Positions 1 through 64,000 of a stretch of DNA of 64,000 nucleotides are shown piece after piece. The notes below the pieces were generated by a model that saw nothing but the letters and a program-made list of their open reading frames with translations, was not told the origin of the DNA and did no database searches. Made by a program: the position numbers and the translations under genes. This stretch comes from an uncultured delta proteobacterium (GTDB taxonomy: Bacteria > Desulfobacterota > RBG-13-43-22): NCBI GenBank assembly GCA_963743305.1, contig CAVUPH010000037.1, positions 1 through 64,000 on the forward strand, given 5' to 3'. Positions within the stretch are counted from its first letter, which is position 1. Every line of letters starts with the position of its first letter.

Positions 1-1080
1 GTGCAGGGCGGCCGGTACGCCCCAGGAATCAGCCACCAGGCCCAGGAGCGTAACCCCCAGACCGCCGGTTCCGATGGCAAATCCCACCATCAGGCCGGAG
101 GCCATCCCTAACCGGCCCGGCAGGAGGTCCTGGGCCATGACCACGGTGACCGAAAAACTGGAAACCAGCACAAATCCCGCCAAACCCAGTACCAGAAAAG
201 TCCCCCAACCTTGCACCTGGAAAAACAAGACCATCAATGGGATCATGACCACCCAGGTGGCCGTTAAGAACCGCTGGTGCCCCCAGCGGTCCGCCAGGGG
301 GGCTCCCAGCAGGGTCCCCAGGGTCCCGGAAATCAGGAAGGTGGTCACCATCTTGCCGGCCAGCAGCGGGTCGCCTTTCAGATAGTTGATGTAATAAAAG
401 GGGATGTAACTGACCAGGCCCATCTGGATCCAGGATCGCATGGTGACCACCAGGATAAGGAGAGTCAGTATCCCGTAGGAAGAACCGCCGTTTCGGGCAG
501 ACGGTTTGGCCCGGCTTTTCTCGTGGGGTTCGGTATATCGGAAAGTGGAAAGAAAAAAAATCGTGGCGGCCACCATGAGTAGTCCGGGAAGAAGGTAAAA
601 CAAGGTCCCTTTCAGGGAAAAATGGGTAACCAGGAAGAGCAGCGTAAAGGGGCCCAGGGCGAAACCGAGGTTTCCCCCCACGGCAAAGAGGGACATGCCC
701 GTGGCCTTTTTGGTCCCGATAAAAAAATGCGCGGTTTTGAACCCTTCCGGATGAAAGGCCGCCACGCCCAGCCCGCAGAAAACCACCAGCGCCAGGAGCG
801 TGAGATAATTGGGGGATAGGCCGGAAAGGCTGATCCCCACGGCGGCCATCAGGATTCCCAAAGGGATGAGGAGCGGCTTGGGCCGGCGGTCGGAAACCAG
901 GCCGAAAAGAGGCTGAATAATCGATGAAGTCAGGTTGGAAACCAAAAGGACGAGGCCGGCGGCGGTGTAGGAGAGGCCCAGGGACTCCTTGAGAAAGGGG
1001 AGCAAGGCCGGCAGAGCCCCTTGGCTGATATCGGTGACCAGATGACCTAAACTCAATAAAATCAGTATCTTGAAGTTCAA
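1..1080 (-). CDS. MFS transporter, Fsr (fosmidomycin-resistance) family; 3' end runs off the window
   Basis: Manual translation from TTG at 1080: MNFKILILLSLGHLVTDISQGALPALLPFLKESLGLSYTAAGLV...SSIIQPLFGLVSDR; absent from the ORF track because it is open at the window edge. Confidence 0.85.
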   Translation of the reverse strand, partial: MNFKILILLSLGHLVTDISQGALPALLPFLKESLGLSYTAAGLVLLVSNLTSSIIQPLFGLVSDRRPKPLLIPLGILMAAVGISLSGLSPNYLTLLALVVFCGLGVAAFHPEGFKTAHFFIGTKKATGMSLFAVGGNLGFALGPFTLLFLVTHFSLKGTLFYLLPGLLMVAATIFFLSTFRYTEPHEKSRAKPSARNGGSSYGILTLLILVVTMRSWIQMGLVSYIPFYYINYLKGDPLLAGKMVTTFLISGTLGTLLGAPLADRWGHQRFLTATWVVMIPLMVLFFQVQGWGTFLVLGLAGFVLVSSFSVTVVMAQDLLPGRLGMASGLMVGFAIGTGGLGVTLLGLVADSWGVPAALH

Positions 1081-1121
1081 ACCCGACCCTTTCCCTTCCC
1101 CGGCCCCCTGAGGCTTTATCC

Positions 1122-1150
1122 TTGACTATTATTTGATAATCTATTACAAA
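1122..1150 (+). promoter_or_regulatory. Candidate sigma70 promoter for the lysS-envelope operon
   Basis: TTGACT-N17-TACAAA in an AT-rich divergent intergenic region. Confidence 0.4.
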
Positions 1151-1282
1151 AGATAGTTTATATAATTTCCGGCCAAATTCTGAGCGTCCAAAAGGGCCGA
1201 CGTCGATTCAGTCCCCGGTTTTGGGTTCAGATGGCCGTACCAAGACATTTCAGGACTATAAGAGGGGAAAAGGTTTTCGTCA

Positions 1283-2761
1283 ATGGAAGACAGCAATCTT
1301 CTGCGTCAGCAGCGGTTAAAAAAGATTCAGGAACTCCGGGAAGCCGGGATCGATCCTTACCCCAGCTTCAACCAGGTGAAGCATAAGGTTGCTGACATCC
1401 ACAGCCGCTATCAATCCCAGGCTGAATTCCCTCAGGACGGGGAGCCGCTGATTCAGACGGCCGGGAGATTGATGACCATCCGGGATTTCGGCAAAAGCGT
1501 TTTTTTCCATTTTCAGGACGGCACCGGCCGCATGCAGGGCTACCTGAAGAAGGAATTAGCCGGTCCGGAGGCTTTCGGGTTGTTCAAAAAGGTGGATCTG
1601 GGGGATTTTTTAAGCCTGGAAGGGACCTTGTTCCGGACAAAAACCGGGGAATTGACCCTGCTGGTCCGGAAATGCAGCCTGCTGGCCAAGGCCCTGCTCC
1701 CCCTGCCGGAAAAATTTCATGGTTTGACCGATGTGGAGCATCGTTATCGGCAGCGCTATTTGGATCTGCTGGTTAATCCGCAAGTCCGGAGCATATTTGA
1801 AACCCGCTCCCGCCTGATCTCCATGCTCCGGACCGTGATGAACCAGCGCGGCTTCCTGGAAGTGGAAACTCCCATGATGCAGCCGATCCCCGGCGGGGCG
1901 ACGGCCAAGCCCTTTCGCACGTTTCACAACGCCCTGAACCTGCCTCTTTTCCTCAGGATCGCCCCGGAGCTCTATTTGAAGCGCCTGGTCATCGGGGGGC
2001 TGGAACGTGTGTATGAGATCAACCGCAATTTCAGGAACGAAGGTCTGTCCATCCAGCATAATCCCGAATTTACCATGATGGAATTTTACCAAGCGTATGC
2101 CACCTATCAGGATTTGATGTCCTTTACCGAGGAGTTGGTGGCCCTGTTGGCCGAGGAAATAAAAGGGGGCTTAACCTTAACCTATCAGGGGGAGTCTATC
2201 GATTTAACCCCTCCCTGGAAAAGAATTCCCTTTCTGGAGGCCATCCGGACCTTGGGAGGAGTCGACCCTCAGGTGTTGACGAATCCGGCCAAGGCCATGG
2301 CTTTGGCCAAGGAGCAGGGCGCCCAGCTTCAGGCCGGGGATGGTCCGGGAAAGGCACTGACCAAGATTTTTGAGCAGCTCGTGGAACCCCGGCTGCGTCA
2401 GCCCACGTTTATCACCGGCTATCCGGTGGAAGTGTCGCCTTTGGCCAAGCGAAGCCCGGACAATCCGGAACTCACCGACCGTTTTGAACTTTTTATTTCC
2501 GGCCGGGAGATTGCGAACGGATTCACCGAACTGAATGACCCTCAGGACCAGCGGGACCGTTTTCTGGACCAGGTGAGGGCCAAGGAAGCCGGCGATGAGG
2601 AGGCCCAGGCCATGGATAAGGATTATATCCAGGCCCTGGAGTACGGCATGCCTCCCACGGCCGGTGAAGGGATAGGGATCGACCGACTGGTCATGCTCTT
2701 TACCGATGCCCCTTCTATCCGGGAGGTGATATTATTTCCCCAACTTCGTCCTGAAAGTTAA
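1283..2761 (+). CDS. lysS: Lysine--tRNA ligase (class II)
   Basis: YRQRYLDL, LRIAPELYLKRL, FRNEG..HNPEF, GMPPTAGEGIGIDRL motifs. Confidence 0.98.
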   Translation: MEDSNLLRQQRLKKIQELREAGIDPYPSFNQVKHKVADIHSRYQSQAEFPQDGEPLIQTAGRLMTIRDFGKSVFFHFQDGTGRMQGYLKKELAGPEAFGLFKKVDLGDFLSLEGTLFRTKTGELTLLVRKCSLLAKALLPLPEKFHGLTDVEHRYRQRYLDLLVNPQVRSIFETRSRLISMLRTVMNQRGFLEVETPMMQPIPGGATAKPFRTFHNALNLPLFLRIAPELYLKRLVIGGLERVYEINRNFRNEGLSIQHNPEFTMMEFYQAYATYQDLMSFTEELVALLAEEIKGGLTLTYQGESIDLTPPWKRIPFLEAIRTLGGVDPQVLTNPAKAMALAKEQGAQLQAGDGPGKALTKIFEQLVEPRLRQPTFITGYPVEVSPLAKRSPDNPELTDRFELFISGREIANGFTELNDPQDQRDRFLDQVRAKEAGDEEAQAMDKDYIQALEYGMPPTAGEGIGIDRLVMLFTDAPSIREVILFPQLRPES

Positions 2762-2785
2762 GGGGTAGAGGAAGTTCTAACCCAT

Positions 2786-4033
2786 ATGTCCTTTGAGTTT
2801 TTCGTCAGCCTTCGTTATTTGAAAGCCAAACGGAAGCAGACCTTTATTTCCATCATCACCTTTATTTCCATCGGCGGGGTGACTCTGGGCGTTATGGCTT
2901 TGATTGTCGTCCTGGCCGTTATGAGCGGCTTTGAAAATGATTTAAAGAATAAAATCCTTGGCCTTAATGCCCATGTGCTGGTCTTGAGCTGGGACAATCA
3001 GGTAGCGCATTATGCCCAGCTCGCCGGCCAGGTGGAAAAAGTGCCCGGGGTTACCGGGGCGACTCCTTTTATCCTGACGCAGGTTCTTTTGAATACCCCG
3101 CAGAAGGTGACCGGGGCCGTCCTCCGAGGGTTGGAGGTCGACAGTGCCCGAAAGGTGATCATCCTGGACCGGATCATCCGGACCGGCTCCTGGAAGGCCC
3201 TGGAGGCCCCGGCCGGGGAAAATTCAGAGACCGGCGCATCGTTGCCGGGGATCATTCTGGGTCAGGAATTAGCCAAGCAGTTGGGATTGTCTTTAGGCGA
3301 TCCGGTTTCGGTGGTCTCCCCCCTGGGAGAGGTTTCGCCGTTGGGTCGGGTCCCCAAAATGAGGCCCTTCCGGCTGGCCGGGACCTTTGAATCCGGCATG
3401 TTTGAGTATGATTCCACCATCGCCTTTATTTCCCTGGCCCAGGCCCAGTCTTTCTTAGCCATGCCCGGGCGCGTCACCGGCCTGGAGGTTAAGACCCGGG
3501 ATATCTACGAGGCGGATCGGATCGCCAAAGAGATCAAAGCCCGGTTGGGGTTCCCTTACTGGACCAAGGACTGGATGCGCATGAACAAGAACCTCTTTTC
3601 GGCCCTGAAGCTCGAAAAGCTGGTCATGTTTATTATCTTAGCCTTGATCATTTTGGTAGCCGCCTTCAATATCGTCTCGTCGCTGATCATGGTGGTCATG
3701 GAAAAGACCAAGGATATTGCCGTCCTGAAATCCATGGGGGCCACGGCCGGCAGCATAATGAAAATTTTCGTTTTGGAAGGTCTGATTATCGGGGTGGTGG
3801 GAACGACCTTGGGCCTCATCGGAGGAATCGGGTTATGTGAAATCCTGAAGAAATATCAGTTTATCCATTTGCCCAGCGATGTCTATTACATTTCCTCCTT
3901 GCCGGTTTTGATGAAAGGGCCCGATATTCTGCTGATTGTGGTCGCCGCCATTGGAATCACCTTTGTGGCCACCTTGTACCCGGCCTGGCAGGCTTCCCGG
4001 CTCGACCCGGTTGAGGCCCTGCGGTATGAATAA
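2786..4033 (+). CDS. lolE: Lipoprotein-releasing ABC transporter permease LolC/E
   Basis: LRYLKAKRK, VLAVMSGF, C-terminal YPAWQASRLDPVEALRYE. Confidence 0.93.
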   Translation: MSFEFFVSLRYLKAKRKQTFISIITFISIGGVTLGVMALIVVLAVMSGFENDLKNKILGLNAHVLVLSWDNQVAHYAQLAGQVEKVPGVTGATPFILTQVLLNTPQKVTGAVLRGLEVDSARKVIILDRIIRTGSWKALEAPAGENSETGASLPGIILGQELAKQLGLSLGDPVSVVSPLGEVSPLGRVPKMRPFRLAGTFESGMFEYDSTIAFISLAQAQSFLAMPGRVTGLEVKTRDIYEADRIAKEIKARLGFPYWTKDWMRMNKNLFSALKLEKLVMFIILALIILVAAFNIVSSLIMVVMEKTKDIAVLKSMGATAGSIMKIFVLEGLIIGVVGTTLGLIGGIGLCEILKKYQFIHLPSDVYYISSLPVLMKGPDILLIVVAAIGITFVATLYPAWQASRLDPVEALRYE

Positions 4034-4066
4034 CGTACTCGCCGGAAATTCGTCAGCGAGGGTATT

Positions 4067-4786
4067 ATGATGGACGGGGACCAGGAAGCCGATTGGACCG
4101 CTCAACCCTTGCTGGCCGTAAAAAACCTGGATCGGAGCTATGAAATCGGCGGTCAGCGGATAGACGTGTTGAAAGGGCTGGCCTTGTCGGTTTCCAAACA
4201 GGATACCATTGCCGTGGTGGGCGCCTCGGGAGTGGGGAAGTCGACTTTGTTGCATATCCTCGGGACCTTGGATCACCCCACCCGGGGCGAAGTACTTTTC
4301 GAGGGTCGGGATATTTTTCACCTGGGTCCCGCGGAGTTGGCCCGGTTTCGCAACCGGATGATCGGTTTTGTATTTCAGTTCCATCGCCTCTTGCCGGAAT
4401 TCAATGCGCTGGAAAATACGATGATGCCGGTTCTGATCAACCGGGGGGGCAAGGCCGAGGCTCGGACCCGGGCCGAGGAGATCCTAACCCGGGTAGGGCT
4501 TCAGGATCGAATGACCCATCGGATCGGAGAGCTCTCCGGCGGAGAACAACAGCGGGTGGCGATCGCCCGGGCGCTGATTCAAGCGCCGAAGCTGGTGCTG
4601 GCCGACGAACCGACGGGGAACCTGGACCGAAAAACGGGTGAGCAGATTCTGAGGCTCTTTATGGATTTGAATCGGGAGCAGGGCATCACCTTGATTATGG
4701 TGACCCATAATTTGGAACTGGCCGGACGGTTCCAGCGGGTGATTGAAATCAGGGACGGGCAGGTCAGGGAATCGGCCGAGGGTTGA
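4067..4786 (+). CDS. lolD: Lipoprotein-releasing ABC transporter ATPase
   Basis: GASGVGKS, LSGGEQQRVAIARAL, ADEPTGNLD; follows lolC/E. Confidence 0.92.
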   Translation: MMDGDQEADWTAQPLLAVKNLDRSYEIGGQRIDVLKGLALSVSKQDTIAVVGASGVGKSTLLHILGTLDHPTRGEVLFEGRDIFHLGPAELARFRNRMIGFVFQFHRLLPEFNALENTMMPVLINRGGKAEARTRAEEILTRVGLQDRMTHRIGELSGGEQQRVAIARALIQAPKLVLADEPTGNLDRKTGEQILRLFMDLNREQGITLIMVTHNLELAGRFQRVIEIRDGQVRESAEG

Positions 4787-4875
4787 AAAGGAACGCCGCC
4801 GGGGACTGCTGGGGTTCTCCGGGGATAAGAAACGTTTTGGCAAACTGCAAAAACTTTTTTAGGGGGGAAGGCGTT

Positions 4876-7521
4876 ATGAAGGGGAAGAGCTGGGGAACGA
4901 TTCTGGGAGTAGTCTTCGGTTTCCTGTTGTCGGGGGCATCAGCCCAGGCGGCCGCCGCCGAACGGGTAGCGGTATTGCCGCTGGTTATTTACAGCCAGGA
5001 AGATTTGGCCTACTTAAAGAAAAACGTGCTGGAGACCCTCTACGCCAACCTCAGTCAGCAGAAGATAACCCTGGTACCGCTGGCTGAGCTGGAGCCCTGG
5101 CTGAATAAAGCCATCCCCTCCGCCTGGGATGAACTCCGGACCGTAGGTAAAAACCTGGGGGCCGATAAAATCATTTTCGGGAGTCTAACCAAAATTGGGC
5201 AGCGGCTGACCCTCTCCGGAAATCTCCTCGAGGTCCACAGCGATCGACCGCCGCTGACTTTTTCGCTTTCCGAAGAAGGGCTGGAAAACATCTTAAAGCT
5301 GACCGAGCGGTTTTCCAAAGAATTGACTTTGAAACTCTCGGGCCTCCAAAAGATCGTCTCCCTTCAGATTAAAGGAAATCAACGCATTGAAGCCCAGGCC
5401 ATAGAACGGGAGATAAAATCCAAACCCGGTGACGCCTACCAGGCAGAAGCCCTGGACCAGGATCTCCGGGCCATTTTTAAGATGGGCTTTTTTTCCGATG
5501 TGCGTCTGGAAACCGAGGAGGTACCGGAGGGGCGGCGGGTGGTTTTCGTCGTTACGGAACGTCCCTTCGTGAAGAAAATCGAATTCCAAGGCAACAAAGA
5601 ACTGAAGGTGGAGGATCTCAAGGACCAGTTGACCCTCAAGCCCTTCGCCATAATGAATTTGAATACCGTGAACGAGAGTCTGGAAAAACTGAACACCTTC
5701 TACCAGTCCAAAGGCTATTACAACGCCCAGATCAACTATACCGTTCAATCGGAGGACAAGCAGTCCGTGGTGGTCACTTTCAATATTAACGAGGGAAAGA
5801 AAGTCTATATCAAGACCATTACCTTCCAAGGCCTAAAGGCCTTTAAAGAAAAAGAATTGAAAAAAATCATGGAAACCAACGAGAAGGATTTTCTCTCTTG
5901 GATCACCTCTTCGGGGCTCTATAAAAAAGAACTGTTGGAAAAAGACGTGGAGAAAATTTCCGCCTTTTATTACAACCATGGCTATCTGAAAGCCAAGGTG
6001 GGGGATCCGGAAGTAAAGCACGAGGGGGACTGGCTGTATATCACTATTCCGATAGAGGAAGGCGTCCAGTATCGGATGGGAACCGTAGATATCCGGGGAG
6101 ACCTGTTGCTGCCCAAAGAGAAAATGTTGGCCGATTTGGCCATTCGCAAGGAAAAATTCTATAACCGGGAAGTCATCCGGCAGGATATTCTCCACCTGTC
6201 TGAAAGGTATTCCCTGGATGGGTTTGCCTTCGCCGAGATCGTCCCCCAGATCACGGAAGAGCCTGCGGAACCCAAGGTGGATTTGGTTTATGATATCAAG
6301 AAAGGCCCCAAGGTTTATTTTGAACGGATCGATATCGTCGGCAACACCAAAACCAGGGACAAAGTGATCCGCCGGGAATTCAAGGTGGCCGAACAGGGCT
6401 TGTTCGACGCCGCCGCCCTGCGGCGCAGCAACGAGAATTTAAACCGTTTGGATTACTTCGAGGAAATCAATATCTCCACCACTCCCGGCAGTCAGGAGGA
6501 TCGGATGAATCTGAAGGTGGAGGTGAAGGAAAAAATGACCGGCTCTTTTTCCGTGGGGGCGGGCTACAGCGCCGTGGATCAATTTACGGTGATGGGGTCG
6601 ATCGCCCAGCGGAATCTTTTCGGGCGGGGACAGCGTTTGAGTTTAGATGCCTATCTAAGCGGCAACACCAATCGCTACAGCCTGAATTTTACCGAGCCCT
6701 GGTTGTTCGATATCCCGCTCTCCTTGGGGGCCACGGTGTACAACTGGATCCGCCAATATGACTCCTACAATAAGGACAGCTTAGGGGGTTCCCTCGATCT
6801 CGGCTATTTGCTCTTTGGGGAGTATACCCGGGGATACGTCACCTACACTTATGACGATGCCAATGTGACCAACGTCCAAGCCAACGCGCCCAGTCAGATC
6901 CAGAACAGCGCCGGAAGGAATACCACCAGCAGCGTCCGCCTGACCTTGCGCCGGGATTCCCGGGATGTCCTCTTCAATACCAGCAAGGGGTCGTTGAACA
7001 GCGCTTCCGTGGAATATGCCGGCGGCCCGCTGGGCGGCACCAGTCAATTCACCCGCTACCTGGCCAGTTCCGGCTGGTATTTTCCCCTTTTCTGGGGGAC
7101 CACGTTTTTTATCAACGGCAAGGCCGGATACATTGCGGAAAACGGCAAGGTGCCGGACTATGAAAAGTTTTACCTGGGGGGCATCAATTCCATCCGCGGT
7201 TTTAAATATAATACCATCGGGGTAATCGATCCGAAAACCGGTCAAAATGAGGGCGGGGATCAAATGGTCCAGTTCAACCTGGAATACATTTTCCCGCTTT
7301 TCCCCTCGTTCGGGTTCAAGGGGGTACTCTTTTTTGACACCGGTAACGTCTATAACCAAGGCGATACCATTGACGCCGGGAAATTCAAAAAAACCGCGGG
7401 CCTGGGGGTGCGTTGGTATTCCCCCATGGGACCCTTGCGCCTGGAATGGGGTTGGAACCTTGATCCCAAACCGGGAGAAGACAGCAATAACTGGGAATTC
7501 AGTATTGGCACCTTTTTTTAA
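4876..7521 (+). CDS. bamA: Outer membrane protein assembly factor BamA with an extra N-terminal domain
   Basis: POTRA repeats (GNTKTRDKVIRRE), GGINSIRGF loop, WYSPMGPLRLEW, C-terminal Phe; ATG at 4876 follows a purine-rich RBS. Confidence 0.96.
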   Translation: MKGKSWGTILGVVFGFLLSGASAQAAAAERVAVLPLVIYSQEDLAYLKKNVLETLYANLSQQKITLVPLAELEPWLNKAIPSAWDELRTVGKNLGADKIIFGSLTKIGQRLTLSGNLLEVHSDRPPLTFSLSEEGLENILKLTERFSKELTLKLSGLQKIVSLQIKGNQRIEAQAIEREIKSKPGDAYQAEALDQDLRAIFKMGFFSDVRLETEEVPEGRRVVFVVTERPFVKKIEFQGNKELKVEDLKDQLTLKPFAIMNLNTVNESLEKLNTFYQSKGYYNAQINYTVQSEDKQSVVVTFNINEGKKVYIKTITFQGLKAFKEKELKKIMETNEKDFLSWITSSGLYKKELLEKDVEKISAFYYNHGYLKAKVGDPEVKHEGDWLYITIPIEEGVQYRMGTVDIRGDLLLPKEKMLADLAIRKEKFYNREVIRQDILHLSERYSLDGFAFAEIVPQITEEPAEPKVDLVYDIKKGPKVYFERIDIVGNTKTRDKVIRREFKVAEQGLFDAAALRRSNENLNRLDYFEEINISTTPGSQEDRMNLKVEVKEKMTGSFSVGAGYSAVDQFTVMGSIAQRNLFGRGQRLSLDAYLSGNTNRYSLNFTEPWLFDIPLSLGATVYNWIRQYDSYNKDSLGGSLDLGYLLFGEYTRGYVTYTYDDANVTNVQANAPSQIQNSAGRNTTSSVRLTLRRDSRDVLFNTSKGSLNSASVEYAGGPLGGTSQFTRYLASSGWYFPLFWGTTFFINGKAGYIAENGKVPDYEKFYLGGINSIRGFKYNTIGVIDPKTGQNEGGDQMVQFNLEYIFPLFPSFGFKGVLFFDTGNVYNQGDTIDAGKFKKTAGLGVRWYSPMGPLRLEWGWNLDPKPGEDSNNWEFSIGTFF

Positions 7522-7542
7522 TATCACAGCAGGAGGGATTTC

Positions 7543-8088
7543 ATGTTCAACGTTTTAGTGAGGGGAATGTTAACGGGGCTGTTGGTTTTCGGACTCTGGG
7601 GGACCGTTCCGGTCCTGGCCAGTGAACCGGTAAAAATCGGCATTTTGGATCTTCAAAAATGCCTGGATCAATCCGAGGCCGGGAAAAAGGCAAAAAAAAT
7701 CCTCCAGGACAAGTCGGAGCGCATCAAAAAAGACCTGAGCCTGAAAAGGGATGAGTTGAAGAAAACGCGGGAAGAGTTTGCCAAAAAGAGCAGCGTGCTT
7801 AATGCGGAGGTCCGGCGCGACAGGGAAAAAGAAATGGTTCGGAAAGAGGAGGATTTCCGTGACCAGGTCCAGCAGAAAGAAGAGGAAATGCGTAAGGACG
7901 AGTACAATTCCATGCAGCCCCTGTTGAACGATTTATTTGAAGTGACCTCCAAGGTGGCCAAGGACGATGGGTATACCTTGATCCTGGAGGCCAAAAGCGG
8001 GGTCGTCTTTTTCAGTAAAACCATCGAAATTACGGATAAGGTGATCAAGCTTTTTAACGAAGGTAAAATAAAGAAAGAAAAAAAATAA
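7543..8088 (+). CDS. skp: OmpH/Skp periplasmic chaperone
   Basis: Signal peptide, KIGILDLQ, coiled coil, EITDKVI; sits between bamA and lpxD. Confidence 0.9.
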   Translation: MFNVLVRGMLTGLLVFGLWGTVPVLASEPVKIGILDLQKCLDQSEAGKKAKKILQDKSERIKKDLSLKRDELKKTREEFAKKSSVLNAEVRRDREKEMVRKEEDFRDQVQQKEEEMRKDEYNSMQPLLNDLFEVTSKVAKDDGYTLILEAKSGVVFFSKTIEITDKVIKLFNEGKIKKEKK

Positions 8089-8092
8089 GCGT

Positions 8093-9172
8093 ATGCCGTC
8101 GCCGTCCGCCAAAACCCCGGGGGTCCCTCTTTCCCGTTTAGCCGAGATCGTGGGGGGAGAAATCAGAGGTCCTTCCACGGGCTTGATTTCAGGGATTAAC
8201 AGCCTGCGCGAGGCTGGCCCGGAAGAGATCAGTTTCCTGGTGAATCCCCGTTATGCCCCGGAATTGGAAAAGACCCGGGCTGCGGCTATTATTGTGGGCC
8301 CCCAGGCCCCGGAGACTTCCAAACCCGTCCTCATCACTCCCAATCCGTATTTGGCCTACGCCCGGATCGCGGCGTATTTCGCCCCCCCAGCGGATCATCC
8401 GGAGGGGGTCAGCTCCTTGGCCCGGGTGGGGGAAGATTGTCAATTGGGCGAGGGCGTAACCGTCTATCCCTTCGTGTATATCGGAAACCGGGTTACCTTG
8501 GCGGAGGGCGTTTGTCTTTATCCGGGGGTTTACCTGGGAGATGAGACCCGGATCGGGCGGGAGACGATCATCTATCCTAATGTCTCCATCCTGTCCGGGA
8601 CCGTGGTCGGCGCTCGGGTGATCATCCACAGCGGGACGGTTATCGGCAGCGACGGCTACGGGTTTGCCCGTGATGGGGAACGCCACATTAAGATTCCGCA
8701 GGTCGGAACGGTCCAGATTGATGATGACTGCGAAATCGGAGCCAACAATACTATTGACCGGGCGGCTTTGGGCAGAACCTGGATTCGTTCCGGGGTTAAG
8801 ACCGACAATCAGGTCCACATCGCCCATAACGTGGTGGTGGGGGAGAATTCTCTGCTGATCGCCCAGGTGGGGATTTCCGGCAGCGCCGTCATCGGTCGAA
8901 ATGTGATTCTGGCCGGACAGGCGGGGGTGGCCGGCCATATCACCATTGGAGACGGCGTCATGGTGGGCGGCAAGTCGGGGGTGGCCAAATCGATTCCCGC
9001 CGGCCAGATCGTTTCCGGCAACCCCACCATGCCCCATCAAACCTACTTGCGCACCCGAATGCTGATCCAACGGCTGCCGGAAATGCAGCAGCAAATCCGG
9101 GCACTGGAAGACCGGATTCGAAGCCTGGAAGCTATACTTGAAAAGGGAAGGAGTACCCAGCATGGAGATTAG
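8093..9172 (+). CDS. lpxD: UDP-3-O-acylglucosamine N-acyltransferase
   Basis: Hexapeptide repeats, GSDGYGF, KIPQVG, DNQVHIAHN. Confidence 0.96.
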   Translation: MPSPSAKTPGVPLSRLAEIVGGEIRGPSTGLISGINSLREAGPEEISFLVNPRYAPELEKTRAAAIIVGPQAPETSKPVLITPNPYLAYARIAAYFAPPADHPEGVSSLARVGEDCQLGEGVTVYPFVYIGNRVTLAEGVCLYPGVYLGDETRIGRETIIYPNVSILSGTVVGARVIIHSGTVIGSDGYGFARDGERHIKIPQVGTVQIDDDCEIGANNTIDRAALGRTWIRSGVKTDNQVHIAHNVVVGENSLLIAQVGISGSAVIGRNVILAGQAGVAGHITIGDGVMVGGKSGVAKSIPAGQIVSGNPTMPHQTYLRTRMLIQRLPEMQQQIRALEDRIRSLEAILEKGRSTQHGD

Positions 9173-9623
9173 TCATGAAGAAATCTTAACCCTCCTGCCT
9201 CACCGCTACCCGTTTTTGCTGGTCGACCGGGTCCTGGATTGGGTGGCCAATGAAAAAATTATCGGGTTGAAGAACGTGACCTTTAATGAACCTTTTTTCC
9301 CGGGCCATTTTCCGGGAAAACCCGTCATGCCCGGGGTGCTGATTATCGAATCCATGGCTCAGGTGGGCGGCCTGTTGGCCTACAAATCGCTTCCCCGACT
9401 TAAGGGAAAATTAATTTTTTTTATGTCCATGGACAAGGTAAAATTCCGCAAACCGGTAGTGCCGGGGGATCAATTAATTTTGGAATTAACGGCCTTGCGT
9501 AGCGGGCAGCGGGTTTGGAAAATGCAAGGGAAAGCCCTGGTCAAAAACACGCTGGTGGCCGAAGCCGAATTGACGGCGGCCATTGCCGATGAAAAAGAAA
9601 ATCCCGTCTTGGAGGAGGCTTAA
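9162..9623 (+). CDS. fabZ: 3-hydroxyacyl-ACP dehydratase
   Basis: [30 protein letters not shown]. Confidence 0.97.
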
Positions 9624-9629
9624 CGTTTT

Positions 9630-10431
9630 ATGTCCACTATTCACCCCACGGCCATTATTCACCCGACAGCCGAACTGCATGAAACCGTCTCGGTCGGTCC
9701 CTACAGCATCATCGAGGGCGGCGTGGTGATCGATTCCGGGACGCGGATCGGATCTCACGTGGTTATCGATCAATATACCCGCATCGGCAAAGACTGTCAG
9801 ATTTTTCCATTTACCTCCATCGGGACGGCACCTCAGGACAAGAAATTCAAAGGGGAGAAAACGGAATTGGTCATCGGTGACGACAACGTGATCCGAGAAT
9901 ACGCCACCATTAACCGGGGGACTCCGGACGGAGGGGGCGTCACCCGCATTGGAAATCAGAACTTGCTTTTGGCCTACATCCATATCGCGCATGATTGCCA
10001 CTTGGGAAACGGGATCACCATGGTCAATGTCGCCACTTTAGGCGGCCATGTGACCCTGGAGGATTATTCCGTCATCGGAGGCCTGGCGGCCGTTCATCAG
10101 TTTGTCCGCATCGGGGTCCATGCCTATGTGGGAGGAAAAACCGGGGTTTCCCAGGATATCCCTCCTTTTGTGCTGGCCTCCGGTGAGCGGGCCAAACTGT
10201 TCGGTTTGAATATTGTAGGGCTGAAACGCCATAATTTTTCCAATGAGGTCATCCAGGCCCTGAAAAAAGCCTATCAGACAGTGATTCGATCCCATCTGAC
10301 TATTCAGGAATTCCCATTTGACTATTCAGGAGGCCATGGCCCGGGTGGAAAAAGATATTCCGGTTTATCCCGAAGTACAACAATTCCTGGATTTCGTGCG
10401 TAATTCCAAGCGAGGCATCCCACGTCGATGA
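9630..10431 (+). CDS. lpxA: Acyl-ACP--UDP-GlcNAc O-acyltransferase; frame broken by a 22-nt tandem duplication at ~10290-10331
   Basis: Hexapeptide repeats, HIAHDC, AVHQF. Removing one copy restores ...IQEAMARVEKDIPVYPEVQQFLDFVRNSKRGIPRR*, ending in an ATGA overlap with lpxI. Confidence 0.93.
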
Positions 10432-11237
10432 AGGAGACCCCGCCCATCGGCCTCATCGCGGGGAATGGGACCTTCCCGATTCTTATCGCTCAGGCCGCCC
10501 GGCAGGCGGGAAAAAGAATGATCGCCGTGGCCCACTTGGGGGAAACCAAGCCGGAGCTGGAACCCTGGGTGGAGAGCCTGCACTGGATTCGGTTGGGAGA
10601 ATTCGGCAAGCTGGTTAAAATCTTTCAAAAAGAAGCGGTCAGTCAGGTTATCCTGGCCGGAGGAATCGACAAGAAAAAGATGTTTTCCAGGGTCCGCCCC
10701 GACCTGAAAGGTCTCTTGCTGATGGCCAAAATGGGGCAGCGGAAGGACGACTTGATTCTCAGGACCGTGGCCCGGGAACTGGCTAAAGAAGGCCTGGAAG
10801 TGCTGCCCTCCACCACGCTCCTGCCTTCCCTGTTGGCCCCCCCCGGGGTATTAACCCGGCGTCGGCCCACGGATGAGGAGCAAAAGGATATCGATTTTGG
10901 CTGGCCCTTGGCCAAAGAAATGGGGAAATTGGATATCGGACAATGCCTGGTGGTCCGGAAGGGAGCGGTGGTGGCTGTAGAGGCCATAGAAGGAACCGAC
11001 GAAACCATCCGGCGGGGAGGACGGTTGGCCAAGGAAAAAGCGGTGGTAATCAAGGTGACCAAGCCGATTCAGGACCTGCGCTTTGATTTGCCGGCCATCG
11101 GGGAGCAGACTATCCGCACCATGCAGGAGGTAAAGGCCTCGGTCTTGGCCATTGAAGCCCGGAAGACCTTAATCTTCGATCAGGAGGCCACTATCCGTTT
11201 GGCCGACCGTTACCGGATGGTTATCGTTTCGAGATAA
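10428..11237 (+). CDS. lpxI: UDP-2,3-diacylglucosamine diphosphatase LpxI
   Basis: IGLIAGNG.FP, DIGQ, VEAIEGTD, QDLRFDLPAIG. Confidence 0.93.
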   Translation: MKETPPIGLIAGNGTFPILIAQAARQAGKRMIAVAHLGETKPELEPWVESLHWIRLGEFGKLVKIFQKEAVSQVILAGGIDKKKMFSRVRPDLKGLLLMAKMGQRKDDLILRTVARELAKEGLEVLPSTTLLPSLLAPPGVLTRRRPTDEEQKDIDFGWPLAKEMGKLDIGQCLVVRKGAVVAVEAIEGTDETIRRGGRLAKEKAVVIKVTKPIQDLRFDLPAIGEQTIRTMQEVKASVLAIEARKTLIFDQEATIRLADRYRMVIVSR

Positions 11238-11302
11238 ACCCGTTCTTTTTTTGTCCGAACCCATTCCCCCCGGCCTCTTTCGATAGCGATAGTTAATTCT
11301 GA

Positions 11303-11470
11303 ACTCAGTGACTTTAGATGCCCCCAGGCTGGCCCTGCCTCCTGGAAGATTTGATAACCCGGGGGCCGGGTTAGAACCTAAAAAGGCCCGCCTGAGGCGG
11401 GCTGGAAAGCCCTTTCGCCGAGACCCGGCGGCCAGTCCAGATATGGAGGGGGCCACCCAAAAGGGCGAAA
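11303..11470 (+). repeat. Dispersed ~170-nt element, family A (core GAAAGCCCTTTCGCCGAGACCCGG...CACCCAAAAGGGCGAA)
   Basis: Homologous over its length to the reverse complement of 63183-63363; core also at 63425-63491 and, split, at 42352-42619. Confidence 0.85.
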
Positions 11471-11497
11471 CGTTAGTATGAAAAGGAACGTTCCCGG

Positions 11498-12535
11498 TTG
11501 AAAAAAATAAAGGTGGGCATTATCGGTATGGGGTACCTGGGGCGGTTTCACCTGGAAAAATACGCCCGGATGGCGGAGGTGGAAATAGGCGGGGTAGCGG
11601 AGGTCCGTCCGGACTGTTTGCAGGAAATCACCGATCGATTCCAGATCCCCGGTTACCTGGATTACCGGGACCTGCTTCCTCAGGTGGAGGCGGTCAGTAT
11701 TGTCGTGCCCACCCAAGACCATAGTTCCATTGCCAAGGACTGTCTGGAGGCCGGAGTTTCGATACTGATTGAAAAACCCATTACCTCCACCCTGGCTGAG
11801 GCCGAGGAACTGATTGTCTTAGCCGAGCAAAAGGGCTGCCTGATCCAGGTCGGCCATTTGGAGCGGTTTAATCCGGCCTATTTGAAGGTCCGGCACCTCA
11901 TCCACCATCCGCTATTTATTGAGACCCATCGTCTATCACCCTTTAAAGAACGGGGGATCGATGTAAACGTGGTCCTGGACCTGATGATCCATGATTTGGA
12001 TTTGATCCTTCATCTCACCGATTCCCCTCCGGAAAATGTCCAGGCCGTCGGGGTACCGGTGGTTTCCAACCAGGTGGATATCGCCAACGCCCGCATCCAA
12101 TTTCAAAACGGCGGTGTGGCCAATATCACGGCCAGCCGGATATCCATCACGGCCATGCGCAAGCTGCGGATATTTCAACCGGGGGCCTACCTCTCTTTGG
12201 ACTTGGGGGCCAAGGCTTATCGATTGGTGCGGTTGGAAAAAGGGCCGGAGAAAGTACCGACCGGAATGCCCTTTGTTTTTGAAGAAGGGTCCTTCCCGGA
12301 ACAGGACGCCTTGGAATTGGAACTGCGATCGTTTATCCAGTCCATTCGGGAAGGAACTCCGCCCTTGGTTTCCGGAGAAGACGGCCGGAGGGCCTTGGCC
12401 CTGGCTTTGGAAGTTAACCGGGAAATAGAGAAGAATTGTTCCCTGGGCAGTGCCACCTGGATACCGGAGAATCTGCCGGAATTAGAGGCCTTCCAATCCT
12501 GGCTCGGTTCGGGAACGAACGGCTTCCAACCCTAA
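11498..12535 (+). CDS. Gfo/Idh/MocA oxidoreductase, GnnA-like (putative UDP-GlcNAc 3-dehydrogenase)
   Basis: GIIGMGYLG, IEKP, VGHLERFNP, VVLDLMIHDLD; lies between lpxA/lpxI and lpxB. Confidence 0.8.
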   Translation: MKKIKVGIIGMGYLGRFHLEKYARMAEVEIGGVAEVRPDCLQEITDRFQIPGYLDYRDLLPQVEAVSIVVPTQDHSSIAKDCLEAGVSILIEKPITSTLAEAEELIVLAEQKGCLIQVGHLERFNPAYLKVRHLIHHPLFIETHRLSPFKERGIDVNVVLDLMIHDLDLILHLTDSPPENVQAVGVPVVSNQVDIANARIQFQNGGVANITASRISITAMRKLRIFQPGAYLSLDLGAKAYRLVRLEKGPEKVPTGMPFVFEEGSFPEQDALELELRSFIQSIREGTPPLVSGEDGRRALALALEVNREIEKNCSLGSATWIPENLPELEAFQSWLGSGTNGFQP

Positions 12536-12540
12536 ACTTA

Positions 12541-13692
12541 GTGAAACCAATTAAAAAAATTTGTATTATCGCGGGCGAGGCCTCCGGTGATCTGCACGGG
12601 GCCGCCCTGGTCAAGGCCTTAAAGGAATTGGGGGGATCCCTCGTTTTTTTCGGACTGGGGGGGCCGCGATTGAGGGAGGCCGGGGTGGAGATGGTCTATC
12701 CCCCACCGCTGAACGTGGTCGGCTTTACCGAGGTGGTGGCCAAGATCGCTCATATTTTTCGGGCTTTTCAAAAGGTAAAGCGAACCTTGGTGGATCGGGC
12801 CGCCGATCTGCTGGTGTTGATCGATTATCCCGAACTCAATTTGCGCCTGGCCCGTTTCGCCCACCGGCGGAAGATCCCCGTCCTTTTTTATATCAGTCCC
12901 CAGGTCTGGGCCTGGCGCGCCGGTCGGGTCAAAACCATTGCCCGGGTAGTGGACCGCATGGCCGTCATCCTTCCTTTTGAAGAGGAATTTTACCGGGGCC
13001 GCGGGATGACGGTGGAATTTGTGGGTCATCCCCTGGTGGACGTTCTGGAAGAGACCCGGCCGCTGAAAGCCGACCCCGATCTTCCCGGGGTCGGACCGGA
13101 AAGTACCGTCATCGGACTGTTGCCGGGAAGCCGTCCGACAGAAGTCAGTCAACTCCTGCCGGTCCTGCTGGATACCGCCTGGGCCTTGAAGCAACGATTC
13201 GCGGGCCCGTTGGTTTTTTGGCTGCCCATAGCACCTTCGCTCGATCCCTTGGTCATCCGGGAGAAGGCCGCCCCTTATCAGGAGCGGGGGCTTTCCCTTC
13301 GGCTTATCTCCGGGGTTTCCCCGGCGGCCCTGAAACGTTCTGATCTGGTCCTGGTGACTTCGGGAACGGCCACCCTGGAGGCGGCTATCTTTGGGGTCCC
13401 CATGATCATTGTCTACAAGGTTTCAGCGGTCAACTATTGGATTGCCAAGCGATTGATCAAAGTGCCTTATATCGGACTGGTGAACTGGATTGCCGGAGAA
13501 AAAATTATTTCCGAATATGTCCAGGATCAGGCCCAGCCGCAGGCCCTGACCGAAGAGGCCTGGCGCTTGCTGAACGACCCGGCCCAACGAGAGAACCTGC
13601 GGACGAAAATGGCCCTGGTCAGACAAAAATTGGGAGGGCCGGGAGCTTCCCGTCGGGTAGCCCGAATGGCCCTGGAGATGCTAGGCGGATGA
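12541..13692 (+). CDS. lpxB: Lipid-A-disaccharide synthase
   Basis: IAGEASGDLHG, IDYPELN, YISPQVWAWR, LLPGSR, SGTATLE. Confidence 0.96.
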   Translation: MKPIKKICIIAGEASGDLHGAALVKALKELGGSLVFFGLGGPRLREAGVEMVYPPPLNVVGFTEVVAKIAHIFRAFQKVKRTLVDRAADLLVLIDYPELNLRLARFAHRRKIPVLFYISPQVWAWRAGRVKTIARVVDRMAVILPFEEEFYRGRGMTVEFVGHPLVDVLEETRPLKADPDLPGVGPESTVIGLLPGSRPTEVSQLLPVLLDTAWALKQRFAGPLVFWLPIAPSLDPLVIREKAAPYQERGLSLRLISGVSPAALKRSDLVLVTSGTATLEAAIFGVPMIIVYKVSAVNYWIAKRLIKVPYIGLVNWIAGEKIISEYVQDQAQPQALTEEAWRLLNDPAQRENLRTKMALVRQKLGGPGASRRVARMALEMLGG

Positions 13693-15419
13693 TGACGGAA
13701 CGGCTCCTCTCTTTAGTCAAACCCTATTGGTTCCGCCTGGCCCTGGCCATGGTCTGCATGGCCGTGGTAGCCGGAGTCACCGCCCTGATGGCCTATCTGG
13801 TCAAACCGGTGCTGGACGATATTTTTTTCCAGAAGAATATGGCGACCCTTTCCCTGTTGCCGCCCTTTATTATCCTGCTCTACATCGTCAAGGGAGGGTT
13901 CGGTTACGGCCAGTCCTACCTGATGAGCTTCGTGGGCCAGCGGATTGTGGCCAACCTCCGGGAAAACCTGTACAGCCACCTGCAGCGGTTGTCCCTTTCT
14001 TATTTTGATCGGACCTCCACCGGGCTGTTGATGTCCCGGATCATCAACGATGTCAACCTGATTCAGGGGGCGGTTTCCAGTGCCGTCACCGGGATACTGA
14101 AAGACCTGTTCACCATTATCGGTCTGGTGGCGGTCATTTTCTACCGGGATTGGCAATTGGCCGGCTTAGCCATTTTGGTGTTGCCGATCGCGGTGCTGCC
14201 GATCGTTAAATTCGGGCGCAAGCTCCGGAAGATCAGCACCCAGAGTCAAAAAACCATGGCGGCCATCTCCATCCATCTCCACGAAACCTTGTCCGGAAAC
14301 CGGATCGTCAAGGCCTTTGGAATGGAGGACCGGGAAGTGGAACGCTTCCGGGAGAGCAATCAACGATTTTTCGATTTGACCATGAAAGACGTTTCGGTCA
14401 AATCCATGTCTTCCCCCATCATGGAATTTTTAGGAGGTATCGGGATTGCCGCCATTATCTGGTATGGCGGCTATAATGTCATCCAGGGAACCTCCACCCC
14501 CGGGACTTTTTTTTCCTTTCTTACGGCCCTGTTGATGCTCTACGAACCGATTAAACACCTAAGCGGGGTCAACAACACCATTCAGCAGGGCCTGGCGGCC
14601 GCCGTTCGGGTTTTCGAGGTCCTGGATCTGAAGCCGGAGATTGAGGATCAGGCCGGGGCCGCGTTGCTCCGGGAAGTGCGGCAGGGCATCGTCTTTAAAG
14701 ACGTTTCCTTCCGTTACGACCGGGATTGGGTCCTCCGGCACATCAATCTGGAAGTCCGCTCCGGAGAAGTCATCGCCCTGGTCGGGACCAGCGGCGGTGG
14801 GAAAACGACTCTGGTGAACCTTATTCCGCGTTTTTACGAGAGGACGGAAGGGGAAATCCTGATAGACGGCCGGCCGATCCAGTCGTTTACCCAGGCCTCC
14901 CTGCGCCGACAGATCGGCATTGTGACCCAACAAACCATCCTCTTCAACGATACGGTTCGCAGCAATATTCGTTATGGATCGCCCCAAAAAAGCGAGGAAG
15001 AGATCCTCCAGGCGGCCCGAGCTGCTTATGCCTATGACTTCATCGACCGGCTCCCGGATAAAATGGAAACCCTCATCGGCGAACAGGGGATCCGTTTGTC
15101 CGGCGGCGAGCGCCAGCGGATTTCCATTGCCCGGGCGTTACTGAAGGACGCCCCCATCCTGATCCTGGATGAAGCCACTTCGGCCCTGGATTCCGATTCG
15201 GAGGCCGAGGTTCAGCGGGCACTGGAAAACCTGATGACCGGGCGGACAACCCTGGTCATCGCCCATCGCTTTTCCACCATCCGCAAGGCCGATCGGATTA
15301 TCGTCATCGCCGACGGCCGGATCGTGGAGCAGGGAAGACACGAGGAGCTGTGGCAATTGAATGGGGAATACCGGAGGATCTATGAGATTCAGTTCCGGAA
15401 CAAGGGCGACGAGGATTAA
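13689..15419 (+). CDS. msbA: Lipid A export ABC transporter
   Basis: TM domain plus GTSGGGKT, LSGGERQR, DEATSALD; directly after lpxB. Confidence 0.92.
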   Translation: MMTERLLSLVKPYWFRLALAMVCMAVVAGVTALMAYLVKPVLDDIFFQKNMATLSLLPPFIILLYIVKGGFGYGQSYLMSFVGQRIVANLRENLYSHLQRLSLSYFDRTSTGLLMSRIINDVNLIQGAVSSAVTGILKDLFTIIGLVAVIFYRDWQLAGLAILVLPIAVLPIVKFGRKLRKISTQSQKTMAAISIHLHETLSGNRIVKAFGMEDREVERFRESNQRFFDLTMKDVSVKSMSSPIMEFLGGIGIAAIIWYGGYNVIQGTSTPGTFFSFLTALLMLYEPIKHLSGVNNTIQQGLAAAVRVFEVLDLKPEIEDQAGAALLREVRQGIVFKDVSFRYDRDWVLRHINLEVRSGEVIALVGTSGGGKTTLVNLIPRFYERTEGEILIDGRPIQSFTQASLRRQIGIVTQQTILFNDTVRSNIRYGSPQKSEEEILQAARAAYAYDFIDRLPDKMETLIGEQGIRLSGGERQRISIARALLKDAPILILDEATSALDSDSEAEVQRALENLMTGRTTLVIAHRFSTIRKADRIIVIADGRIVEQGRHEELWQLNGEYRRIYEIQFRNKGDED

Positions 15420-15422
15420 CCG

Positions 15423-16478
15423 GTGGATTGGAGATGGCTGTCGGCCGGGGAGGGGGAAACGGCCTGGGATCAAGGGCTGGAGCAGTTTGCGGAGGCCCCC
15501 TATTCCTTGCTCTATGGCTGGCGCCGGGTCTATGAGGAATCGCTGGGTCTCAAGACCCATTATCTCCTGGTCGAAGACCGGGGCCGGGTTCGAGGCCTCT
15601 GCCCTTTGGTCCTGATGAAGAGCCCCTGGATCGGCGGCGGCCGGCATCTCATTTCCCTGCCCTACCAGACCCGGGCCGGTTTATGGACCCTCGACCCGGC
15701 GCTGCGGGAGGGGATGCTGGCGGCCGTCAACGCCCAAGCGGAGACCTTGAAGGCTGATACGGTGGAATTGCGGGAATTAGAGGCCCTCCAGGACCCCGAG
15801 ATCCCGGCCAATCAAGAGCATCTGGAAATGATTCTGGAACTGCCGGGTGACTGGAAGGTCTTTGAAAAACAGGTCGGCCCCCGGCTGCGCCAGGCCAGGA
15901 AAGCCCGAGAGTCGGGCCTGGTGGTGCGCCAGGGTGCGGGAAAAGACCTGATCGAGGATTTTTATCGGGTTTTTTCAATCAGGATGCGGGAACTGTTTTT
16001 TCCGGTTTATCCGTTGAGGTTTTTTCAAAAGATCCTGCAGGTGTTTCCTGACCGCTGCCGGCTGCTTGTGGTCTATAAAGGGACGGTTCCGGTGGCCGGG
16101 ATGCTTCTCTTCCGTTACCGGGCCAGTGTCAGCGCCCCTTATGTGGCCAGTTTGACGGCCCATCAAAACGAACATCCGAACCAGTTGTTGTACCAGACCG
16201 CCCTCCGGGACACCTGGGAGTCGGGGGCGTCCTATTTTAGTTTTTGCCGCAGCCAGTCGGGTTCGGGGACCTACCAATTTAAACGCCAGTGGAAGGCCCA
16301 GCCCCGCCCCTTGCGCTACCTCTACCCTCGGGACAAAAACGGCGGGAGAGTCCACTCGATAGGGGAAGCCCGGCAGTCCCTCACTTACCACCTGGCGGCA
16401 ACGTTCTGGCCTCGACTTCCTTTGTCCTGGACCCAATGGCTGGGGAGCCGCTTAATCCGCCGGTTGGTTATCGCCTGA
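15423..16478 (+). CDS. FemAB-like / GNAT family acyl- or aminoacyl-transferase
   Basis: LISLPY, VELRE, RQARKA, PNQLLY, FSFCRS..GSGTYQFKRQW resemble FemAB-related proteins. Confidence 0.75.
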   Translation: MDWRWLSAGEGETAWDQGLEQFAEAPYSLLYGWRRVYEESLGLKTHYLLVEDRGRVRGLCPLVLMKSPWIGGGRHLISLPYQTRAGLWTLDPALREGMLAAVNAQAETLKADTVELRELEALQDPEIPANQEHLEMILELPGDWKVFEKQVGPRLRQARKARESGLVVRQGAGKDLIEDFYRVFSIRMRELFFPVYPLRFFQKILQVFPDRCRLLVVYKGTVPVAGMLLFRYRASVSAPYVASLTAHQNEHPNQLLYQTALRDTWESGASYFSFCRSQSGSGTYQFKRQWKAQPRPLRYLYPRDKNGGRVHSIGEARQSLTYHLAATFWPRLPLSWTQWLGSRLIRRLVIA

Positions 16479-17191
16479 TGGAAAACCAGCGCTTGGCCAA
16501 GGTCCTCATTATTATCCCGGCCTATCAGGAGGAAGACAATATCTCCCGGGTGCTGGAAGACATCCGCGCCCACCTCCCCGAGCCGGATATTCTGGTCATC
16601 AATGACGGCTCCAGCGATCAGACCGCCGCCCGGGCCAGAGAGGCGGGGGTCAGAGTGATTGATCTGCCTTTCAACCTGGGGATTGGCGCGGCGGTGCAGA
16701 CCGGGTTTCAATATGCCGCGGCCCACCACTACACCGCCGCTATCCAGATCGACGCGGATTATCAACATCCGGCCGAGGAGGCTCCCCGGCTCTTGAAAAC
16801 CCTGGAAGATGAAAGAGCGGACCTGGTGATCGGTTCCCGTTTCATCACCCCGACCGGCTACCGCGGGTCCTGGATGCGCCGTCTGGGCAACCTGATTTTT
16901 CAGGGGGCCAACGCCTTGATCGTGGGTCAGCGGATCGTGGACAATACTTCCGGATTCCGGGCCTATTCGGAAAGGGCCATCGCGATCCTGGCCCAAAATT
17001 ATCTGGGTGAATATCCGGAACCGGAATCGATCAGTTACCTGGATGCCAGCGGCTGCCGCCTGGTGGAGATACCGGTCAGGATGCGCACCCGTCCGGCCGG
17101 AGTTTCTTCCATCACCCCGATAAAAAGCGTTTATTACATGGTTCGGGTCTTGATCTCCATCCTTTCCTTCAAAAGACGTCGGCGGAGGTAA
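16478..17191 (+). CDS. GT2 glycosyltransferase (polyprenol-phosphate sugar synthase-like)
   Basis: IIIPAYQE, INDGSSD, NLGIGAAVQTG, DADYQH, DNTSGFRA. Confidence 0.88.
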   Translation: MENQRLAKVLIIIPAYQEEDNISRVLEDIRAHLPEPDILVINDGSSDQTAARAREAGVRVIDLPFNLGIGAAVQTGFQYAAAHHYTAAIQIDADYQHPAEEAPRLLKTLEDERADLVIGSRFITPTGYRGSWMRRLGNLIFQGANALIVGQRIVDNTSGFRAYSERAIAILAQNYLGEYPEPESISYLDASGCRLVEIPVRMRTRPAGVSSITPIKSVYYMVRVLISILSFKRRRRR

Positions 17192-17194
17192 CCC

Positions 17195-17566
17195 ATGAAT
17201 TTTGTTCTGTTGAAAATCAGCACCCTGCTGCTTTCCTTGTTTCTCTTCTTTTGGATTTTTTCCCTGATCCGGCGGAGAAGGCTGATGGAAGAATATTCTT
17301 TTTTGTGGATTATGATCGCCGGCGTGTTTTTAGGGTTGTCGTTTTTCCATCCCCTGATCGACCGGGTCGCCCATTGGCTGGGGATTGACTACGGCCCGAC
17401 TGCGTTGTTCCTTTTCTTCAATGTCGTCACCATTTTTATTCTAATTCATTTTTCCATCCAGCTTTCGGACTTTAAGACCAAAAAACGCATCCTGGCCCAG
17501 GAAGTGGCTCTGCTGAGGGACCGGGTGGACACGCTTTCCCGGCGGGATGGGGATCCGGACCTATAA
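17195..17566 (+). CDS. DUF2304-family small membrane protein
   Basis: Three hydrophobic segments, EEYSFLW, LAQEVALL; typical partner downstream of GT2. Confidence 0.8.
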   Translation: MNFVLLKISTLLLSLFLFFWIFSLIRRRRLMEEYSFLWIMIAGVFLGLSFFHPLIDRVAHWLGIDYGPTALFLFFNVVTIFILIHFSIQLSDFKTKKRILAQEVALLRDRVDTLSRRDGDPDL

Positions 17567-17617
17567 TCGCAAAGTTATATCTGTTCCGGATGGATGGCGG
17601 CAGGATTAACTAAAAAA

Positions 17618-17795
17618 ATGAACATCGAACATCGAACGTCCAGCATCGAATGAAAAACAAATATCCACTTCTGGTATTTGAAAGCGGCTCAACGATCAAT
17701 AGGATTCTGACCGAAAGCTTGATCAGACTCTCTACCAGATCAAGTCTGTTTCTTCATCTTTTTTCATTTAACCTTCGATGTTCGATGTTCAATGC
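17618..17795. repeat. Inverted heptamer repeats (AACATCG)n ... (TTCGATG)n
   Basis: gaacatcgaacatcgaacgtccagcatcgaa ... ttcgatgttcgatgttcaatg. Confidence 0.8.
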
Positions 17796-17829
17796 TGCTA
17801 ACATCCTGAACGGCATAAATTAGGCGGTA

Positions 17830-18696
17830 ATGAACCTCCTCACCTTTGACATCGAAGACTGGTATCATATCAACTATCCGCGCACCGATTTTGAGCGCTT
17901 CGACCGGCAAGAGGACCAGCACTCGCTGGTGGATCGTCTTCAAGGGATTTTAGCGCTCTGCCGCAGGCACCAGGCCAGGGGGACCTTCTTTGTCCTGGGG
18001 CGCTTATTGGAGAAGCGCCCCAGGATCGGTGAACTGATCTTGGAGGCCGGACAGGAATTGGCCCTCCACGGGTATGAGCATCATCTCTTGCGGGATCGGG
18101 GACCCGAGGGGTTTCGCCGGGACCTGGAAGGCTCGCTCAAGGTTTTCCGGGACCTGACCGGAAAGCCGCCCTTAGGCTTCCGCGCCCCTTCCTGGTCCAT
18201 CGGGCCGGACACCCTCTGGGCCCTGGAAATCCTCGAATCCTTTGGCCTGGCCTACGACGCTTCCATTTTCCCGATCAAGAATTTTTTATACGGTATTCCC
18301 ACCGCCCCGTTGCGCCCTTTTTACCCCCGGGTCCAAGGCCGCTCCCTTAAACTCCTGGAGATCCCGGCATCGGTCTATGCCTGGGGAACCCGGCGGGTCC
18401 CGTATTCGGGGGGACTTTATTTTAATCTCTGGCCCTGGGCGGTTATTCGTTTTTTTGCCCAGCGGGTCCTTCAGCAGGGCCGGTATAATTTGTTTTATTT
18501 CCACCCCTGGGATCTTTGGCCCCGGCCGAAGCGGTTGATCCGGGAATTAAGGGCCCGCTGGCTGCACCTGCACCTGGGAAATCCTCGGAAAAAATTTGAA
18601 ACCTTGCTGAATCGGTTTCGGCTGCAATCCCTATCCGACGTATTACCGGCCCTGAAACAGGCGGCCGGGCCGGCGGATCCGCTGGGAGGCGAATGA
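17830..18696 (+). CDS. Polysaccharide deacetylase (DUF3473-type)
   Basis: LTFDIEDWY, TFFVLG, HGYEH, GFRAPSWS, YFHPWD. Confidence 0.88.
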   Translation: MNLLTFDIEDWYHINYPRTDFERFDRQEDQHSLVDRLQGILALCRRHQARGTFFVLGRLLEKRPRIGELILEAGQELALHGYEHHLLRDRGPEGFRRDLEGSLKVFRDLTGKPPLGFRAPSWSIGPDTLWALEILESFGLAYDASIFPIKNFLYGIPTAPLRPFYPRVQGRSLKLLEIPASVYAWGTRRVPYSGGLYFNLWPWAVIRFFAQRVLQQGRYNLFYFHPWDLWPRPKRLIRELRARWLHLHLGNPRKKFETLLNRFRLQSLSDVLPALKQAAGPADPLGGE

Positions 18697-20162
18697 TTTC
18701 CAAAAACGATCGACCGTATCAATGGGGCTTTTACGCGCTGCTGGCCGGCCATCTGCTCCTTTGGCTGTCTCTGGGAATGCTGCTGGACCTGCACCCGGAT
18801 GAAGCCGACCACTGGGTCTGGTCGCGTTTCCTGTCCTGGGGCTACTACGAACATCCGCCCATGGTCGCTTGGGCGATCCGGTTGTGCACCACCCTGCTAG
18901 GGAATAATCAATGGGCTCTGGAAATCGGGTCCCAGGTTCTGACCTTGTTGGTTTTTATCCTGATCTTTCAATTGGCCCGGAGGCAGTTCGGCGTTCGCGC
19001 GGCTTTTTTTAGCGTCCTGCTGCTGGAGGCGGCTCCCTTGTACGCCGTGGGCAGTATCATCTTTATCATCGATACGCCCCTGATGGTTTTTTACAGTTGG
19101 GCGGCCCTGGAGTTCTGGCGGGCTTGGGCCTCAAAGAGCAACGCGGCCTATTATCGGGCCGGAATCGCCTGGGGACTGGCCCTCCTTTCCAAGTTCACCG
19201 CCGTCCTGTTTTTGGGAGCCGCCTTTTTGTTTTTGGTGTCTGCGCCGGAAAGACGAAAGGCCTTCCGCAATCCGCACCTCTGGGCCGCCCTGGTTTTAGG
19301 GCTCCTTTTGTTTTCCCCCTTTCTCTACTGGAACTATCTGAACGGCTGGATTTCTCTGGGATCGCAGTTGGAAAAAGGCTTGACCGGGGGGAAGTTCGGA
19401 ATTCAGGCCCTGGCTTTCGCGTTCGGGCAACCCCTGATTCTAGGACCGGTGTTGTTTTTCCTCCTGGCCGGGGCCTGGACCCGGACCTGCCGCGGGGGCG
19501 GCTGGCGGGATGACCCTTCGGCCTATCTGCTTTTTTTGACCGGGGTGCCGCTGCTGGTTTTCACCCTGGCGGCCTTTAAAGGAAAGTACACCGATCCCAG
19601 TTGGGGGAACGTCGCCTGGCTTTTCGGGGCGGTCCTTTTGGGAAAGAGCCTGGCGGAAAAGTGGCCCCGGATATCCAGGGTCCGAAAGTGGGTAGTGGGA
19701 GGGGCGGTGTTTTTGACCGGTTGGTTTCCGGTGATGCTGATCGCCGTCCATATCTTCTTCCCTTACCTGCCGGTCGCCGCCCACCAGGACCGGACCCTGG
19801 AAATGAGGGGTTGGAGGGAATTGGGGCAGGGTTTAGGGCGGGAATACGCCCGGGTCTTTCCGAATCAGGAAAAGGTGTTCGTGGTCGCCGACGATTACCA
19901 ACTGGCCGGGGTCATTTCCTTTTACACGCCCCAGCATCCCTGGCCCTATTCTTTCGGCAAATCGGCGCGCAATATCTGGATTTCGCTGCCCGAGCTGAAA
20001 AATCAGGGGGCCCTGCTGGTCTGTTATCAGGATCATTGTCCCCAGGACCGGGAAAAAGCCCGGGTTCTTTTTTCAAAAATCGATAAACTCCGGGAGATCC
20101 AGATCTTCCGCAAAGAAGAAGTGGTCAAGACCTTCGAAGTTTATTATGTTGGAAACCGATGA
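18693..20162 (+). CDS. ArnT/GT39-like (GT-C) membrane glycosyltransferase
   Basis: DEA.HW.WSR..SWGYYEHPPM, DTPL, LALLSKFT, multiple TM segments. Confidence 0.85.
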   Translation: MISKNDRPYQWGFYALLAGHLLLWLSLGMLLDLHPDEADHWVWSRFLSWGYYEHPPMVAWAIRLCTTLLGNNQWALEIGSQVLTLLVFILIFQLARRQFGVRAAFFSVLLLEAAPLYAVGSIIFIIDTPLMVFYSWAALEFWRAWASKSNAAYYRAGIAWGLALLSKFTAVLFLGAAFLFLVSAPERRKAFRNPHLWAALVLGLLLFSPFLYWNYLNGWISLGSQLEKGLTGGKFGIQALAFAFGQPLILGPVLFFLLAGAWTRTCRGGGWRDDPSAYLLFLTGVPLLVFTLAAFKGKYTDPSWGNVAWLFGAVLLGKSLAEKWPRISRVRKWVVGGAVFLTGWFPVMLIAVHIFFPYLPVAAHQDRTLEMRGWRELGQGLGREYARVFPNQEKVFVVADDYQLAGVISFYTPQHPWPYSFGKSARNIWISLPELKNQGALLVCYQDHCPQDREKARVLFSKIDKLREIQIFRKEEVVKTFEVYYVGNR

Positions 20163-21325
20163 GAATCATCACCAAATACATCCTCAAGGAAATTCTGACC
20201 CCTTTCGGGGTAACCTTGACCGTGTTCACCTTGATTTTTATTTTAGGGAACCTGATGCAGCTCATCGAGATGATCGTTCAAAAGGGGGTCGGAGTCTTCA
20301 ATATCCTCCGCCTGCTGGGCTATACGCTTCCTTTTTTGATGGTCTATATTATACCCATGTCATTTTTTATCTCGATCCTCTTAGGTTTTTTGCGCCTGGC
20401 CAGCGATAACGAGGTCACGGCCTTGAAGGGCTCGGGATTAAGTTTCTTTCAGCTTTTGCCGCCGGTTTTGATTTTGAGCCTCTCCGGAACTATCCTTACC
20501 GGGTTTGCGGCCATGGTTGCCCAGCCCTGGGGGGAGCACTCGCTGAAAAATCTACTGTTTCAGGTCGCCGTAGTGCAGGCCAAGGTCAGTTTGAAAGAAC
20601 GGGTTTTTTATAACGAATTTAAAGAGCTGGTTTTTTATATTCAAAGGGTGCACGGGGACGGTTTATTGGAAGATGTCTTTATCTTTGACCAACGGGAAAA
20701 AGACCTTCCTCAGACGATTATCGCCAAACGGGGGTGGCTGATCCCTAATCCCAAAGAGCGTTCCTTGAACCTGCGACTGGAAAACGGACATATTTATAAC
20801 GTTTCTTTGAAATCCAAAAGCGCCCAGACTGTTTTCTTTAAGAGCTATGATCTATTCCTGCCTCTGGAGCAGATCGTCTCGGACCAGGAAAAGAGGGAAA
20901 AAAGCGAAACCGAAATGTATCTCCCGGAATTAAGAGAAAGAATCCGCATAACCTCGCCCACTGAAAAAAGGTATTATAATTACCAGATCGAATATTACAA
21001 AAAGTTCAGCCTCCCTTTTGCCTGCCTGGTTTTGGGCATGATCGCCTTGCCCCTGGGCCTGCAGTCCAAGGTAGCCGGTCGTCCCTGGGCCATTATCCTG
21101 GGAGGAGCGGTCTTCTTCATTTACTATTTATTTTTATCCCTGGCCTTCAGCTTAGGGGAGCGGGGGGCGCTGCCGCCGGTTATCGGTCTGTGGTTGCCCA
21201 ACATTATCGTTGGTCTTATCGGCATTTACCTCTTCCGCCTGGCCTATCTGGAAAAAGAGCTCACCTGGCTGATTCGCTTAAGACAGGCGGCGGCCTGGCT
21301 AATAAAAAAGGTAAGACGATCCTAA
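20159..21325 (+). CDS. lptF: LPS export ABC permease LptF
   Basis: YILKEI, RLASDNEVTALKGSG, KKFSLPFAC, WLPN. Confidence 0.88.
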   Translation: MRIITKYILKEILTPFGVTLTVFTLIFILGNLMQLIEMIVQKGVGVFNILRLLGYTLPFLMVYIIPMSFFISILLGFLRLASDNEVTALKGSGLSFFQLLPPVLILSLSGTILTGFAAMVAQPWGEHSLKNLLFQVAVVQAKVSLKERVFYNEFKELVFYIQRVHGDGLLEDVFIFDQREKDLPQTIIAKRGWLIPNPKERSLNLRLENGHIYNVSLKSKSAQTVFFKSYDLFLPLEQIVSDQEKREKSETEMYLPELRERIRITSPTEKRYYNYQIEYYKKFSLPFACLVLGMIALPLGLQSKVAGRPWAIILGGAVFFIYYLFLSLAFSLGERGALPPVIGLWLPNIIVGLIGIYLFRLAYLEKELTWLIRLRQAAAWLIKKVRRS

Positions 21326-22377
21326 CCGGCTGGTTCAAATTACTGTTAACCCCGCTGGGGGGCCTGGCCTCGGGAATCTATGGACTGGGTGTGTTTTTAC
21401 GCCTCTCCCTTTACCGAAGGGGACTGTTGCCGGTTCACCGATTGCCCCTGAGCGTCATCAGTATCGGGAACCTGGTCGTCGGGGGAACCGGCAAGACCCC
21501 CCATACGGCTTTAATTGCCGATCATTTCAGACGACAGGGAAGAAAGGTGGTCATCCTCAGCCGGGGGTACGGAGGAGATAAAAGCGCAAAAGGGGCGGTC
21601 ATTTCCAGTCCGGAAGGAATAATCGGAACCCTTTCGGAGGGGGGAGAAGAGCCCTTCTGGCTGGCAGAACAATTGCCGGGGGTGGCCGTGGTGATCGGGA
21701 AAAACCGCTATCAGTCCGGCTTACTCTCTCGGGAACGCTGGGGAGTGGATCTGGCCATCTTGGACGATGGATTCCAGCACGTCGGTCTGGAGCGAAATGT
21801 CGATATACTACTCATTCCAGCCCACGAACCTTTTGGGACCGGGGGACTGCTCCCTCGGGGCACCCTCCGAGAACCCCGAAATCAGCTCAGCAGGGCCGAT
21901 GTGGTCATCATCAGCCACACGGAAATGATCGCTGCCCGGGATCTGTCCGCCCTGGAAGGACAGATCAAAGCCCTCGATCCCGGGATGCCCGTTTTTTTTT
22001 CCCGCCATGTTCCCCAAAGGCTCTGGAAATATCCGGAGGGTGAATCCCAACCCTTGTCCTGGTTAAAAGGAAAGCGGGTGCTGGCCTTTTGCGGGCTCGG
22101 TCAGCCGGAGTCCTTTCGCCACAGCTTGAAAAGCCTGGAGGTGGAATTGGTGGGCCTGAAGTCCTTTCAGGGATCATCAGGTCTACCAGGAAAAAGACAA
22201 ACGACCGTCTTCTGGAGGAGGCGGCCTCCTTAAAAGCGGAGGTGCTGCTGACCACCGAAAAGGATGCGCTGAAACTTGGGAACTGGCCTGACGGGCAGGC
22301 GGAGTTGCTGGTACTGGCCATTGGGGTAGAGATACCCGAATAAGAATTTCTGGGAAGTGTTGGAAAGCAAGATTTAA
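21290..22377 (+). CDS. lpxK: Tetraacyldisaccharide 4'-kinase; start uncertain, several +1 frameshifts near the 3' end
   Basis: ISIGNLVVGGTGKTP, LSRGYG, LDDGFQH, LLPRGTLRE; TTEKD lies in a shifted frame (ORF 22089-22343). Confidence 0.88.
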
Positions 22378-22400
22378 CCAAAAATTTGACTATTTTTGGT

Positions 22401-22546
22401 TGAAAATCTTCGAAATCCGAAATCCGAAACTCGAAACAAATCCAAATGACCAAATTTCGAAGAATTCGAAACGTTTTTGTTTTGGATCATTTGGATTTTG
22501 GACCTTCGTGCTTGTTTCGGAATTTCGTGCTTCGAATTTCGGATTT
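22401..22546. repeat. Inverted heptamer element (GAAATCC)n...AAATGACCAAA...TTGGATCATTT...(CGAATTT)n
   Basis: Long imperfect palindrome between lpxK and waaF; related halves at 42660-42722 and 44585-44615. Confidence 0.8.
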
Positions 22547-22617
22547 AGAGATCATAACTTATTCATCAGAGTGTTAGGGATAAATCTTCCAGATAAAAAG
22601 GTATCAGATTCGTCCTC

Positions 22618-23712
22618 ATGGCCGATCCTTTTCGTAAAATTTTAATTCGCTCTACCAACTGGCTGGGAGATGCCTTATTGACCACCCCGGCCATTCATAG
22701 TATAAAAACCCATTTTCCCGAGGCTGAATTAGCGGTCCTGGCTCGGCCGGGAGTGGCCCCGGTCTTTGAAACGAATCCCGATGTCCGGCAGGTGATTATT
22801 TATGAAAATAAAGGCCGCCATCGAGGGATTCGTGGTAAGTGGCTCCTGGCGAAGGCCCTGAAACCGTTGAATTTTGAAGTCGTCGTGCATTTTCCCCATT
22901 CCTTTGAGTCGGCCTGGATTTCCTTCTTAAGCGGTATTCCGGTCCGGGTGGGGTATGCCACGGAAGGACGGGGACGGCTGTTGACCCAGACCAAACCCCT
23001 TCCTTTGAGATTCAATGACCAGCACCAGGTACTCTCCTTTATGCAGCTTCTGGAGGGCTTGGGGATTCGCGAAATTCCAGACCCGGAGAGACACCCCCTG
23101 CGGTTGAGGGTGGCTGAAAATTGGAAAGAGGAGGCCGGCCGGCGACTCGCCTCCTTTGGTGTCAGACCCGATGATCCGGTGATCGGTTTGGCTCCGGGCG
23201 CCCAGTACGGACCGGCCAAGTGTTGGCCGTTTTCGGCATATGAAAAATTGGCGGAACGAATCCAGCACCAAAGAGGCGCTCGGGTTATCCTCTTGGGTGC
23301 CGCCGGAGATGCGCTGGGCACTGCACCGGGCGGGAAGGAAATCCCCCAGGGGCCCTTTATTAATTTAATGGGCCAAACTTCCCTGGGAGAAGCCCTGGCC
23401 CTGGTGGAGCGCTGCCAGGCGGTGGTCAGTAATGATTCCGGATTGATGCACGTGGCGGCGGCTTTGAACAGGCCCCTGGTGGCCCTGTTCGGTTCGACCA
23501 GCCCGGAAAGGACCGGGCCCTGGGGGAAGACCTCCCGGGTGATCCGGAAGCCGTTTCCCTGCAGTCCCTGTTTTCGAAAAGAATGCCGAGAGGCTCGCTT
23601 TTGCCTGGAAGCCATCGGCGTGGATGAGGTCTGGGAAGCCCTGAAAGACCTGACCCAAGACTCAATAGCCGGGGCGGGCACCGCGAAGCCTGAAAACAAG
23701 GCTTCTTCATAA
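22618..23712 (+). CDS. waaF: ADP-heptose:LPS heptosyltransferase II
   Basis: NWLGDALL, PGAQYGPAKCWP, SNDSGLMHVAAA, FGST. Confidence 0.88.
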   Translation: MADPFRKILIRSTNWLGDALLTTPAIHSIKTHFPEAELAVLARPGVAPVFETNPDVRQVIIYENKGRHRGIRGKWLLAKALKPLNFEVVVHFPHSFESAWISFLSGIPVRVGYATEGRGRLLTQTKPLPLRFNDQHQVLSFMQLLEGLGIREIPDPERHPLRLRVAENWKEEAGRRLASFGVRPDDPVIGLAPGAQYGPAKCWPFSAYEKLAERIQHQRGARVILLGAAGDALGTAPGGKEIPQGPFINLMGQTSLGEALALVERCQAVVSNDSGLMHVAAALNRPLVALFGSTSPERTGPWGKTSRVIRKPFPCSPCFRKECREARFCLEAIGVDEVWEALKDLTQDSIAGAGTAKPENKASS

Positions 23713-23794
23713 GAGTTTGATTTTAAAATTAATATATTTATTACTTTTAATTATTGAAATAGCAAACTTAACGGAAGTCTATTTAAATACTAAG

Positions 23795-24901
23795 ATGAGC
23801 CTATTTAGGAGACTGCCCCTGCCTCCCCCTAAGGGCGAAATCAAACGCATCCTCCTGGTTCAGCCGAGCCGGATCGGGGATATTGTTTTCAGTTTGCCCA
23901 CCCTGTCCGCTCTGCGCCGGACGTATCCTAGGGCCAGGATAACCTGGCTGGTAGATGACCGCTGCCGGGACCTGGTTGAAGGACACCCGGACCTGGATGA
24001 AGTGCTGGTGGCTCCCTTCAAGGCGATGGAGGAGGCCCTTAAAAAGAAAGCCTGGAAAGCGATGGGGCAAACCTTCAGCCGGTTAAAAAGGGAGCTGCGC
24101 TCCCGATCTTTTGACCTGTCCATCGATTTGCATGGTTTGGCCAAGTCGGCCCTGCTGGTGTGGATGGCCGGGGCCCGCTGGCGGATAGGTTCGGCCAATA
24201 CCACCGGGATGAAAGAATTGTCCGGGTTTTTCTCTCGGGAGATTTCCCCCCGCCCCCATGATCGGCATACCGTGGAAAGAAACCTCTCAGTCATTGATTT
24301 TCTGGGAGGACCGACCCACGAGATCCAATTTCAATGGGCGATTTCCGAGACCGCCCAAAATCAGGTTCGCGAAATCCTGGTCTCGGCCGGCCGCCGGGAG
24401 CAGGAAAGGCTGGTGGTCATTCATCCGGGAGCCGGTTGGCTCTCCCGCCGTTGGCCGGCGGACCGCTTTGCCGAATTGATCAATACCCTGGGATTGACCC
24501 CCGGCCTGCGGTTGGCCGTGATCGGGGGTGCCGCGGGCGGCAGCCAGGAGGGCCGTCTGTTCGAAGCGCTTTTTTCCCTGATCCGAGTGCCGGTGATTGA
24601 TCTGGTTAATCGGCTGAGTCTCAAACAGTTGATCGCCCTGCTTAAGGAAACCGACCTTTTCATCGGCAACGAGGCCGGTCCCATGCACCTGGCCGCGGCC
24701 CTGGATCGGCCCGTGGTGGCCATTATCGGGCCGACCCGACCGGAGTTGACCGGACCTTTCGGCCACAAAGCCCGAATCATCCGAAAACCGGTTTCCTGCA
24801 GTCCCTGCCGGGACCGGAATTGTTCGGAGTTAACCTGCATGAAAGCCATCGAGGTCAGGGATGTTCTGGAAACGGTCCGGTCAGTTGACGGGTTTCATTG
24901 A
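23795..24901 (+). CDS. GT9 heptosyltransferase (WaaC-like)
   Basis: SRIGDIV, DLHGLAKS, GNEAGPMHLAAA. Confidence 0.85.
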   Translation: MSLFRRLPLPPPKGEIKRILLVQPSRIGDIVFSLPTLSALRRTYPRARITWLVDDRCRDLVEGHPDLDEVLVAPFKAMEEALKKKAWKAMGQTFSRLKRELRSRSFDLSIDLHGLAKSALLVWMAGARWRIGSANTTGMKELSGFFSREISPRPHDRHTVERNLSVIDFLGGPTHEIQFQWAISETAQNQVREILVSAGRREQERLVVIHPGAGWLSRRWPADRFAELINTLGLTPGLRLAVIGGAAGGSQEGRLFEALFSLIRVPVIDLVNRLSLKQLIALLKETDLFIGNEAGPMHLAAALDRPVVAIIGPTRPELTGPFGHKARIIRKPVSCSPCRDRNCSELTCMKAIEVRDVLETVRSVDGFH

Positions 24902-25964
24902 CCCTCAAGGGGACCAACGGATCCTGTTGATCAAGTTGACCTCTCTGGGAGACGTGATCCATGCCTTGCCGGTGGCCTCTCGCCTGAAAACGAGTTTTCC
25001 CCGGATTAAGTTATATTGGGTGGTGGAGGACCGCTGCGCCCCGATTCTGGAAGCCCATCCCCTGTTGGAGGGGGTCGTGGTCTATCCCCGGAAAAAGATT
25101 CAAGCCCTTCTGGCCCGGAAGTCCTGGGGCGAGGCCTGGAGCGAGTTGGTTCGCTTGCGCCGGGCCTTAAGGGATCTGCGGATTGACCTGTCCATCGATC
25201 TGCAGGGGTTGGCCAAATCGGGGCTGATGGCCCTTCTGGCCGGGGCCCCCCGCCGATTGGGCTGCACCGGCTTGAAGGAATTCAGTTATTGGGTTTCCCG
25301 GCAGATCCCGGAAGGGGAGGGCTTACACGCCGTGGACCGCAATCTGAAAGTGGCTGAATTCCTGGGGTGCCCTCCGGGACCCCCGGATTTCCAACTGGGC
25401 CTTCGCTCGGAAGAGAGGACCTGGGCCGACCATTTTCTCCAGACCCAAGGGGTGAGGGAAGGCGAAAAAATCATCGGTCTGCAGGTGGGGGCCTCCCTGC
25501 CCCAAAAATGCTGGCCCCTTAATCAATGGGGCGCTCTACTGGAGCGCCTTTCCCTTTTGGAAGGGGTTCAGGTGGTTCTGCTGGGGGACGCGCAGGATCG
25601 GCAGCGGTTTCTGGGTCAAGTCCCGATTTCCGGCCGGGGAGTCATCGACGGCTTGGGCCGGCTCTCCCTGCGGCACTTGGCGGCCGTGATGGAAAGATGC
25701 CGGCTAGTGGTGGGATCCGACACCGGACCCCTCCATCTGGCGGTGGCCTTGGGCCTGCCGGTGGTGGGGCTTTACGGACCCGACGACCCACGCTTTACCG
25801 GACCTTACGGGAAGGGCAACAGAATTCATTATAAAAAATTGGCGTGCAGCCCCTGTTATAAAAATCCTACTTGCCAGGGACGGTTCGACTGCTTGCGGGC
25901 CATCGAGGCCCCGGAAGTCTTTGAATCCCTCCGGGAACTTTTGGAGATCGGCGACCGTGTATAG
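24885..25964 (+). CDS. GT9 heptosyltransferase (WaaC-like paralog)
   Basis: KLTSLGDVIH, DLQGLAKS, DTGPLHLA. Confidence 0.85.
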   Translation: MTGFIDPQGDQRILLIKLTSLGDVIHALPVASRLKTSFPRIKLYWVVEDRCAPILEAHPLLEGVVVYPRKKIQALLARKSWGEAWSELVRLRRALRDLRIDLSIDLQGLAKSGLMALLAGAPRRLGCTGLKEFSYWVSRQIPEGEGLHAVDRNLKVAEFLGCPPGPPDFQLGLRSEERTWADHFLQTQGVREGEKIIGLQVGASLPQKCWPLNQWGALLERLSLLEGVQVVLLGDAQDRQRFLGQVPISGRGVIDGLGRLSLRHLAAVMERCRLVVGSDTGPLHLAVALGLPVVGLYGPDDPRFTGPYGKGNRIHYKKLACSPCYKNPTCQGRFDCLRAIEAPEVFESLRELLEIGDRV

Positions 25965-26853
25965 ACTGCTTTATCTTTTGGTCATCCTGCTTTCCCTTAT
26001 CCCCAGGAAGATCGGGTTGTTTTTGGGCGAAGGATTGGGGAGCGGATTATTTTACCTGTTAAAAAGAAGAAGGCAGATCGCTTTTCAGAATGTTACGACG
26101 GCTTTTGGGGATCAAAAATCAGAAGCCGAGCGCTGGAACCTGGTGAAACAATGCTTCCAGGGAATCGGCCGACACTTTTTCGAGGCCGTGTATCTGTTCC
26201 GCTACAGTGCCGAGCGCGTCAAAAAATACGTCCGCTTCACGGGGATCGAACACTACCAGGCGGCCAAGGCCCAGGGGAAGGGGATCGCTTTTCTAACGGG
26301 CCATTTCGGGTGCTGGGAACTGATGCCGATCAGCTTCGGGTACTTTTTTGAGCCGACCTACGTGATCGTCAAGCCGCTGGATTTCGAACCGGCGGAAAAA
26401 CTTTCCCGGGCACTGCGGGAGGTCAGCGGCAACCGAGTGGTATCCAAAGAGCGGTCCATGCGGGTCTTGATTAAACTGCTAAGGGAGAAAAAAAACCTGG
26501 GCATCTTGATGGACCAGAACATCGACTGGAAGGACGGAGTCTTTGTCGATTTTTTTGGGCGACGGGCCTGCACCAACAAGGGCCTGGCCTTGTTGGTCCT
26601 AAGCACGGGGGCTCCGGTGGTGCCGGGTTTCATGGTCTACGAGGGAAACGGGCACTATCGGTTGGAACTCCAACCCCCAGTGCCCTGGCTGGATTTCGGC
26701 GACCGGACCAAAAACATCGAGGAAAACACGGCCCAGTATAATCGGGTTATCGAGGCCATGGCCCGACGCTACCCGGACCACTACTTCTGGGTCCACCAGC
26801 GTTGGAAGACCCGTCCCTATCAGCCCTGGCCGAGGGAGGAGGGGAAGCGCTGA
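25957..26853 (+). CDS. Lipid A late acyltransferase (LpxL/HtrB family)
   Basis: GHFGCWE, MDQN, VDFFG, YPDHYFWVHQRWK. Confidence 0.9.
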   Translation: MYRLLYLLVILLSLIPRKIGLFLGEGLGSGLFYLLKRRRQIAFQNVTTAFGDQKSEAERWNLVKQCFQGIGRHFFEAVYLFRYSAERVKKYVRFTGIEHYQAAKAQGKGIAFLTGHFGCWELMPISFGYFFEPTYVIVKPLDFEPAEKLSRALREVSGNRVVSKERSMRVLIKLLREKKNLGILMDQNIDWKDGVFVDFFGRRACTNKGLALLVLSTGAPVVPGFMVYEGNGHYRLELQPPVPWLDFGDRTKNIEENTAQYNRVIEAMARRYPDHYFWVHQRWKTRPYQPWPREEGKR

Positions 26854-27022
26854 GCGCCGGGCGTGGAGCGAAAAGAAGATGGGAGAGGGAAGAGGGAAGC
26901 GATAAGAAGAGAGAAGGGGGAAGAGAGAAGAGAGCAAAAGAGGAAAAGAACTGGGAAGAGTGCAGCGCAGCCGCCCTCTATCAATTGATTATTGATTATT
27001 CGTTTTGCCTTTATCAGAAACC

Positions 27023-28175
27023 GTGATGGAAAAAGGGACAGATAAAAAATTTAGGATTCTCCATACCGAATGGTCGGAAGGCTGGGGCGGGCAGGAAATC
27101 CGCATCTTGCTGGAAATGAGGGAACATCGACGGCAAGGTCATCAGGTCCGGATCCTCTGCCCTCCCCGAACGAAACTGGCGGAAGAGGCCGGGAAGATGG
27201 GGATCGAGGTCATTCCCCACAAGATTAGAACCGCCTGGGAGCCCGGGGCTGTCCTGCGGATAAAAAATCTGATTCGGGAATTAAAGATCGACGTGCTGCA
27301 CACCCATAGTTCGGTGGACAGTTGGGCCGGGGGCCTGGCCGGGCGCTGGGCCAAAGTTCCGGTGTTGGTTCGCACCCGTCATATTTCGGTGCGGGTGAGA
27401 CGGCCCTGGTTGAACCGGGTCTATTATTTGCCCGATGCCATCATTACTACGGGGGAGCATATCCGCCGGGAATTGCTCCAAACCCACAAGATCCCAACCG
27501 AACGGATCGTTTCCATCCCCACTGGGGCGGATACGGGCCGATTTCAAGCCCGGCCCCCGGACCTGGACTTAAAGAAGAGGATGGGGCTGCCGCATCGACA
27601 GCCCGGTCGTCACCCTGGTGGCCGTTTTGAGGGCCCAGAAACGCCATGAACTGGTGATCGCCGCCGCCGCCGAGCTGATCAAGGTTTTTCCCCAGGCCCG
27701 GTTTCTTTTTGTGGGGGACGGTCCCGGCCGTGATCGAGTGGAACAGGAAATAAGAAAAGCTCAACTGGAGGATCGAATCCTCATGACCGGCTATCGAGAG
27801 GATATTCCGGAAATCCTGTCTTTTACCGATTTAGGAATTATTTCTTCGGTGGCGGAAGGGGTCCCCCAGTTTCTTTTCCAGATTATGGCCATGGGTAAAC
27901 CGGTCATTGCCACCGCTGTGGGCGGGATCCCGGATATCATCACCTCCGGGGTAACCGGAATATTGATCCCGCCGGAAGACCCAGCGGCTCTGGTTAAGGC
28001 CATGGTTCAGGCGCTACGAGATCCGGAATCGGCCGGGCGCCTGGGCGAGGAAGGCCGCCGGCTGGTGGAACAGGAATATACGGTGGAAAAAATGGCCGAA
28101 AAGGTTTATAGGGTTTATCAGCAGGTTTATGAGCGGAAACAAGGAAACTCACTGGAGATTCAGGACAATCGATAA
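27023..28175 (+). CDS. GT4 glycosyltransferase (one frameshift near 27590)
   Basis: ORFs 27005-27649 (GWGGQEIR, HTHSS.D) and 27618-28175 (EGVPQ, VGGIPD) join into one GT4. Confidence 0.82.
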
Positions 28176-28176
28176 G

Positions 28177-28261
28177 AAATCCCTCCCAACCTCCCTTTCC
28201 AAAAGGGAGGAGTCATAAGGAAAAAGGGTTCCCCCCTTTGGAAAGGGGGGAGGGGGGATTT
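28177..28261. repeat. Palindromic element AAATCCCTCCC...CTCCCTTT-CCA-AAAGGGAG...CCCCCCTTT-GG-AAAGGGGGG...GGATTT
   Basis: Two internal hairpins within an outer inverted repeat. Confidence 0.7.
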
Positions 28262-28280
28262 CTCGGAAGGAGTAAAATAG

Positions 28281-29220
28281 ATGAGAATATTGATAACCGG
28301 GGCCGCCGGATTCATTGGCTCCCACCTGGCCGAGGCGCTGCTGGGCCTAGGGCATCAGGTAATCGGGATCGATAACTTTTTGGATTATTATCCTCGCTGG
28401 ATGAAGGAAAAGAATCTGGAAAAGGTTCGTACCCAATCGGAGTTTGAATTCATTGAAGCGGATCTCCTGGATACCGATTTGGTCGGTCTGGTAAAGCCCC
28501 TGGAGGGTATCATTCATCTGGCCGCCCAGGCCGGGGTCCGAGCCAGTTGGGGAGAGAACTTCCGTACTTATTCAGACAACAACATCCTGGCCACCCAACG
28601 ATTATTGGAAGCCTGCCGGGGAGAAGGGATCAAGAAATTCATCTATGCTTCTTCGTCCTCGCTTTACGGAGATACGGATGACTTACCGATGCGGGAAGAG
28701 TCCATCCTGCGGCCGGTGTCCCCTTACGGGGTATCCAAGGCGGCGGGGGAATATCTGGCCTATCTGTATTATAGAAACTTCGGACTGCCGACCGTTGCCC
28801 TGCGGTTTTTCACCGTCTATGGTCCCCGGCAGCGGCCCGACATGGCCTTCCATCGCTTTTTTAAGGCCGGGCTGGAGGGGAAACCGCTGGTGGTCTGGGG
28901 GGATGGGGAACAGTCCCGGGATTTTACCTTTATCGATGATATCGTCCAGGGCTGTCGGCGGGCGCTGGAGGCCGGACGAGACGGGTCCGTCTACAACATC
29001 GGGGGAGGGAGCCGCCGGACCTTGAACGAGATTCTGGAAGCCATGCGCCGGATTACTGGAAACCCCCTGGAAGTACAAGTACCAGCCGGTTCAAAAGGGG
29101 GACGTGCGCCATACCGGGGCCAGCCTGGAGAAAATCAAGAAGGATCTGGGCTACCAGCCCCAGGTTTCCATGATGGAAGGTCTGGAGCGGGAATGGGAGT
29201 GGATGCAAGCACTTTTATAA
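28281..29220 (+). CDS. NAD-dependent nucleotide-sugar epimerase (UDP-glucuronate/glucose 4-epimerase-like); frameshift near 29078
   Basis: TGAAGFIGSH, HLAAQAGVR, YGVSK, RFFTVYGPRQRPDMA; shifted frame continues ...QKGDVRHTGA...WMQALL*. Confidence 0.88.
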
Positions 29221-29301
29221 AAAAGGTAATGTGATAGATTTATCCGTAACCAAACAACCCAAATAACCCAATCAAGGAAATGAACCAATACTGGAGGTGT
29301 T

Positions 29302-29475
29302 ATGGCGGTCAGTAAAGAACTGCTGGATATTTTAGCCTGCCCGAAATGCAAGGGCGATCTTCGCCTGAATGAGGCGGGGGACGGATTAATCTGTGAGGCC
29401 TGCAAACTGATCTACGAGATCAAGGACGACATCCCGATCATGCTCATCGAGGAGGCCAAGCCCTGCGAGGGCTGA
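29302..29475 (+). CDS. Trm112/YcaR-family small zinc-binding protein (57 aa)
   Basis: Manual translation MAVSKELLDILACPKCKGDL...LICEACKLIYEIKDDIPIMLIEEA; GGAGG RBS; below the ORF-track cutoff. Confidence 0.9.
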   Translation: MAVSKELLDILACPKCKGDLRLNEAGDGLICEACKLIYEIKDDIPIMLIEEAKPCEG

Positions 29476-29770
29476 AGCGGCCGGCCAACCCTTTCTTGCT
29501 GGCGCCGGCGGGCTCTGAGCGGGGTTGATTACCCGTTTTCGATTTTTTGGACTCCCCTAGATTTTTGTAACGGCCGGCATTTCTAACAAAAAGAATCGGG
29601 CCGCGGCAAACTGCCCTTTGAACTCGCTTCCACCTACTAATGTTCAACACTTTAAGGTTGGGGAAAAAGGATTACCAATTGAAAGTGAGTGGTTACATTC
29701 CAGGTTACCGGTGGGCTTTTGAGCCATCAGCGAGATAGCTCGTCCGGGGTTTCAGAAGCAAAGGATTTTT

Positions 29771-30631
29771 TTATTTTAAGACCATCGGCAGATACAAATA
29801 ATAACTACGGTTGACATAATTGAAGATCACTCGTGAACCGCTGTCCGGGTCGGCAAATGTCCTGTTCAGTCCGGCCGCAAGGAAGCTCGCATCTTGTGAT
29901 TGCCCGTAAACCCGGAGGACGTCGACCGTGACGTTCCGGCTATAGAGCATCTGGAACGAGGAGTTGGTGCCATAGATGCGGGTGAGGGCGGTCAGCGCCC
30001 TGAAGTCTGCGCTGCCAAATGTATTGTCGAAGATGATTTTGCCGCCTTCGTTGGCCAGATTGTTTAAAACGCTGTCGGTGATGAGGCCGTTGTTTGTGAT
30101 CTGGATATTCCCCAGGGTGCCGTTGGCGGTGAGGTTTAAAGTGGTGGGGGCGGAGATAGTTCCGTTGTTTAAAATGTAGGTTTTATTGTACTGGTCAAGA
30201 ACGTTCAGGGTTCCGGAGAACTGGCCGTTGTTCTGGAGATTGGTCCAGGCCCCGTCAGTCTCGAAGTTGAGTGTACCGTTGAACGTGCTGTTGCTCAGAA
30301 AATTAATAGTTCCCCAGCAGGCGTTAGTGACATTAAACCCTCCGCTTAGGTAATTGTCGGATTTGAAGTTGAATATCCCCCCGCAATTATTAATGTTCCC
30401 GGAGCCGTGGATCCCAGCCGTATTTAAGAAATCAACCGTTAAACCCTCGCCAATGCGGATCGTGCCGCCGCCCCAGGTGACCGGCTGCGAAATAAGGAAC
30501 TGCGTGTTCTCGGTAATCGTCAGTGTATCCCCCTGGCCAGGCAAGTCAGCGCCTGTCAGAGTGATTGCATGAGATGTCAGCGGAGACAGGACCAGAACCA
30601 GGACCAGGACGAATAGAAGTATCGGTTGCAT
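29771..30631 (-). CDS. Secreted Asn/Thr/Gly-rich protein (beta-helix-like) with C-terminal YLPMVLK
   Basis: Signal peptide ending SHA, AAGGAGG RBS, beta-rich repetitive composition. Confidence 0.75.
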   Translation of the reverse strand: MQPILLFVLVLVLVLSPLTSHAITLTGADLPGQGDTLTITENTQFLISQPVTWGGGTIRIGEGLTVDFLNTAGIHGSGNINNCGGIFNFKSDNYLSGGFNVTNACWGTINFLSNSTFNGTLNFETDGAWTNLQNNGQFSGTLNVLDQYNKTYILNNGTISAPTTLNLTANGTLGNIQITNNGLITDSVLNNLANEGGKIIFDNTFGSADFRALTALTRIYGTNSSFQMLYSRNVTVDVLRVYGQSQDASFLAAGLNRTFADPDSGSRVIFNYVNRSYYLYLPMVLK

Positions 30632-30926
30632 GATTTGTTTCCTCCTTTAATAGGGGCCGCTGGGGCTTCGAAGCTTACAAATGGATAGCAACGGCAAAAA
30701 ATAACAAATTCTCTTAGATTGGGTGTGGTTTCTACTACTTACAATTTAACTCCCTGTGCGACATCTTTGAGTCGAGCAGTCCGGGTCTTCCGATCCTATT
30801 AGGTTGAGTTAAGTTGAGGTTTGTTTTCTCGGTTAGCCACCTGGTTTTCCGGCGGGTCCCAATAATTCACCAAACATGCGTTTGTCCCGACCCCTCTCAG
30901 AGCCGGACTTGAAGATTAACTGCCGA

Positions 30927-30962
30927 ACAAAAAACCCCACCTTTCTTATGAAAAATGGGGTC
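30927..30962 (-). terminator. Intrinsic terminator upstream of the YLP-motif gene
   Basis: Minus strand GACCCCATTTTTC-ATAA-GAAAGGTGGGGT-TTTTTG. Confidence 0.65.
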
Positions 30963-31315
30963 TAATATTTTTTCCATTGACACTCCTTGGTTTAAGGCGG
31001 CCAAAAAGAAGAGTTTATCACGTAACTCAATAATGCCTACTCTTTCATGCCCATAAAGTCAATAAACTTCAATCGTCTATTCGTTGGTTAGCGATTATAA
31101 TCTGCCACTTTTTTCAGAATAGAAATTTGAGGATTTCAGGAAGTACTCCGACCAGGCCAGGACTGGTAATCCCCAACCACTCAGGCACCCCATCCCCGCC
31201 GGGCGTCATGTTCTCATGCAAGTCCATCTAATATCTATTGGGTCGCAAAGGAGCCGGAGATAGGGAAGGGTTTCCCGTCTGGAGACGAAACCATCTAGAT
31301 CTGGAGATATAAGCA

Positions 31316-31344
31316 TTGATTATTTATATAATTTTTTCTATTAT
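31316..31344 (+). promoter_or_regulatory. Sigma70 promoter, probably giving a leaderless mRNA
   Basis: TTGATT-N17-TATTAT, with the ATG 6 nt downstream. Confidence 0.55.
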
Positions 31345-31350
31345 GGACCT

Positions 31351-32082
31351 ATGCTTTCCGTAACCATTATCACTTTAAATGAGGAGCGAAACCTCCGGGA
31401 TTGCCTGGAAAGCGTGCGGTTCGCCGATGAAATCATCGTGGTGGATTCGGGGAGCCGGGATTTGACCCGGGCCATTGCGAGAGAATACCAAGCTCAGGTT
31501 TTTCAGGAACCCTGGAAGGGTTTCGCCGGGCAAAAAAATAGCGCTCAGGAAAAGGCCAAAGGGCACTGGATCTTGAATATCGATGCCGATGAACGGGTAA
31601 CGGAAGGATTGCGATTGGAAATTCAAAAGGTCCTTAGGGAGGGCCCTCCGGCGGCCGGTTTTCGGATGCCGCGGAAGAACTTTTTTTGCGGGCAATGGGT
31701 CCGGCACGGCGGGTGGTATCCCAACTACCAGTTGCGGCTCTATAGAAAGGATGCCGGGAAATTCGCTTCCCGGGAGGTCCATGAACAGGTGGAGGTCAAA
31801 GGACCGGTGGAGAACCTAACCTCACCCCTGGAACATTATACCTACCAATCTATCTCGGATTATATCCAAAGAATGGACCGCTATTCGGAGTTGTCCGCCC
31901 GTCAATATCTGAAGGAGGGCCGGCGGGTATCCTGGCCGGAAATTCTTTTCCGGTCCTGGTTCACCTTCATTCAGATGTGGGTTCTGAAAAGGGGCTTCCT
32001 GGATGGGGCCAACGGGCTGATATTGGCCGCACTCTACAGTCAGTACACTTTTATTAAATATTCCAAGCTTAAAAAACTATAA
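31351..32082 (+). CDS. GT2 LPS core glucosyltransferase (WaaE/KdtX-like)
   Basis: ITLNEE, VVDSGS.D, GFAGQKN, IDADE, GWYP, VHE. Confidence 0.88.
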   Translation: MLSVTIITLNEERNLRDCLESVRFADEIIVVDSGSRDLTRAIAREYQAQVFQEPWKGFAGQKNSAQEKAKGHWILNIDADERVTEGLRLEIQKVLREGPPAAGFRMPRKNFFCGQWVRHGGWYPNYQLRLYRKDAGKFASREVHEQVEVKGPVENLTSPLEHYTYQSISDYIQRMDRYSELSARQYLKEGRRVSWPEILFRSWFTFIQMWVLKRGFLDGANGLILAALYSQYTFIKYSKLKKL

Positions 32083-32097
32083 AGTAAAATATTCAAA

Positions 32098-33210
32098 ATG
32101 AATATTTTAATAATTAAATTAAGGCATTTAGGTGATGTACTCATCACTACTCCGGTTTTGTCGGCTTTAAGGGAGGCCTATCCCCAGGCTAAGATCAGTA
32201 TGGTGGTCAATCCGGGAACCGAGGATATGGTCCGGGGTCATCCGGACCTGGCCGAGGTCATCACCCTTCCCCGGGCACAGGACCCTAACTTTAGAAAAGA
32301 GCTGCCCTCTCAGTTAAAGTTTATTAAAGATCTTCGTAATAAACATTTTGATATTTCAATAGATTTTACTATTGGAGACCGGGGGGCGATCCTCTCATTC
32401 CTGTCGGGGGCGCCTAAGCGATTAGGGTTTTCTCCCAGAAGAGGGAAACAATGGTGGTGGAGGCTGGCGTATACCCAGACCTGGCCGCAACCTGAGCCCA
32501 ACAAACCCATTGTCGAATCCCACCTGGAAATGCTGCGTCTTCTCGGCCTAAGGCCGAATAAGAAAAAGTTACAATTTGCCTGGTCCCCGGAGGATGAAGC
32601 CGGTCTGAAAACCGCCTTGTCCCGGCAGGGAGGGAACAACGAGAATCCTTATGTGGTGGTTCACCCCACCTCCCGCTGGATGTTCAAGACCTGGCGTTTG
32701 GACGGGTATGCCCGGGTCATCGACCACCTTGAGGAGGTTTGCGGCCTCAAGGTCATGGTCACCGGGGGTCCGGAGGACAAGGAACTAGCGGCCATTCAAG
32801 CCATCCTCTCCCAGTGCCGGACGCACCCTCTGGATCTGTCCGGCCGGTTGACTTTGAAACAACTGGGGTGTTTGATCGGCGGGGCACGGCTCTTTTTCGG
32901 AGTGGACAGCGCCCCCATGCATATGGCCGCGGCCGTGGAAACGCCGGTCCTGGCCCTCTTCGGTCCGTCCGGGGATATCATGTGGGGACCCTGGGGGAAA
33001 GGACACCGGGTGATCAAAAAGAATTGGCCCTGTCGGCCCTGCGGCCGGGATGGCTGTGAGGGCAGCAAGGTCAGCCGCTGTCTGGAGGAAATCACCGCCG
33101 AGGAGGCGATCTCCGGAATTGAATCTTTGCTGGGCAGGATTACTGTAAGGCCGATCAGGCACAAGGAAAACAAAAGAGGATTTCTGATCAGGAGACTGTT
33201 ATTGATATGA
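32098..33210 (+). CDS. GT9 heptosyltransferase III-like (WaaQ)
   Basis: KLRHLGDVLITTP, HPTSRWMFK, GVDSAPMHMAAA. Confidence 0.85.
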   Translation: MNILIIKLRHLGDVLITTPVLSALREAYPQAKISMVVNPGTEDMVRGHPDLAEVITLPRAQDPNFRKELPSQLKFIKDLRNKHFDISIDFTIGDRGAILSFLSGAPKRLGFSPRRGKQWWWRLAYTQTWPQPEPNKPIVESHLEMLRLLGLRPNKKKLQFAWSPEDEAGLKTALSRQGGNNENPYVVVHPTSRWMFKTWRLDGYARVIDHLEEVCGLKVMVTGGPEDKELAAIQAILSQCRTHPLDLSGRLTLKQLGCLIGGARLFFGVDSAPMHMAAAVETPVLALFGPSGDIMWGPWGKGHRVIKKNWPCRPCGRDGCEGSKVSRCLEEITAEEAISGIESLLGRITVRPIRHKENKRGFLIRRLLLI

Positions 33211-34358
33211 AGATCGCTTTGATTCGGCGCCGCTATTCGCCCCACGGCGGGGCTGAGAAGTATGTGGACCGACTGGCTCAAAAACTGCTGTCCCTGGGCC
33301 ATGAAGTCCATCTGTTTAGCGCGGGATGGCCCCAGAGACCGGGTTTGGTTCTCCATCCCCTTCCCCTTTACCGCGGGCCCGGGCTGAGTAAGCTGTTCCT
33401 TTTTAACCGGAAGGTGGAAAAGGCCGTGGATCGGAAAGCCTTTGACGTGGTTCAGAGTTTTGAGAAAACCGCCTGTCAGGACATCTATCGGGCCGGGGAA
33501 GGCTGCCATCGGGAGTGGCTGAAGCAACGGGGGAAATACGAATCCTTTCCTGAAAGAATAGGGGCGGCCATCAACCCCTTTCACTGGCTGACTTTGGCCC
33601 TGGAAAGAAGGCTTTTTGAACGGAGTGACACTCGGTTTTTTATCGCCAATTCTCAGAGGGGTAGACAGGAGATCCTGACTCACTACCGGACGGCGCCGGA
33701 GAAAATCAAGGTCATTTACAATGCCGTGGAGCTATCTCCCGAATCGACCGCACCGGCAGTGACGGGTCGTCGGGTCGGCGAAGAGAAAATCCTCCTTTTT
33801 GTCGGTTCGGGATTCCGGCGCAAGGGGCTTCATTTTCTCATCAGGGCCCTACCAGACATTCTAAAGGAAGTCGAGGCCCGGCTGATCGTGGTCGGGGAGG
33901 GGAATCAGGGGAAGGCCGCGCGCCTGGCCGCCTCCCTGGGGGTTGGCCGCCAGATTTCTTTCATCGGACCGGTAAAGGACCCCGGTCCCTACTATCAAGG
34001 AGCAGATGTGTTTGTACTGCCGAGCCTCTACGAACCCTTCAGCAACGCCTGTCTGGAAGCGATGTCCCGGGGCTTGCCGGTGGTCACCACCGAAATGAAC
34101 GGGGCCTCGGAAGCCCTCGTGTCCGGGGAAAATGGGGTGGTGGTTCGGGATCCGGCAGACTTGAAGGATTTGGCGCCGGCGGTTATTCGGGCCTTGAGGT
34201 TGAAACGAGAGGATCTCGATCCGATTCACCGGCGGATTCTGGCCCGGCATACCTGGGAGAAACACTTAGAGGAATTGTTGAAACTTTATATGCAAGTTAT
34301 TGAAAAAAATAATTTAAACAAGATTACTTCTCTCTACTCCGGGAAGGACTCATCATGA
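33207..34358 (+). CDS. GT4 glycosyltransferase (WaaG-like)
   Basis: GGAEKY, GSGFRRKG, YEPFSNACLEAM. Confidence 0.85.
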   Translation: MKIALIRRRYSPHGGAEKYVDRLAQKLLSLGHEVHLFSAGWPQRPGLVLHPLPLYRGPGLSKLFLFNRKVEKAVDRKAFDVVQSFEKTACQDIYRAGEGCHREWLKQRGKYESFPERIGAAINPFHWLTLALERRLFERSDTRFFIANSQRGRQEILTHYRTAPEKIKVIYNAVELSPESTAPAVTGRRVGEEKILLFVGSGFRRKGLHFLIRALPDILKEVEARLIVVGEGNQGKAARLAASLGVGRQISFIGPVKDPGPYYQGADVFVLPSLYEPFSNACLEAMSRGLPVVTTEMNGASEALVSGENGVVVRDPADLKDLAPAVIRALRLKREDLDPIHRRILARHTWEKHLEELLKLYMQVIEKNNLNKITSLYSGKDSS

Positions 34359-35197
34359 GATCCGTCCCGGTTTTCATGTACCACCATATTAACCGCTACG
34401 CAGACGATCTGGTAACGCTTACCCCGGAAGGCTTCGAGAACCATCTTCGTTTTATTTCGGAAAAGGGGCTGCAAACGATTTTTTTGGATGATCTCCTGAA
34501 ATATCTTCGGGGAGGGAAGCCTATTGCTCGGCCTGCGGTAGCCCTGACTTTTGATGACGGCCATCTGGACAACTGGGTTTACGCCTTCCCCCTGCTGAAG
34601 AAATACGGAGTGAAGGCCACCATTTTTGTGGTTACTTCCTGGATGAGCGAAGGCGCCCCGCGAGCGCAATGGGATCCCGATGAAAGGCAGGAACAGGATT
34701 TGCCCCGGATCCCCAGCCACCGGGAGGCCAAGGAAATGGCCGCTGCCGGTGATTATGAGGGAGGGCTGCGCTGGGAAGAGGCGCGAAGGATGGAGGAATC
34801 GGGGCTGATCGACATCCAATCCCATACCCATCTCCACCAGGATTATTTTTTGGGAAACAACCAGAGCCTGCGGCTCGATCCCTTAAAAAAGGATTCGCTG
34901 GGCCCGGATCTGGAAAAATCGAAAAAGCTGATCGAGGCCCTTCTCCATAAGCCCTGCCGCTTTCTTTCCTGGCCTTGGGGAAAGTATGATTTCCAGGCCG
35001 TTGAACTGGCGAAGAGATTGGGCTTTGAGGCCTTGGCGACGACCGAGAAAGGGGTGAACTTCCCCGGTTCGGACGAATGGACCATCAAACGGGTGGTGGC
35101 GGCCTCCGGGGAGCGGAAATGGTTTTCCCAGCGGGCTAAAATATATTCCCACCGCCGGATCGGTCAACTATACAGCCGGGTTCGGGGGATTTTGTGA
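34355..35197 (+). CDS. Polysaccharide deacetylase
   Basis: MYHH, LTFDDG, SHTHLH, SWPWG. Confidence 0.85.
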   Translation: MRSVPVFMYHHINRYADDLVTLTPEGFENHLRFISEKGLQTIFLDDLLKYLRGGKPIARPAVALTFDDGHLDNWVYAFPLLKKYGVKATIFVVTSWMSEGAPRAQWDPDERQEQDLPRIPSHREAKEMAAAGDYEGGLRWEEARRMEESGLIDIQSHTHLHQDYFLGNNQSLRLDPLKKDSLGPDLEKSKKLIEALLHKPCRFLSWPWGKYDFQAVELAKRLGFEALATTEKGVNFPGSDEWTIKRVVAASGERKWFSQRAKIYSHRRIGQLYSRVRGIL

Positions 35198-35946
35198 AGG
35201 CGGCCGTACGGGTTCCGATCCTGTATTATCACCGCGTGGAGGATCATCTTCCCCCGGCCAAGGGGGTCTCCCCGCAGGCCTTCGCCGCCCAAATGGAGTA
35301 CCTTCGTAAAAATACCTATCAAAGCATATCGTTCGAGCAGTTGGCCGATTATTTTATTAAGGGACGGCCTCTGCCTTCGCGGCCGGTGATCATTTCCTTT
35401 GACGACGGGTACCTGGATAATTTCACCCGGGCAGCTCCCATCCTGAAAAGAAACGGATTTCAGGCCACGATCTTCCTGGTCTCCGATTATATCGGCCAAA
35501 GGAGTGAGTGGGCCGGATGTGTGGGAGCGGATGTGGTCCCCCTCATGTCCAGAGAACAGCTCCTGATCTTGATCCAGGAGGGATTCGAACCGGGGGGCCA
35601 TACCCGCCGCCATTCGGACTTGACCGCCATCCCTCCCGAAGAGGCCCGACAGGAACTGGAGGGGGGAAAGAAGGACCTGGAAAACATGCTTCAGAGGCCG
35701 GTCCTGTCTTTTGCCTATCCCTTTGGGACTTTCAATCCGGGAGTAATCGAAGGGGTCCGGAAGGCCGGGTTCACCACCGCGCGGACGGTCCATACCGACA
35801 ACACCCACCGTCTGGAGGACCTGCTGACCCTGCGCTGTGTAAAATTGAACGGAGGGACTCCCTGGCTCAAATTTAAATACTATCTAACCGCCCTGTATCA
35901 CTGGGAGACCCGTTGGCATGAACGACGAAAATCACGCCGCGGATAA
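35194..35946 (+). CDS. Polysaccharide deacetylase
   Basis: YYHRV, SFDDGYLDN, GHTRRH, FAYPFG. Confidence 0.85.
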   Translation: MKAAVRVPILYYHRVEDHLPPAKGVSPQAFAAQMEYLRKNTYQSISFEQLADYFIKGRPLPSRPVIISFDDGYLDNFTRAAPILKRNGFQATIFLVSDYIGQRSEWAGCVGADVVPLMSREQLLILIQEGFEPGGHTRRHSDLTAIPPEEARQELEGGKKDLENMLQRPVLSFAYPFGTFNPGVIEGVRKAGFTTARTVHTDNTHRLEDLLTLRCVKLNGGTPWLKFKYYLTALYHWETRWHERRKSRRG

Positions 35947-35950
35947 TCGG

Positions 35951-37090
35951 GTGAAGGTGCTTTATGTCTTCGCGGCCCTTCCGGTGGGCGGGGCCGAGGA
36001 AGTTTTGATCACCGAGGTGGAAGGTCTCGACAAAACCCGGTTTGCTCCTTTCGTCTGTGTCCTCTCGGAGAAAGGTCCCGTGGGGGAACAAATCGAAAAC
36101 CGGGGATTTCCGGTGGTGGCCCTGCACCGCATGAAAAGCCATCGCTTTGATCCGCGGATCGTCCGGGACCTTTACCGGCTGATCAAAACTGAAAAGGCAG
36201 ACGTGGTCCACACCCATCTCTATGACGGCAACAAATACGGCCGCCTGGCCGCCGGTCTAGCCCGGGTTCCCGCGATCATCTCCCATTACCATAACGTCTA
36301 CCCCCGCCGGAGAATCAAGTATCATCTGATTAATCGGGTGCTCGCGAATCTAAACGATCGAATCCTGGCGGTTTCCCAGGCGGTCAAGGAGAGCGTGGTC
36401 CGGTTCGACCGGATTTCGCCCGAGATGATCGAAGTACTGTACAACGGAATAGATCCCTTAAATTTTAGCGGGGAATTTGAGGATTCAGGGGTGCGGCAGC
36501 GATTTGGAGTAAAGCCGGAGGATTTTCTGATCGGAGTCGTCGCTCGCCTGGAGGAGCAGAAGGGGCATATTTATCTGTTCAGGGCTTTGAGGCAGCTCAT
36601 CCCGGATTTCCCGCAGATCAAAGTCCTGGTCGTCGGCGACGGAACCCTTCGCCCTGTCTTGGAAGCCAAGGTGTTGGAAATGGAACTGTCGGATAAGGTC
36701 TTATTTGTGGGAACCCGGAAAAATATCCCTGAAATTCTGGCCGCCCTGGATCTGTTTATCCTGCCCTCTCTCTGGGAGGGGTTCAGTCTGGCAATTCTGG
36801 AGGCCCTGGCCATGGGCACACCCGTAATTGCCTCGGCCGTAGGGGGAGCCCCTGAGGTGATTCGTTCCGGCCACAACGGGCTGCTGATTCCTCCCGGGGA
36901 GGAGTCCGACCTGGTGACCGGGGTGAGGGAGGCTATCCTGGATCCGCGGAAATACAAGCAGATGGGTCGCCAGGGAAAGGAGACCGTCGACCGTAAATTT
37001 ACCTTAGCCCGGCACCTGACTCGGCTGCAGGATATCTATCTGGAAGTCCTGGCTCAGAAGGGGCGGCGTTCCGTCGGGAGCCGGACATGA
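35951..37090 (+). CDS. GT4 glycosyltransferase
   Basis: GGAEE, RLEEQKGH, PSLWEGFSLAILEA; start could also be 35918. Confidence 0.85.
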   Translation: MKVLYVFAALPVGGAEEVLITEVEGLDKTRFAPFVCVLSEKGPVGEQIENRGFPVVALHRMKSHRFDPRIVRDLYRLIKTEKADVVHTHLYDGNKYGRLAAGLARVPAIISHYHNVYPRRRIKYHLINRVLANLNDRILAVSQAVKESVVRFDRISPEMIEVLYNGIDPLNFSGEFEDSGVRQRFGVKPEDFLIGVVARLEEQKGHIYLFRALRQLIPDFPQIKVLVVGDGTLRPVLEAKVLEMELSDKVLFVGTRKNIPEILAALDLFILPSLWEGFSLAILEALAMGTPVIASAVGGAPEVIRSGHNGLLIPPGEESDLVTGVREAILDPRKYKQMGRQGKETVDRKFTLARHLTRLQDIYLEVLAQKGRRSVGSRT

Positions 37091-38266
37091 AAAAAGTGGC
37101 CCTGATCGGTCCCGAGCTTTACCCCATTCCGCCCATCCGGGGCGGGGCCGCCGAACTATGGATTGAAAAGACCTCCCGGGAGCTGAAAAAATACCGACCG
37201 GTGATCTTTTCCCCGGCCGATCCGGAACTTCCTTCTAAGGGAGCAAAACGGTGGGGTTGAATATATCCGGATTCCTTTGCGTCGATTCAAACGAACCCTT
37301 TACGGCTGGTTCAAGGCTTTCCCGAAGGACTACGAAAAACAAGTCGCCGCGTTCCTGAAAAAAATCGATCCGGACCTTATTCATATCCATAATCGTCCTT
37401 TGTTGGTCTCCTATTTCCGGGAGCGCTTTCCCCGGAAAAAAATCATTCTCCACATGCATAACCTCTATAATTACCTGGGAAAGCTGGAAAGACCCTCCGG
37501 CTCTTTCAACAACGAGGCGGATTTATTTCTGGGATGCAGCCGCTTCGTGGTCGCGGCCGAAATAAATCGCCTGGCCGTTGGAACGCCTGTCCAGGAGGTA
37601 CTCTATAATGGGGTGGATACCCGTGACTTCCGGCCTCCTTGGCTGAACCCGGAGGATACCCGGAAGGCTCGGGAGCGTCTGGGATTGGCCGGGAAAAAAG
37701 TGGTGCTGTACACAGGGAAGATACGAGAATCCAAGGGGGTGGGGGTCCTGGCCCGCGCCATGAGGGAGGTCTTCCCTCAGGAGCCTGAGGCCGTCTGGGT
37801 CCTGGCCGGGGGGACCGGTTTCGGGTACCGGCGGGAGAATAAAAAAACAGACTTCTCGGAGCGCCTGCGAAAGGAATTGGCTCCCTGGCAGGATCGGGTC
37901 CGGTTTCTGAGTTTCATTCGGCCCCAGGAGATGCCTTCCATTTATCTTTTGGGAGACGTCTTTGTCGCTCCTTCACAGTTGGAGGAAGGTTTGGGCCTGG
38001 TTTTTCTGGAGGCCTCGGCGAGCGGCTTGCCCATAATCAGCACTCGCCAAGGCGGGATTCCGGAGGTGGTGGTTCATGAAAAGACCGGTCTGCTGCTGGC
38101 CGGAAAAGAGGATGTTTCGGAATTGACCGAAAAAATCCTGGTCCTTTTGCGCGAGCCGAAGGTTAGACGACAACTGGGCGAGGAGGGAAGACGGCGTATG
38201 GAAGATCATTTTTCCTGGACCCGGATTGCCGAAGCGACGGAGAGGCTGTATGATTCCCTGGGGTAA
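37087..38266 (+). CDS. GT4 glycosyltransferase (frameshift near 37235)
   Basis: MKKVALIGPELYPIPPIRGGAAE from ATG 37087 joins ORF 37277-38266 (EEGLGLVFLEA). Confidence 0.82.
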
Positions 38267-38371
38267 ACCCGAGCCAAAAATATCTTAATCTTGGGTTCTG
38301 TTTTTTAATATTTAGTTACTAACCCCCTGGTCGAGGCGGGCACTCTGAAGCGTGAAAATAACAGACCCTCA

Positions 38372-38467
38372 GTCATTGCGAGCCGCGAAGTCCGAAGCAA
38401 TCCCCCAAGCAGCTTACAAACCCTTGCCGAGCCAAGCGGGGGATTGCTTCGCTTCGCTCGCAATGAC
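38372..38467. repeat. Palindromic element family B (GTCATTGCGAG...GAAGCAATCC...GGATTGCTTC...CTCGCAATGAC)
   Basis: Terminal inverted repeats; further copies at 39776-39883 and 42456-42552. Confidence 0.9.
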
Positions 38468-38609
38468 ACCTGTGTTTGGGCTTATTTCCGTATTAAACCC
38501 CCTGGCCCAGGGGCCCCCACGAAGCATGAAAATGCTAAAGGGGAATGCCCAGGGAAGACCGCAGGTGAGACGAGTCGCAGCGCTTTAATTTTTCATATTA
38601 ACCAAACCG

Positions 38610-39746
38610 ATGATCCATCATCTTCGAGACCAGATCCTCCAAATGCTGATGCAGCGTTGGGCCGGCAAAAGACCGGCCCAGCCTTTTGCTCTTTCGGACA
38701 TGGAAGGGGTCCGGCGGATTTTGCTGATGACCACCACGGCCATCGGGGATACCCTTTTTTCCACGCCAGCCATTCGGGCCGTGAAGGAGACCTATCCCGA
38801 GAAGGAAGTGCATGTGCTCTGTCACCAGCGCAACGCCCTCCTGCTCAAAGAAAACCCCTATGTAGACCGGCTCTTCTTTTACCGAGGGAAGGCCAGAGGC
38901 CTGCTTTCCCTGGTCCGAAGCCTGCGGGAGCAGCAGTACGACCTGGTCATCATCCTCCATAGCAACGATCCGGAGGCCGTTCCCCTCGCCTGGGCCACCC
39001 GGGCCCCGTATCTTGTCGGCAGCGGGACCAGTCGATTTGCCCCTTTCCTTTCTCAAGGCATTGTTTGCCGAGATGAAAATCGACATGCCATCGAACAGCG
39101 ACTGGATCTGGTTCGGGCGATCGGCGCCGAGACAGCCGACCGGAGAATGGATTTTTTTCTTCCCGCCGGATGGGAGCCGAAGGTCCGGAGGATGCTCAAC
39201 GATTTTTGGGGCGGCGGGGTTCAGCCGGTCATCGGACTCCATCCCACCGGCTCCGGAAGGTACAAATGGTGGCCCGCCGATTATTTTGTTGACCTGGGGA
39301 ACCGACTGTTCGACCGTTACGGCTGCCGGTTCGTCCTTTTTTCCTCCAAGTCGGAGGCGTCCGCCGCTCAGGCCATCGCCTCCCGGATGAAAGCCCCGGT
39401 CCTGAACACGGAGGGCCGTTTTGATCTGGCGATCACCGGGGGCCTGATCCGAAGCTGTTCCCTCTTCATCGCCAACGACAGCGGCCCTTTGCATATGGCC
39501 CTGGCTTTAAGGGTCCCGACGCTGGCCCTGATCGGTGCGGACAGTCCTCTGCGTATTGGCCCCTACCAGTCCGAGAATTCGGTCAGCCTCTATAAAAAAG
39601 AGGAGGTCTGCGACCTGCCCCGCTGCCTGAATGAAAAGTGCCAGGACAACCGTTGTCTGAAACAGATTCGGCCCGAGGAAGTGCTCCGGGTGATTGGGGA
39701 GCAGTTTGAGGGGAATTTATTGAGCCAGGACAAGGGAACGTCTTAA
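38610..39746 (+). CDS. GT9 glycosyltransferase
   Basis: TTAIGDTLFSTP, ANDSGPLHMALA. Confidence 0.85.
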   Translation: MIHHLRDQILQMLMQRWAGKRPAQPFALSDMEGVRRILLMTTTAIGDTLFSTPAIRAVKETYPEKEVHVLCHQRNALLLKENPYVDRLFFYRGKARGLLSLVRSLREQQYDLVIILHSNDPEAVPLAWATRAPYLVGSGTSRFAPFLSQGIVCRDENRHAIEQRLDLVRAIGAETADRRMDFFLPAGWEPKVRRMLNDFWGGGVQPVIGLHPTGSGRYKWWPADYFVDLGNRLFDRYGCRFVLFSSKSEASAAQAIASRMKAPVLNTEGRFDLAITGGLIRSCSLFIANDSGPLHMALALRVPTLALIGADSPLRIGPYQSENSVSLYKKEEVCDLPRCLNEKCQDNRCLKQIRPEEVLRVIGEQFEGNLLSQDKGTS

Positions 39747-39775
39747 GATCGTTTATCAAAATATCGAGTATGCTG

Positions 39776-39883
39776 GTCATTGCGAGGAGTCAGCTTAGGC
39801 GTGACGACGAAGCAATGCCCCCGGTTGGCTTACAACGTTCTCCCCGTTCGACCGGGGAATTGCTTCGCTTCGCTCGCAATGGC
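39776..39883. repeat. Palindromic element family B, copy 2
   Basis: gtcattgcgagg...gaagcaatgccc...ggggaattgcttcgcttcgctcgcaatggc. Confidence 0.88.
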
Positions 39884-39991
39884 AGAGGCGTTCGCTTTTC
39901 AATTTAAACCAGTGGGGGGGCCTTATAAATCCCCCGCCATTAGGCGAAGGTGTGGAGGCTTTGGGCAGTAGAAGGCCGATGGGGTAAGTGC

Positions 39992-40020
39992 TTGACTCCG
40001 GGATTCCCTGGGGATAGTAT
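39992..40020 (+). promoter_or_regulatory. Sigma70 promoter for hldA-ligase
   Basis: TTGACT-N17-TAGTAT. Confidence 0.6.
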
Positions 40021-40073
40021 TCAAAACGAAAAAATAAAACCGGCCTGACCGGCTGGGGTTGAGGAGTCGATTT

Positions 40074-41086
40074 TTGAAGACTAAGTTGAACTCAGAAAAC
40101 CGATCCGCTGCTGAAGGCCCTGGAGGTCTTCCCCGACCGCCGTATCCTGGTGGTGGGGGATGTGATGATGGACCAGTTCATCTGGGGGGAGGTTTCCCGG
40201 ATATCCCCGGAAGCTCCGGTCCCGGTGGTGAAGGTGAAGGAGGAAAGTTACCTGTTGGGCGGGGCGGCCAATGTGGTGAACAACCTTTTGGGCTTGGGTG
40301 CCCAGGTAATCCTGGCCGGGGTCATTGGACCGGACGGGATGGGAAAGCGCCTCCTCAGACAACTCAAGGGACGGGGAGTCAACACCGACAGTCTGATTAT
40401 CGATGATTCCCGCCCTACGGCCGTAAAGACTCGGGTCATCGCCCATCAGCAGCAGGTGGTGCGAGTGGATAAAGAAAACAACCATCCTTTGGCCCCCCAA
40501 ATCCAGGAGTTGTTGATCCGGGGAATCGAGCGGAACGCCGAGGGACTGGGCGGGATTATTGTTTCCGATTACGACAAAGGGGTCATTTCCCTGCGGTTGA
40601 TGGCGGCCTTGAAAAGGATCAGCAAAAAGAGGGGCATCCCGCTGGCCGTCGATCCTAAGCCGCTGCACCTGGACTGGTACCGGGGCGTCACCCTGATTAC
40701 CGCCCAATCATCTCGAAGCGGGTCTGGCCGCGGGCCGGAAGATTGAATCCGAGAGCGACCTGCGTTGGGTCGGGCAATGGCTGTTAAAAAGGCTGCTCTG
40801 CGATTCCGTGTTGATCACCCGCGGCCGGGAGGGAATGGCCTTGTTTTCCCAAAACAGCAGGGTCACCCTGATACCCACCGTGGCCCGCAAGGTCTTCGAC
40901 GTTACCGGGGCCGGGGATACGGTGATCGCCACCCTGACGCTGGCCCTGGCCTCCGGGTTGAGTCTGATTCAATCCTGTCGGACCGCCAATGTGGCGGCCG
41001 GCCTGGTAGTGGCGGAAGTGGGCACCGCTGCCATTCAGGCGGCAGCTTTGAATAAAGCGTTGCTGGAAGCCGGAACGGAAGAATAG
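40074..41086 (+). CDS. rfaE1: D-glycero-beta-D-manno-heptose-7-phosphate kinase (HldA/RfaE domain I); frameshifts near the start and near 40702
   Basis: GDVMMDQF..RISPEAPVPV, GGAANV, SDYDKG, VDPK; second frame ITRGREGM..DVTGAGDTV. Confidence 0.88.
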
Positions 41087-41089
41087 CCA

Positions 41090-42439
41090 GTGAAAAAGGA
41101 TTTCGTCTCTCCCGCCTTCCCCGCGAAAGCTCTCCTTCAGCGGGAGCGATGGCCAGCGCTCGCCGACCGGGGCCTGGTCCTTTCCTTAGCGCTCTTTCTC
41201 TTCGCTCTTCCCCTGGCGTCCATCACGGCGGTCCGGGAAATTCTTTTGGGGGCGGCCGCCTTTTTCTGGCTGGCGGCCATGGTGATTGGGCGGCGACTCT
41301 TGATTCCCCGGACCCCGCTGGACCTGCCCCTGCTCTGTTTGGTGGCGGTTTCATTCATTTCCCTGATCTGGGCCGTTGATCCGGCCTACAGTTTCAAGGA
41401 GATCAAAGGCGAACTGCTTAAGGGGTGCCTGGTCTTTTATCTGGCCGCCTATTCCGCCGGGAGGCTGGAACGACTTCCCGCAATCTGGCTTATCCTGGTC
41501 TGCGGGAATCTGTTGATGGTTGCCTATGGCCTCTGGGATTTCTGGCAGGCCGGAGGGCATTTAGCCGGTTATTATATCCGGGCGGGTTCCCTGGATGCCG
41601 GCTATGGAGAATTCGGGACCTATCTGATCATCGTGTTTCCTTTCCTGCTGAACCTTGCCCTGGAGCGGCAATTCCTGTCAAAAAAGAACCTGGCAGGACT
41701 CCTGGCCCTGCTGGCCTTAAACCTGTTGGGAATTTACATTACCTTCGGACGGGCAATGTGGATGGCGGCGGCCGCGGAATTTTTTTTGATCGGCTGGATC
41801 GGGAACAGGAAAAAAATTCTACTGGGAGCCACGGCGAGCCTCCTGCTCTTTCTGGTCTTCATTCCCAGATCCGTATGCCTTCACGGCGAAAGGCTTTCGT
41901 TCTCCGCTCCGGGGGTGAACACCGCCGTAGGCGGGACGGCCGGAGATCTCTTGGATATCTGGAAACTGGCTTTTCATTATATTCAAGAGCGGCCTTTTCA
42001 AGGCATCGGTTTTGGCCGGAGTAGTTTCTCCGAGGCCTTTCCGGAATTTCGGGCTCAACATCAGCCGATGCTTTGGCACGCGCACAACACCCTGCTGGAT
42101 TTCACCTTCCAAACGGGAATTCAGGGGCTCTTGGCGCTCCTTTGGGTTATGGGCGCGGCCGGGTTTCATTGCTTCCGCCGGAGAGGGCCGGGGATCGATC
42201 CCTGGGTCCGAAATTTTTCCCTGGCCACCGGGGTGATGGTGGTAGGCTTCCTGATTCGAAATTTTTTTGATGATTTTTTCGTGGACGATAACGCCCTGAT
42301 GTTCTGGTTTCTCATCGGGACGGCCCTGGGGAGTTCAAAAATCCAAAGCTGGGAAACTTTTTCGCCGAGACCCGGTGGCCGCGAAGGCGCGATTTCAGAT
42401 TCGCCCCGCCTCCCGGGGGCAGGTACCCACGAAGCATGA
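41090..42439 (+). CDS. O-antigen ligase family protein (WaaL-like)
   Basis: Multiple TM segments, TFGRAMW, GIGFG, HAHN..L; last ~28 codons run into repeat family A. Confidence 0.82.
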   Translation: MKKDFVSPAFPAKALLQRERWPALADRGLVLSLALFLFALPLASITAVREILLGAAAFFWLAAMVIGRRLLIPRTPLDLPLLCLVAVSFISLIWAVDPAYSFKEIKGELLKGCLVFYLAAYSAGRLERLPAIWLILVCGNLLMVAYGLWDFWQAGGHLAGYYIRAGSLDAGYGEFGTYLIIVFPFLLNLALERQFLSKKNLAGLLALLALNLLGIYITFGRAMWMAAAAEFFLIGWIGNRKKILLGATASLLLFLVFIPRSVCLHGERLSFSAPGVNTAVGGTAGDLLDIWKLAFHYIQERPFQGIGFGRSSFSEAFPEFRAQHQPMLWHAHNTLLDFTFQTGIQGLLALLWVMGAAGFHCFRRRGPGIDPWVRNFSLATGVMVVGFLIRNFFDDFFVDDNALMFWFLIGTALGSSKIQSWETFSPRPGGREGAISDSPRLPGAGTHEA

Positions 42440-42619
42440 AAATAGCATATTCCCAGTCATTGCGAGGAGAGAAGCGACGAAGCAATCCCCCAGGCAGCGT
42501 ACAGCCCTTTCCAAGCCTGACCGGGGGATTGCTTCGCTCCGCTCGCAATGACATAGGTGTTTAACCTTATTTTCGTATTGATCTACTATTATTTTGGCCA
42601 CCCACATCAAAAGGGCGAA
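42352..42619 (+). repeat. Nested repeat: family A ends enclosing a family C unit, which encloses a family B palindrome (42456-42552)
   Basis: ttcgccgagacccgg ... cccacgaagcatgaaaat ... gtcattgcgag...cgcaatgac ... attttcgta ... ggccacccacatcaaaagggcgaa. Confidence 0.8.
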
Positions 42620-42759
42620 GTAGCAATAATTGCCGTTGCCTTCAAGGGAGGTTTTTGTTATTTTGACATTGAAATTTTGAGATTTGGTCATTCAAGTCTG
42701 TTTCGAATTTCTGATTTTGAATCTACAAATAACGCCGGCGGGAGTGAAGGGGAGAGCGG

Positions 42760-44070
42760 ATGAATATCTGTGTTATCGGGGTGGGTTACGTAGGATTGGT
42801 CACGGGGGCCTGCTTCGCCGAATTCGGGATTAAGGTGACTTGTGTGGACAACGACTCGGACAAGATCACCGGCCTGCAGCAGGGGAAAATACCCATCTAT
42901 GAGCCGGGTCTGGAGGAACTGGTCTTAAAAAATGTCCGGGAAAAACGACTGCAGTTTACCGACAACCTGGAGGAGGGCGTTAAACATTCTCTGGTGGTCT
43001 TTATCGCCGTAGGCACGCCCTCCGACAAAAAAGGCCGAGCCGACCTGCGCTATGTGAAGGAGGTGGCGGAAGCCATCGGCCGAACCATGGACGGCTATAA
43101 AATCATCGTCACCAAGAGCACGGTCCCGGTGGGCACCGGACAACTGATTTCCCGGATTGTTCGGCAACATCAAAAAAAGAAACAGGCTTTTGATATTGTC
43201 TCCAATCCCGAATTCTTGCGCGAAGGGTCGGCCATTGAGGATTTCATGCATCCCAATCGGGTAGTCATCGGGGCTCAGAGCGATCAGGCCGTGGCCATCA
43301 TGAAAGACCTTTATTCCCCATTGTACCTCATCGAGACCCCCTTCGTTATTACCGGGGTGGAAACCGCCGAAATGATTAAGTATGCCTCCAATGCCTTTTT
43401 AGCCACCAAAATCTCGTTCATCAACGAGATGGCCAATATCTGCGAACGAGTGGGGGCGGACGTGCACCAGGTGGCCAGGGGGATGGGGTTGGATCAACGG
43501 ATCGGACCGAAATTTCTGCATCCGGGACCGGGATTCGGCGGATCCTGCTTTCCGAAGGACACCCAGGCCATAGTGCAACTGGCCCAGTCCCTGGACTATG
43601 AATTCGAGATCGTCAAGGCGGTCCTCAAGGTGAATCAACGACAGAAACAAATTATGGTGGACAAGATCGTCAAGGTGGCCGGCCCGCTGAAAGGAAAAAC
43701 TCTGGGGGTCTTGGGCCTGACTTTTAAACCCAACACCGATGACATCCGGGAAGCCCCGGCGGTGGCCATCATAAAAAAATTGGGTGACTTAGGCGCCCGT
43801 ATTCAAACCTATGATCCGGCCGGGATGCCCGAAGCCCGAAAGGTATTTAAGAAGGTTGAATTTAAGGAGGACCTCTACGAGGCGGGACAGGGCGCCGACG
43901 CCCTGATCCTGATCACCGAATGGAACCAGTTCCGGAACATCGATTGGGGGCGGATGAAAAGTTTGTTGAAACGTCCGGTGGTCATCGACCTGCGGAATAT
44001 ATACGATCCGGTCAAGATGCACAAACAGGGGATAACCTATTACTCTGTAGGCCGACCTACCCTTGAGTAA
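42760..44070 (+). CDS. ugd: UDP-glucose 6-dehydrogenase
   Basis: GVGYVGL, NPEFLREG, GFGGSCFPKD, FKPNTDDIRE. Confidence 0.95.
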   Translation: MNICVIGVGYVGLVTGACFAEFGIKVTCVDNDSDKITGLQQGKIPIYEPGLEELVLKNVREKRLQFTDNLEEGVKHSLVVFIAVGTPSDKKGRADLRYVKEVAEAIGRTMDGYKIIVTKSTVPVGTGQLISRIVRQHQKKKQAFDIVSNPEFLREGSAIEDFMHPNRVVIGAQSDQAVAIMKDLYSPLYLIETPFVITGVETAEMIKYASNAFLATKISFINEMANICERVGADVHQVARGMGLDQRIGPKFLHPGPGFGGSCFPKDTQAIVQLAQSLDYEFEIVKAVLKVNQRQKQIMVDKIVKVAGPLKGKTLGVLGLTFKPNTDDIREAPAVAIIKKLGDLGARIQTYDPAGMPEARKVFKKVEFKEDLYEAGQGADALILITEWNQFRNIDWGRMKSLLKRPVVIDLRNIYDPVKMHKQGITYYSVGRPTLE

Positions 44071-44686
44071 ACCACAACCACCGCTCCCGGGAAAATTGAT
44101 TTTCGGCTTGATCTACCGGGGATCGACCCCGGCCCGGAGCTGCTGGGAGGAACTGGAACTGCTCTGGGGGCCCTGGGATTATATCTCGGCGGTCACGGCT
44201 TTCCACTTTACCGGTTATTATGAAAAGGAAATGGGGACTCCCTTGTTTCGACGCTGGGGATGCAGTCGACGCCTGGTTCCCCAGGACCAATTGGCGGCTA
44301 TTAAGTTGAAAACCAATGAGCTGGAAACCCGCTGGGAGGTTGAAGGACAACGGCAAGTCAATGTGGATCCGGGAATCCTTTCCGCGGAGCGGCTGGTCCT
44401 GGCCACCGGGAAAAACTATATTCATCGGATTTATCTGGGTTCCGGCGTTTATGGGGACTTAACCTTGATTTATTCCAAAGGGGCTTACCGGCCCTTGCCC
44501 TGGACTTATCCGGACTACCAGGTTCCGGAGACCATCGCCATGTTCAATATTCTCCGGAAACGGTACCAGATGCAGATACAGATGCGAAATTCGAAATCCG
44601 AAATCGGAGATCGAAGGACTAAGACTGGGACCCCGCCTGCCGGCTGGGACAAGATCGGTTCACTTGATCTCCAAGGCAAGCGCTAG
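44063..44686 (+). CDS. DUF4416-family protein
   Basis: YYEKEMG, RQVNVDPG, LATGKNYIHRIYL, WTYPDY. Confidence 0.82.
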   Translation: MSKPQPPLPGKLIFGLIYRGSTPARSCWEELELLWGPWDYISAVTAFHFTGYYEKEMGTPLFRRWGCSRRLVPQDQLAAIKLKTNELETRWEVEGQRQVNVDPGILSAERLVLATGKNYIHRIYLGSGVYGDLTLIYSKGAYRPLPWTYPDYQVPETIAMFNILRKRYQMQIQMRNSKSEIGDRRTKTGTPPAGWDKIGSLDLQGKR

Positions 44687-44740
44687 GGGGCGGTGATCAA
44701 ATGCGACTCCGGTTTGGACGGCGGGGTCGTCCGCCCTTAC
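44684..44740. repeat. REP-like palindrome TAGGGGGCGG...CCGCCCTTAC
   Basis: Imperfect inverted repeat resembling GTAG-type REP elements. Confidence 0.45.
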
Positions 44741-44803
44741 AAAGGAGCTCTGCTGGATTTCCGAGATCCCAAACCTTTTATTTTTGTATTAAGGTAACCT
44801 ATT

Positions 44804-45685
44804 ATGATGAAAAGCATGACCTCTTTCGCCCAGGAGACGACCAACACCAAAGACCAATCCTTGACCTTGGTGGTCCGGACCTACAACAGCCGCTACCTGG
44901 ATATTAATCTGCGTCTGGCCGGACCTCTCAGCCCGCTGGAAGACCGGATAAAAAGCTATATTTCATCCCGTATTTCCCGGGGACGGGTGGAAGTGTCTGT
45001 GCAATATTCCGGATCGGGGAAAAATCGCAACGGGACCATGTCCATTAATATCCCGCTGGCCCGCAGCTATTGGGATAAACTGAACGAGTTGAAGGCCTCC
45101 CTGGGGATTCCCGGGCCCTTAGATTTGAATATCCTGCTCGGCCTAAGGGATGTGCTGACCTATCAGGAGTTGCCTTCCTCCGAGGAATCGCTCTGGCAGC
45201 GTATTCATCGCCCGCTAAAGCAAGTCATGGACGGGGTGGATACCATGCGGTCCGCCGAGGGCCGGCATTTGAGCCAGGACTTGCTGTCGCGCATCAGGAC
45301 CATTGAAAAGGCGGTCGGGATTATTTCCAAAAAGGTGCCCCAGGTGGTTCGGGCCTATCAGTTGCGATTGCAAAAACGAGTCAACGAACTGGCCGGGGAA
45401 ACCAAAGTGGATCCCCAGCGCCTGGCCCAGGAAGTGGCCATTCTGGCGGATCGATCCGATATTTCCGAGGAGTTGGTTCGGTTGGAAAGCCATCTCAAGC
45501 AATTGAAAATCCTGTTCCGGGAAACGCAGCCGGTGGGGCGAAAGCTGGAATTCCTGCTTCAGGAGATCAACCGCGAGATCAATACCATCGGGTCCAAAAG
45601 TATGGAGGGGTCCATCTCCCTGCAGGTGGTGGCCGTCAAAGCCGAATTGGAAAAAATGCGGGAACAGATTCAAAACATCGAGTGA
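44804..45685 (+). CDS. yicC: YicC/YloC endoribonuclease
   Basis: KSMT, NSRYLD, RGRVE, DISEELVRL, GRKLEFLLQEINREINTIGSK. Confidence 0.92.
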   Translation: MMKSMTSFAQETTNTKDQSLTLVVRTYNSRYLDINLRLAGPLSPLEDRIKSYISSRISRGRVEVSVQYSGSGKNRNGTMSINIPLARSYWDKLNELKASLGIPGPLDLNILLGLRDVLTYQELPSSEESLWQRIHRPLKQVMDGVDTMRSAEGRHLSQDLLSRIRTIEKAVGIISKKVPQVVRAYQLRLQKRVNELAGETKVDPQRLAQEVAILADRSDISEELVRLESHLKQLKILFRETQPVGRKLEFLLQEINREINTIGSKSMEGSISLQVVAVKAELEKMREQIQNIE

Positions 45686-45697
45686 TTGGAGCGACCT

Positions 45698-46015
45698 ATG
45701 GAATCGAAATTGTTGAATATCGGGGGTGGTAGTCTGGTGGTCACCGACCGGATCATTGCCATTGTCTCCCCCAATTCGTCTCCCATGAAGCGGCTGCGGG
45801 AGGAGGCCCGGGAGGGTAAGCGCTTGATCGATGCCACTCAGGGTCGAAAGACGCGTTCCATTATTGTCACCGACAGCAACCACGTGATCCTTTCCGCTAT
45901 TCAGGCCGAGACCAACGCCCAGCGCTTTAATTCGGAGGGCGCTCAAAAATCCGATCTGAACCACAAAGAGGACGATGGTCCCGCGATATTCCAAATAAGA
46001 GAAGAGGAAATTTGA
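45698..46015 (+). CDS. remA: RemA/DUF370 family protein
   Basis: [38 protein letters not shown]. Confidence 0.88.
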
Positions 46016-46566
46016 TCATCCTCTCCGGCCCTTCGGGCGTGGGTAAGACCACGCTGCGGAGAAGGGTGCAGAAGAAAATCGATTCCCTGTCCTTTTCCAT
46101 CTCCTGGACGACCCGGTCGCCGCGTCCGGGGGAAAAACCGGACCAGGATTATCATTTTGTCTCCCCCGAACAATTTAAAAAGCAGATCCGCCGGGAAGGT
46201 TTTTTGGAGTGGGCCCGGGTCCATAACGACTATTACGGGACACCCTCAAAACCGGTGCAGACCTGGCTGCGTCAGGGGCGGGACGTCCTGCTGGATATCG
46301 ATGTCCAGGGGGCCGGGCAAGTGAAGGGGAAAATGCCGGAGGCGGTGAGCATCTTTATCCTGCCTCCCTCCCGGGAGGAGCTGAAAAGGAGGCTTTCCCA
46401 ACGCCGGACCGAATCCCCCCAGGCCCTCCGCCTGCGTCTGCGCAACGCCGAAAAAGAGCTGGCCGACTGGCCCCGCTTCGATTACGCGGTGATCAATGCG
46501 GAACTCCCTGCCGCGCTCAAGGCCTTATCCGCCATCCTCCAGGCCCAACACTTTCGCGTTCGGTGA
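46012..46566 (+). CDS. gmk: Guanylate kinase
   Basis: [29 protein letters not shown]. Confidence 0.95.
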
Positions 46567-47348
46567 GTATGCCCGCCATCATCGAAGCCGCCAATACCGA
46601 ATGGGTCTGGGGAAAACAGGCCGTTCGGGAACTGCTTCGCACCAACCCCCGGCAGGTGAAACAAGTCTGGCTGGCCCTTTCCTCCAAAGACCCGATTAAC
46701 CGGGAGATCCAAGAACGCTGTCGCGAGGATAATATCCCCGTAGCCTATAAAGATCGAAAGGCCTGGGAAGAAACCTTTCGCGTGCCGGCCCATCAATCCG
46801 TGGCCGCTCAACTTAAATTCGCCTTCCGCTTTACTCCCTTGGAGGAATTGTTGAAGCGGATTAAGGCGGCGGAAGACCCGGCACCGGTCATGGTGATGAT
46901 CGACCATCTGCAGGATCCTCACAACCTGGGAGCGATCATCCGTACCGCTTACGGGGCCGGGGTCCGGGGAATCATCCTGCCTAAGGACCGGACCTGCCCA
47001 ATCTCCGGGACGGTTCACAAAACCGCCGCCGGCGCGCTCGAATACTTGCCCCTGGTTCAGGTTACCAACCTGGTCCAAACGATCGAGGTCTTAAAAAGAG
47101 AGGGTTTCTGGTTTCTAAGCCTGGAGGCCCAAGGCGCACAGACTATTTATCAATTGGATCTGAGGGTGCCCTTGGTGGTGGTTATCGGCAGCGAAGGGAA
47201 AGGAGTCAGCCCCTTAATTTTGAAGAAGTCGGATTGGGTGGCTTCCATTCCCCTGGAAGGCAACCTGACATCCTTAAATGCCTCGGTGGCCTGCGCCGTA
47301 AGGCTTTTTGAGATCCGGCGACAAAGAATAATTTTAAACCGCAGGTAG
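46563..47348 (+). CDS. rlmB: 23S rRNA Gm2251 methyltransferase (TrmH family)
   Basis: HQSV, DPHNLGAIIRTA, GSEGKG, SLNASVA. Confidence 0.9.
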   Translation: MSMPAIIEAANTEWVWGKQAVRELLRTNPRQVKQVWLALSSKDPINREIQERCREDNIPVAYKDRKAWEETFRVPAHQSVAAQLKFAFRFTPLEELLKRIKAAEDPAPVMVMIDHLQDPHNLGAIIRTAYGAGVRGIILPKDRTCPISGTVHKTAAGALEYLPLVQVTNLVQTIEVLKREGFWFLSLEAQGAQTIYQLDLRVPLVVVIGSEGKGVSPLILKKSDWVASIPLEGNLTSLNASVACAVRLFEIRRQRIILNRR

Positions 47349-47614
47349 GATAACCCTGGGCGTTTGGCCCGCGATTTCCTTCCCGGTCCGGCGTTCGCGC
47401 CGGTCTCTGTAAGCGCCGTTCACCTCCTGCTCTTGAATATATCCTAAAAAAAATGTTGACAATTCTGATAGAGTAATTTAAAGAAACAAACCATCATTAT
47501 CTAATTATGATTTTCCCGTAAAATAGAATAAATCAGTTGTAAGTTGACTCCTTTCTCGACCGACCGGATTGAAAGTTCAATAAGGTGGAACGGAAGAAGA
47601 CAATGATATCTGGG

Positions 47615-47655
47615 AACCCCGTTTCCCCCCCCAAGGGAATGGGGTTTTTTTATTT
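47615..47655 (+). terminator. Intrinsic terminator upstream of the giant secreted-protein gene
   Basis: AACCCCGTTTCC...GGGAATGGGGTT followed by TTTTTATTT; a TTGACA promoter candidate lies at 47456. Confidence 0.65.
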
Positions 47656-47773
47656 GTTCTCCGGAAGCTGGAGGACGTTATTAGGGCATTGATATAATTA
47701 AATAATAGTTTTATTGCCGGTAGTTAATCGCATGAAGTTGTTTCTCATTTTTGGCTGATTGTGGAGGTCTGAG

Positions 47774-50700
47774 ATGATAATCAAGAAATGGGGTATTTTA
47801 GTATCGATTGCGGGTTTTGCCATTCTATCCATGACCGTCATCTCCCCCCCAATCTTTGCCGCTACACCGGTGACAACCTGGGAGTATGATCAGATCAGGC
47901 CGGCAATAACCTATAACAGCAAAGTTAACGAATATCTGGCGGTTTGGGAAGATCACCATTGGGGAAACGGGAACGATTGGGACATCTATGGCCAGCGGAT
48001 CGGATCGGACGGGTTGCCTGTAGGAGGCAGGTTCGGGATTTCCTGGGATAATACCCAACATCGCCAGAACCCGACGGTCGCCGTCAATACCTCCAATGGC
48101 GAGTATTTGGTGGTTTGGGAGTATGAATACTCGCCCACCGACCACGATATTCTTGCGCGCCGATTAAGTAGTGACGGGACATTAATTGGGAACGAGTTTG
48201 TAATCGCTAACTTGACCAATAACGAAAGCTCTCCGGCCATCACCTTTAATCCTTTTTATAACGAATACTTAGTAGTCTGGAAACAATTCACCGGCTCCGA
48301 AGAGTTTTTTCAAGGAGATATCCTTGCCCAGCGTATAAATGCCGATGGAACGAAAAATGGAAGTTCATTCGTTATCACTGATCAGGCATACGACGAAGGA
48401 GCCCCGGCCGTTGCCTATAATTCCGTTAACGCAGAATATTTGGTGGTTTGGGAAAGCCAGCCTTTGGACGACTACAATATTACCGGGCAACGGGTTGCGA
48501 GCAACGGAGGCCTCTTGGGATCCGATATCCTCATCTCTAACTGGTCGTACAACCAGCGGAGGCCAAAAGCGGCCTATAACAGCCAGGACAATCAATACCT
48601 GGTTGTTTGGGAGGACCACCATCTGGGAGGTGCCCCAGAAGGTGACATTTACGGTCAGTTGATTAATAACAATGGGTCCCTGCTTGGGAGTAATTTCCCC
48701 ATTTCTTGGGACGGGACCAATTCCCGTTTGAACCCGTCCGTTGCCTATAGCAAAACCGGCAACGAATACCTGGTGGTCTGGGAATATGTTTACAGCGTCA
48801 CCGACCATGACATCTATATCCGTCGGGTGAAAAAAGACGGGTCGCTGATCGAGAATGAGATTTCCTTCTCAGCATCAGGGAGTTACGAAGGTTACCCGGC
48901 ACTAAGCTCAGATGGGGGCCTAAATTATTTGCTTGTTTGGGAGGATGGCCGGGATGCTGCATCCCAAGGAATAAACCTATACAGCAGTCTGTATACGTTA
49001 ACCGCCCTTTCGGGAACGGTCTACGTCGGCAATGTAGGCAATGAAACCATTCCTCTGGGAGGAGCAACCGTCCGATTGTACTGTTCAAGTAATGCCAATG
49101 AGTTAGGAGTCCTCCTCGCCGATAATGTAACCAATTCTTCTGGTTATTACGCCCTTCCCGTTTCCGGGTCATGTAATTATTATAATATTGTTGAGGTTGA
49201 TTTGCCGGGATATAGCTCGGCCGGAGATACTTCTATTGATGGGACGGTGGTTGATGCCAATAGAATCAGATATTCTTCGCCCTTATCGGGGAAGACCCTC
49301 TCTTCTAATAAGTTCTGGGATCATCCACCCTCCACTACGACCTCCTGTTCTTCTTGTGACGATTGCACAGCCAAACTGAATGGATCCTATGGGACTATTA
49401 ACCTGGCCAATAATTTAACCGAAATTACCGGGTCCTGTATTGGTTTTAATGCCAGCAATGCCACCTTTGATTGTCAGGGACACACGATTAGTGGGACCGG
49501 AGGTGAACAAACTTACGGGATCAAATGGCTGGGGAAGACAAACAATACCATCAAGAATTGCACCATATCCTATTTTGAAACGGGGATCGATTTGCAGGGA
49601 TCGACCTATGCGGCGTTAAACAATAACACCCTTCAACATAATACCTATAGTGGAATCTATCTAAATGAGTCCAATTCGAATACGATAACCAGCAATTCTT
49701 TCACTCGAAACGAAAACGGACTGGCGATCAACCTATCCGATTTAAATACCATAACGAGCAACACCCTATGCAAGCAGAAATCCAGGGATATTTACGGAGT
49801 AAATGAGACTACCGGGAATATTCAAACGAATAACAAGTGCGATTCGATTTATAACTGGAACGGGAATGATCAGATTATTTCCTGCGATACGGTCTGTACG
49901 CCCAACGTCTCTACGACCTGCTCTTCCGCTACAACCTTACAAAATTCCTTGAACGGGGATTTCAACCACATAACCTTGACGAACGATATTTATGTATCTT
50001 CTGGTTTTCGTTTCCACGGCAATCATTTGACTTTGGACTGTAATGGTCACGTCTTAGGGGGATCCGGGACATCGTCCGGATTTATTATTGACAAGCAAAT
50101 AGGTGTTGAAATCAAGAATTGCACGATAGCCAGTTTCGGCACCGGGATTGAATTAAGGTCGGCGTCTCAAAATTCAATCCATAACAACCAAATCATCTAC
50201 AATAATACTGGAATCAGTCTATCGAAAACCGATTTGGTATTAGAACCGACTACAAACTCTATTGCCAACAATTCATTGAATGATAACACCAATATTGGCA
50301 TCCTATTATCAGCCGGGAAAAATAATCTGATAAGTGCAAATACCATCAATAATATAGGGAATTACTCGATATGGGTAACGGGGGAAAGCTGTACCAACAC
50401 CTTGGCGAATAATATCGGTCCCGGCGGGAAGAACGTCTTCTATTTAAACAATGTCGGATATGTAAATCCTCAATCCATTCCCGTAGGGAATTACGGTGAA
50501 ATTATTTTATGCAACGTACAAAACGCAATAATCGAAAACTTTGCTTTGAACAATGGAACAGCCAAGAATGACGGCATATTATTAATAAATTCGAGCAATC
50601 TCGAATGTTCGGAATAATACCATTCAAAACACGAATGGAATTTCGCTAATCGGTTCGGATAATAATAAAATATATAATAATTCCAACATTGCATTCAGCA

Positions 50701-53351
50701 AATCCAATGGAATTTATTTATCATTAAGCAAGAATAACCAGATTTATAGCAACACTATTCAGAACAATGATAATGGTGCGGCGGTTTATAATGACAATCA
50801 ATCCAATTTTACCCAGCTTATTGATAATATTATAAAAACAAATAAAAATGGGATAACGGTTGACAACTCGGACAACGTATCCATGAAAACCAACACCCTG
50901 GAGAGTAACGTAAATGACGGGATTTATATCCATGAATCGGATAATAGCCTATTGGAGGGGAATAAGGCCAATCTCAACGGCTCGGGTATATGGTTGGCTC
51001 CCCACAGCAACAAGGCCGAATTAAAAAGCAACGTGGCGTGTTACAACAAGAATTCCGATTTCTATAATGAGAATTATAATGAGAGACAACACCAACACCG
51101 GACAGTCCAATAAATGTATCAATTCCTGGAATTGGCAGGATTCGGATTTGTACATGGCTTCCGGGTGCAAAACCAAATGTGTCGGCTGGTATCAATACCA
51201 ATATGGCTACAATTTTAAAAATCCCTCAAAAGAATGGCTATCCTGGGATGAATTCATTGAAACGTTTGGGGTGGAAAGCATTTTTGCAACGGTCGATGTA
51301 TGTATTGGTTTGGGTGGATGCATTCCATTTTTAGGTTGCCTCTGTGCGGGGTACGTTGCCCATATCCCAACCGGTATCCCAGACCCGATTGCGTTAGGGG
51401 TAATGTTTCCGGTATACACGACAACGGCACGACCTGGGAGATGTACGGGAATGAGTAATACAAGTTTGCGGTTTTATTATAATAATAAGAAGCCATCGGA
51501 TTTTCTTCCTTCCGCAAAAAAGGTTTCCGATCTAAATTTAGAAGGACAAGTCGAATTTGATATCGACTCCTCGCAGGGTGCAATCATATCTAAGGAAATT
51601 GCAGAACCATATCTAAATTACCAGTACTTAATAGCTACGCAGGGAAAAACAACGCCAACAATGTATTGGCTCAAGTCAAACAAGGTCTCGAGAGCGGAAA
51701 CCTCGGGAGTATTGTCATGTCAAACAGTGGGTCAGGTCATACCGTGGTGGCTACGGACGTTCGAGAAGATGGAAATATCGCCCGGATATACATATATGAT
51801 AATAACCTTCCGCTTTATTCAAACCAGTTTTTGACCAATGAAGAAGATTATCCAAATATTATGATCCATAAAGACACTAATACCTGGTCGTATGACGAGC
51901 ATCCGGAATTTGATGTGATTTGGTATGCACCTTATTCACTTACCAATGGAAAACATACCCTGCCAAATTCCACAGATCTAAATATCGGCGGTACTCTTTT
52001 CGATATTGTCACCAGTTGGGGTTCTGCAGATACTCAAGTAGAAGACGAGGCGGGCAATAAGTTAGGATGGAGGGATGGACAATTCAAATTGGAAATACCC
52101 CGTGGAGCACCCATGCCCCTTATAGGAGGTTCAGGTTATTCGAATGTTCAAACTTTGTTTATACCTGCGAATCACTATAAAGTGAATCTAACCGGAAAAG
52201 AAACAGGGACGTATAATTTTGCGTTGATGTTAAACAAGGCCTTTTTGCAATTAGAGGAAGTGCCGACCCAGTTGGCTACTCAGGATATATTGACTTTCAA
52301 TCGCCCAAATGTGGAATTGCCACTCGGAACATATATTTTGGAGACATCGGACCTTAGTAAGACTTACTCCCTGACCTTAGGGGCTAAATTTAGTATATCC
52401 AATACGTTGCGGACCTATTCCATACGAAAGGCAACCATTAAGAAAGGCGCTAAAGCCTTATTTAGGATTAGTTCTGATTTTAATTCAATCATTTTTACTA
52501 ACCAGGGCCCTGACCCCGTGGTGTTCGATGTGGAATTTGGAAACACTATGGTTTCAAATAAGAACCAAATTGGCGATACTATTCCCAAGGGAGGTCGTGC
52601 GAACTTAACCATCAATCCCTTTACCACACTGGTATTGACCCCTATAGACTGGCTTAATTTAAATCAAAACCAAATAAGACTAACTGAAGAAGAATGTGGA
52701 AATCAGATATGTGGAAATGGGGAAGATGCGAATAATTGTTCGGTGGACTGTCCAATAATTAATTCTCAAGGGCCCTACGATAACATGCACATTACGGAAT
52801 CGACCACACTAGCTACCGGCACTTACCCAATAAGTGATCCGGGAGGGGATGGAGTGCTGATTATTGAAAGGGATGGAGTAACCTTGGATTGTAACGGTGC
52901 CAAATTGCAGGGAAACGGAACCGGGACAGGTATTGTAAGCAACGGGAAAAGTAACGTCACTATTAAGAATTGTCTAATTGAAAATTACGGAGTTGGAATT
53001 AAATTCGACAACAATTCAAAGATAAAAATCATAAATTCCGCAGTGACAGCTAACAAACAGTCAGGGATCCAAGCTAGTAGTTCCAGTAATTCGGAAATAT
53101 CACAAAATTATCTGAATGACAATGGGAATGGAATGGAATTGATGGGATCAAACGACTCAAAAGTGACCCAAAATATCATCTGCGGGAATTCAAATTTGGA
53201 TATTAATTCATCCTCAAGCAGTAACAATGTGGGGACAGGTAATATTTGCAGGAATGTTAACGATTGGGAAGAACAGGGGGTAATGGGATGTACTTATGTG
53301 TGTGGGGAATTTAAGAATTTGATCTATCTTCCAATTATATTGAAGGATTAA
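47774..53351 (+). CDS. Giant secreted protein (~1850 aa, split by ~4 frameshifts): YLVVWE repeats, Cna/SdrD-like domain, NosD/CASH beta-helices, Cys-rich motifs, C-terminal YLPIILKD
   Basis: ORFs 47759-50617, 50883-51113, 51067-51834 and 51666-53351 are co-linear with continuous beta-helix repeats; signal peptide; visibly lower GC than the core genes. Confidence 0.75.
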
Positions 53352-53400
53352 AATTTACTCATTGTTAGAGACAAATTTTTGGAACAAGGGATGTAGGAAT

Positions 53401-54824
53401 TTAATGGCCCAATTGTGGTCTGTTGGTATCCTTCAAGAGTTCTTCCGGCGTCTTCAAAACAGAAAAAATTGCAAAAAGCAGAACGGGAAAGAGTTGCAGG
53501 AAGAGGCGGTCCAGTGTGGTATCCAGATAAAAGGTCAGATTTTGGGGGAAAAGGAGGAAGACCAGAAAAAAAACGGCGGTTTGCAGCGAGATCAAAATAA
53601 AGGGGAAAAGGTCCTTTTTTAAAGCTTGATCAGAAAGGCGCGCGAAGAAAGCGTATAGAATCAAAACCGGCAGTAGGGGAAAGGTCCATTGCCCAAAAAA
53701 CAAAGCACTTTTGAAAAACCGAACCAGAATGGTCCCATATCGGCCAAGGTCGGTCAGATGGGCCGCCAATGGTTCCGGCCGGTTTAAGGCATAAAAACTA
53801 TTGGCCGGGGCTAAAAGGAGTTTATGGTAAAGGATCAACACCAGGACTGGCGCCAACCCGATGAGGAAGAATAAACAGGGTTTCCAGTGGATGCTTCCAG
53901 CGATGGGTTAGGGCCCCTACAAACAACAGGGAAAGAGGTATTAGGGCCGCCAAGACCTGCCCCTCGTTTTTAGTCCAGGCGGAGAAACCGATCAGTAGGC
54001 CGGCCAAAATAGAGGCGCCGTAGTTATTTGCAGGCCTGCGGTCGGATAAGGATAAAAGGGCAATTCCCGAAAGTAAGTAAAAGGCTAAAGGGATATCCGC
54101 ATATTGGGAGGCCCCATGGATCAAGAAGAAAGGGGTCCCCAAAAGGAGTATCCCCGCCAGGTATCCCTGACTGCTGCTTTTTATCGGGCTTAAGGAAGAA
54201 ACCAGTATCCCGGTAGTGCTGAGGGTGAATAGTAAGGCCAGAGCCGAGGGTACCCAAGGCGTTTCCTCTCCCAGGTAAAACCAGCCGCGCGCTATAGCTA
54301 AAGGCAACAGCAAGGGATAATCCGGATGAGACCAGCCCAGAAGAGGGCTAAAGCCATCCTGCCAGTTTTCGGCCCCTCTAAAAATGAAACGGGCCCGGTT
54401 ATTCCAAATGGCCCAAGCATCCCAATTTCCATGGGGATACAAAATGGAGATTAGTATCAAGACCAAAGTTCCGCTGATTAATAAAAGATAAAAACCAGAA
54501 GCGGTGATAGCGCTGAATCGAGAGGAAGACGGCTGGGAACCCCGCGGTTCAATATTTTTTGGACGCCTCTTTTTATTGACTGCCGAGTGCATCACCAAGA
54601 ATAAGCAGAGTAGTAATTCCAAGCAGTATATAGCTTTTATGAAACCGGCCAATCAGTAAAAGCCAAAGAAATAGGAGGGCGGAAGAAAACCCCCATCCCA
54701 CCCCCAGGCCGAGGAAGAGGCGGAAGATTAAGGGATGTTTTTCCTCCGGACCGGAGAGCAACCGATCGACCAAGGCCGAACCCGTAAGGAAAGAAATCAC
54801 TAGGGAAAAAAAGAAGGCCATCAA
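53401..54824 (-). CDS. Polytopic membrane protein, GT-C/GT39-like; two frameshifts
   Basis: ORFs 54573-54824, 53822-54652 (WDAWAIW, HPDYPLLLP, QYAD.P, WTKNEG) and 53401-53856 join end to end. Confidence 0.7.
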
Positions 54825-55225
54825 CGAGGGGCACGTTCCAGGAGTATCAGGCCGTTTTCAAAAACCCGGACGACTTGCATTCTATGTTGCGTTGCTATTT
54901 TTTCAAGGTTGGAAGGATCATAAAAGATCCCGATGGCCGGGGAAATCGCGGGATCTCTGGAGATCAAGAGGGGAGAGAGGGCGTACTGGGTTTGATAAAA
55001 ATCAGCCACTTCCTTACGGTCGGAGACAAAACCGATTGTTCCGCGGGCGGGCAGATACGGTTTTAGCTTTCTCAGTTGATTCTCCCGAACGGATACCGGG
55101 TCGGTAAAGGCAGAAAAGCCTTCCCGGGGGAATAGTTTCTTTATCAGTTGAACCTGCGAGGATAACCCCAGGCCAACCCAAAAGACCAAAAAAGCGGTCC
55201 ACAACCAGAATTTTATCTTCACCAA
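54821..55225 (-). CDS. Hypothetical membrane-anchored protein
   Basis: N-terminal TM segment, YQTQYALSP; stop overlaps the start of the next gene. Confidence 0.65.
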   Translation of the reverse strand: MVKIKFWLWTAFLVFWVGLGLSSQVQLIKKLFPREGFSAFTDPVSVRENQLRKLKPYLPARGTIGFVSDRKEVADFYQTQYALSPLLISRDPAISPAIGIFYDPSNLEKIATQHRMQVVRVFENGLILLERAPR

Positions 55226-55388
55226 GAAATCCCTCGTAGGAAAGGGCGTTGCCCGGTTGATTGACCATCCCCGCTCTGGGAACCTGCCTGCCCTCCGGTA
55301 CCGCTACGGTCGGCGATGGCCTTCTCACCTACCGGACAGCCTGCCCCGCCAGCGGTTGTAATCGCTCTTTCACCAAAGGACCAAAAAT

Positions 55389-55866
55389 CTATTTTCCGGC
55401 GTAAATCTTTTTCATCTCCAATTTTATTCGGTCAATGGGAACGCCCAGATCGTTGAGTAAAAAAGCGTGCATTGTTTGTGCATCGCAGACGTTGCAGTTG
55501 GCCGCATGGTCATCAAATTTACCAAGGGTCCCCTTTTTGAGAAAGCAATAAGAAAGGTTTTTGTGACCCATCTCTTCGCAAAAACAGTAGCAGTGAAAAT
55601 TGGGCCAATAAACGTGTTTCCTTGACCGCGATCTTGTAAGACACCAGAACAGAATCATTGATGTAGACGAATTTTGGAAAATTATAGCTTTTCCAAGTTT
55701 CTCCGGGATATTTTTTGGCTACCAGGGGCATTGCCCTGGCTGTGAGTTCCTGGAGATTCATTTTGGCCAGGGCCTGTATTTCTTTTTCCTGATTGGATGA
55801 CCAGACGAGATTATTCATAAAAAAAACCAGCAGCGCAACCAAGATGCTTTTCGCGAAAATTTTCAT
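55389..55866 (-). CDS. Exported PCYCGC-motif-like protein (+1 frameshift in the A4 run at 55596-55599)
   Basis: Corrected: signal peptide...LLAQFHCYCFCEEMGHKNLSYCF...DDHAANCNVC. Confidence 0.75.
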
Positions 55867-55891
55867 GGTCGTTTCTCCTTCCCTCTATTGT

Positions 55892-56932
55892 TTACCAAGG
55901 AAACTTAAAAAGCCAATTTTTCACCCGGAACCAATGACCGACAACGATAGCCGCCGTTTGACTCAAAATAATAAAAGCGAAAACCAGGTTAAGGATCAGC
56001 CTTTCCTTAACAAACCATTTGCCGCCCGGTAGTATTGAGCGATCGAGTACCGGGCAGAGGACTAAGAACAGGCCGATAAATAAAGGCACCACAATGCCGC
56101 CGACCAAGGCCGAATGACTTACCATTTCCTGGATACCCACCAGATACCAGGGTGCTTTGGCCGGGTTGGGCGGATGCAGAGGATCGGCCCTTCCCGACAG
56201 CGGAGCTTCGATGAAAAGCGCTAGGACGAGCAGAAGGGAAAGGGTCAGGAGGCCGACAGCCAATTCCGCTTTAAAGAGTATCGGCGAAGAGGCAATTTTC
56301 TCAGAATCCGGACCCTCGAAGGTAGCCAGCCCCCCGGCTTTCCGGATACGCCAAAGATGCAGCGCAACCAGGAACACCCACAGGGAGGGCAGGAAGGCCA
56401 CGTGCAGAGCAAAGGACCGGATTAGGGTATCGGGGCCTATTTCCTGACCACCCAGGAGAAACCTGCGGATGGAGGGGCCGGCGAAAGGGAAGTACGAGGC
56501 CAGATTAGAACCTACTTTGATTGCCCAAAAAGACGTCTGGTCCCAAGGAAGGAGGTACCCCGTATAATTGCTCGCCAAAGTCAGTGTCAAGAGGCCCAGC
56601 CCGTAGACCCAATTCAGATAACGCCCCTGATAGCTTCCGGTGAAATAAACCCTGGTCAGGTGCAGGAAACCCGCGATCAACAGAACATTGGCAGCCAAGT
56701 AATGGAGGTTTCGCACCAACCCGCCATATCGCAGTGTAGTCATGATATGAATTATCCGGTCATAAGCCACCTCCTCGTAAGGAACGTAATAGAGCAGGAG
56801 TGTCACCCCGGTCAAAACAAGTAAAATAAGACAGGATAGGCAGATGACGCCCAGACCGAGGGTTGTGAGTGGTTGCAGGGTCTTCACCTGGATTAGCGGT
56901 GGATGGAGGTGTTTCAGAAAATTTATTTTCAT
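55892..56932 (-). CDS. Cytochrome b/b6 (fused subunit IV-like part)
   Basis: LTGVTL..YYVP, RNLHY, HLTRV, TGYLLPWDQ, ALHV..LH, PNPAKAPWY. Confidence 0.88.
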   Translation of the reverse strand: MKINFLKHLHPPLIQVKTLQPLTTLGLGVICLSCLILLVLTGVTLLLYYVPYEEVAYDRIIHIMTTLRYGGLVRNLHYLAANVLLIAGFLHLTRVYFTGSYQGRYLNWVYGLGLLTLTLASNYTGYLLPWDQTSFWAIKVGSNLASYFPFAGPSIRRFLLGGQEIGPDTLIRSFALHVAFLPSLWVFLVALHLWRIRKAGGLATFEGPDSEKIASSPILFKAELAVGLLTLSLLLVLALFIEAPLSGRADPLHPPNPAKAPWYLVGIQEMVSHSALVGGIVVPLFIGLFLVLCPVLDRSILPGGKWFVKERLILNLVFAFIILSQTAAIVVGHWFRVKNWLFKFPW

Positions 56933-56947
56933 GCTTTACTTCAGGTC

Positions 56948-57428
56948 CTATCCCTTACGATCAGGGACTGGTTCTCTTAGCGCCAACCAGCTCGGCTTCG
57001 TCAATTTTTCTCCGATATGCACCCATAGTCTGCCACCTCGCTCCATTACTTCGTGCCAAGGAAGCGGATCAGTGGCCGGACCTGAATAGACTTGGCCCAG
57101 CGGGACCGAATTCGCTGCCATGGCAGGGACAAAAAAAACCCTGGTCGACCACATTGAGAAGACAGCCCAAATGGGTGCATTCCAAGCTGATGGCCCCGAT
57201 CCTCCGGGAAGACCGGATGACGACTATCTTGTGCTCGGGGAAAGGGGTCAGTGTACCGGGTGCAAACCGGTCCAGGGAAGAAATTTGGACCCAACTACCG
57301 GAAGAAAACCGGGAGGCTGCCGTCCAGACGTTGCCGAAGATCCAGGCAAAGGCCGTTCCTACAGCCCCCAAGCCGCCAATCACCAGCCATCTGAATAGAA
57401 ATTCCCGCCGGCTAACGCGTTTCGTCAT
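56948..57428 (-). CDS. Rieske 2Fe-2S protein (+1 frameshift near 57102)
   Basis: Tat motif SRREFL, CTHLGC, CPCHGS; shifted frame continues GQVYSGPA..PLP. Confidence 0.88.
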
Positions 57429-59073
57429 CGGCTCCTCGCTCTCCGGAAAATTTTCGGACCAGACCAACCAGGCCCCAGATTGATTCCGGTCGGAGATTGT
57501 CGGCAAAGGGCCGCATGGCGGTCCCTGGAATCCCGTAAGTTATGGCGGTTGCAATTCGTTCATCGGGGAAAGACCTGAAGTAGGGAACATTGGTGAGGTC
57601 TCTCGGTCTGGGCAGATATTTCAGGTAGGCGGGTCCCTTTCCCTTCCCTTGATAACCGTGGCAGAGGGAGCATTTTTTCCTAAAGGTGGAGAGGGTCTCT
57701 TCAGAAGACGGTAAGGTCCTAGGTCTGGGCGGAGGAGTATTCATCATCTTAACCGTCCTTTCTGTTTTGATGAATACCTGAAAGAGAAGGTCTACCAGGG
57801 AATTGATGGTTTCTTGCCCCAACAACTCCCCATAGGGCGGCATCGAGGTGCCTGGAATCCCCTTGGTTAGGCTTCCCGTGATTCTTGAATCGGGGATAGC
57901 CTTGAAAAACAACGCGTTGTGACGGAAGGCCCGGGGAAAGGTCGCCACGTTCGGCTCGATGATCCCAAACCCATCGCCCTGGGCGGCGTGGCACCGTTGG
58001 CAGAGCATCATGTACGCATTTCTGGGAGTCCCCTGGTGAAAGTGGGCCCTTTGCTTCTGTTGAAGGAGGGAAAGAAGTCCGTCTTCTTCTCCCGTGCCCA
58101 TGGGGATTCTCGGCATAATGGCGCCAGGGATTTCGATTCCCGGCCGATGCAGGAAATTCCTGATATAATCCCTTGGCCTCATAAAGGCCATATAAGAAAG
58201 GTCCGGTCCAATCTGGCCGTCGGATTCCCCGAACTTGTGGCAGGCCAGACATTTCTTTTCCTTGAGCAGCTCCATTCCCATTGGGACCCGTTGGGTGAGC
58301 CCTATTCTCTCCAGCCGTTCCTGCTCCCGTTCCCTTGATAGGCGGATCATCGGCGTTTCATAGTACGGCTCTTTCACCCGACTCTTCAGAAAATAGGAGA
58401 GGGCGTTCACTTCTTCAGGAGAAAGTCCGAATTTCGGCATGATCGAGTTCTCAAGGATTGTCCTGGGATTCCCGATAGCCATTTTAATTTGTTTCAACCC
58501 CAGGTACGAGCCGACCTCGCTTAGATCCGGGCCATAGCTGGAACCTTTCTCCCCGCTTCTCGTGTGGCAGGTATCACAGGCGGTTTCGGAAAACAACCGG
58601 CTCCCTTGCCAGGCTTTTTCCGCTCCCCGGAGTGGTTTCAATTCATGGCATTGGTAACAACTGGCCTGCAGGTCTTCCCCGGCCAGGACCTTTCGCGCTT
58701 CATTCCCTGTTCGGCCATGGGATATCTTGAGATCGGCAGCCATTCCTTCACCTAAATGGCAGGCCGTGCATCCCAGGTCAGACATGGAATGGGGAGCGAT
58801 GTTCGGATGGTCGCGCCCGGGCAGAGAATGATCGATCCGCACGGCGGCCCTCCCCTCGGGGTGACACGTCCGGCAGTGTTCTTGTTTCGGTGTTCCGCCA
58901 AGGTTGACGGTTATGTTGGCGATGTGGTGGGAGCCAGTCCTTCCATAGCGATAGTAACGACCCGACTGCTCTTCCCACCCCTGATAGCTCCAAAAAACGA
59001 GCAGACCCAGGGTTAGAACCAAGGCGGTCAGGAGAAAGACATCGATCAACAACGCTACACGTCTCTTTGGCAT
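57412..59073 (-). CDS. Membrane-anchored multiheme cytochrome c (7 CxxCH)
   Basis: CRTCH, CTACH, CYQCH, CDTCH, CLACH, CQRCH, CSLCH; GPDL and MP motifs. Confidence 0.9.
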   Translation of the reverse strand: MPKRRVALLIDVFLLTALVLTLGLLVFWSYQGWEEQSGRYYRYGRTGSHHIANITVNLGGTPKQEHCRTCHPEGRAAVRIDHSLPGRDHPNIAPHSMSDLGCTACHLGEGMAADLKISHGRTGNEARKVLAGEDLQASCYQCHELKPLRGAEKAWQGSRLFSETACDTCHTRSGEKGSSYGPDLSEVGSYLGLKQIKMAIGNPRTILENSIMPKFGLSPEEVNALSYFLKSRVKEPYYETPMIRLSREREQERLERIGLTQRVPMGMELLKEKKCLACHKFGESDGQIGPDLSYMAFMRPRDYIRNFLHRPGIEIPGAIMPRIPMGTGEEDGLLSLLQQKQRAHFHQGTPRNAYMMLCQRCHAAQGDGFGIIEPNVATFPRAFRHNALFFKAIPDSRITGSLTKGIPGTSMPPYGELLGQETINSLVDLLFQVFIKTERTVKMMNTPPPRPRTLPSSEETLSTFRKKCSLCHGYQGKGKGPAYLKYLPRPRDLTNVPYFRSFPDERIATAITYGIPGTAMRPFADNLRPESIWGLVGLVRKFSGERGADDETR

Positions 59074-59137
59074 CTGTCTCAGTTGATCCGAGAGGGTACG
59101 CTCAATGATCGCTCAGAAACATAACCCTTCGCTCTTC

Positions 59138-59542
59138 CTATTTCCGCTCGGTCGGATAGTTTGCCTGATCCCACTCATTCCACCCGCCTTTGAGGACGGA
59201 TACCTTCTTAAATCCCCGCTTGATAAGTTCCTGTGCCACCCGGGCACTGGTCGCCTCATCTTGTCAGGCTCAGTAAAGGACAATGGTTTTTGCCTTGGAA
59301 TACTTTTTGGCCCAGGATTTCACAGCGCCAGGATCTTCCCGAACCGCCCCTTTGATTTGCTTCAAACTCATTTTCCGGTCCCATAAAGTCCGGACATCAA
59401 TAACCACCACCTCCGGTTTCCCCAGCATGGCTTTGAGTTCCTCTTTGCTGATTCGGGGAATCTCCGAGGAAATGGCCGTAAATACCCAGATCCCCAAGAG
59501 TATAAAGACCATTGCCATACCGGCTATTGCTTTCCTTACCAT
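59138..59542 (-). CDS. Exported rhodanese-domain selenoprotein with two in-frame UGA codons (Y-U-A-U)
   Basis: Frame continues past TGA 59270-72 and TGA 59264-66: IDVR...KTIVLY-U-A-U-QDEATSARVAQELIKRGFKKVSVLKGGWNEWDQANYPTERK*(TAG 59138). This completes the rhodanese fold. Alternative start GTG 59551. Confidence 0.85.
59222..59260 (-). promoter_or_regulatory. Putative bacterial SECIS hairpin
   Basis: GAUGAG-gcga-CC-a-GUGCC-cgggu-GGCAC-a-GG-aa-CUUAUC; G-rich apical loop starts 21 and 27 nt after the two UGAs. Confidence 0.7.
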
Positions 59543-59648
59543 TTTTTCCACACTCCTTTCTTGATCGCATAGGGACCCTCCGGCAACTTGAGCATTAAGT
59601 GCCTGGGTTCCTTCTAATAATATTGCTTCCTTGATCCCTTCCTTATAT

Positions 59649-59677
59649 ATTTTAAGATTATATTAGTATTAAGACAA
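59649..59677 (-). promoter_or_regulatory. Sigma70 promoter of the rhodanese-cytochrome operon
   Basis: Minus strand TTGTCT-N17-TAAAAT. Confidence 0.55.
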
Positions 59678-59748
59678 GTCCCTAAATGGCCGGAATCCAT
59701 CCTCCCCTGGTCCCTATCAAAATGCATTCTCCATTTTTTGGTATATCC

Positions 59749-60276
59749 TTAGCGTACGGGCCCAACCTTTGTTGGCTTGGCTCTTTTTTTCCGCTTGGGA
59801 GGGAGGCTCACTTCCTGCGATAAAATAAGACGCGGGAGAGTTCCATCGACGCCCAGAATCGAAACCAAACGTTTGAGTCCTCTATTAATTTCTTTCAGGC
59901 CGCTTAGCGGTGTTTTCTCCAACCCAACTACCAGTAAGCCTTGGGCCACTTCCGGAGCGGCTGCGACCAGATCTTTTCCTTTGGGGGTCAATTCTACCCA
60001 GACAATTCGGCGGTCTTCCTTGGACCGGGTCTTTTCTATCAGACCATGAGACTCGAGCCGGGTGAGGATTCCGACTACGGTTGCCGGGTGAAGGTACATC
60101 CGGCGGGCTAATTCGGAAACCATCACCGGAGCGGCTTCGGCCAGGACCTTAATGGCCCAGAGCTGGGGACTGGTAAGACCGGTAGTATGCTCGACCTTTT
60201 TGGAATATTCATGAATGACCTGAAAGACTCTTCTTAAATTATCAATGGTATCAGCTATTAATTTTGATTGGTCCAT
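59749..60276 (-). CDS. MarR family transcriptional regulator
   Basis: GLTSPQLWAI, SELARRMYLHPATVVGIL.RLE..GLI, DRRIV.V.LT.KG. Confidence 0.9.
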   Translation of the reverse strand: MDQSKLIADTIDNLRRVFQVIHEYSKKVEHTTGLTSPQLWAIKVLAEAAPVMVSELARRMYLHPATVVGILTRLESHGLIEKTRSKEDRRIVWVELTPKGKDLVAAAPEVAQGLLVVGLEKTPLSGLKEINRGLKRLVSILGVDGTLPRLILSQEVSLPPKRKKRAKPTKVGPVR

Positions 60277-60492
60277 TTTTTCATCTTAAGAAGTAAAAAA
60301 AATTGACATTTTTAAATAGGTTCATAATAATTAATTTGTGTACCAATAAATTGAATAAAAATCAACCCTTTCTTTCATTCCACCCGGATATATCGGATAA
60401 AAGGGCCTAATATTATTATTTAAAAATATTGCGCTTCTTTATCGAGAAGGTATCCGGGTGTTCCGGTATTTAGGGAAAGCACCATTCCCAAG

Positions 60493-61884
60493 ATGACATT
60501 AGATATTAAAAGAAATCACGACCGGATTAAGATAAAAATAACCGAAGAATCGGTTATTTTTATCAGTATATTGAAATGGTTTATCCTGTCCACGGCCATC
60601 GGGGCGATCGTTGGTCTTGCCACCGCCTTCTTTTTAAAGGTCTTGGAATGGACAACCATTTGGACCCATACCTTGCCTTATTATTTTCTTTTCCTGCCGA
60701 TCGCCTTTTTTTTAAGTGCCTTAATGATTAAATATCTGGCTCCGGGGGCCGAGGGGCACGGGACCGAAAAGGTTATCGAAGCCGTTCATAAACAATCCGG
60801 AAGAATTAAACCGATGGTCGTTCCCATAAAACTGTTGGCCACGGTCATCACCATAGCCTTCGGGGGATCGGCTGGAAAAGAAGGCCCTTGTGCGCAGATA
60901 GGCGCGGGCCTGGCCTCTATCTTTGCCTCTCTGTTTCGTTTTGATGATTTTGACCGGAAAAAGCTGGTCATCTGCGGGATCAGCGCCGGTTTCGCCAGTG
61001 TCTTCGGGACCCCTATAGCTGGGGCCATTTTCGGGGTTGAGGTACTTATGGTAGGTAGTGTCCTTTATGAAGTTCTCTTCCCTTGTTTTATAGCCGGCGT
61101 CACCTCATATCAGGTTTCATCGGCCATCGGGATTACCTACTATTATCATCCCATGCATTTGATCTCGGTTTTTAAGGAATTATTTTTCATCAAGGTTGCC
61201 TTGGCCGGTATTTTTTTCGGGATCGTTTCCTTTCTTTTAGTTGAATTACTGAAGTTGGGTAAAAAAATGGCGGATCGCCTGCCGATCTGGCCTCCTCTTA
61301 AGGGGATAATTGGGGGTCTTCTTTTGGTCGGTCTGACCTTGGCAATTTCAGACCACTATTTGGGGCTGGGATTGTCCACCATTGAGGCCTCCCTTCAAGG
61401 CCTCAAGATGGTCTGGTCTGCCTTCCTCTTGAAAATTATTTTTACCAGTTTAACCCTTAATTTTGGAGGTAGCGGAGGAATCGTTACTCCCATCTTTTTC
61501 ATTGGGGTGACCTCCGGAAGTTTTTTTGCCCAAATCTGGGGCTTGGATATAGCCACTTTTTCAGCCATCGGGATGGTGGCTCTGTTAGCCGGGGCGGCCA
61601 ATACACCTATCGCCGCCAGCATCATGGCCGTGGAACTTTTTGGTCCCCAAATCGCCCCCTATGCGTCCGTGGCCTGCGTCATCAGCTACCTGATGACCGG
61701 ACACCGCAGCGTTTATCCCTCTCAAATTTTGTCGGTTACCAAATCACCTTCTTTTGAGTTAGAGATCGGCGACGATATAGATAGCACCCATGTCCACTAT
61801 AAACCAAGAAAGAAAAGCCTGATCGGGGCTTGTCTGCTGGTCTTTGAATCCCTAAAAAGCGGCATAAAGCGGAAAAAGCGATAG
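60493..61884 (+). CDS. ClC-family chloride channel/antiporter
   Basis: GHGTEKVI, GGSAGKEGP, FGTPIAGAIF, GGIVTP, ANTPIA. Confidence 0.88.
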   Translation: MTLDIKRNHDRIKIKITEESVIFISILKWFILSTAIGAIVGLATAFFLKVLEWTTIWTHTLPYYFLFLPIAFFLSALMIKYLAPGAEGHGTEKVIEAVHKQSGRIKPMVVPIKLLATVITIAFGGSAGKEGPCAQIGAGLASIFASLFRFDDFDRKKLVICGISAGFASVFGTPIAGAIFGVEVLMVGSVLYEVLFPCFIAGVTSYQVSSAIGITYYYHPMHLISVFKELFFIKVALAGIFFGIVSFLLVELLKLGKKMADRLPIWPPLKGIIGGLLLVGLTLAISDHYLGLGLSTIEASLQGLKMVWSAFLLKIIFTSLTLNFGGSGGIVTPIFFIGVTSGSFFAQIWGLDIATFSAIGMVALLAGAANTPIAASIMAVELFGPQIAPYASVACVISYLMTGHRSVYPSQILSVTKSPSFELEIGDDIDSTHVHYKPRKKSLIGACLLVFESLKSGIKRKKR

Positions 61885-61921
61885 CACCGGGAAATTTTAA
61901 TCAAGTGAAAGGAAACAGGTT

Positions 61922-62092
61922 ATGAAGTCTTTGGAGGTGGTCTTCAAGATTTTTCTCTGTATGTTTACGGTATTTTTATTCAAAAGAGTTGCCCTGGCCG
62001 GTTATGGAGATTTTGGGGGTTGGGGAATGGTACCGGGAATGATGCTTCCCGGCTGGGGAGGACGGAAAGGCTATGGGTGTGGACGCAACTGA
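61922..62092 (+). CDS. Small exported Gly/Met-rich peptide (56 aa), possibly a truncated remnant
   Basis: MKSLEVVFKIFLCMFTVFLFKRVALA-GYGDFGGWGMVPGMMLPGWGG...; AAGGA upstream. Confidence 0.4.
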   Translation: MKSLEVVFKIFLCMFTVFLFKRVALAGYGDFGGWGMVPGMMLPGWGGRKGYGCGRN

Positions 62093-62157
62093 TCAAGTTC
62101 CTGGAACCTAACAAGAGCTATATCTTTCAGTCCAGAAAAGAATGAAGAAAAAGAGCA

Positions 62158-63171
62158 GTGGGAAGAAAAGGGAAAACCTTTAAGATAAGCCTGGTGCTTG
62201 GGGTGATCCTTATCATCAGTCTGCTCCATTACCTAACTCAACGACAGGAAAGATATTATCATCTCTTTTATCGAGAACTCTATTTCCTTCCCGTGATCCT
62301 GGCCGGAATTTGGTTCGGTCTGCGAGGTTCAGTCCTTACTTCGTTGTGCATAACTGCATTATATCTCCCGGTAGTATTCAATGAATGGCAGGGGTTTTCA
62401 GTAAACGATTTCAGTCGAATATTGGAAATTCTTCTTTTAAATATTATTTCCATTATTTTAGGATTTCTTTCGGACAGGGAGAAGACAGTTCTGAAAACCT
62501 TGCAGGAGGCTGAAACTCTGGCGGCCCTGGGAGGCGCCATTTCCAGTATCGTCCATGACATGAAAATACCGCTGGTAGCCATCGGGGGCTATGCCCGATC
62601 CATGAAGCGGAAACTTAAGGAAGAGGACCCCAATCATGAAAAATTGGATACCATTGTCAAGGAGACCCACAGGCTGGAAGAGTTGACCCAAGACATATTG
62701 GCTTATGCCCGGCCGATTCCTTCGAATCAAGGTCCCGGTGATTTAAATAAAATGGTCATAGAATGTTGCCGGATCGCCAATGAAATGGCCGAACAAAGAG
62801 GGGTGAACATAGAAATTCATCCGTCTCCATCGCTTCCAACCATAAATTTTGACCCGGCAGCCATGGAAAGGGCTTTCTTAAACCTGATTAGTAATGCCGT
62901 CCAAGCCTCTCCCGAAGGGGGGGTGGTGATGGTCGGGACTATTATGGAAGGGAGAGAGGCAGTCATCACCATAGCCGATGACGGTCCGGGAATCCCTCTT
63001 GAGATCAGGGAAGAAATATTTTCTCCTTTCTTTACCACTAAAAAGGAGGGAACGGGCCTGGGCCTACCCATTGTTTTGAAGATCGTCAAAGCCCACAGTG
63101 GAAGAATTACGTTAACTGGCAACGGTGAAAAAGGGATGGTATTTAAGGTTTCCTTACCTGCGGGGAAATAA
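62158..63171 (+). CDS. Membrane sensor histidine kinase
   Basis: N-terminal TM domain, HDMKIPL H-box, NLISNA, DDGPG, FFTTK..GTGLGL. Confidence 0.9.
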   Translation: MGRKGKTFKISLVLGVILIISLLHYLTQRQERYYHLFYRELYFLPVILAGIWFGLRGSVLTSLCITALYLPVVFNEWQGFSVNDFSRILEILLLNIISIILGFLSDREKTVLKTLQEAETLAALGGAISSIVHDMKIPLVAIGGYARSMKRKLKEEDPNHEKLDTIVKETHRLEELTQDILAYARPIPSNQGPGDLNKMVIECCRIANEMAEQRGVNIEIHPSPSLPTINFDPAAMERAFLNLISNAVQASPEGGVVMVGTIMEGREAVITIADDGPGIPLEIREEIFSPFFTTKKEGTGLGLPIVLKIVKAHSGRITLTGNGEKGMVFKVSLPAGK

Positions 63172-63182
63172 AATAACGGTTG

Positions 63183-63363
63183 TTCGCCCTTTTCGGTGGG
63201 TGGCCACAATATATGGTCTATTAGTCTGAAATCGGATCTCCGTGGCCTCCGGGTCTCGGCGAAAGGGTTTTCCCTATTGCTTTTTAGGTTCTAACCCGGC
63301 CCCCAGGTTTCCAAATTTTCCAGGAGGCAGGGCCGGCCTCGGAGGTGTCAACAGACTCTGAGT
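63183..63363 (-). repeat. Family A element, full-length copy
   Basis: Reverse complement aligns with 11303-11470 (ggccctgcctcctggaa...ggggccgggttagaacctaaaaag...ccctttcgccgagacccgg...aaaagggcgaa). Confidence 0.85.
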
Positions 63364-63424
63364 GTGGGCCTGCTTTAAATAAAATTAGTAACTTAGGCCC
63401 GGATTCGAAGTCCGGAGCACCTGT

Positions 63425-63491
63425 GGAAAGCCCTTTCGCCGAGACCCGGAGGCCATACCAGATATAAGGGGTACCCACCCAAAAGGGCGAA
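63425..63491 (+). repeat. Family A element, core copy, divergent from the adjacent copy
   Basis: ggaaagccctttcgccgagacccggaggcca..ccagatat..cacccaaaagggcgaa. Confidence 0.85.
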
Positions 63492-63825
63492 GCGTCAAAA
63501 TAACTTTTGACCATGCGCTGCCGGAGTTACTACGGATGGGGTGGAATGGAGGCTCATTCCCCGGAAAAGGGAGAACAATTTCAAGCCGGCTAAAGAACGA
63601 CCGACTTTGCCCCCAAAAAGGGAAAATGAATCTCAATTTACATGTCTTTTTGTGAAAAAATACAGTGAATTCGTTATTTATCTTTGGTCCATTTTCAACA
63701 AGAATATGCTTATGAAAGCATGAAGATCATGGTTTTTTTTCAAAAGACTTTAAGCTGTTATGATCAAATCCTATTCCACTGAATATTTTATGAACTTTTT
63801 ACAGGGCGATCAGAAAGAAAATGTC

Positions 63826-64000
63826 ATGCCGACGACCTTAAAATCCAAGAGTATAGATGAATTACTGGCGGAGGCCGATGAACTTGTCCAGAAATATAAT
63901 TCCGAATTCCTCGAAGACCTGAAAGGGGAGCTTCGCCTCCAGTTTGAAAAACATGCTCAAAAATTGCAGGAAATCAAGTCTGAAATTCAGGCCAAGACCG
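63826..64000 (+). CDS. Hypothetical helical protein, truncated by the window end
   Basis: MPTTLKSKSIDELLAEADELVQKYNSEFLEDLKGELRLQFEKHAQKLQEIKSEIQAKT; in-frame ATG also at 63790. Confidence 0.6.
   Translation, partial: MPTTLKSKSIDELLAEADELVQKYNSEFLEDLKGELRLQFEKHAQKLQEIKSEIQAKT

Follow-up and report, generated by a model that had tools for sequence, protein, structure and literature searches.

The minus strand of the window, as we call the whole stretch of 64,000 nucleotides analysed here, encodes at 59138-59542 a rhodanese, by its N-terminus an exported one, of the rarer U-x-U form of a C-x-U family, in which both in-frame UGA codons are quite likely decoded, most probably both as selenocysteine (Sec), with the help of one SECIS. 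The gene begins at a likely start ATG (59542) with an AGGAG sequence 10 nt in front of it, in agreement with the end coordinate given in an earlier note on this DNA, and ends with a TAG at 59140-59138, which makes a product of 134 residues; the TGA read-through frame gives QDEATSARVAQELIKRGFKKVSVLKGGWNEWDQANYPTERK. The earlier note had described a frame with two in-frame TGAs followed by 41 codons and a TAG, and this frame is present exactly as given (ATT GTC CTT TAC TGA GCC TGA CAA GAT GAG GCG ACC AGT GCC CGG GTG GCA CAG). The first TGA (UGA1, 59270-59272, minus strand) is codon 91 and falls in the invariant-Cys column of the family, and the second (UGA2, 59264-59266, minus strand) is codon 93 and corresponds to the regular Sec codon of the family. 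Under table 11, the open reading frame covers 59270-59551 and terminates at IVLY. Standard gene callers truncate the rhodanese at residue 90 and thereby leave the enzyme, active site included, out of the annotation; in the phylum sampled here, 16 of 117 genes of the family suffer the same loss.

The read-through protein matches the NCBIfam profile NF041203 ("rhodanese_LYCAU") with 168.6 bits over profile positions 4-126 of 126, the curated whole-protein cut-off being 115 bits, and the same profile gave the window's rhodanese 154.5 bits in a genome-wide scan. It also matches the Pfam Rhodanese domain PF00581 (E 2.8e-15, residues 36-129), and since both matches span the two TGA codons, the read-through frame is not a product of chance. 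These profiles bear out the placing of the rhodanese in the CxU selenoprotein family, an extra UGA giving U-A-U. Furthermore, the AlphaFold2 model reaches a mean pLDDT of 86.1, and Foldseek matched solved rhodaneses with a probability of 1.00 and TM values of 0.65-0.70. The window's protein is like NF041203 members in its length, its signal-peptide-like N-terminus, its Sec at the second position and a hairpin at the same distance, but it differs from them in that UGA encodes the residue two before Sec, where they have Cys, and the catalogue lists one Sec per protein. Across the phylum, 109 of the 117 genes of the family, the window's gene included, end the L-Y-C-A-U motif with TGA, and the third position, where Cys is expected for NF041203, is TGA in the window's gene. 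That column holds either C or U in all of the 51 aligned homologues, which points to Cys/Sec exchange within the family and not to a departure from NF041203. The closest orthologues carry TGC or TGT there, and TGA1 of the window is a lineage-specific single-base change.

The placing of UGA1 at the catalytic Cys position, also put forward earlier, agrees with the composition of this column, with the AlphaFold model, in which the UGA1 residue comes first after the central strand as fits the canonical catalytic Cys, and with the PDB alignment to 6kvy, which favours the first UGA as the canonical catalytic position. On the other hand, the PDB alignment to 6mxv pairs UGA2 with the catalytic Cys. 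The UGA1 residue probably sits where canonical rhodaneses carry their catalytic Cys. Canonical single-domain members such as GlpE (1gmx) and the rhodanese-like 6mxv from Francisella share the rhodanese fold with the window's protein and, like it, have a nucleophile in the loop that joins the central strand to the helix after it; they have one Cys and serve cytoplasmic sulfur transfer, whereas the window's protein has two chalcogen residues spaced by one and appears to be exported and linked to cytochromes. The signal segment announced in the earlier note is found at 59465-59542 (minus strand) as a signal-peptide-like stretch composed of MVRK, a hydrophobic run and TAISS, with a presumed cleavage site. 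Homologues display the same basic-hydrophobic-AxA pattern ahead of a conserved (D/E)(I/V)PR(I/M), and the AlphaFold model places a helix at residues 4-15 of this segment with low confidence.

A two-tier hairpin with a G-rich loop, as described earlier, follows the UGAs at 59222-59260 (minus strand). Its core SECIS-type hairpin (59233-59247, minus strand) consists of a 5-bp stem GUGCC/GGCAC (59247-59243/59237-59233) with compensatory changes and of the loop CGGGU (59242-59238), to which the whole hairpin of the window's lineage adds a GAUGAG/CUUAUC lower stem (59260-59255/59227-59222) and CC/GG pairs (59250-59249/59231-59230) for a total of -14.2 kcal/mol. The two-tier shape does fold, but folding alone does not set it apart (86 nt, -24.6 kcal/mol, z = -1.37, equalled by 20 of 200 shuffles), and support for the hairpin was therefore taken from covariation among relatives. 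The 5-bp stem, located at +17..21/+27..31 past UGA2, is complete in 43 of 46 Sec-form rows, including all 15 UxU rows among them, and a second set of 65 CxU rows has it complete in 57. In an alignment of 45 Sec forms, 34 have U-A and 11 have C-G at pair 30:42, and 41 have C-G and 4 have U-A at pair 33:39, so that neither pair is ever broken; two-sided, compensatory changes occur at three of the five stem pairs, and four pairs show no break at all. None of 500 shuffles came up to the covariation score of 0.196, and pairing amounts to 75.9% for the true structure vs 29-40% for slid partners. In the Sec-less homologues examined, the stem is lost in four of five, with 1-3 of the 5 pairs left. The lower tier is paired in only 63% across the family and RNAalifold retained the 5-bp core only, this core being the family-wide part; the two-tier shape is specific to the window's lineage. 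The single SECIS-type hairpin of the earlier note is borne out: one conserved hairpin follows the UGAs, and there is no space for a second one.

Published criteria for bacterial SECIS elements, following the consensus model of Zhang and Gladyshev, comprise a spacing of 16-37 nt, an apical loop of 3-9 nt with a G among its first two positions, an upper stem of 4-16 bp and a minimum free energy of -7.5 kcal/mol or lower (PMC13188914). The window's hairpin lies within them, with a 5-nt loop that carries G at position 2 (CGGGU), 5 + 2 bp, and a loop that begins 21 nt past UGA2 and 27 nt past UGA1; 5 bp plus 2 bp over a 1x1 mismatch give -8.5 kcal/mol and the bare 5-bp stem -6.1 kcal/mol. A G is present at loop position 1 or 2 in every listed loop of the 45 Sec forms with a full or 4/5 stem, one sequence with a one-codon length change being set aside. 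The earlier remark that such an arrangement is unusual for position-dependent decoding does not hold, both spacings falling within the published range. We propose that the canonical SelB/tRNA-Sec system decodes both UGAs, guided by one hairpin at a fixed place. This hairpin would first have served UGA2, and when the neighbouring Cys codon changed from TGC or TGT to TGA, it would have fallen within the working range of the hairpin, the new UGA1 thereby being read rather than terminating translation. The position of a Cys codon inside the hairpin's reach would explain the repeated Cys-to-UGA switch in the family.

Such repetition is apparent in our survey of 401 genomes of the phylum, in which 117 family genes were identified in 88 genomes. 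Tabulation of C and U in these homologues confirmed that U-x-U recurs: the genes divide into 93 CxU, 16 UxU, 7 without Sec and 1 atypical form, and the UxC form was not found among the 117. All 16 two-TGA genes are U-x-U at the identical two columns and belong to 16 genomes from 10 family-level groups, and 7 of these genomes carry no further family copy. A gene tree built from 110 of the 117 genes takes 13 changes to account for the UxU label, and its well-supported branches by themselves call for no fewer than 5.

Four UxU genes that belong to a single family group continue past both UGAs into a fused octahaem cytochrome, with 441-442 codons past UGA2 and 8 CxxCH motifs each. The fused cytochrome shows pairwise dN/dS values of 0.10-0.22 at dS of 0.68-1.08, and purifying selection on a cytochrome located past both UGAs implies that both codons are read through in those relatives. 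The 41 codons past the UGAs in the window's gene give dN/dS of 0.12-0.20 against six orthologues, values that mostly reflect the time before the C-to-U change.

In the window, the rhodanese gene also has a multihaem cytochrome nearby. The next gene (57412-59073, minus strand) encodes a membrane-anchored c-type cytochrome of 553 residues with 7 CxxCH motifs and a SoxX-like domain (TIGR04485, 71.1 bits vs a cut-off of 61), and the c-type cytochrome gene is kept beside the rhodanese gene in genomes of the same family. It is accompanied by an ORF for a Rieske-like [2Fe-2S] protein (57069-57506, minus strand; PF00355, E 1.2e-7) and by a cytochrome b/b6-type membrane subunit (55892-56932, minus strand; PF00033, E 1.6e-37), the latter found downstream in relatives too, and a gene for a MarR-family regulator (59749-60276) lies upstream on the same strand, as it does upstream of the orthologues. 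A tblastn search at E 1e-5 found no homology between the window's cytochrome and the rhodanese-fused one, and the two differ in type, so that the shared link is with some multihaem cytochrome c and not with one conserved partner. We suggest that the two residues, placed two apart in a six-residue active-site loop, form a probable redox or chalcogen-transfer pair, which would be a selenylsulfide in CxU and a diselenide in UxU proteins. The target of this pair may be a sulfur or selenium compound in the periplasm, with electrons exchanged with the neighbouring module of multihaem cytochrome c, Rieske protein and cytochrome b. With a confidence only somewhat above even, we favour the fuller picture in which one SECIS directs two Sec residues two codons apart, the U-x-U diselenide centre is tied to cytochromes, and the Cys/Sec switch is reversible with at least 5 flips.

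The identity of the amino acids inserted depends on the decoding machinery. The genome possesses tRNA-Sec (75.1 bits, anticodon UCA), selB (363.5 bits) and selD. No selA turned up in the assembly, which is 90% complete; among relatives of the same family, 12 of 12 have the gene, the 3 of 3 from the same genus included. The genome also encodes a Sec-like tRNA-Cys(GCA) of 92 nt with an 8-bp acceptor stem, a long variable arm and U73, which scores 50.8 bits on the tRNA-Sec model and lies directly upstream of a SelB paralogue (contig C14, 98749-100820) whose frameshift is probably an assembly error at a G-run. According to a 2026 study on hydrogenases, which credits the statement to Vargas-Rodriguez 2018, tRNAs of such type, with UCA or GCA anticodon, mediate SECIS-dependent UGA-to-Cys recoding (PMC13582414). 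The double selenocysteine of the earlier note is therefore a likely reading for this genome at most, and Cys may be placed here at one or both UGAs. UGA1, or either UGA, would then be read as Cys through the Sec-like tRNA-Cys and the SelB paralogue using the same hairpin, and the mature protein would effectively be C-x-U or a C/U mixture. We regard this as unlikely. In its favour, the tRNA adjoins a SelB-like gene in this very genome, and such tRNAs are described as enriched in genomes with UXXU hydrogenases (PMC13582414). The paralogue carries its frameshift, even if this is probably an assembly error, and the tRNA is distributed differently in the rhodanese family: tRNA-ReC is given in that study for about 56% of UXXU-hydrogenase genomes vs 2.3% (PMC13582414), and Sec-like tRNA-Cys occurs here in 3 of 16 UxU genomes vs 10 of 64 others. 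In the 13 UxU genomes without it, both codons would be read without such a tRNA, unless it was missed; the search covered 80 of the 88 genomes, 8 non-UxU genomes less than 90% complete being left out, and used stricter filters under which weak tRNAs may be missed, with one match unclassified. Given the lack of enrichment among these 80 genomes, we reject tRNA-ReC as a general cause of UxU.

Decoding of both UGAs, most likely as Sec, was also weighed against the loss of the gene. TGA1 could be a recent nonsense mutation that leaves the gene dead or truncated at residue 90, as might be thought from its distance of one base from the TGC or TGT of the nearest orthologues, from a second, canonical CxU paralogue in the genome (contig C6, 223730-224092) and from an in-frame TAA in one relative's copy, a sign that decay does occur in the family. 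This we hold to be improbable: 15 further genomes preserve the change, some of them with a selected cytochrome of 440 codons downstream, and such retention together with purifying selection shows that the UGA1 position is readable. Moreover, the window's gene has no frameshift or further stop, and its hairpin and operon are intact. A sequencing or assembly error for TGC or TGT is more improbable still, since the G-homopolymer indels in selD and the SelB paralogue, which suggest error-prone long reads, are not substitutions and the codons have no homopolymer around them, an identical public contig carries both codons, and UxU forms are frequent, with 16 among the 117 genes of the family. This contig of 174 nt, from one of four public runs in which both TGAs were checked, is identical over 59196-59369 and maybe comes from the same sample, so that base support for TGA1 consists of the assembly and one possibly not independent contig; the other three runs contain contigs of relatives, compared up to a point short of the two codons. 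No RNA run was listed as containing the stretch. The indels do indicate that the base quality of the assembly is imperfect. Furthermore, the closest orthologues of the operon belong to another genus of the family and not to the three same-genus genomes, and the assembly is rated 5.7% contaminated; the contig might thus stem from an organism other than that of the machinery genes.

Neither the motif nor the single-SECIS idea is new. A UxU rhodanese-related sulfurtransferase was reported in 2007 from the deltaproteobacterial symbionts of Olavius algarvensis (Zhang and Gladyshev 2007, PMC1976440), which removes the novelty of the UxU form itself; it may belong to the family of the window's protein and have U at the same columns, and for the UxU form that paper gives no distribution, SECIS geometry or gene context. 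One SECIS for both UGAs was proposed in 2026 for the UXXU Group 4 [NiFeSe] hydrogenases (PMC13582414), so that the same idea is not novel here either. In that study, the core SECIS is the same in CXXU and UXXU, and the switch needs only UGC/U-to-UGA; unlike the rhodanese, these hydrogenases are unrelated metal-binding proteins with a 9-nt spacing (PMC13582414). Two close Sec residues are also catalogued in bacteria for TsoB, with UxxxxU (NF045694, 2 Sec), and for the Prx-like UxxU proteins. TsoB, which resembles a rhodanese/DsbD fusion, is like the window's protein in having two UGAs in the rhodanese active-site loop, but its UGAs are 15 nt apart vs 6 and it is fused to a membrane domain; the window's protein reaches 28.7 bits on NF045694 vs a cut-off of 805 and hence belongs to a different family.

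Current knowledge is not overturned, because the motif and the single-SECIS idea have already been published. If the proposed reading is true, SelB would have to bring in another Sec-tRNA no more than two translocation steps after the first, with the ribosome by then nearing the hairpin, and a rhodanese diselenide centre would be wired, in some lineages by fusion, to periplasmic multihaem cytochromes. The family constitutes a compact natural test bed for position-dependent SECIS/SelB function on two UGAs 6 nt apart, in which CxU and UxU orthologues differ by one base with an identical hairpin. Repeated Cys/Sec switching at one column, the absence of UxC and the link to multihaem cytochromes, as neighbours here and as fusions elsewhere, are concrete leads that point to redox chemistry of sulfur or selenium in the periplasm of syntrophic and sulfate-reducing deltaproteobacteria. 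A comparable design is seen in a TsoB-like gene of the same genome (Y-U-AGLT-U), where the loop of the one hairpin begins 21 nt past its UGA2 and 36 nt past its UGA1.

The minus-strand rhodanese gene at 59138-59542 is a real gene with a real double-UGA active site. Its frame reads ...AAA ACC ATT GTC CTT TAC TGA GCC TGA CAA GAT GAG GCG ACC AGT GCC CGG GTG GCA CAG..., so that under genetic code table 11 the ORF (59270..59551) ends after ...KTIVLY, and read-through of the TGA adds 41 further codons before a TAG at 59140-59138. From the likely start ATG at 59542, with an AGGAG 10 nt upstream, this gives a 134-residue product in which the first TGA (59272-59270) is codon 91 and the second (59266-59264) codon 93. 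Translated through both TGAs, the product hits Pfam Rhodanese at E 2.8e-15 and scores 168.6 bits (cut-off 115) over positions 4-126 of 126 of the NCBIfam profile NF041203, "rhodanese_LYCAU, rhodanese-related (seleno)protein". The gene is thus a member of a curated selenoprotein family with the normal motif L-Y-C-A-U, the second TGA being the Sec codon of the family and the first standing in place of its Cys. The frame and the two profile scores therefore confirm the double-UGA rhodanese described in the earlier note.

Catalogues list the family as CxU, with a single Sec (U, Sec/UGA) (PMC13188914, PMC9312934), and a UxU form was reported in 2007 in a rhodanese-related sulfurtransferase of Olavius symbionts (PMC1976440); the gene adds one more member to a variant, and a family, that were both already known. 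Other close pairs catalogued are UxxU in Prx-like proteins and UxxxxU in TsoB, and for UXXU hydrogenases a 2026 paper proposed that one SECIS serves the two codons (PMC13582414). In the main texts searched, there was neither an experiment on a pair of neighbouring bacterial UGAs governed by a single SECIS nor a survey of the UxU rhodanese form. What is added here is the frequency of UxU, its repeated switching, a fixed 21/27-nt geometry with covariation, the absence of UxC forms, the lack of a tRNA-ReC association and a link to cytochromes.

A scan with NF041203 (E <= 1e-25) over 401 genomes from the same phylum, with every gene found fetched and translated, yielded 117 genes spread over 88 genomes. 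Tabulating C and U at both positions, as the earlier note had proposed, gave 93 genes of the normal C-x-U form, 16 with U-x-U at the same two columns (x = A, S, T or D), seven devoid of Sec (3 CxC, 2 CxS and 2 CxA) and one atypical, while U-x-C occurs in none of the 117. The atypical gene (L187, G257:C12:29241-29576), the sole case of its kind, carries its single UGA immediately behind the tyrosine of the strand (...KIVIY-U-QKEGT...) and has a loop two residues shorter. One CxU gene (L140, G222:C38:92503-92871) is interrupted by an in-frame TAA in its conserved C-terminal region (...GMGF*KVYALKGGW...), which reflects either decay of this copy or a fault in the assembly.

The 16 UxU genes come from 16 genomes in 10 family-level groups, and seven of these genomes have no other copy of the family. 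A maximum-likelihood tree was built from 110 of the 117 genes, with the two motif columns masked and the 7 rows failing the motif filter omitted; on it the UxU label needs 13 changes, at least 5 of which are forced by branches with SH-aLRT >= 95 alone. The window's gene clusters with same-family CxU orthologues having TGC or TGT at the first codon and with one U-S-U orthologue. Its first TGA is therefore a recent single-base change, of a kind that occurred repeatedly. A genome with a U-S-U rhodanese (G017; L092 and G017:C31:24494-24584) has two tRNA-Sec genes (78.5 and 74.3 bits); with 8% rated contamination, this bin may hold two organisms.

Sec-containing members share, exceptions being counted by row below, a 5-bp stem at +17..21/+27..31 after the second UGA, with a 5-nt loop carrying a G at position 1 or 2. 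All five pairs of the stem form in 43 of 46 Sec-form rows (15/15 for the UxU rows among them), the exceptions being one row with a one-codon length change and two with 4/5 pairs, and in 57 of 65 further CxU rows, where four have 4/5 pairs and three of the remaining four a length change. When 45 Sec forms (15 UxU, 30 CxU) are aligned without gaps, pair 30:42 shows U-A 34 times and C-G 11 times, pair 33:39 shows C-G 41 times and U-A 4 times, and pair 31:41 shows G-C 44 times and U-G once; all three are intact in every sequence. The covariation score of 0.196 was matched by 0 of 500 shuffles, pairing drops from 75.9% to 29-40% when the partners are slid, and the compensatory changes are synonymous, leaving the conserved S-A-R-V-A-Q peptide unaltered. 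Among the Sec-less homologues that serve as control, the stem is gone in 4 of 5 (1-3 of 5 pairs) and kept in one CDC form. The conservation of the downstream hairpin, on which the earlier note had made its reading depend, thus holds.

The hairpin lies at an identical position in CxU and UxU forms, its loop starting 21 nt after the second UGA and 27 nt after the first. The published bacterial SECIS consensus includes an upper stem of 4-16 bp, a UGA-to-loop spacing of 16-37 nt and an MFE <= -7.5 kcal/mol (PMC13188914), and for either codon the window's element lies within all these published limits (upper element -8.5 kcal/mol, two-tier hairpin -14.2 kcal/mol), although by folding alone the region is no better than shuffles (z = -1.37). 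Of the two tiers initially described, the conserved, covarying 5-bp stem stands, whereas the lower tier is lineage-specific (63% paired family-wide). Both codons are probably decoded through this one hairpin.

At least five other rhodanese-domain genes with in-frame TGA are present in the same genome, namely a TsoB-like Y-U-AGLT-U gene (C14:444968-445327), CQGST-U (C16:98031-98342), Y-U-AVGGRS (C7:112269-112535), a CS-U membrane-protein fusion (C15:7744-8061) and a canonical CA-U paralogue (C6:223730-224092). In each of these five the loop of the best hairpin begins about 20-21 nt past the last UGA, and the TsoB-like gene has one hairpin, with the loop 36 nt from its first UGA. As TsoB is catalogued with two Sec residues, a single hairpin behind two close UGAs is a recurring arrangement, not peculiar to the window's gene.

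Four genomes of a single family group, and one lineage besides, encode the UxU rhodanese at the N-terminus of a fusion protein that has an octahaem c-type cytochrome as its C-terminal part. Across the four genes of the first group, to which the comparison was confined (L082, the gene of the further lineage, being left out), the 441-442 codons after the second UGA retain 8 CxxCH motifs and show pairwise dN/dS of 0.10-0.22 at dS 0.68-1.08. Such purifying selection on a large domain 3' of both UGAs means that ribosomes pass both in the fusion genes. For the window's gene, dN/dS over the 41 codons after the UGAs is 0.12-0.20 against six orthologues, which is weaker evidence of read-through because most of the divergence predates the Cys-to-UGA change. 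LYCAU-type rhodaneses fused to a ~400-residue octahaem cytochrome were seen in six genomes (L076 in G166, L077 in G308, L078 in G101, L049 in G064, L088 in G134 and L082 in G272), UxU in five and CxU in G134; the cytochrome matches Pfam Multi-haem_cyto and, distantly, hydrazine dehydrogenase/HAO-like proteins.

The Sec machinery, whose presence the earlier note had left to be confirmed, was recovered in large part. The window's own assembly (G000; 43 contigs, rated 90% complete and 5.7% contaminated) contains tRNA-Sec (75.1 bits, anticodon UCA), selB (363.5 bits) and selD, whose own in-frame TGA makes SelD itself a selenoprotein. Two models found no selA in this 90%-complete assembly, though it occurs in 12/12 same-family relatives, all three same-genus genomes included, and its absence is likely an assembly gap. 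Frame changes at runs of six to seven Gs in selD (C26:75850-76774) and in a SelB paralogue (C14:99414-99597) are probably homopolymer indel errors of the assembly, not real; the UGA context of the window's gene has no homopolymer. Since the nearest orthologues of the operon sit in another genus of the same family, the contig is possibly mis-binned; the Sec machinery is common to all relatives at that level.

One or both UGAs may possibly give Cys in this genome, which has, outside the window (C14:98749-100820), a Sec-like tRNA-Cys directly upstream of a full-length, frameshift-split SelB paralogue (L002/L010). This 92-nt tRNA (C14:100710-100799; 50.8 bits on the tRNA-Sec model) has an 8-bp acceptor stem, a long extra arm, anticodon GCA and U73, and the pair resembles the tRNA-ReC type of system, in which Cys is inserted at SECIS-dependent UGAs; tRNA-ReC is reported to be capable of this and to be enriched in genomes with UXXU hydrogenases (PMC13582414). 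On the other hand, a survey of 80 genomes (16 UxU and 64 of 72 others) with the tRNA-Sec model, its 40 secondary hits being classified with ARAGORN (one unclassifiable), revealed no enrichment, a Sec-like tRNA-Cys or second Sec-like UCA tRNA occurring in 3/16 UxU genomes versus 10/64 others, and tRNA-ReC is therefore rejected as a general reason for UxU. Similar tRNA and SelB-paralogue pairs occur in G013, G108, G193, G222 and G399, the last with anticodon UCA.

An AlphaFold2 model built from 51 family sequences (mean pLDDT 86.1) has a rhodanese fold, with a strand at 86-90, a loop at 91-96 holding both UGA residues and a helix at 97-108. Column 91 is C or U in 51/51 sequences, while column 93 is mostly U, and C, S or A in Sec-less forms. 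This pattern and the place right after the strand favour column 91 as the canonical nucleophile, in line with the catalytic position initially assigned to the first UGA, although one profile alignment (6mxv) disagrees. The signal segment proposed earlier is supported by an N-terminus resembling a Sec-pathway signal peptide, likewise in nearly all homologues.

A MarR regulator gene lies upstream; beyond it, on the other strand, are a CLC-type chloride channel gene (60493-61884) and a histidine kinase gene (62158-63171), with no link seen. Downstream, on the minus strand, follow genes for a membrane-anchored cytochrome c that carries 7 CxxCH motifs and includes a SoxX-like domain (57412-59073), a Rieske-like protein (57069-57506) and a cytochrome b (55892-56932); together these resemble a bc-type module whose multihaem c subunit is unusual. 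This gene order is kept in same-family genomes, CxU or UxU alike, and together with the octahaem cytochrome fusions elsewhere suggests a redox function in the periplasm, acting on a sulfur or selenium compound, in which the active site would run a selenylsulfide/diselenide cycle.
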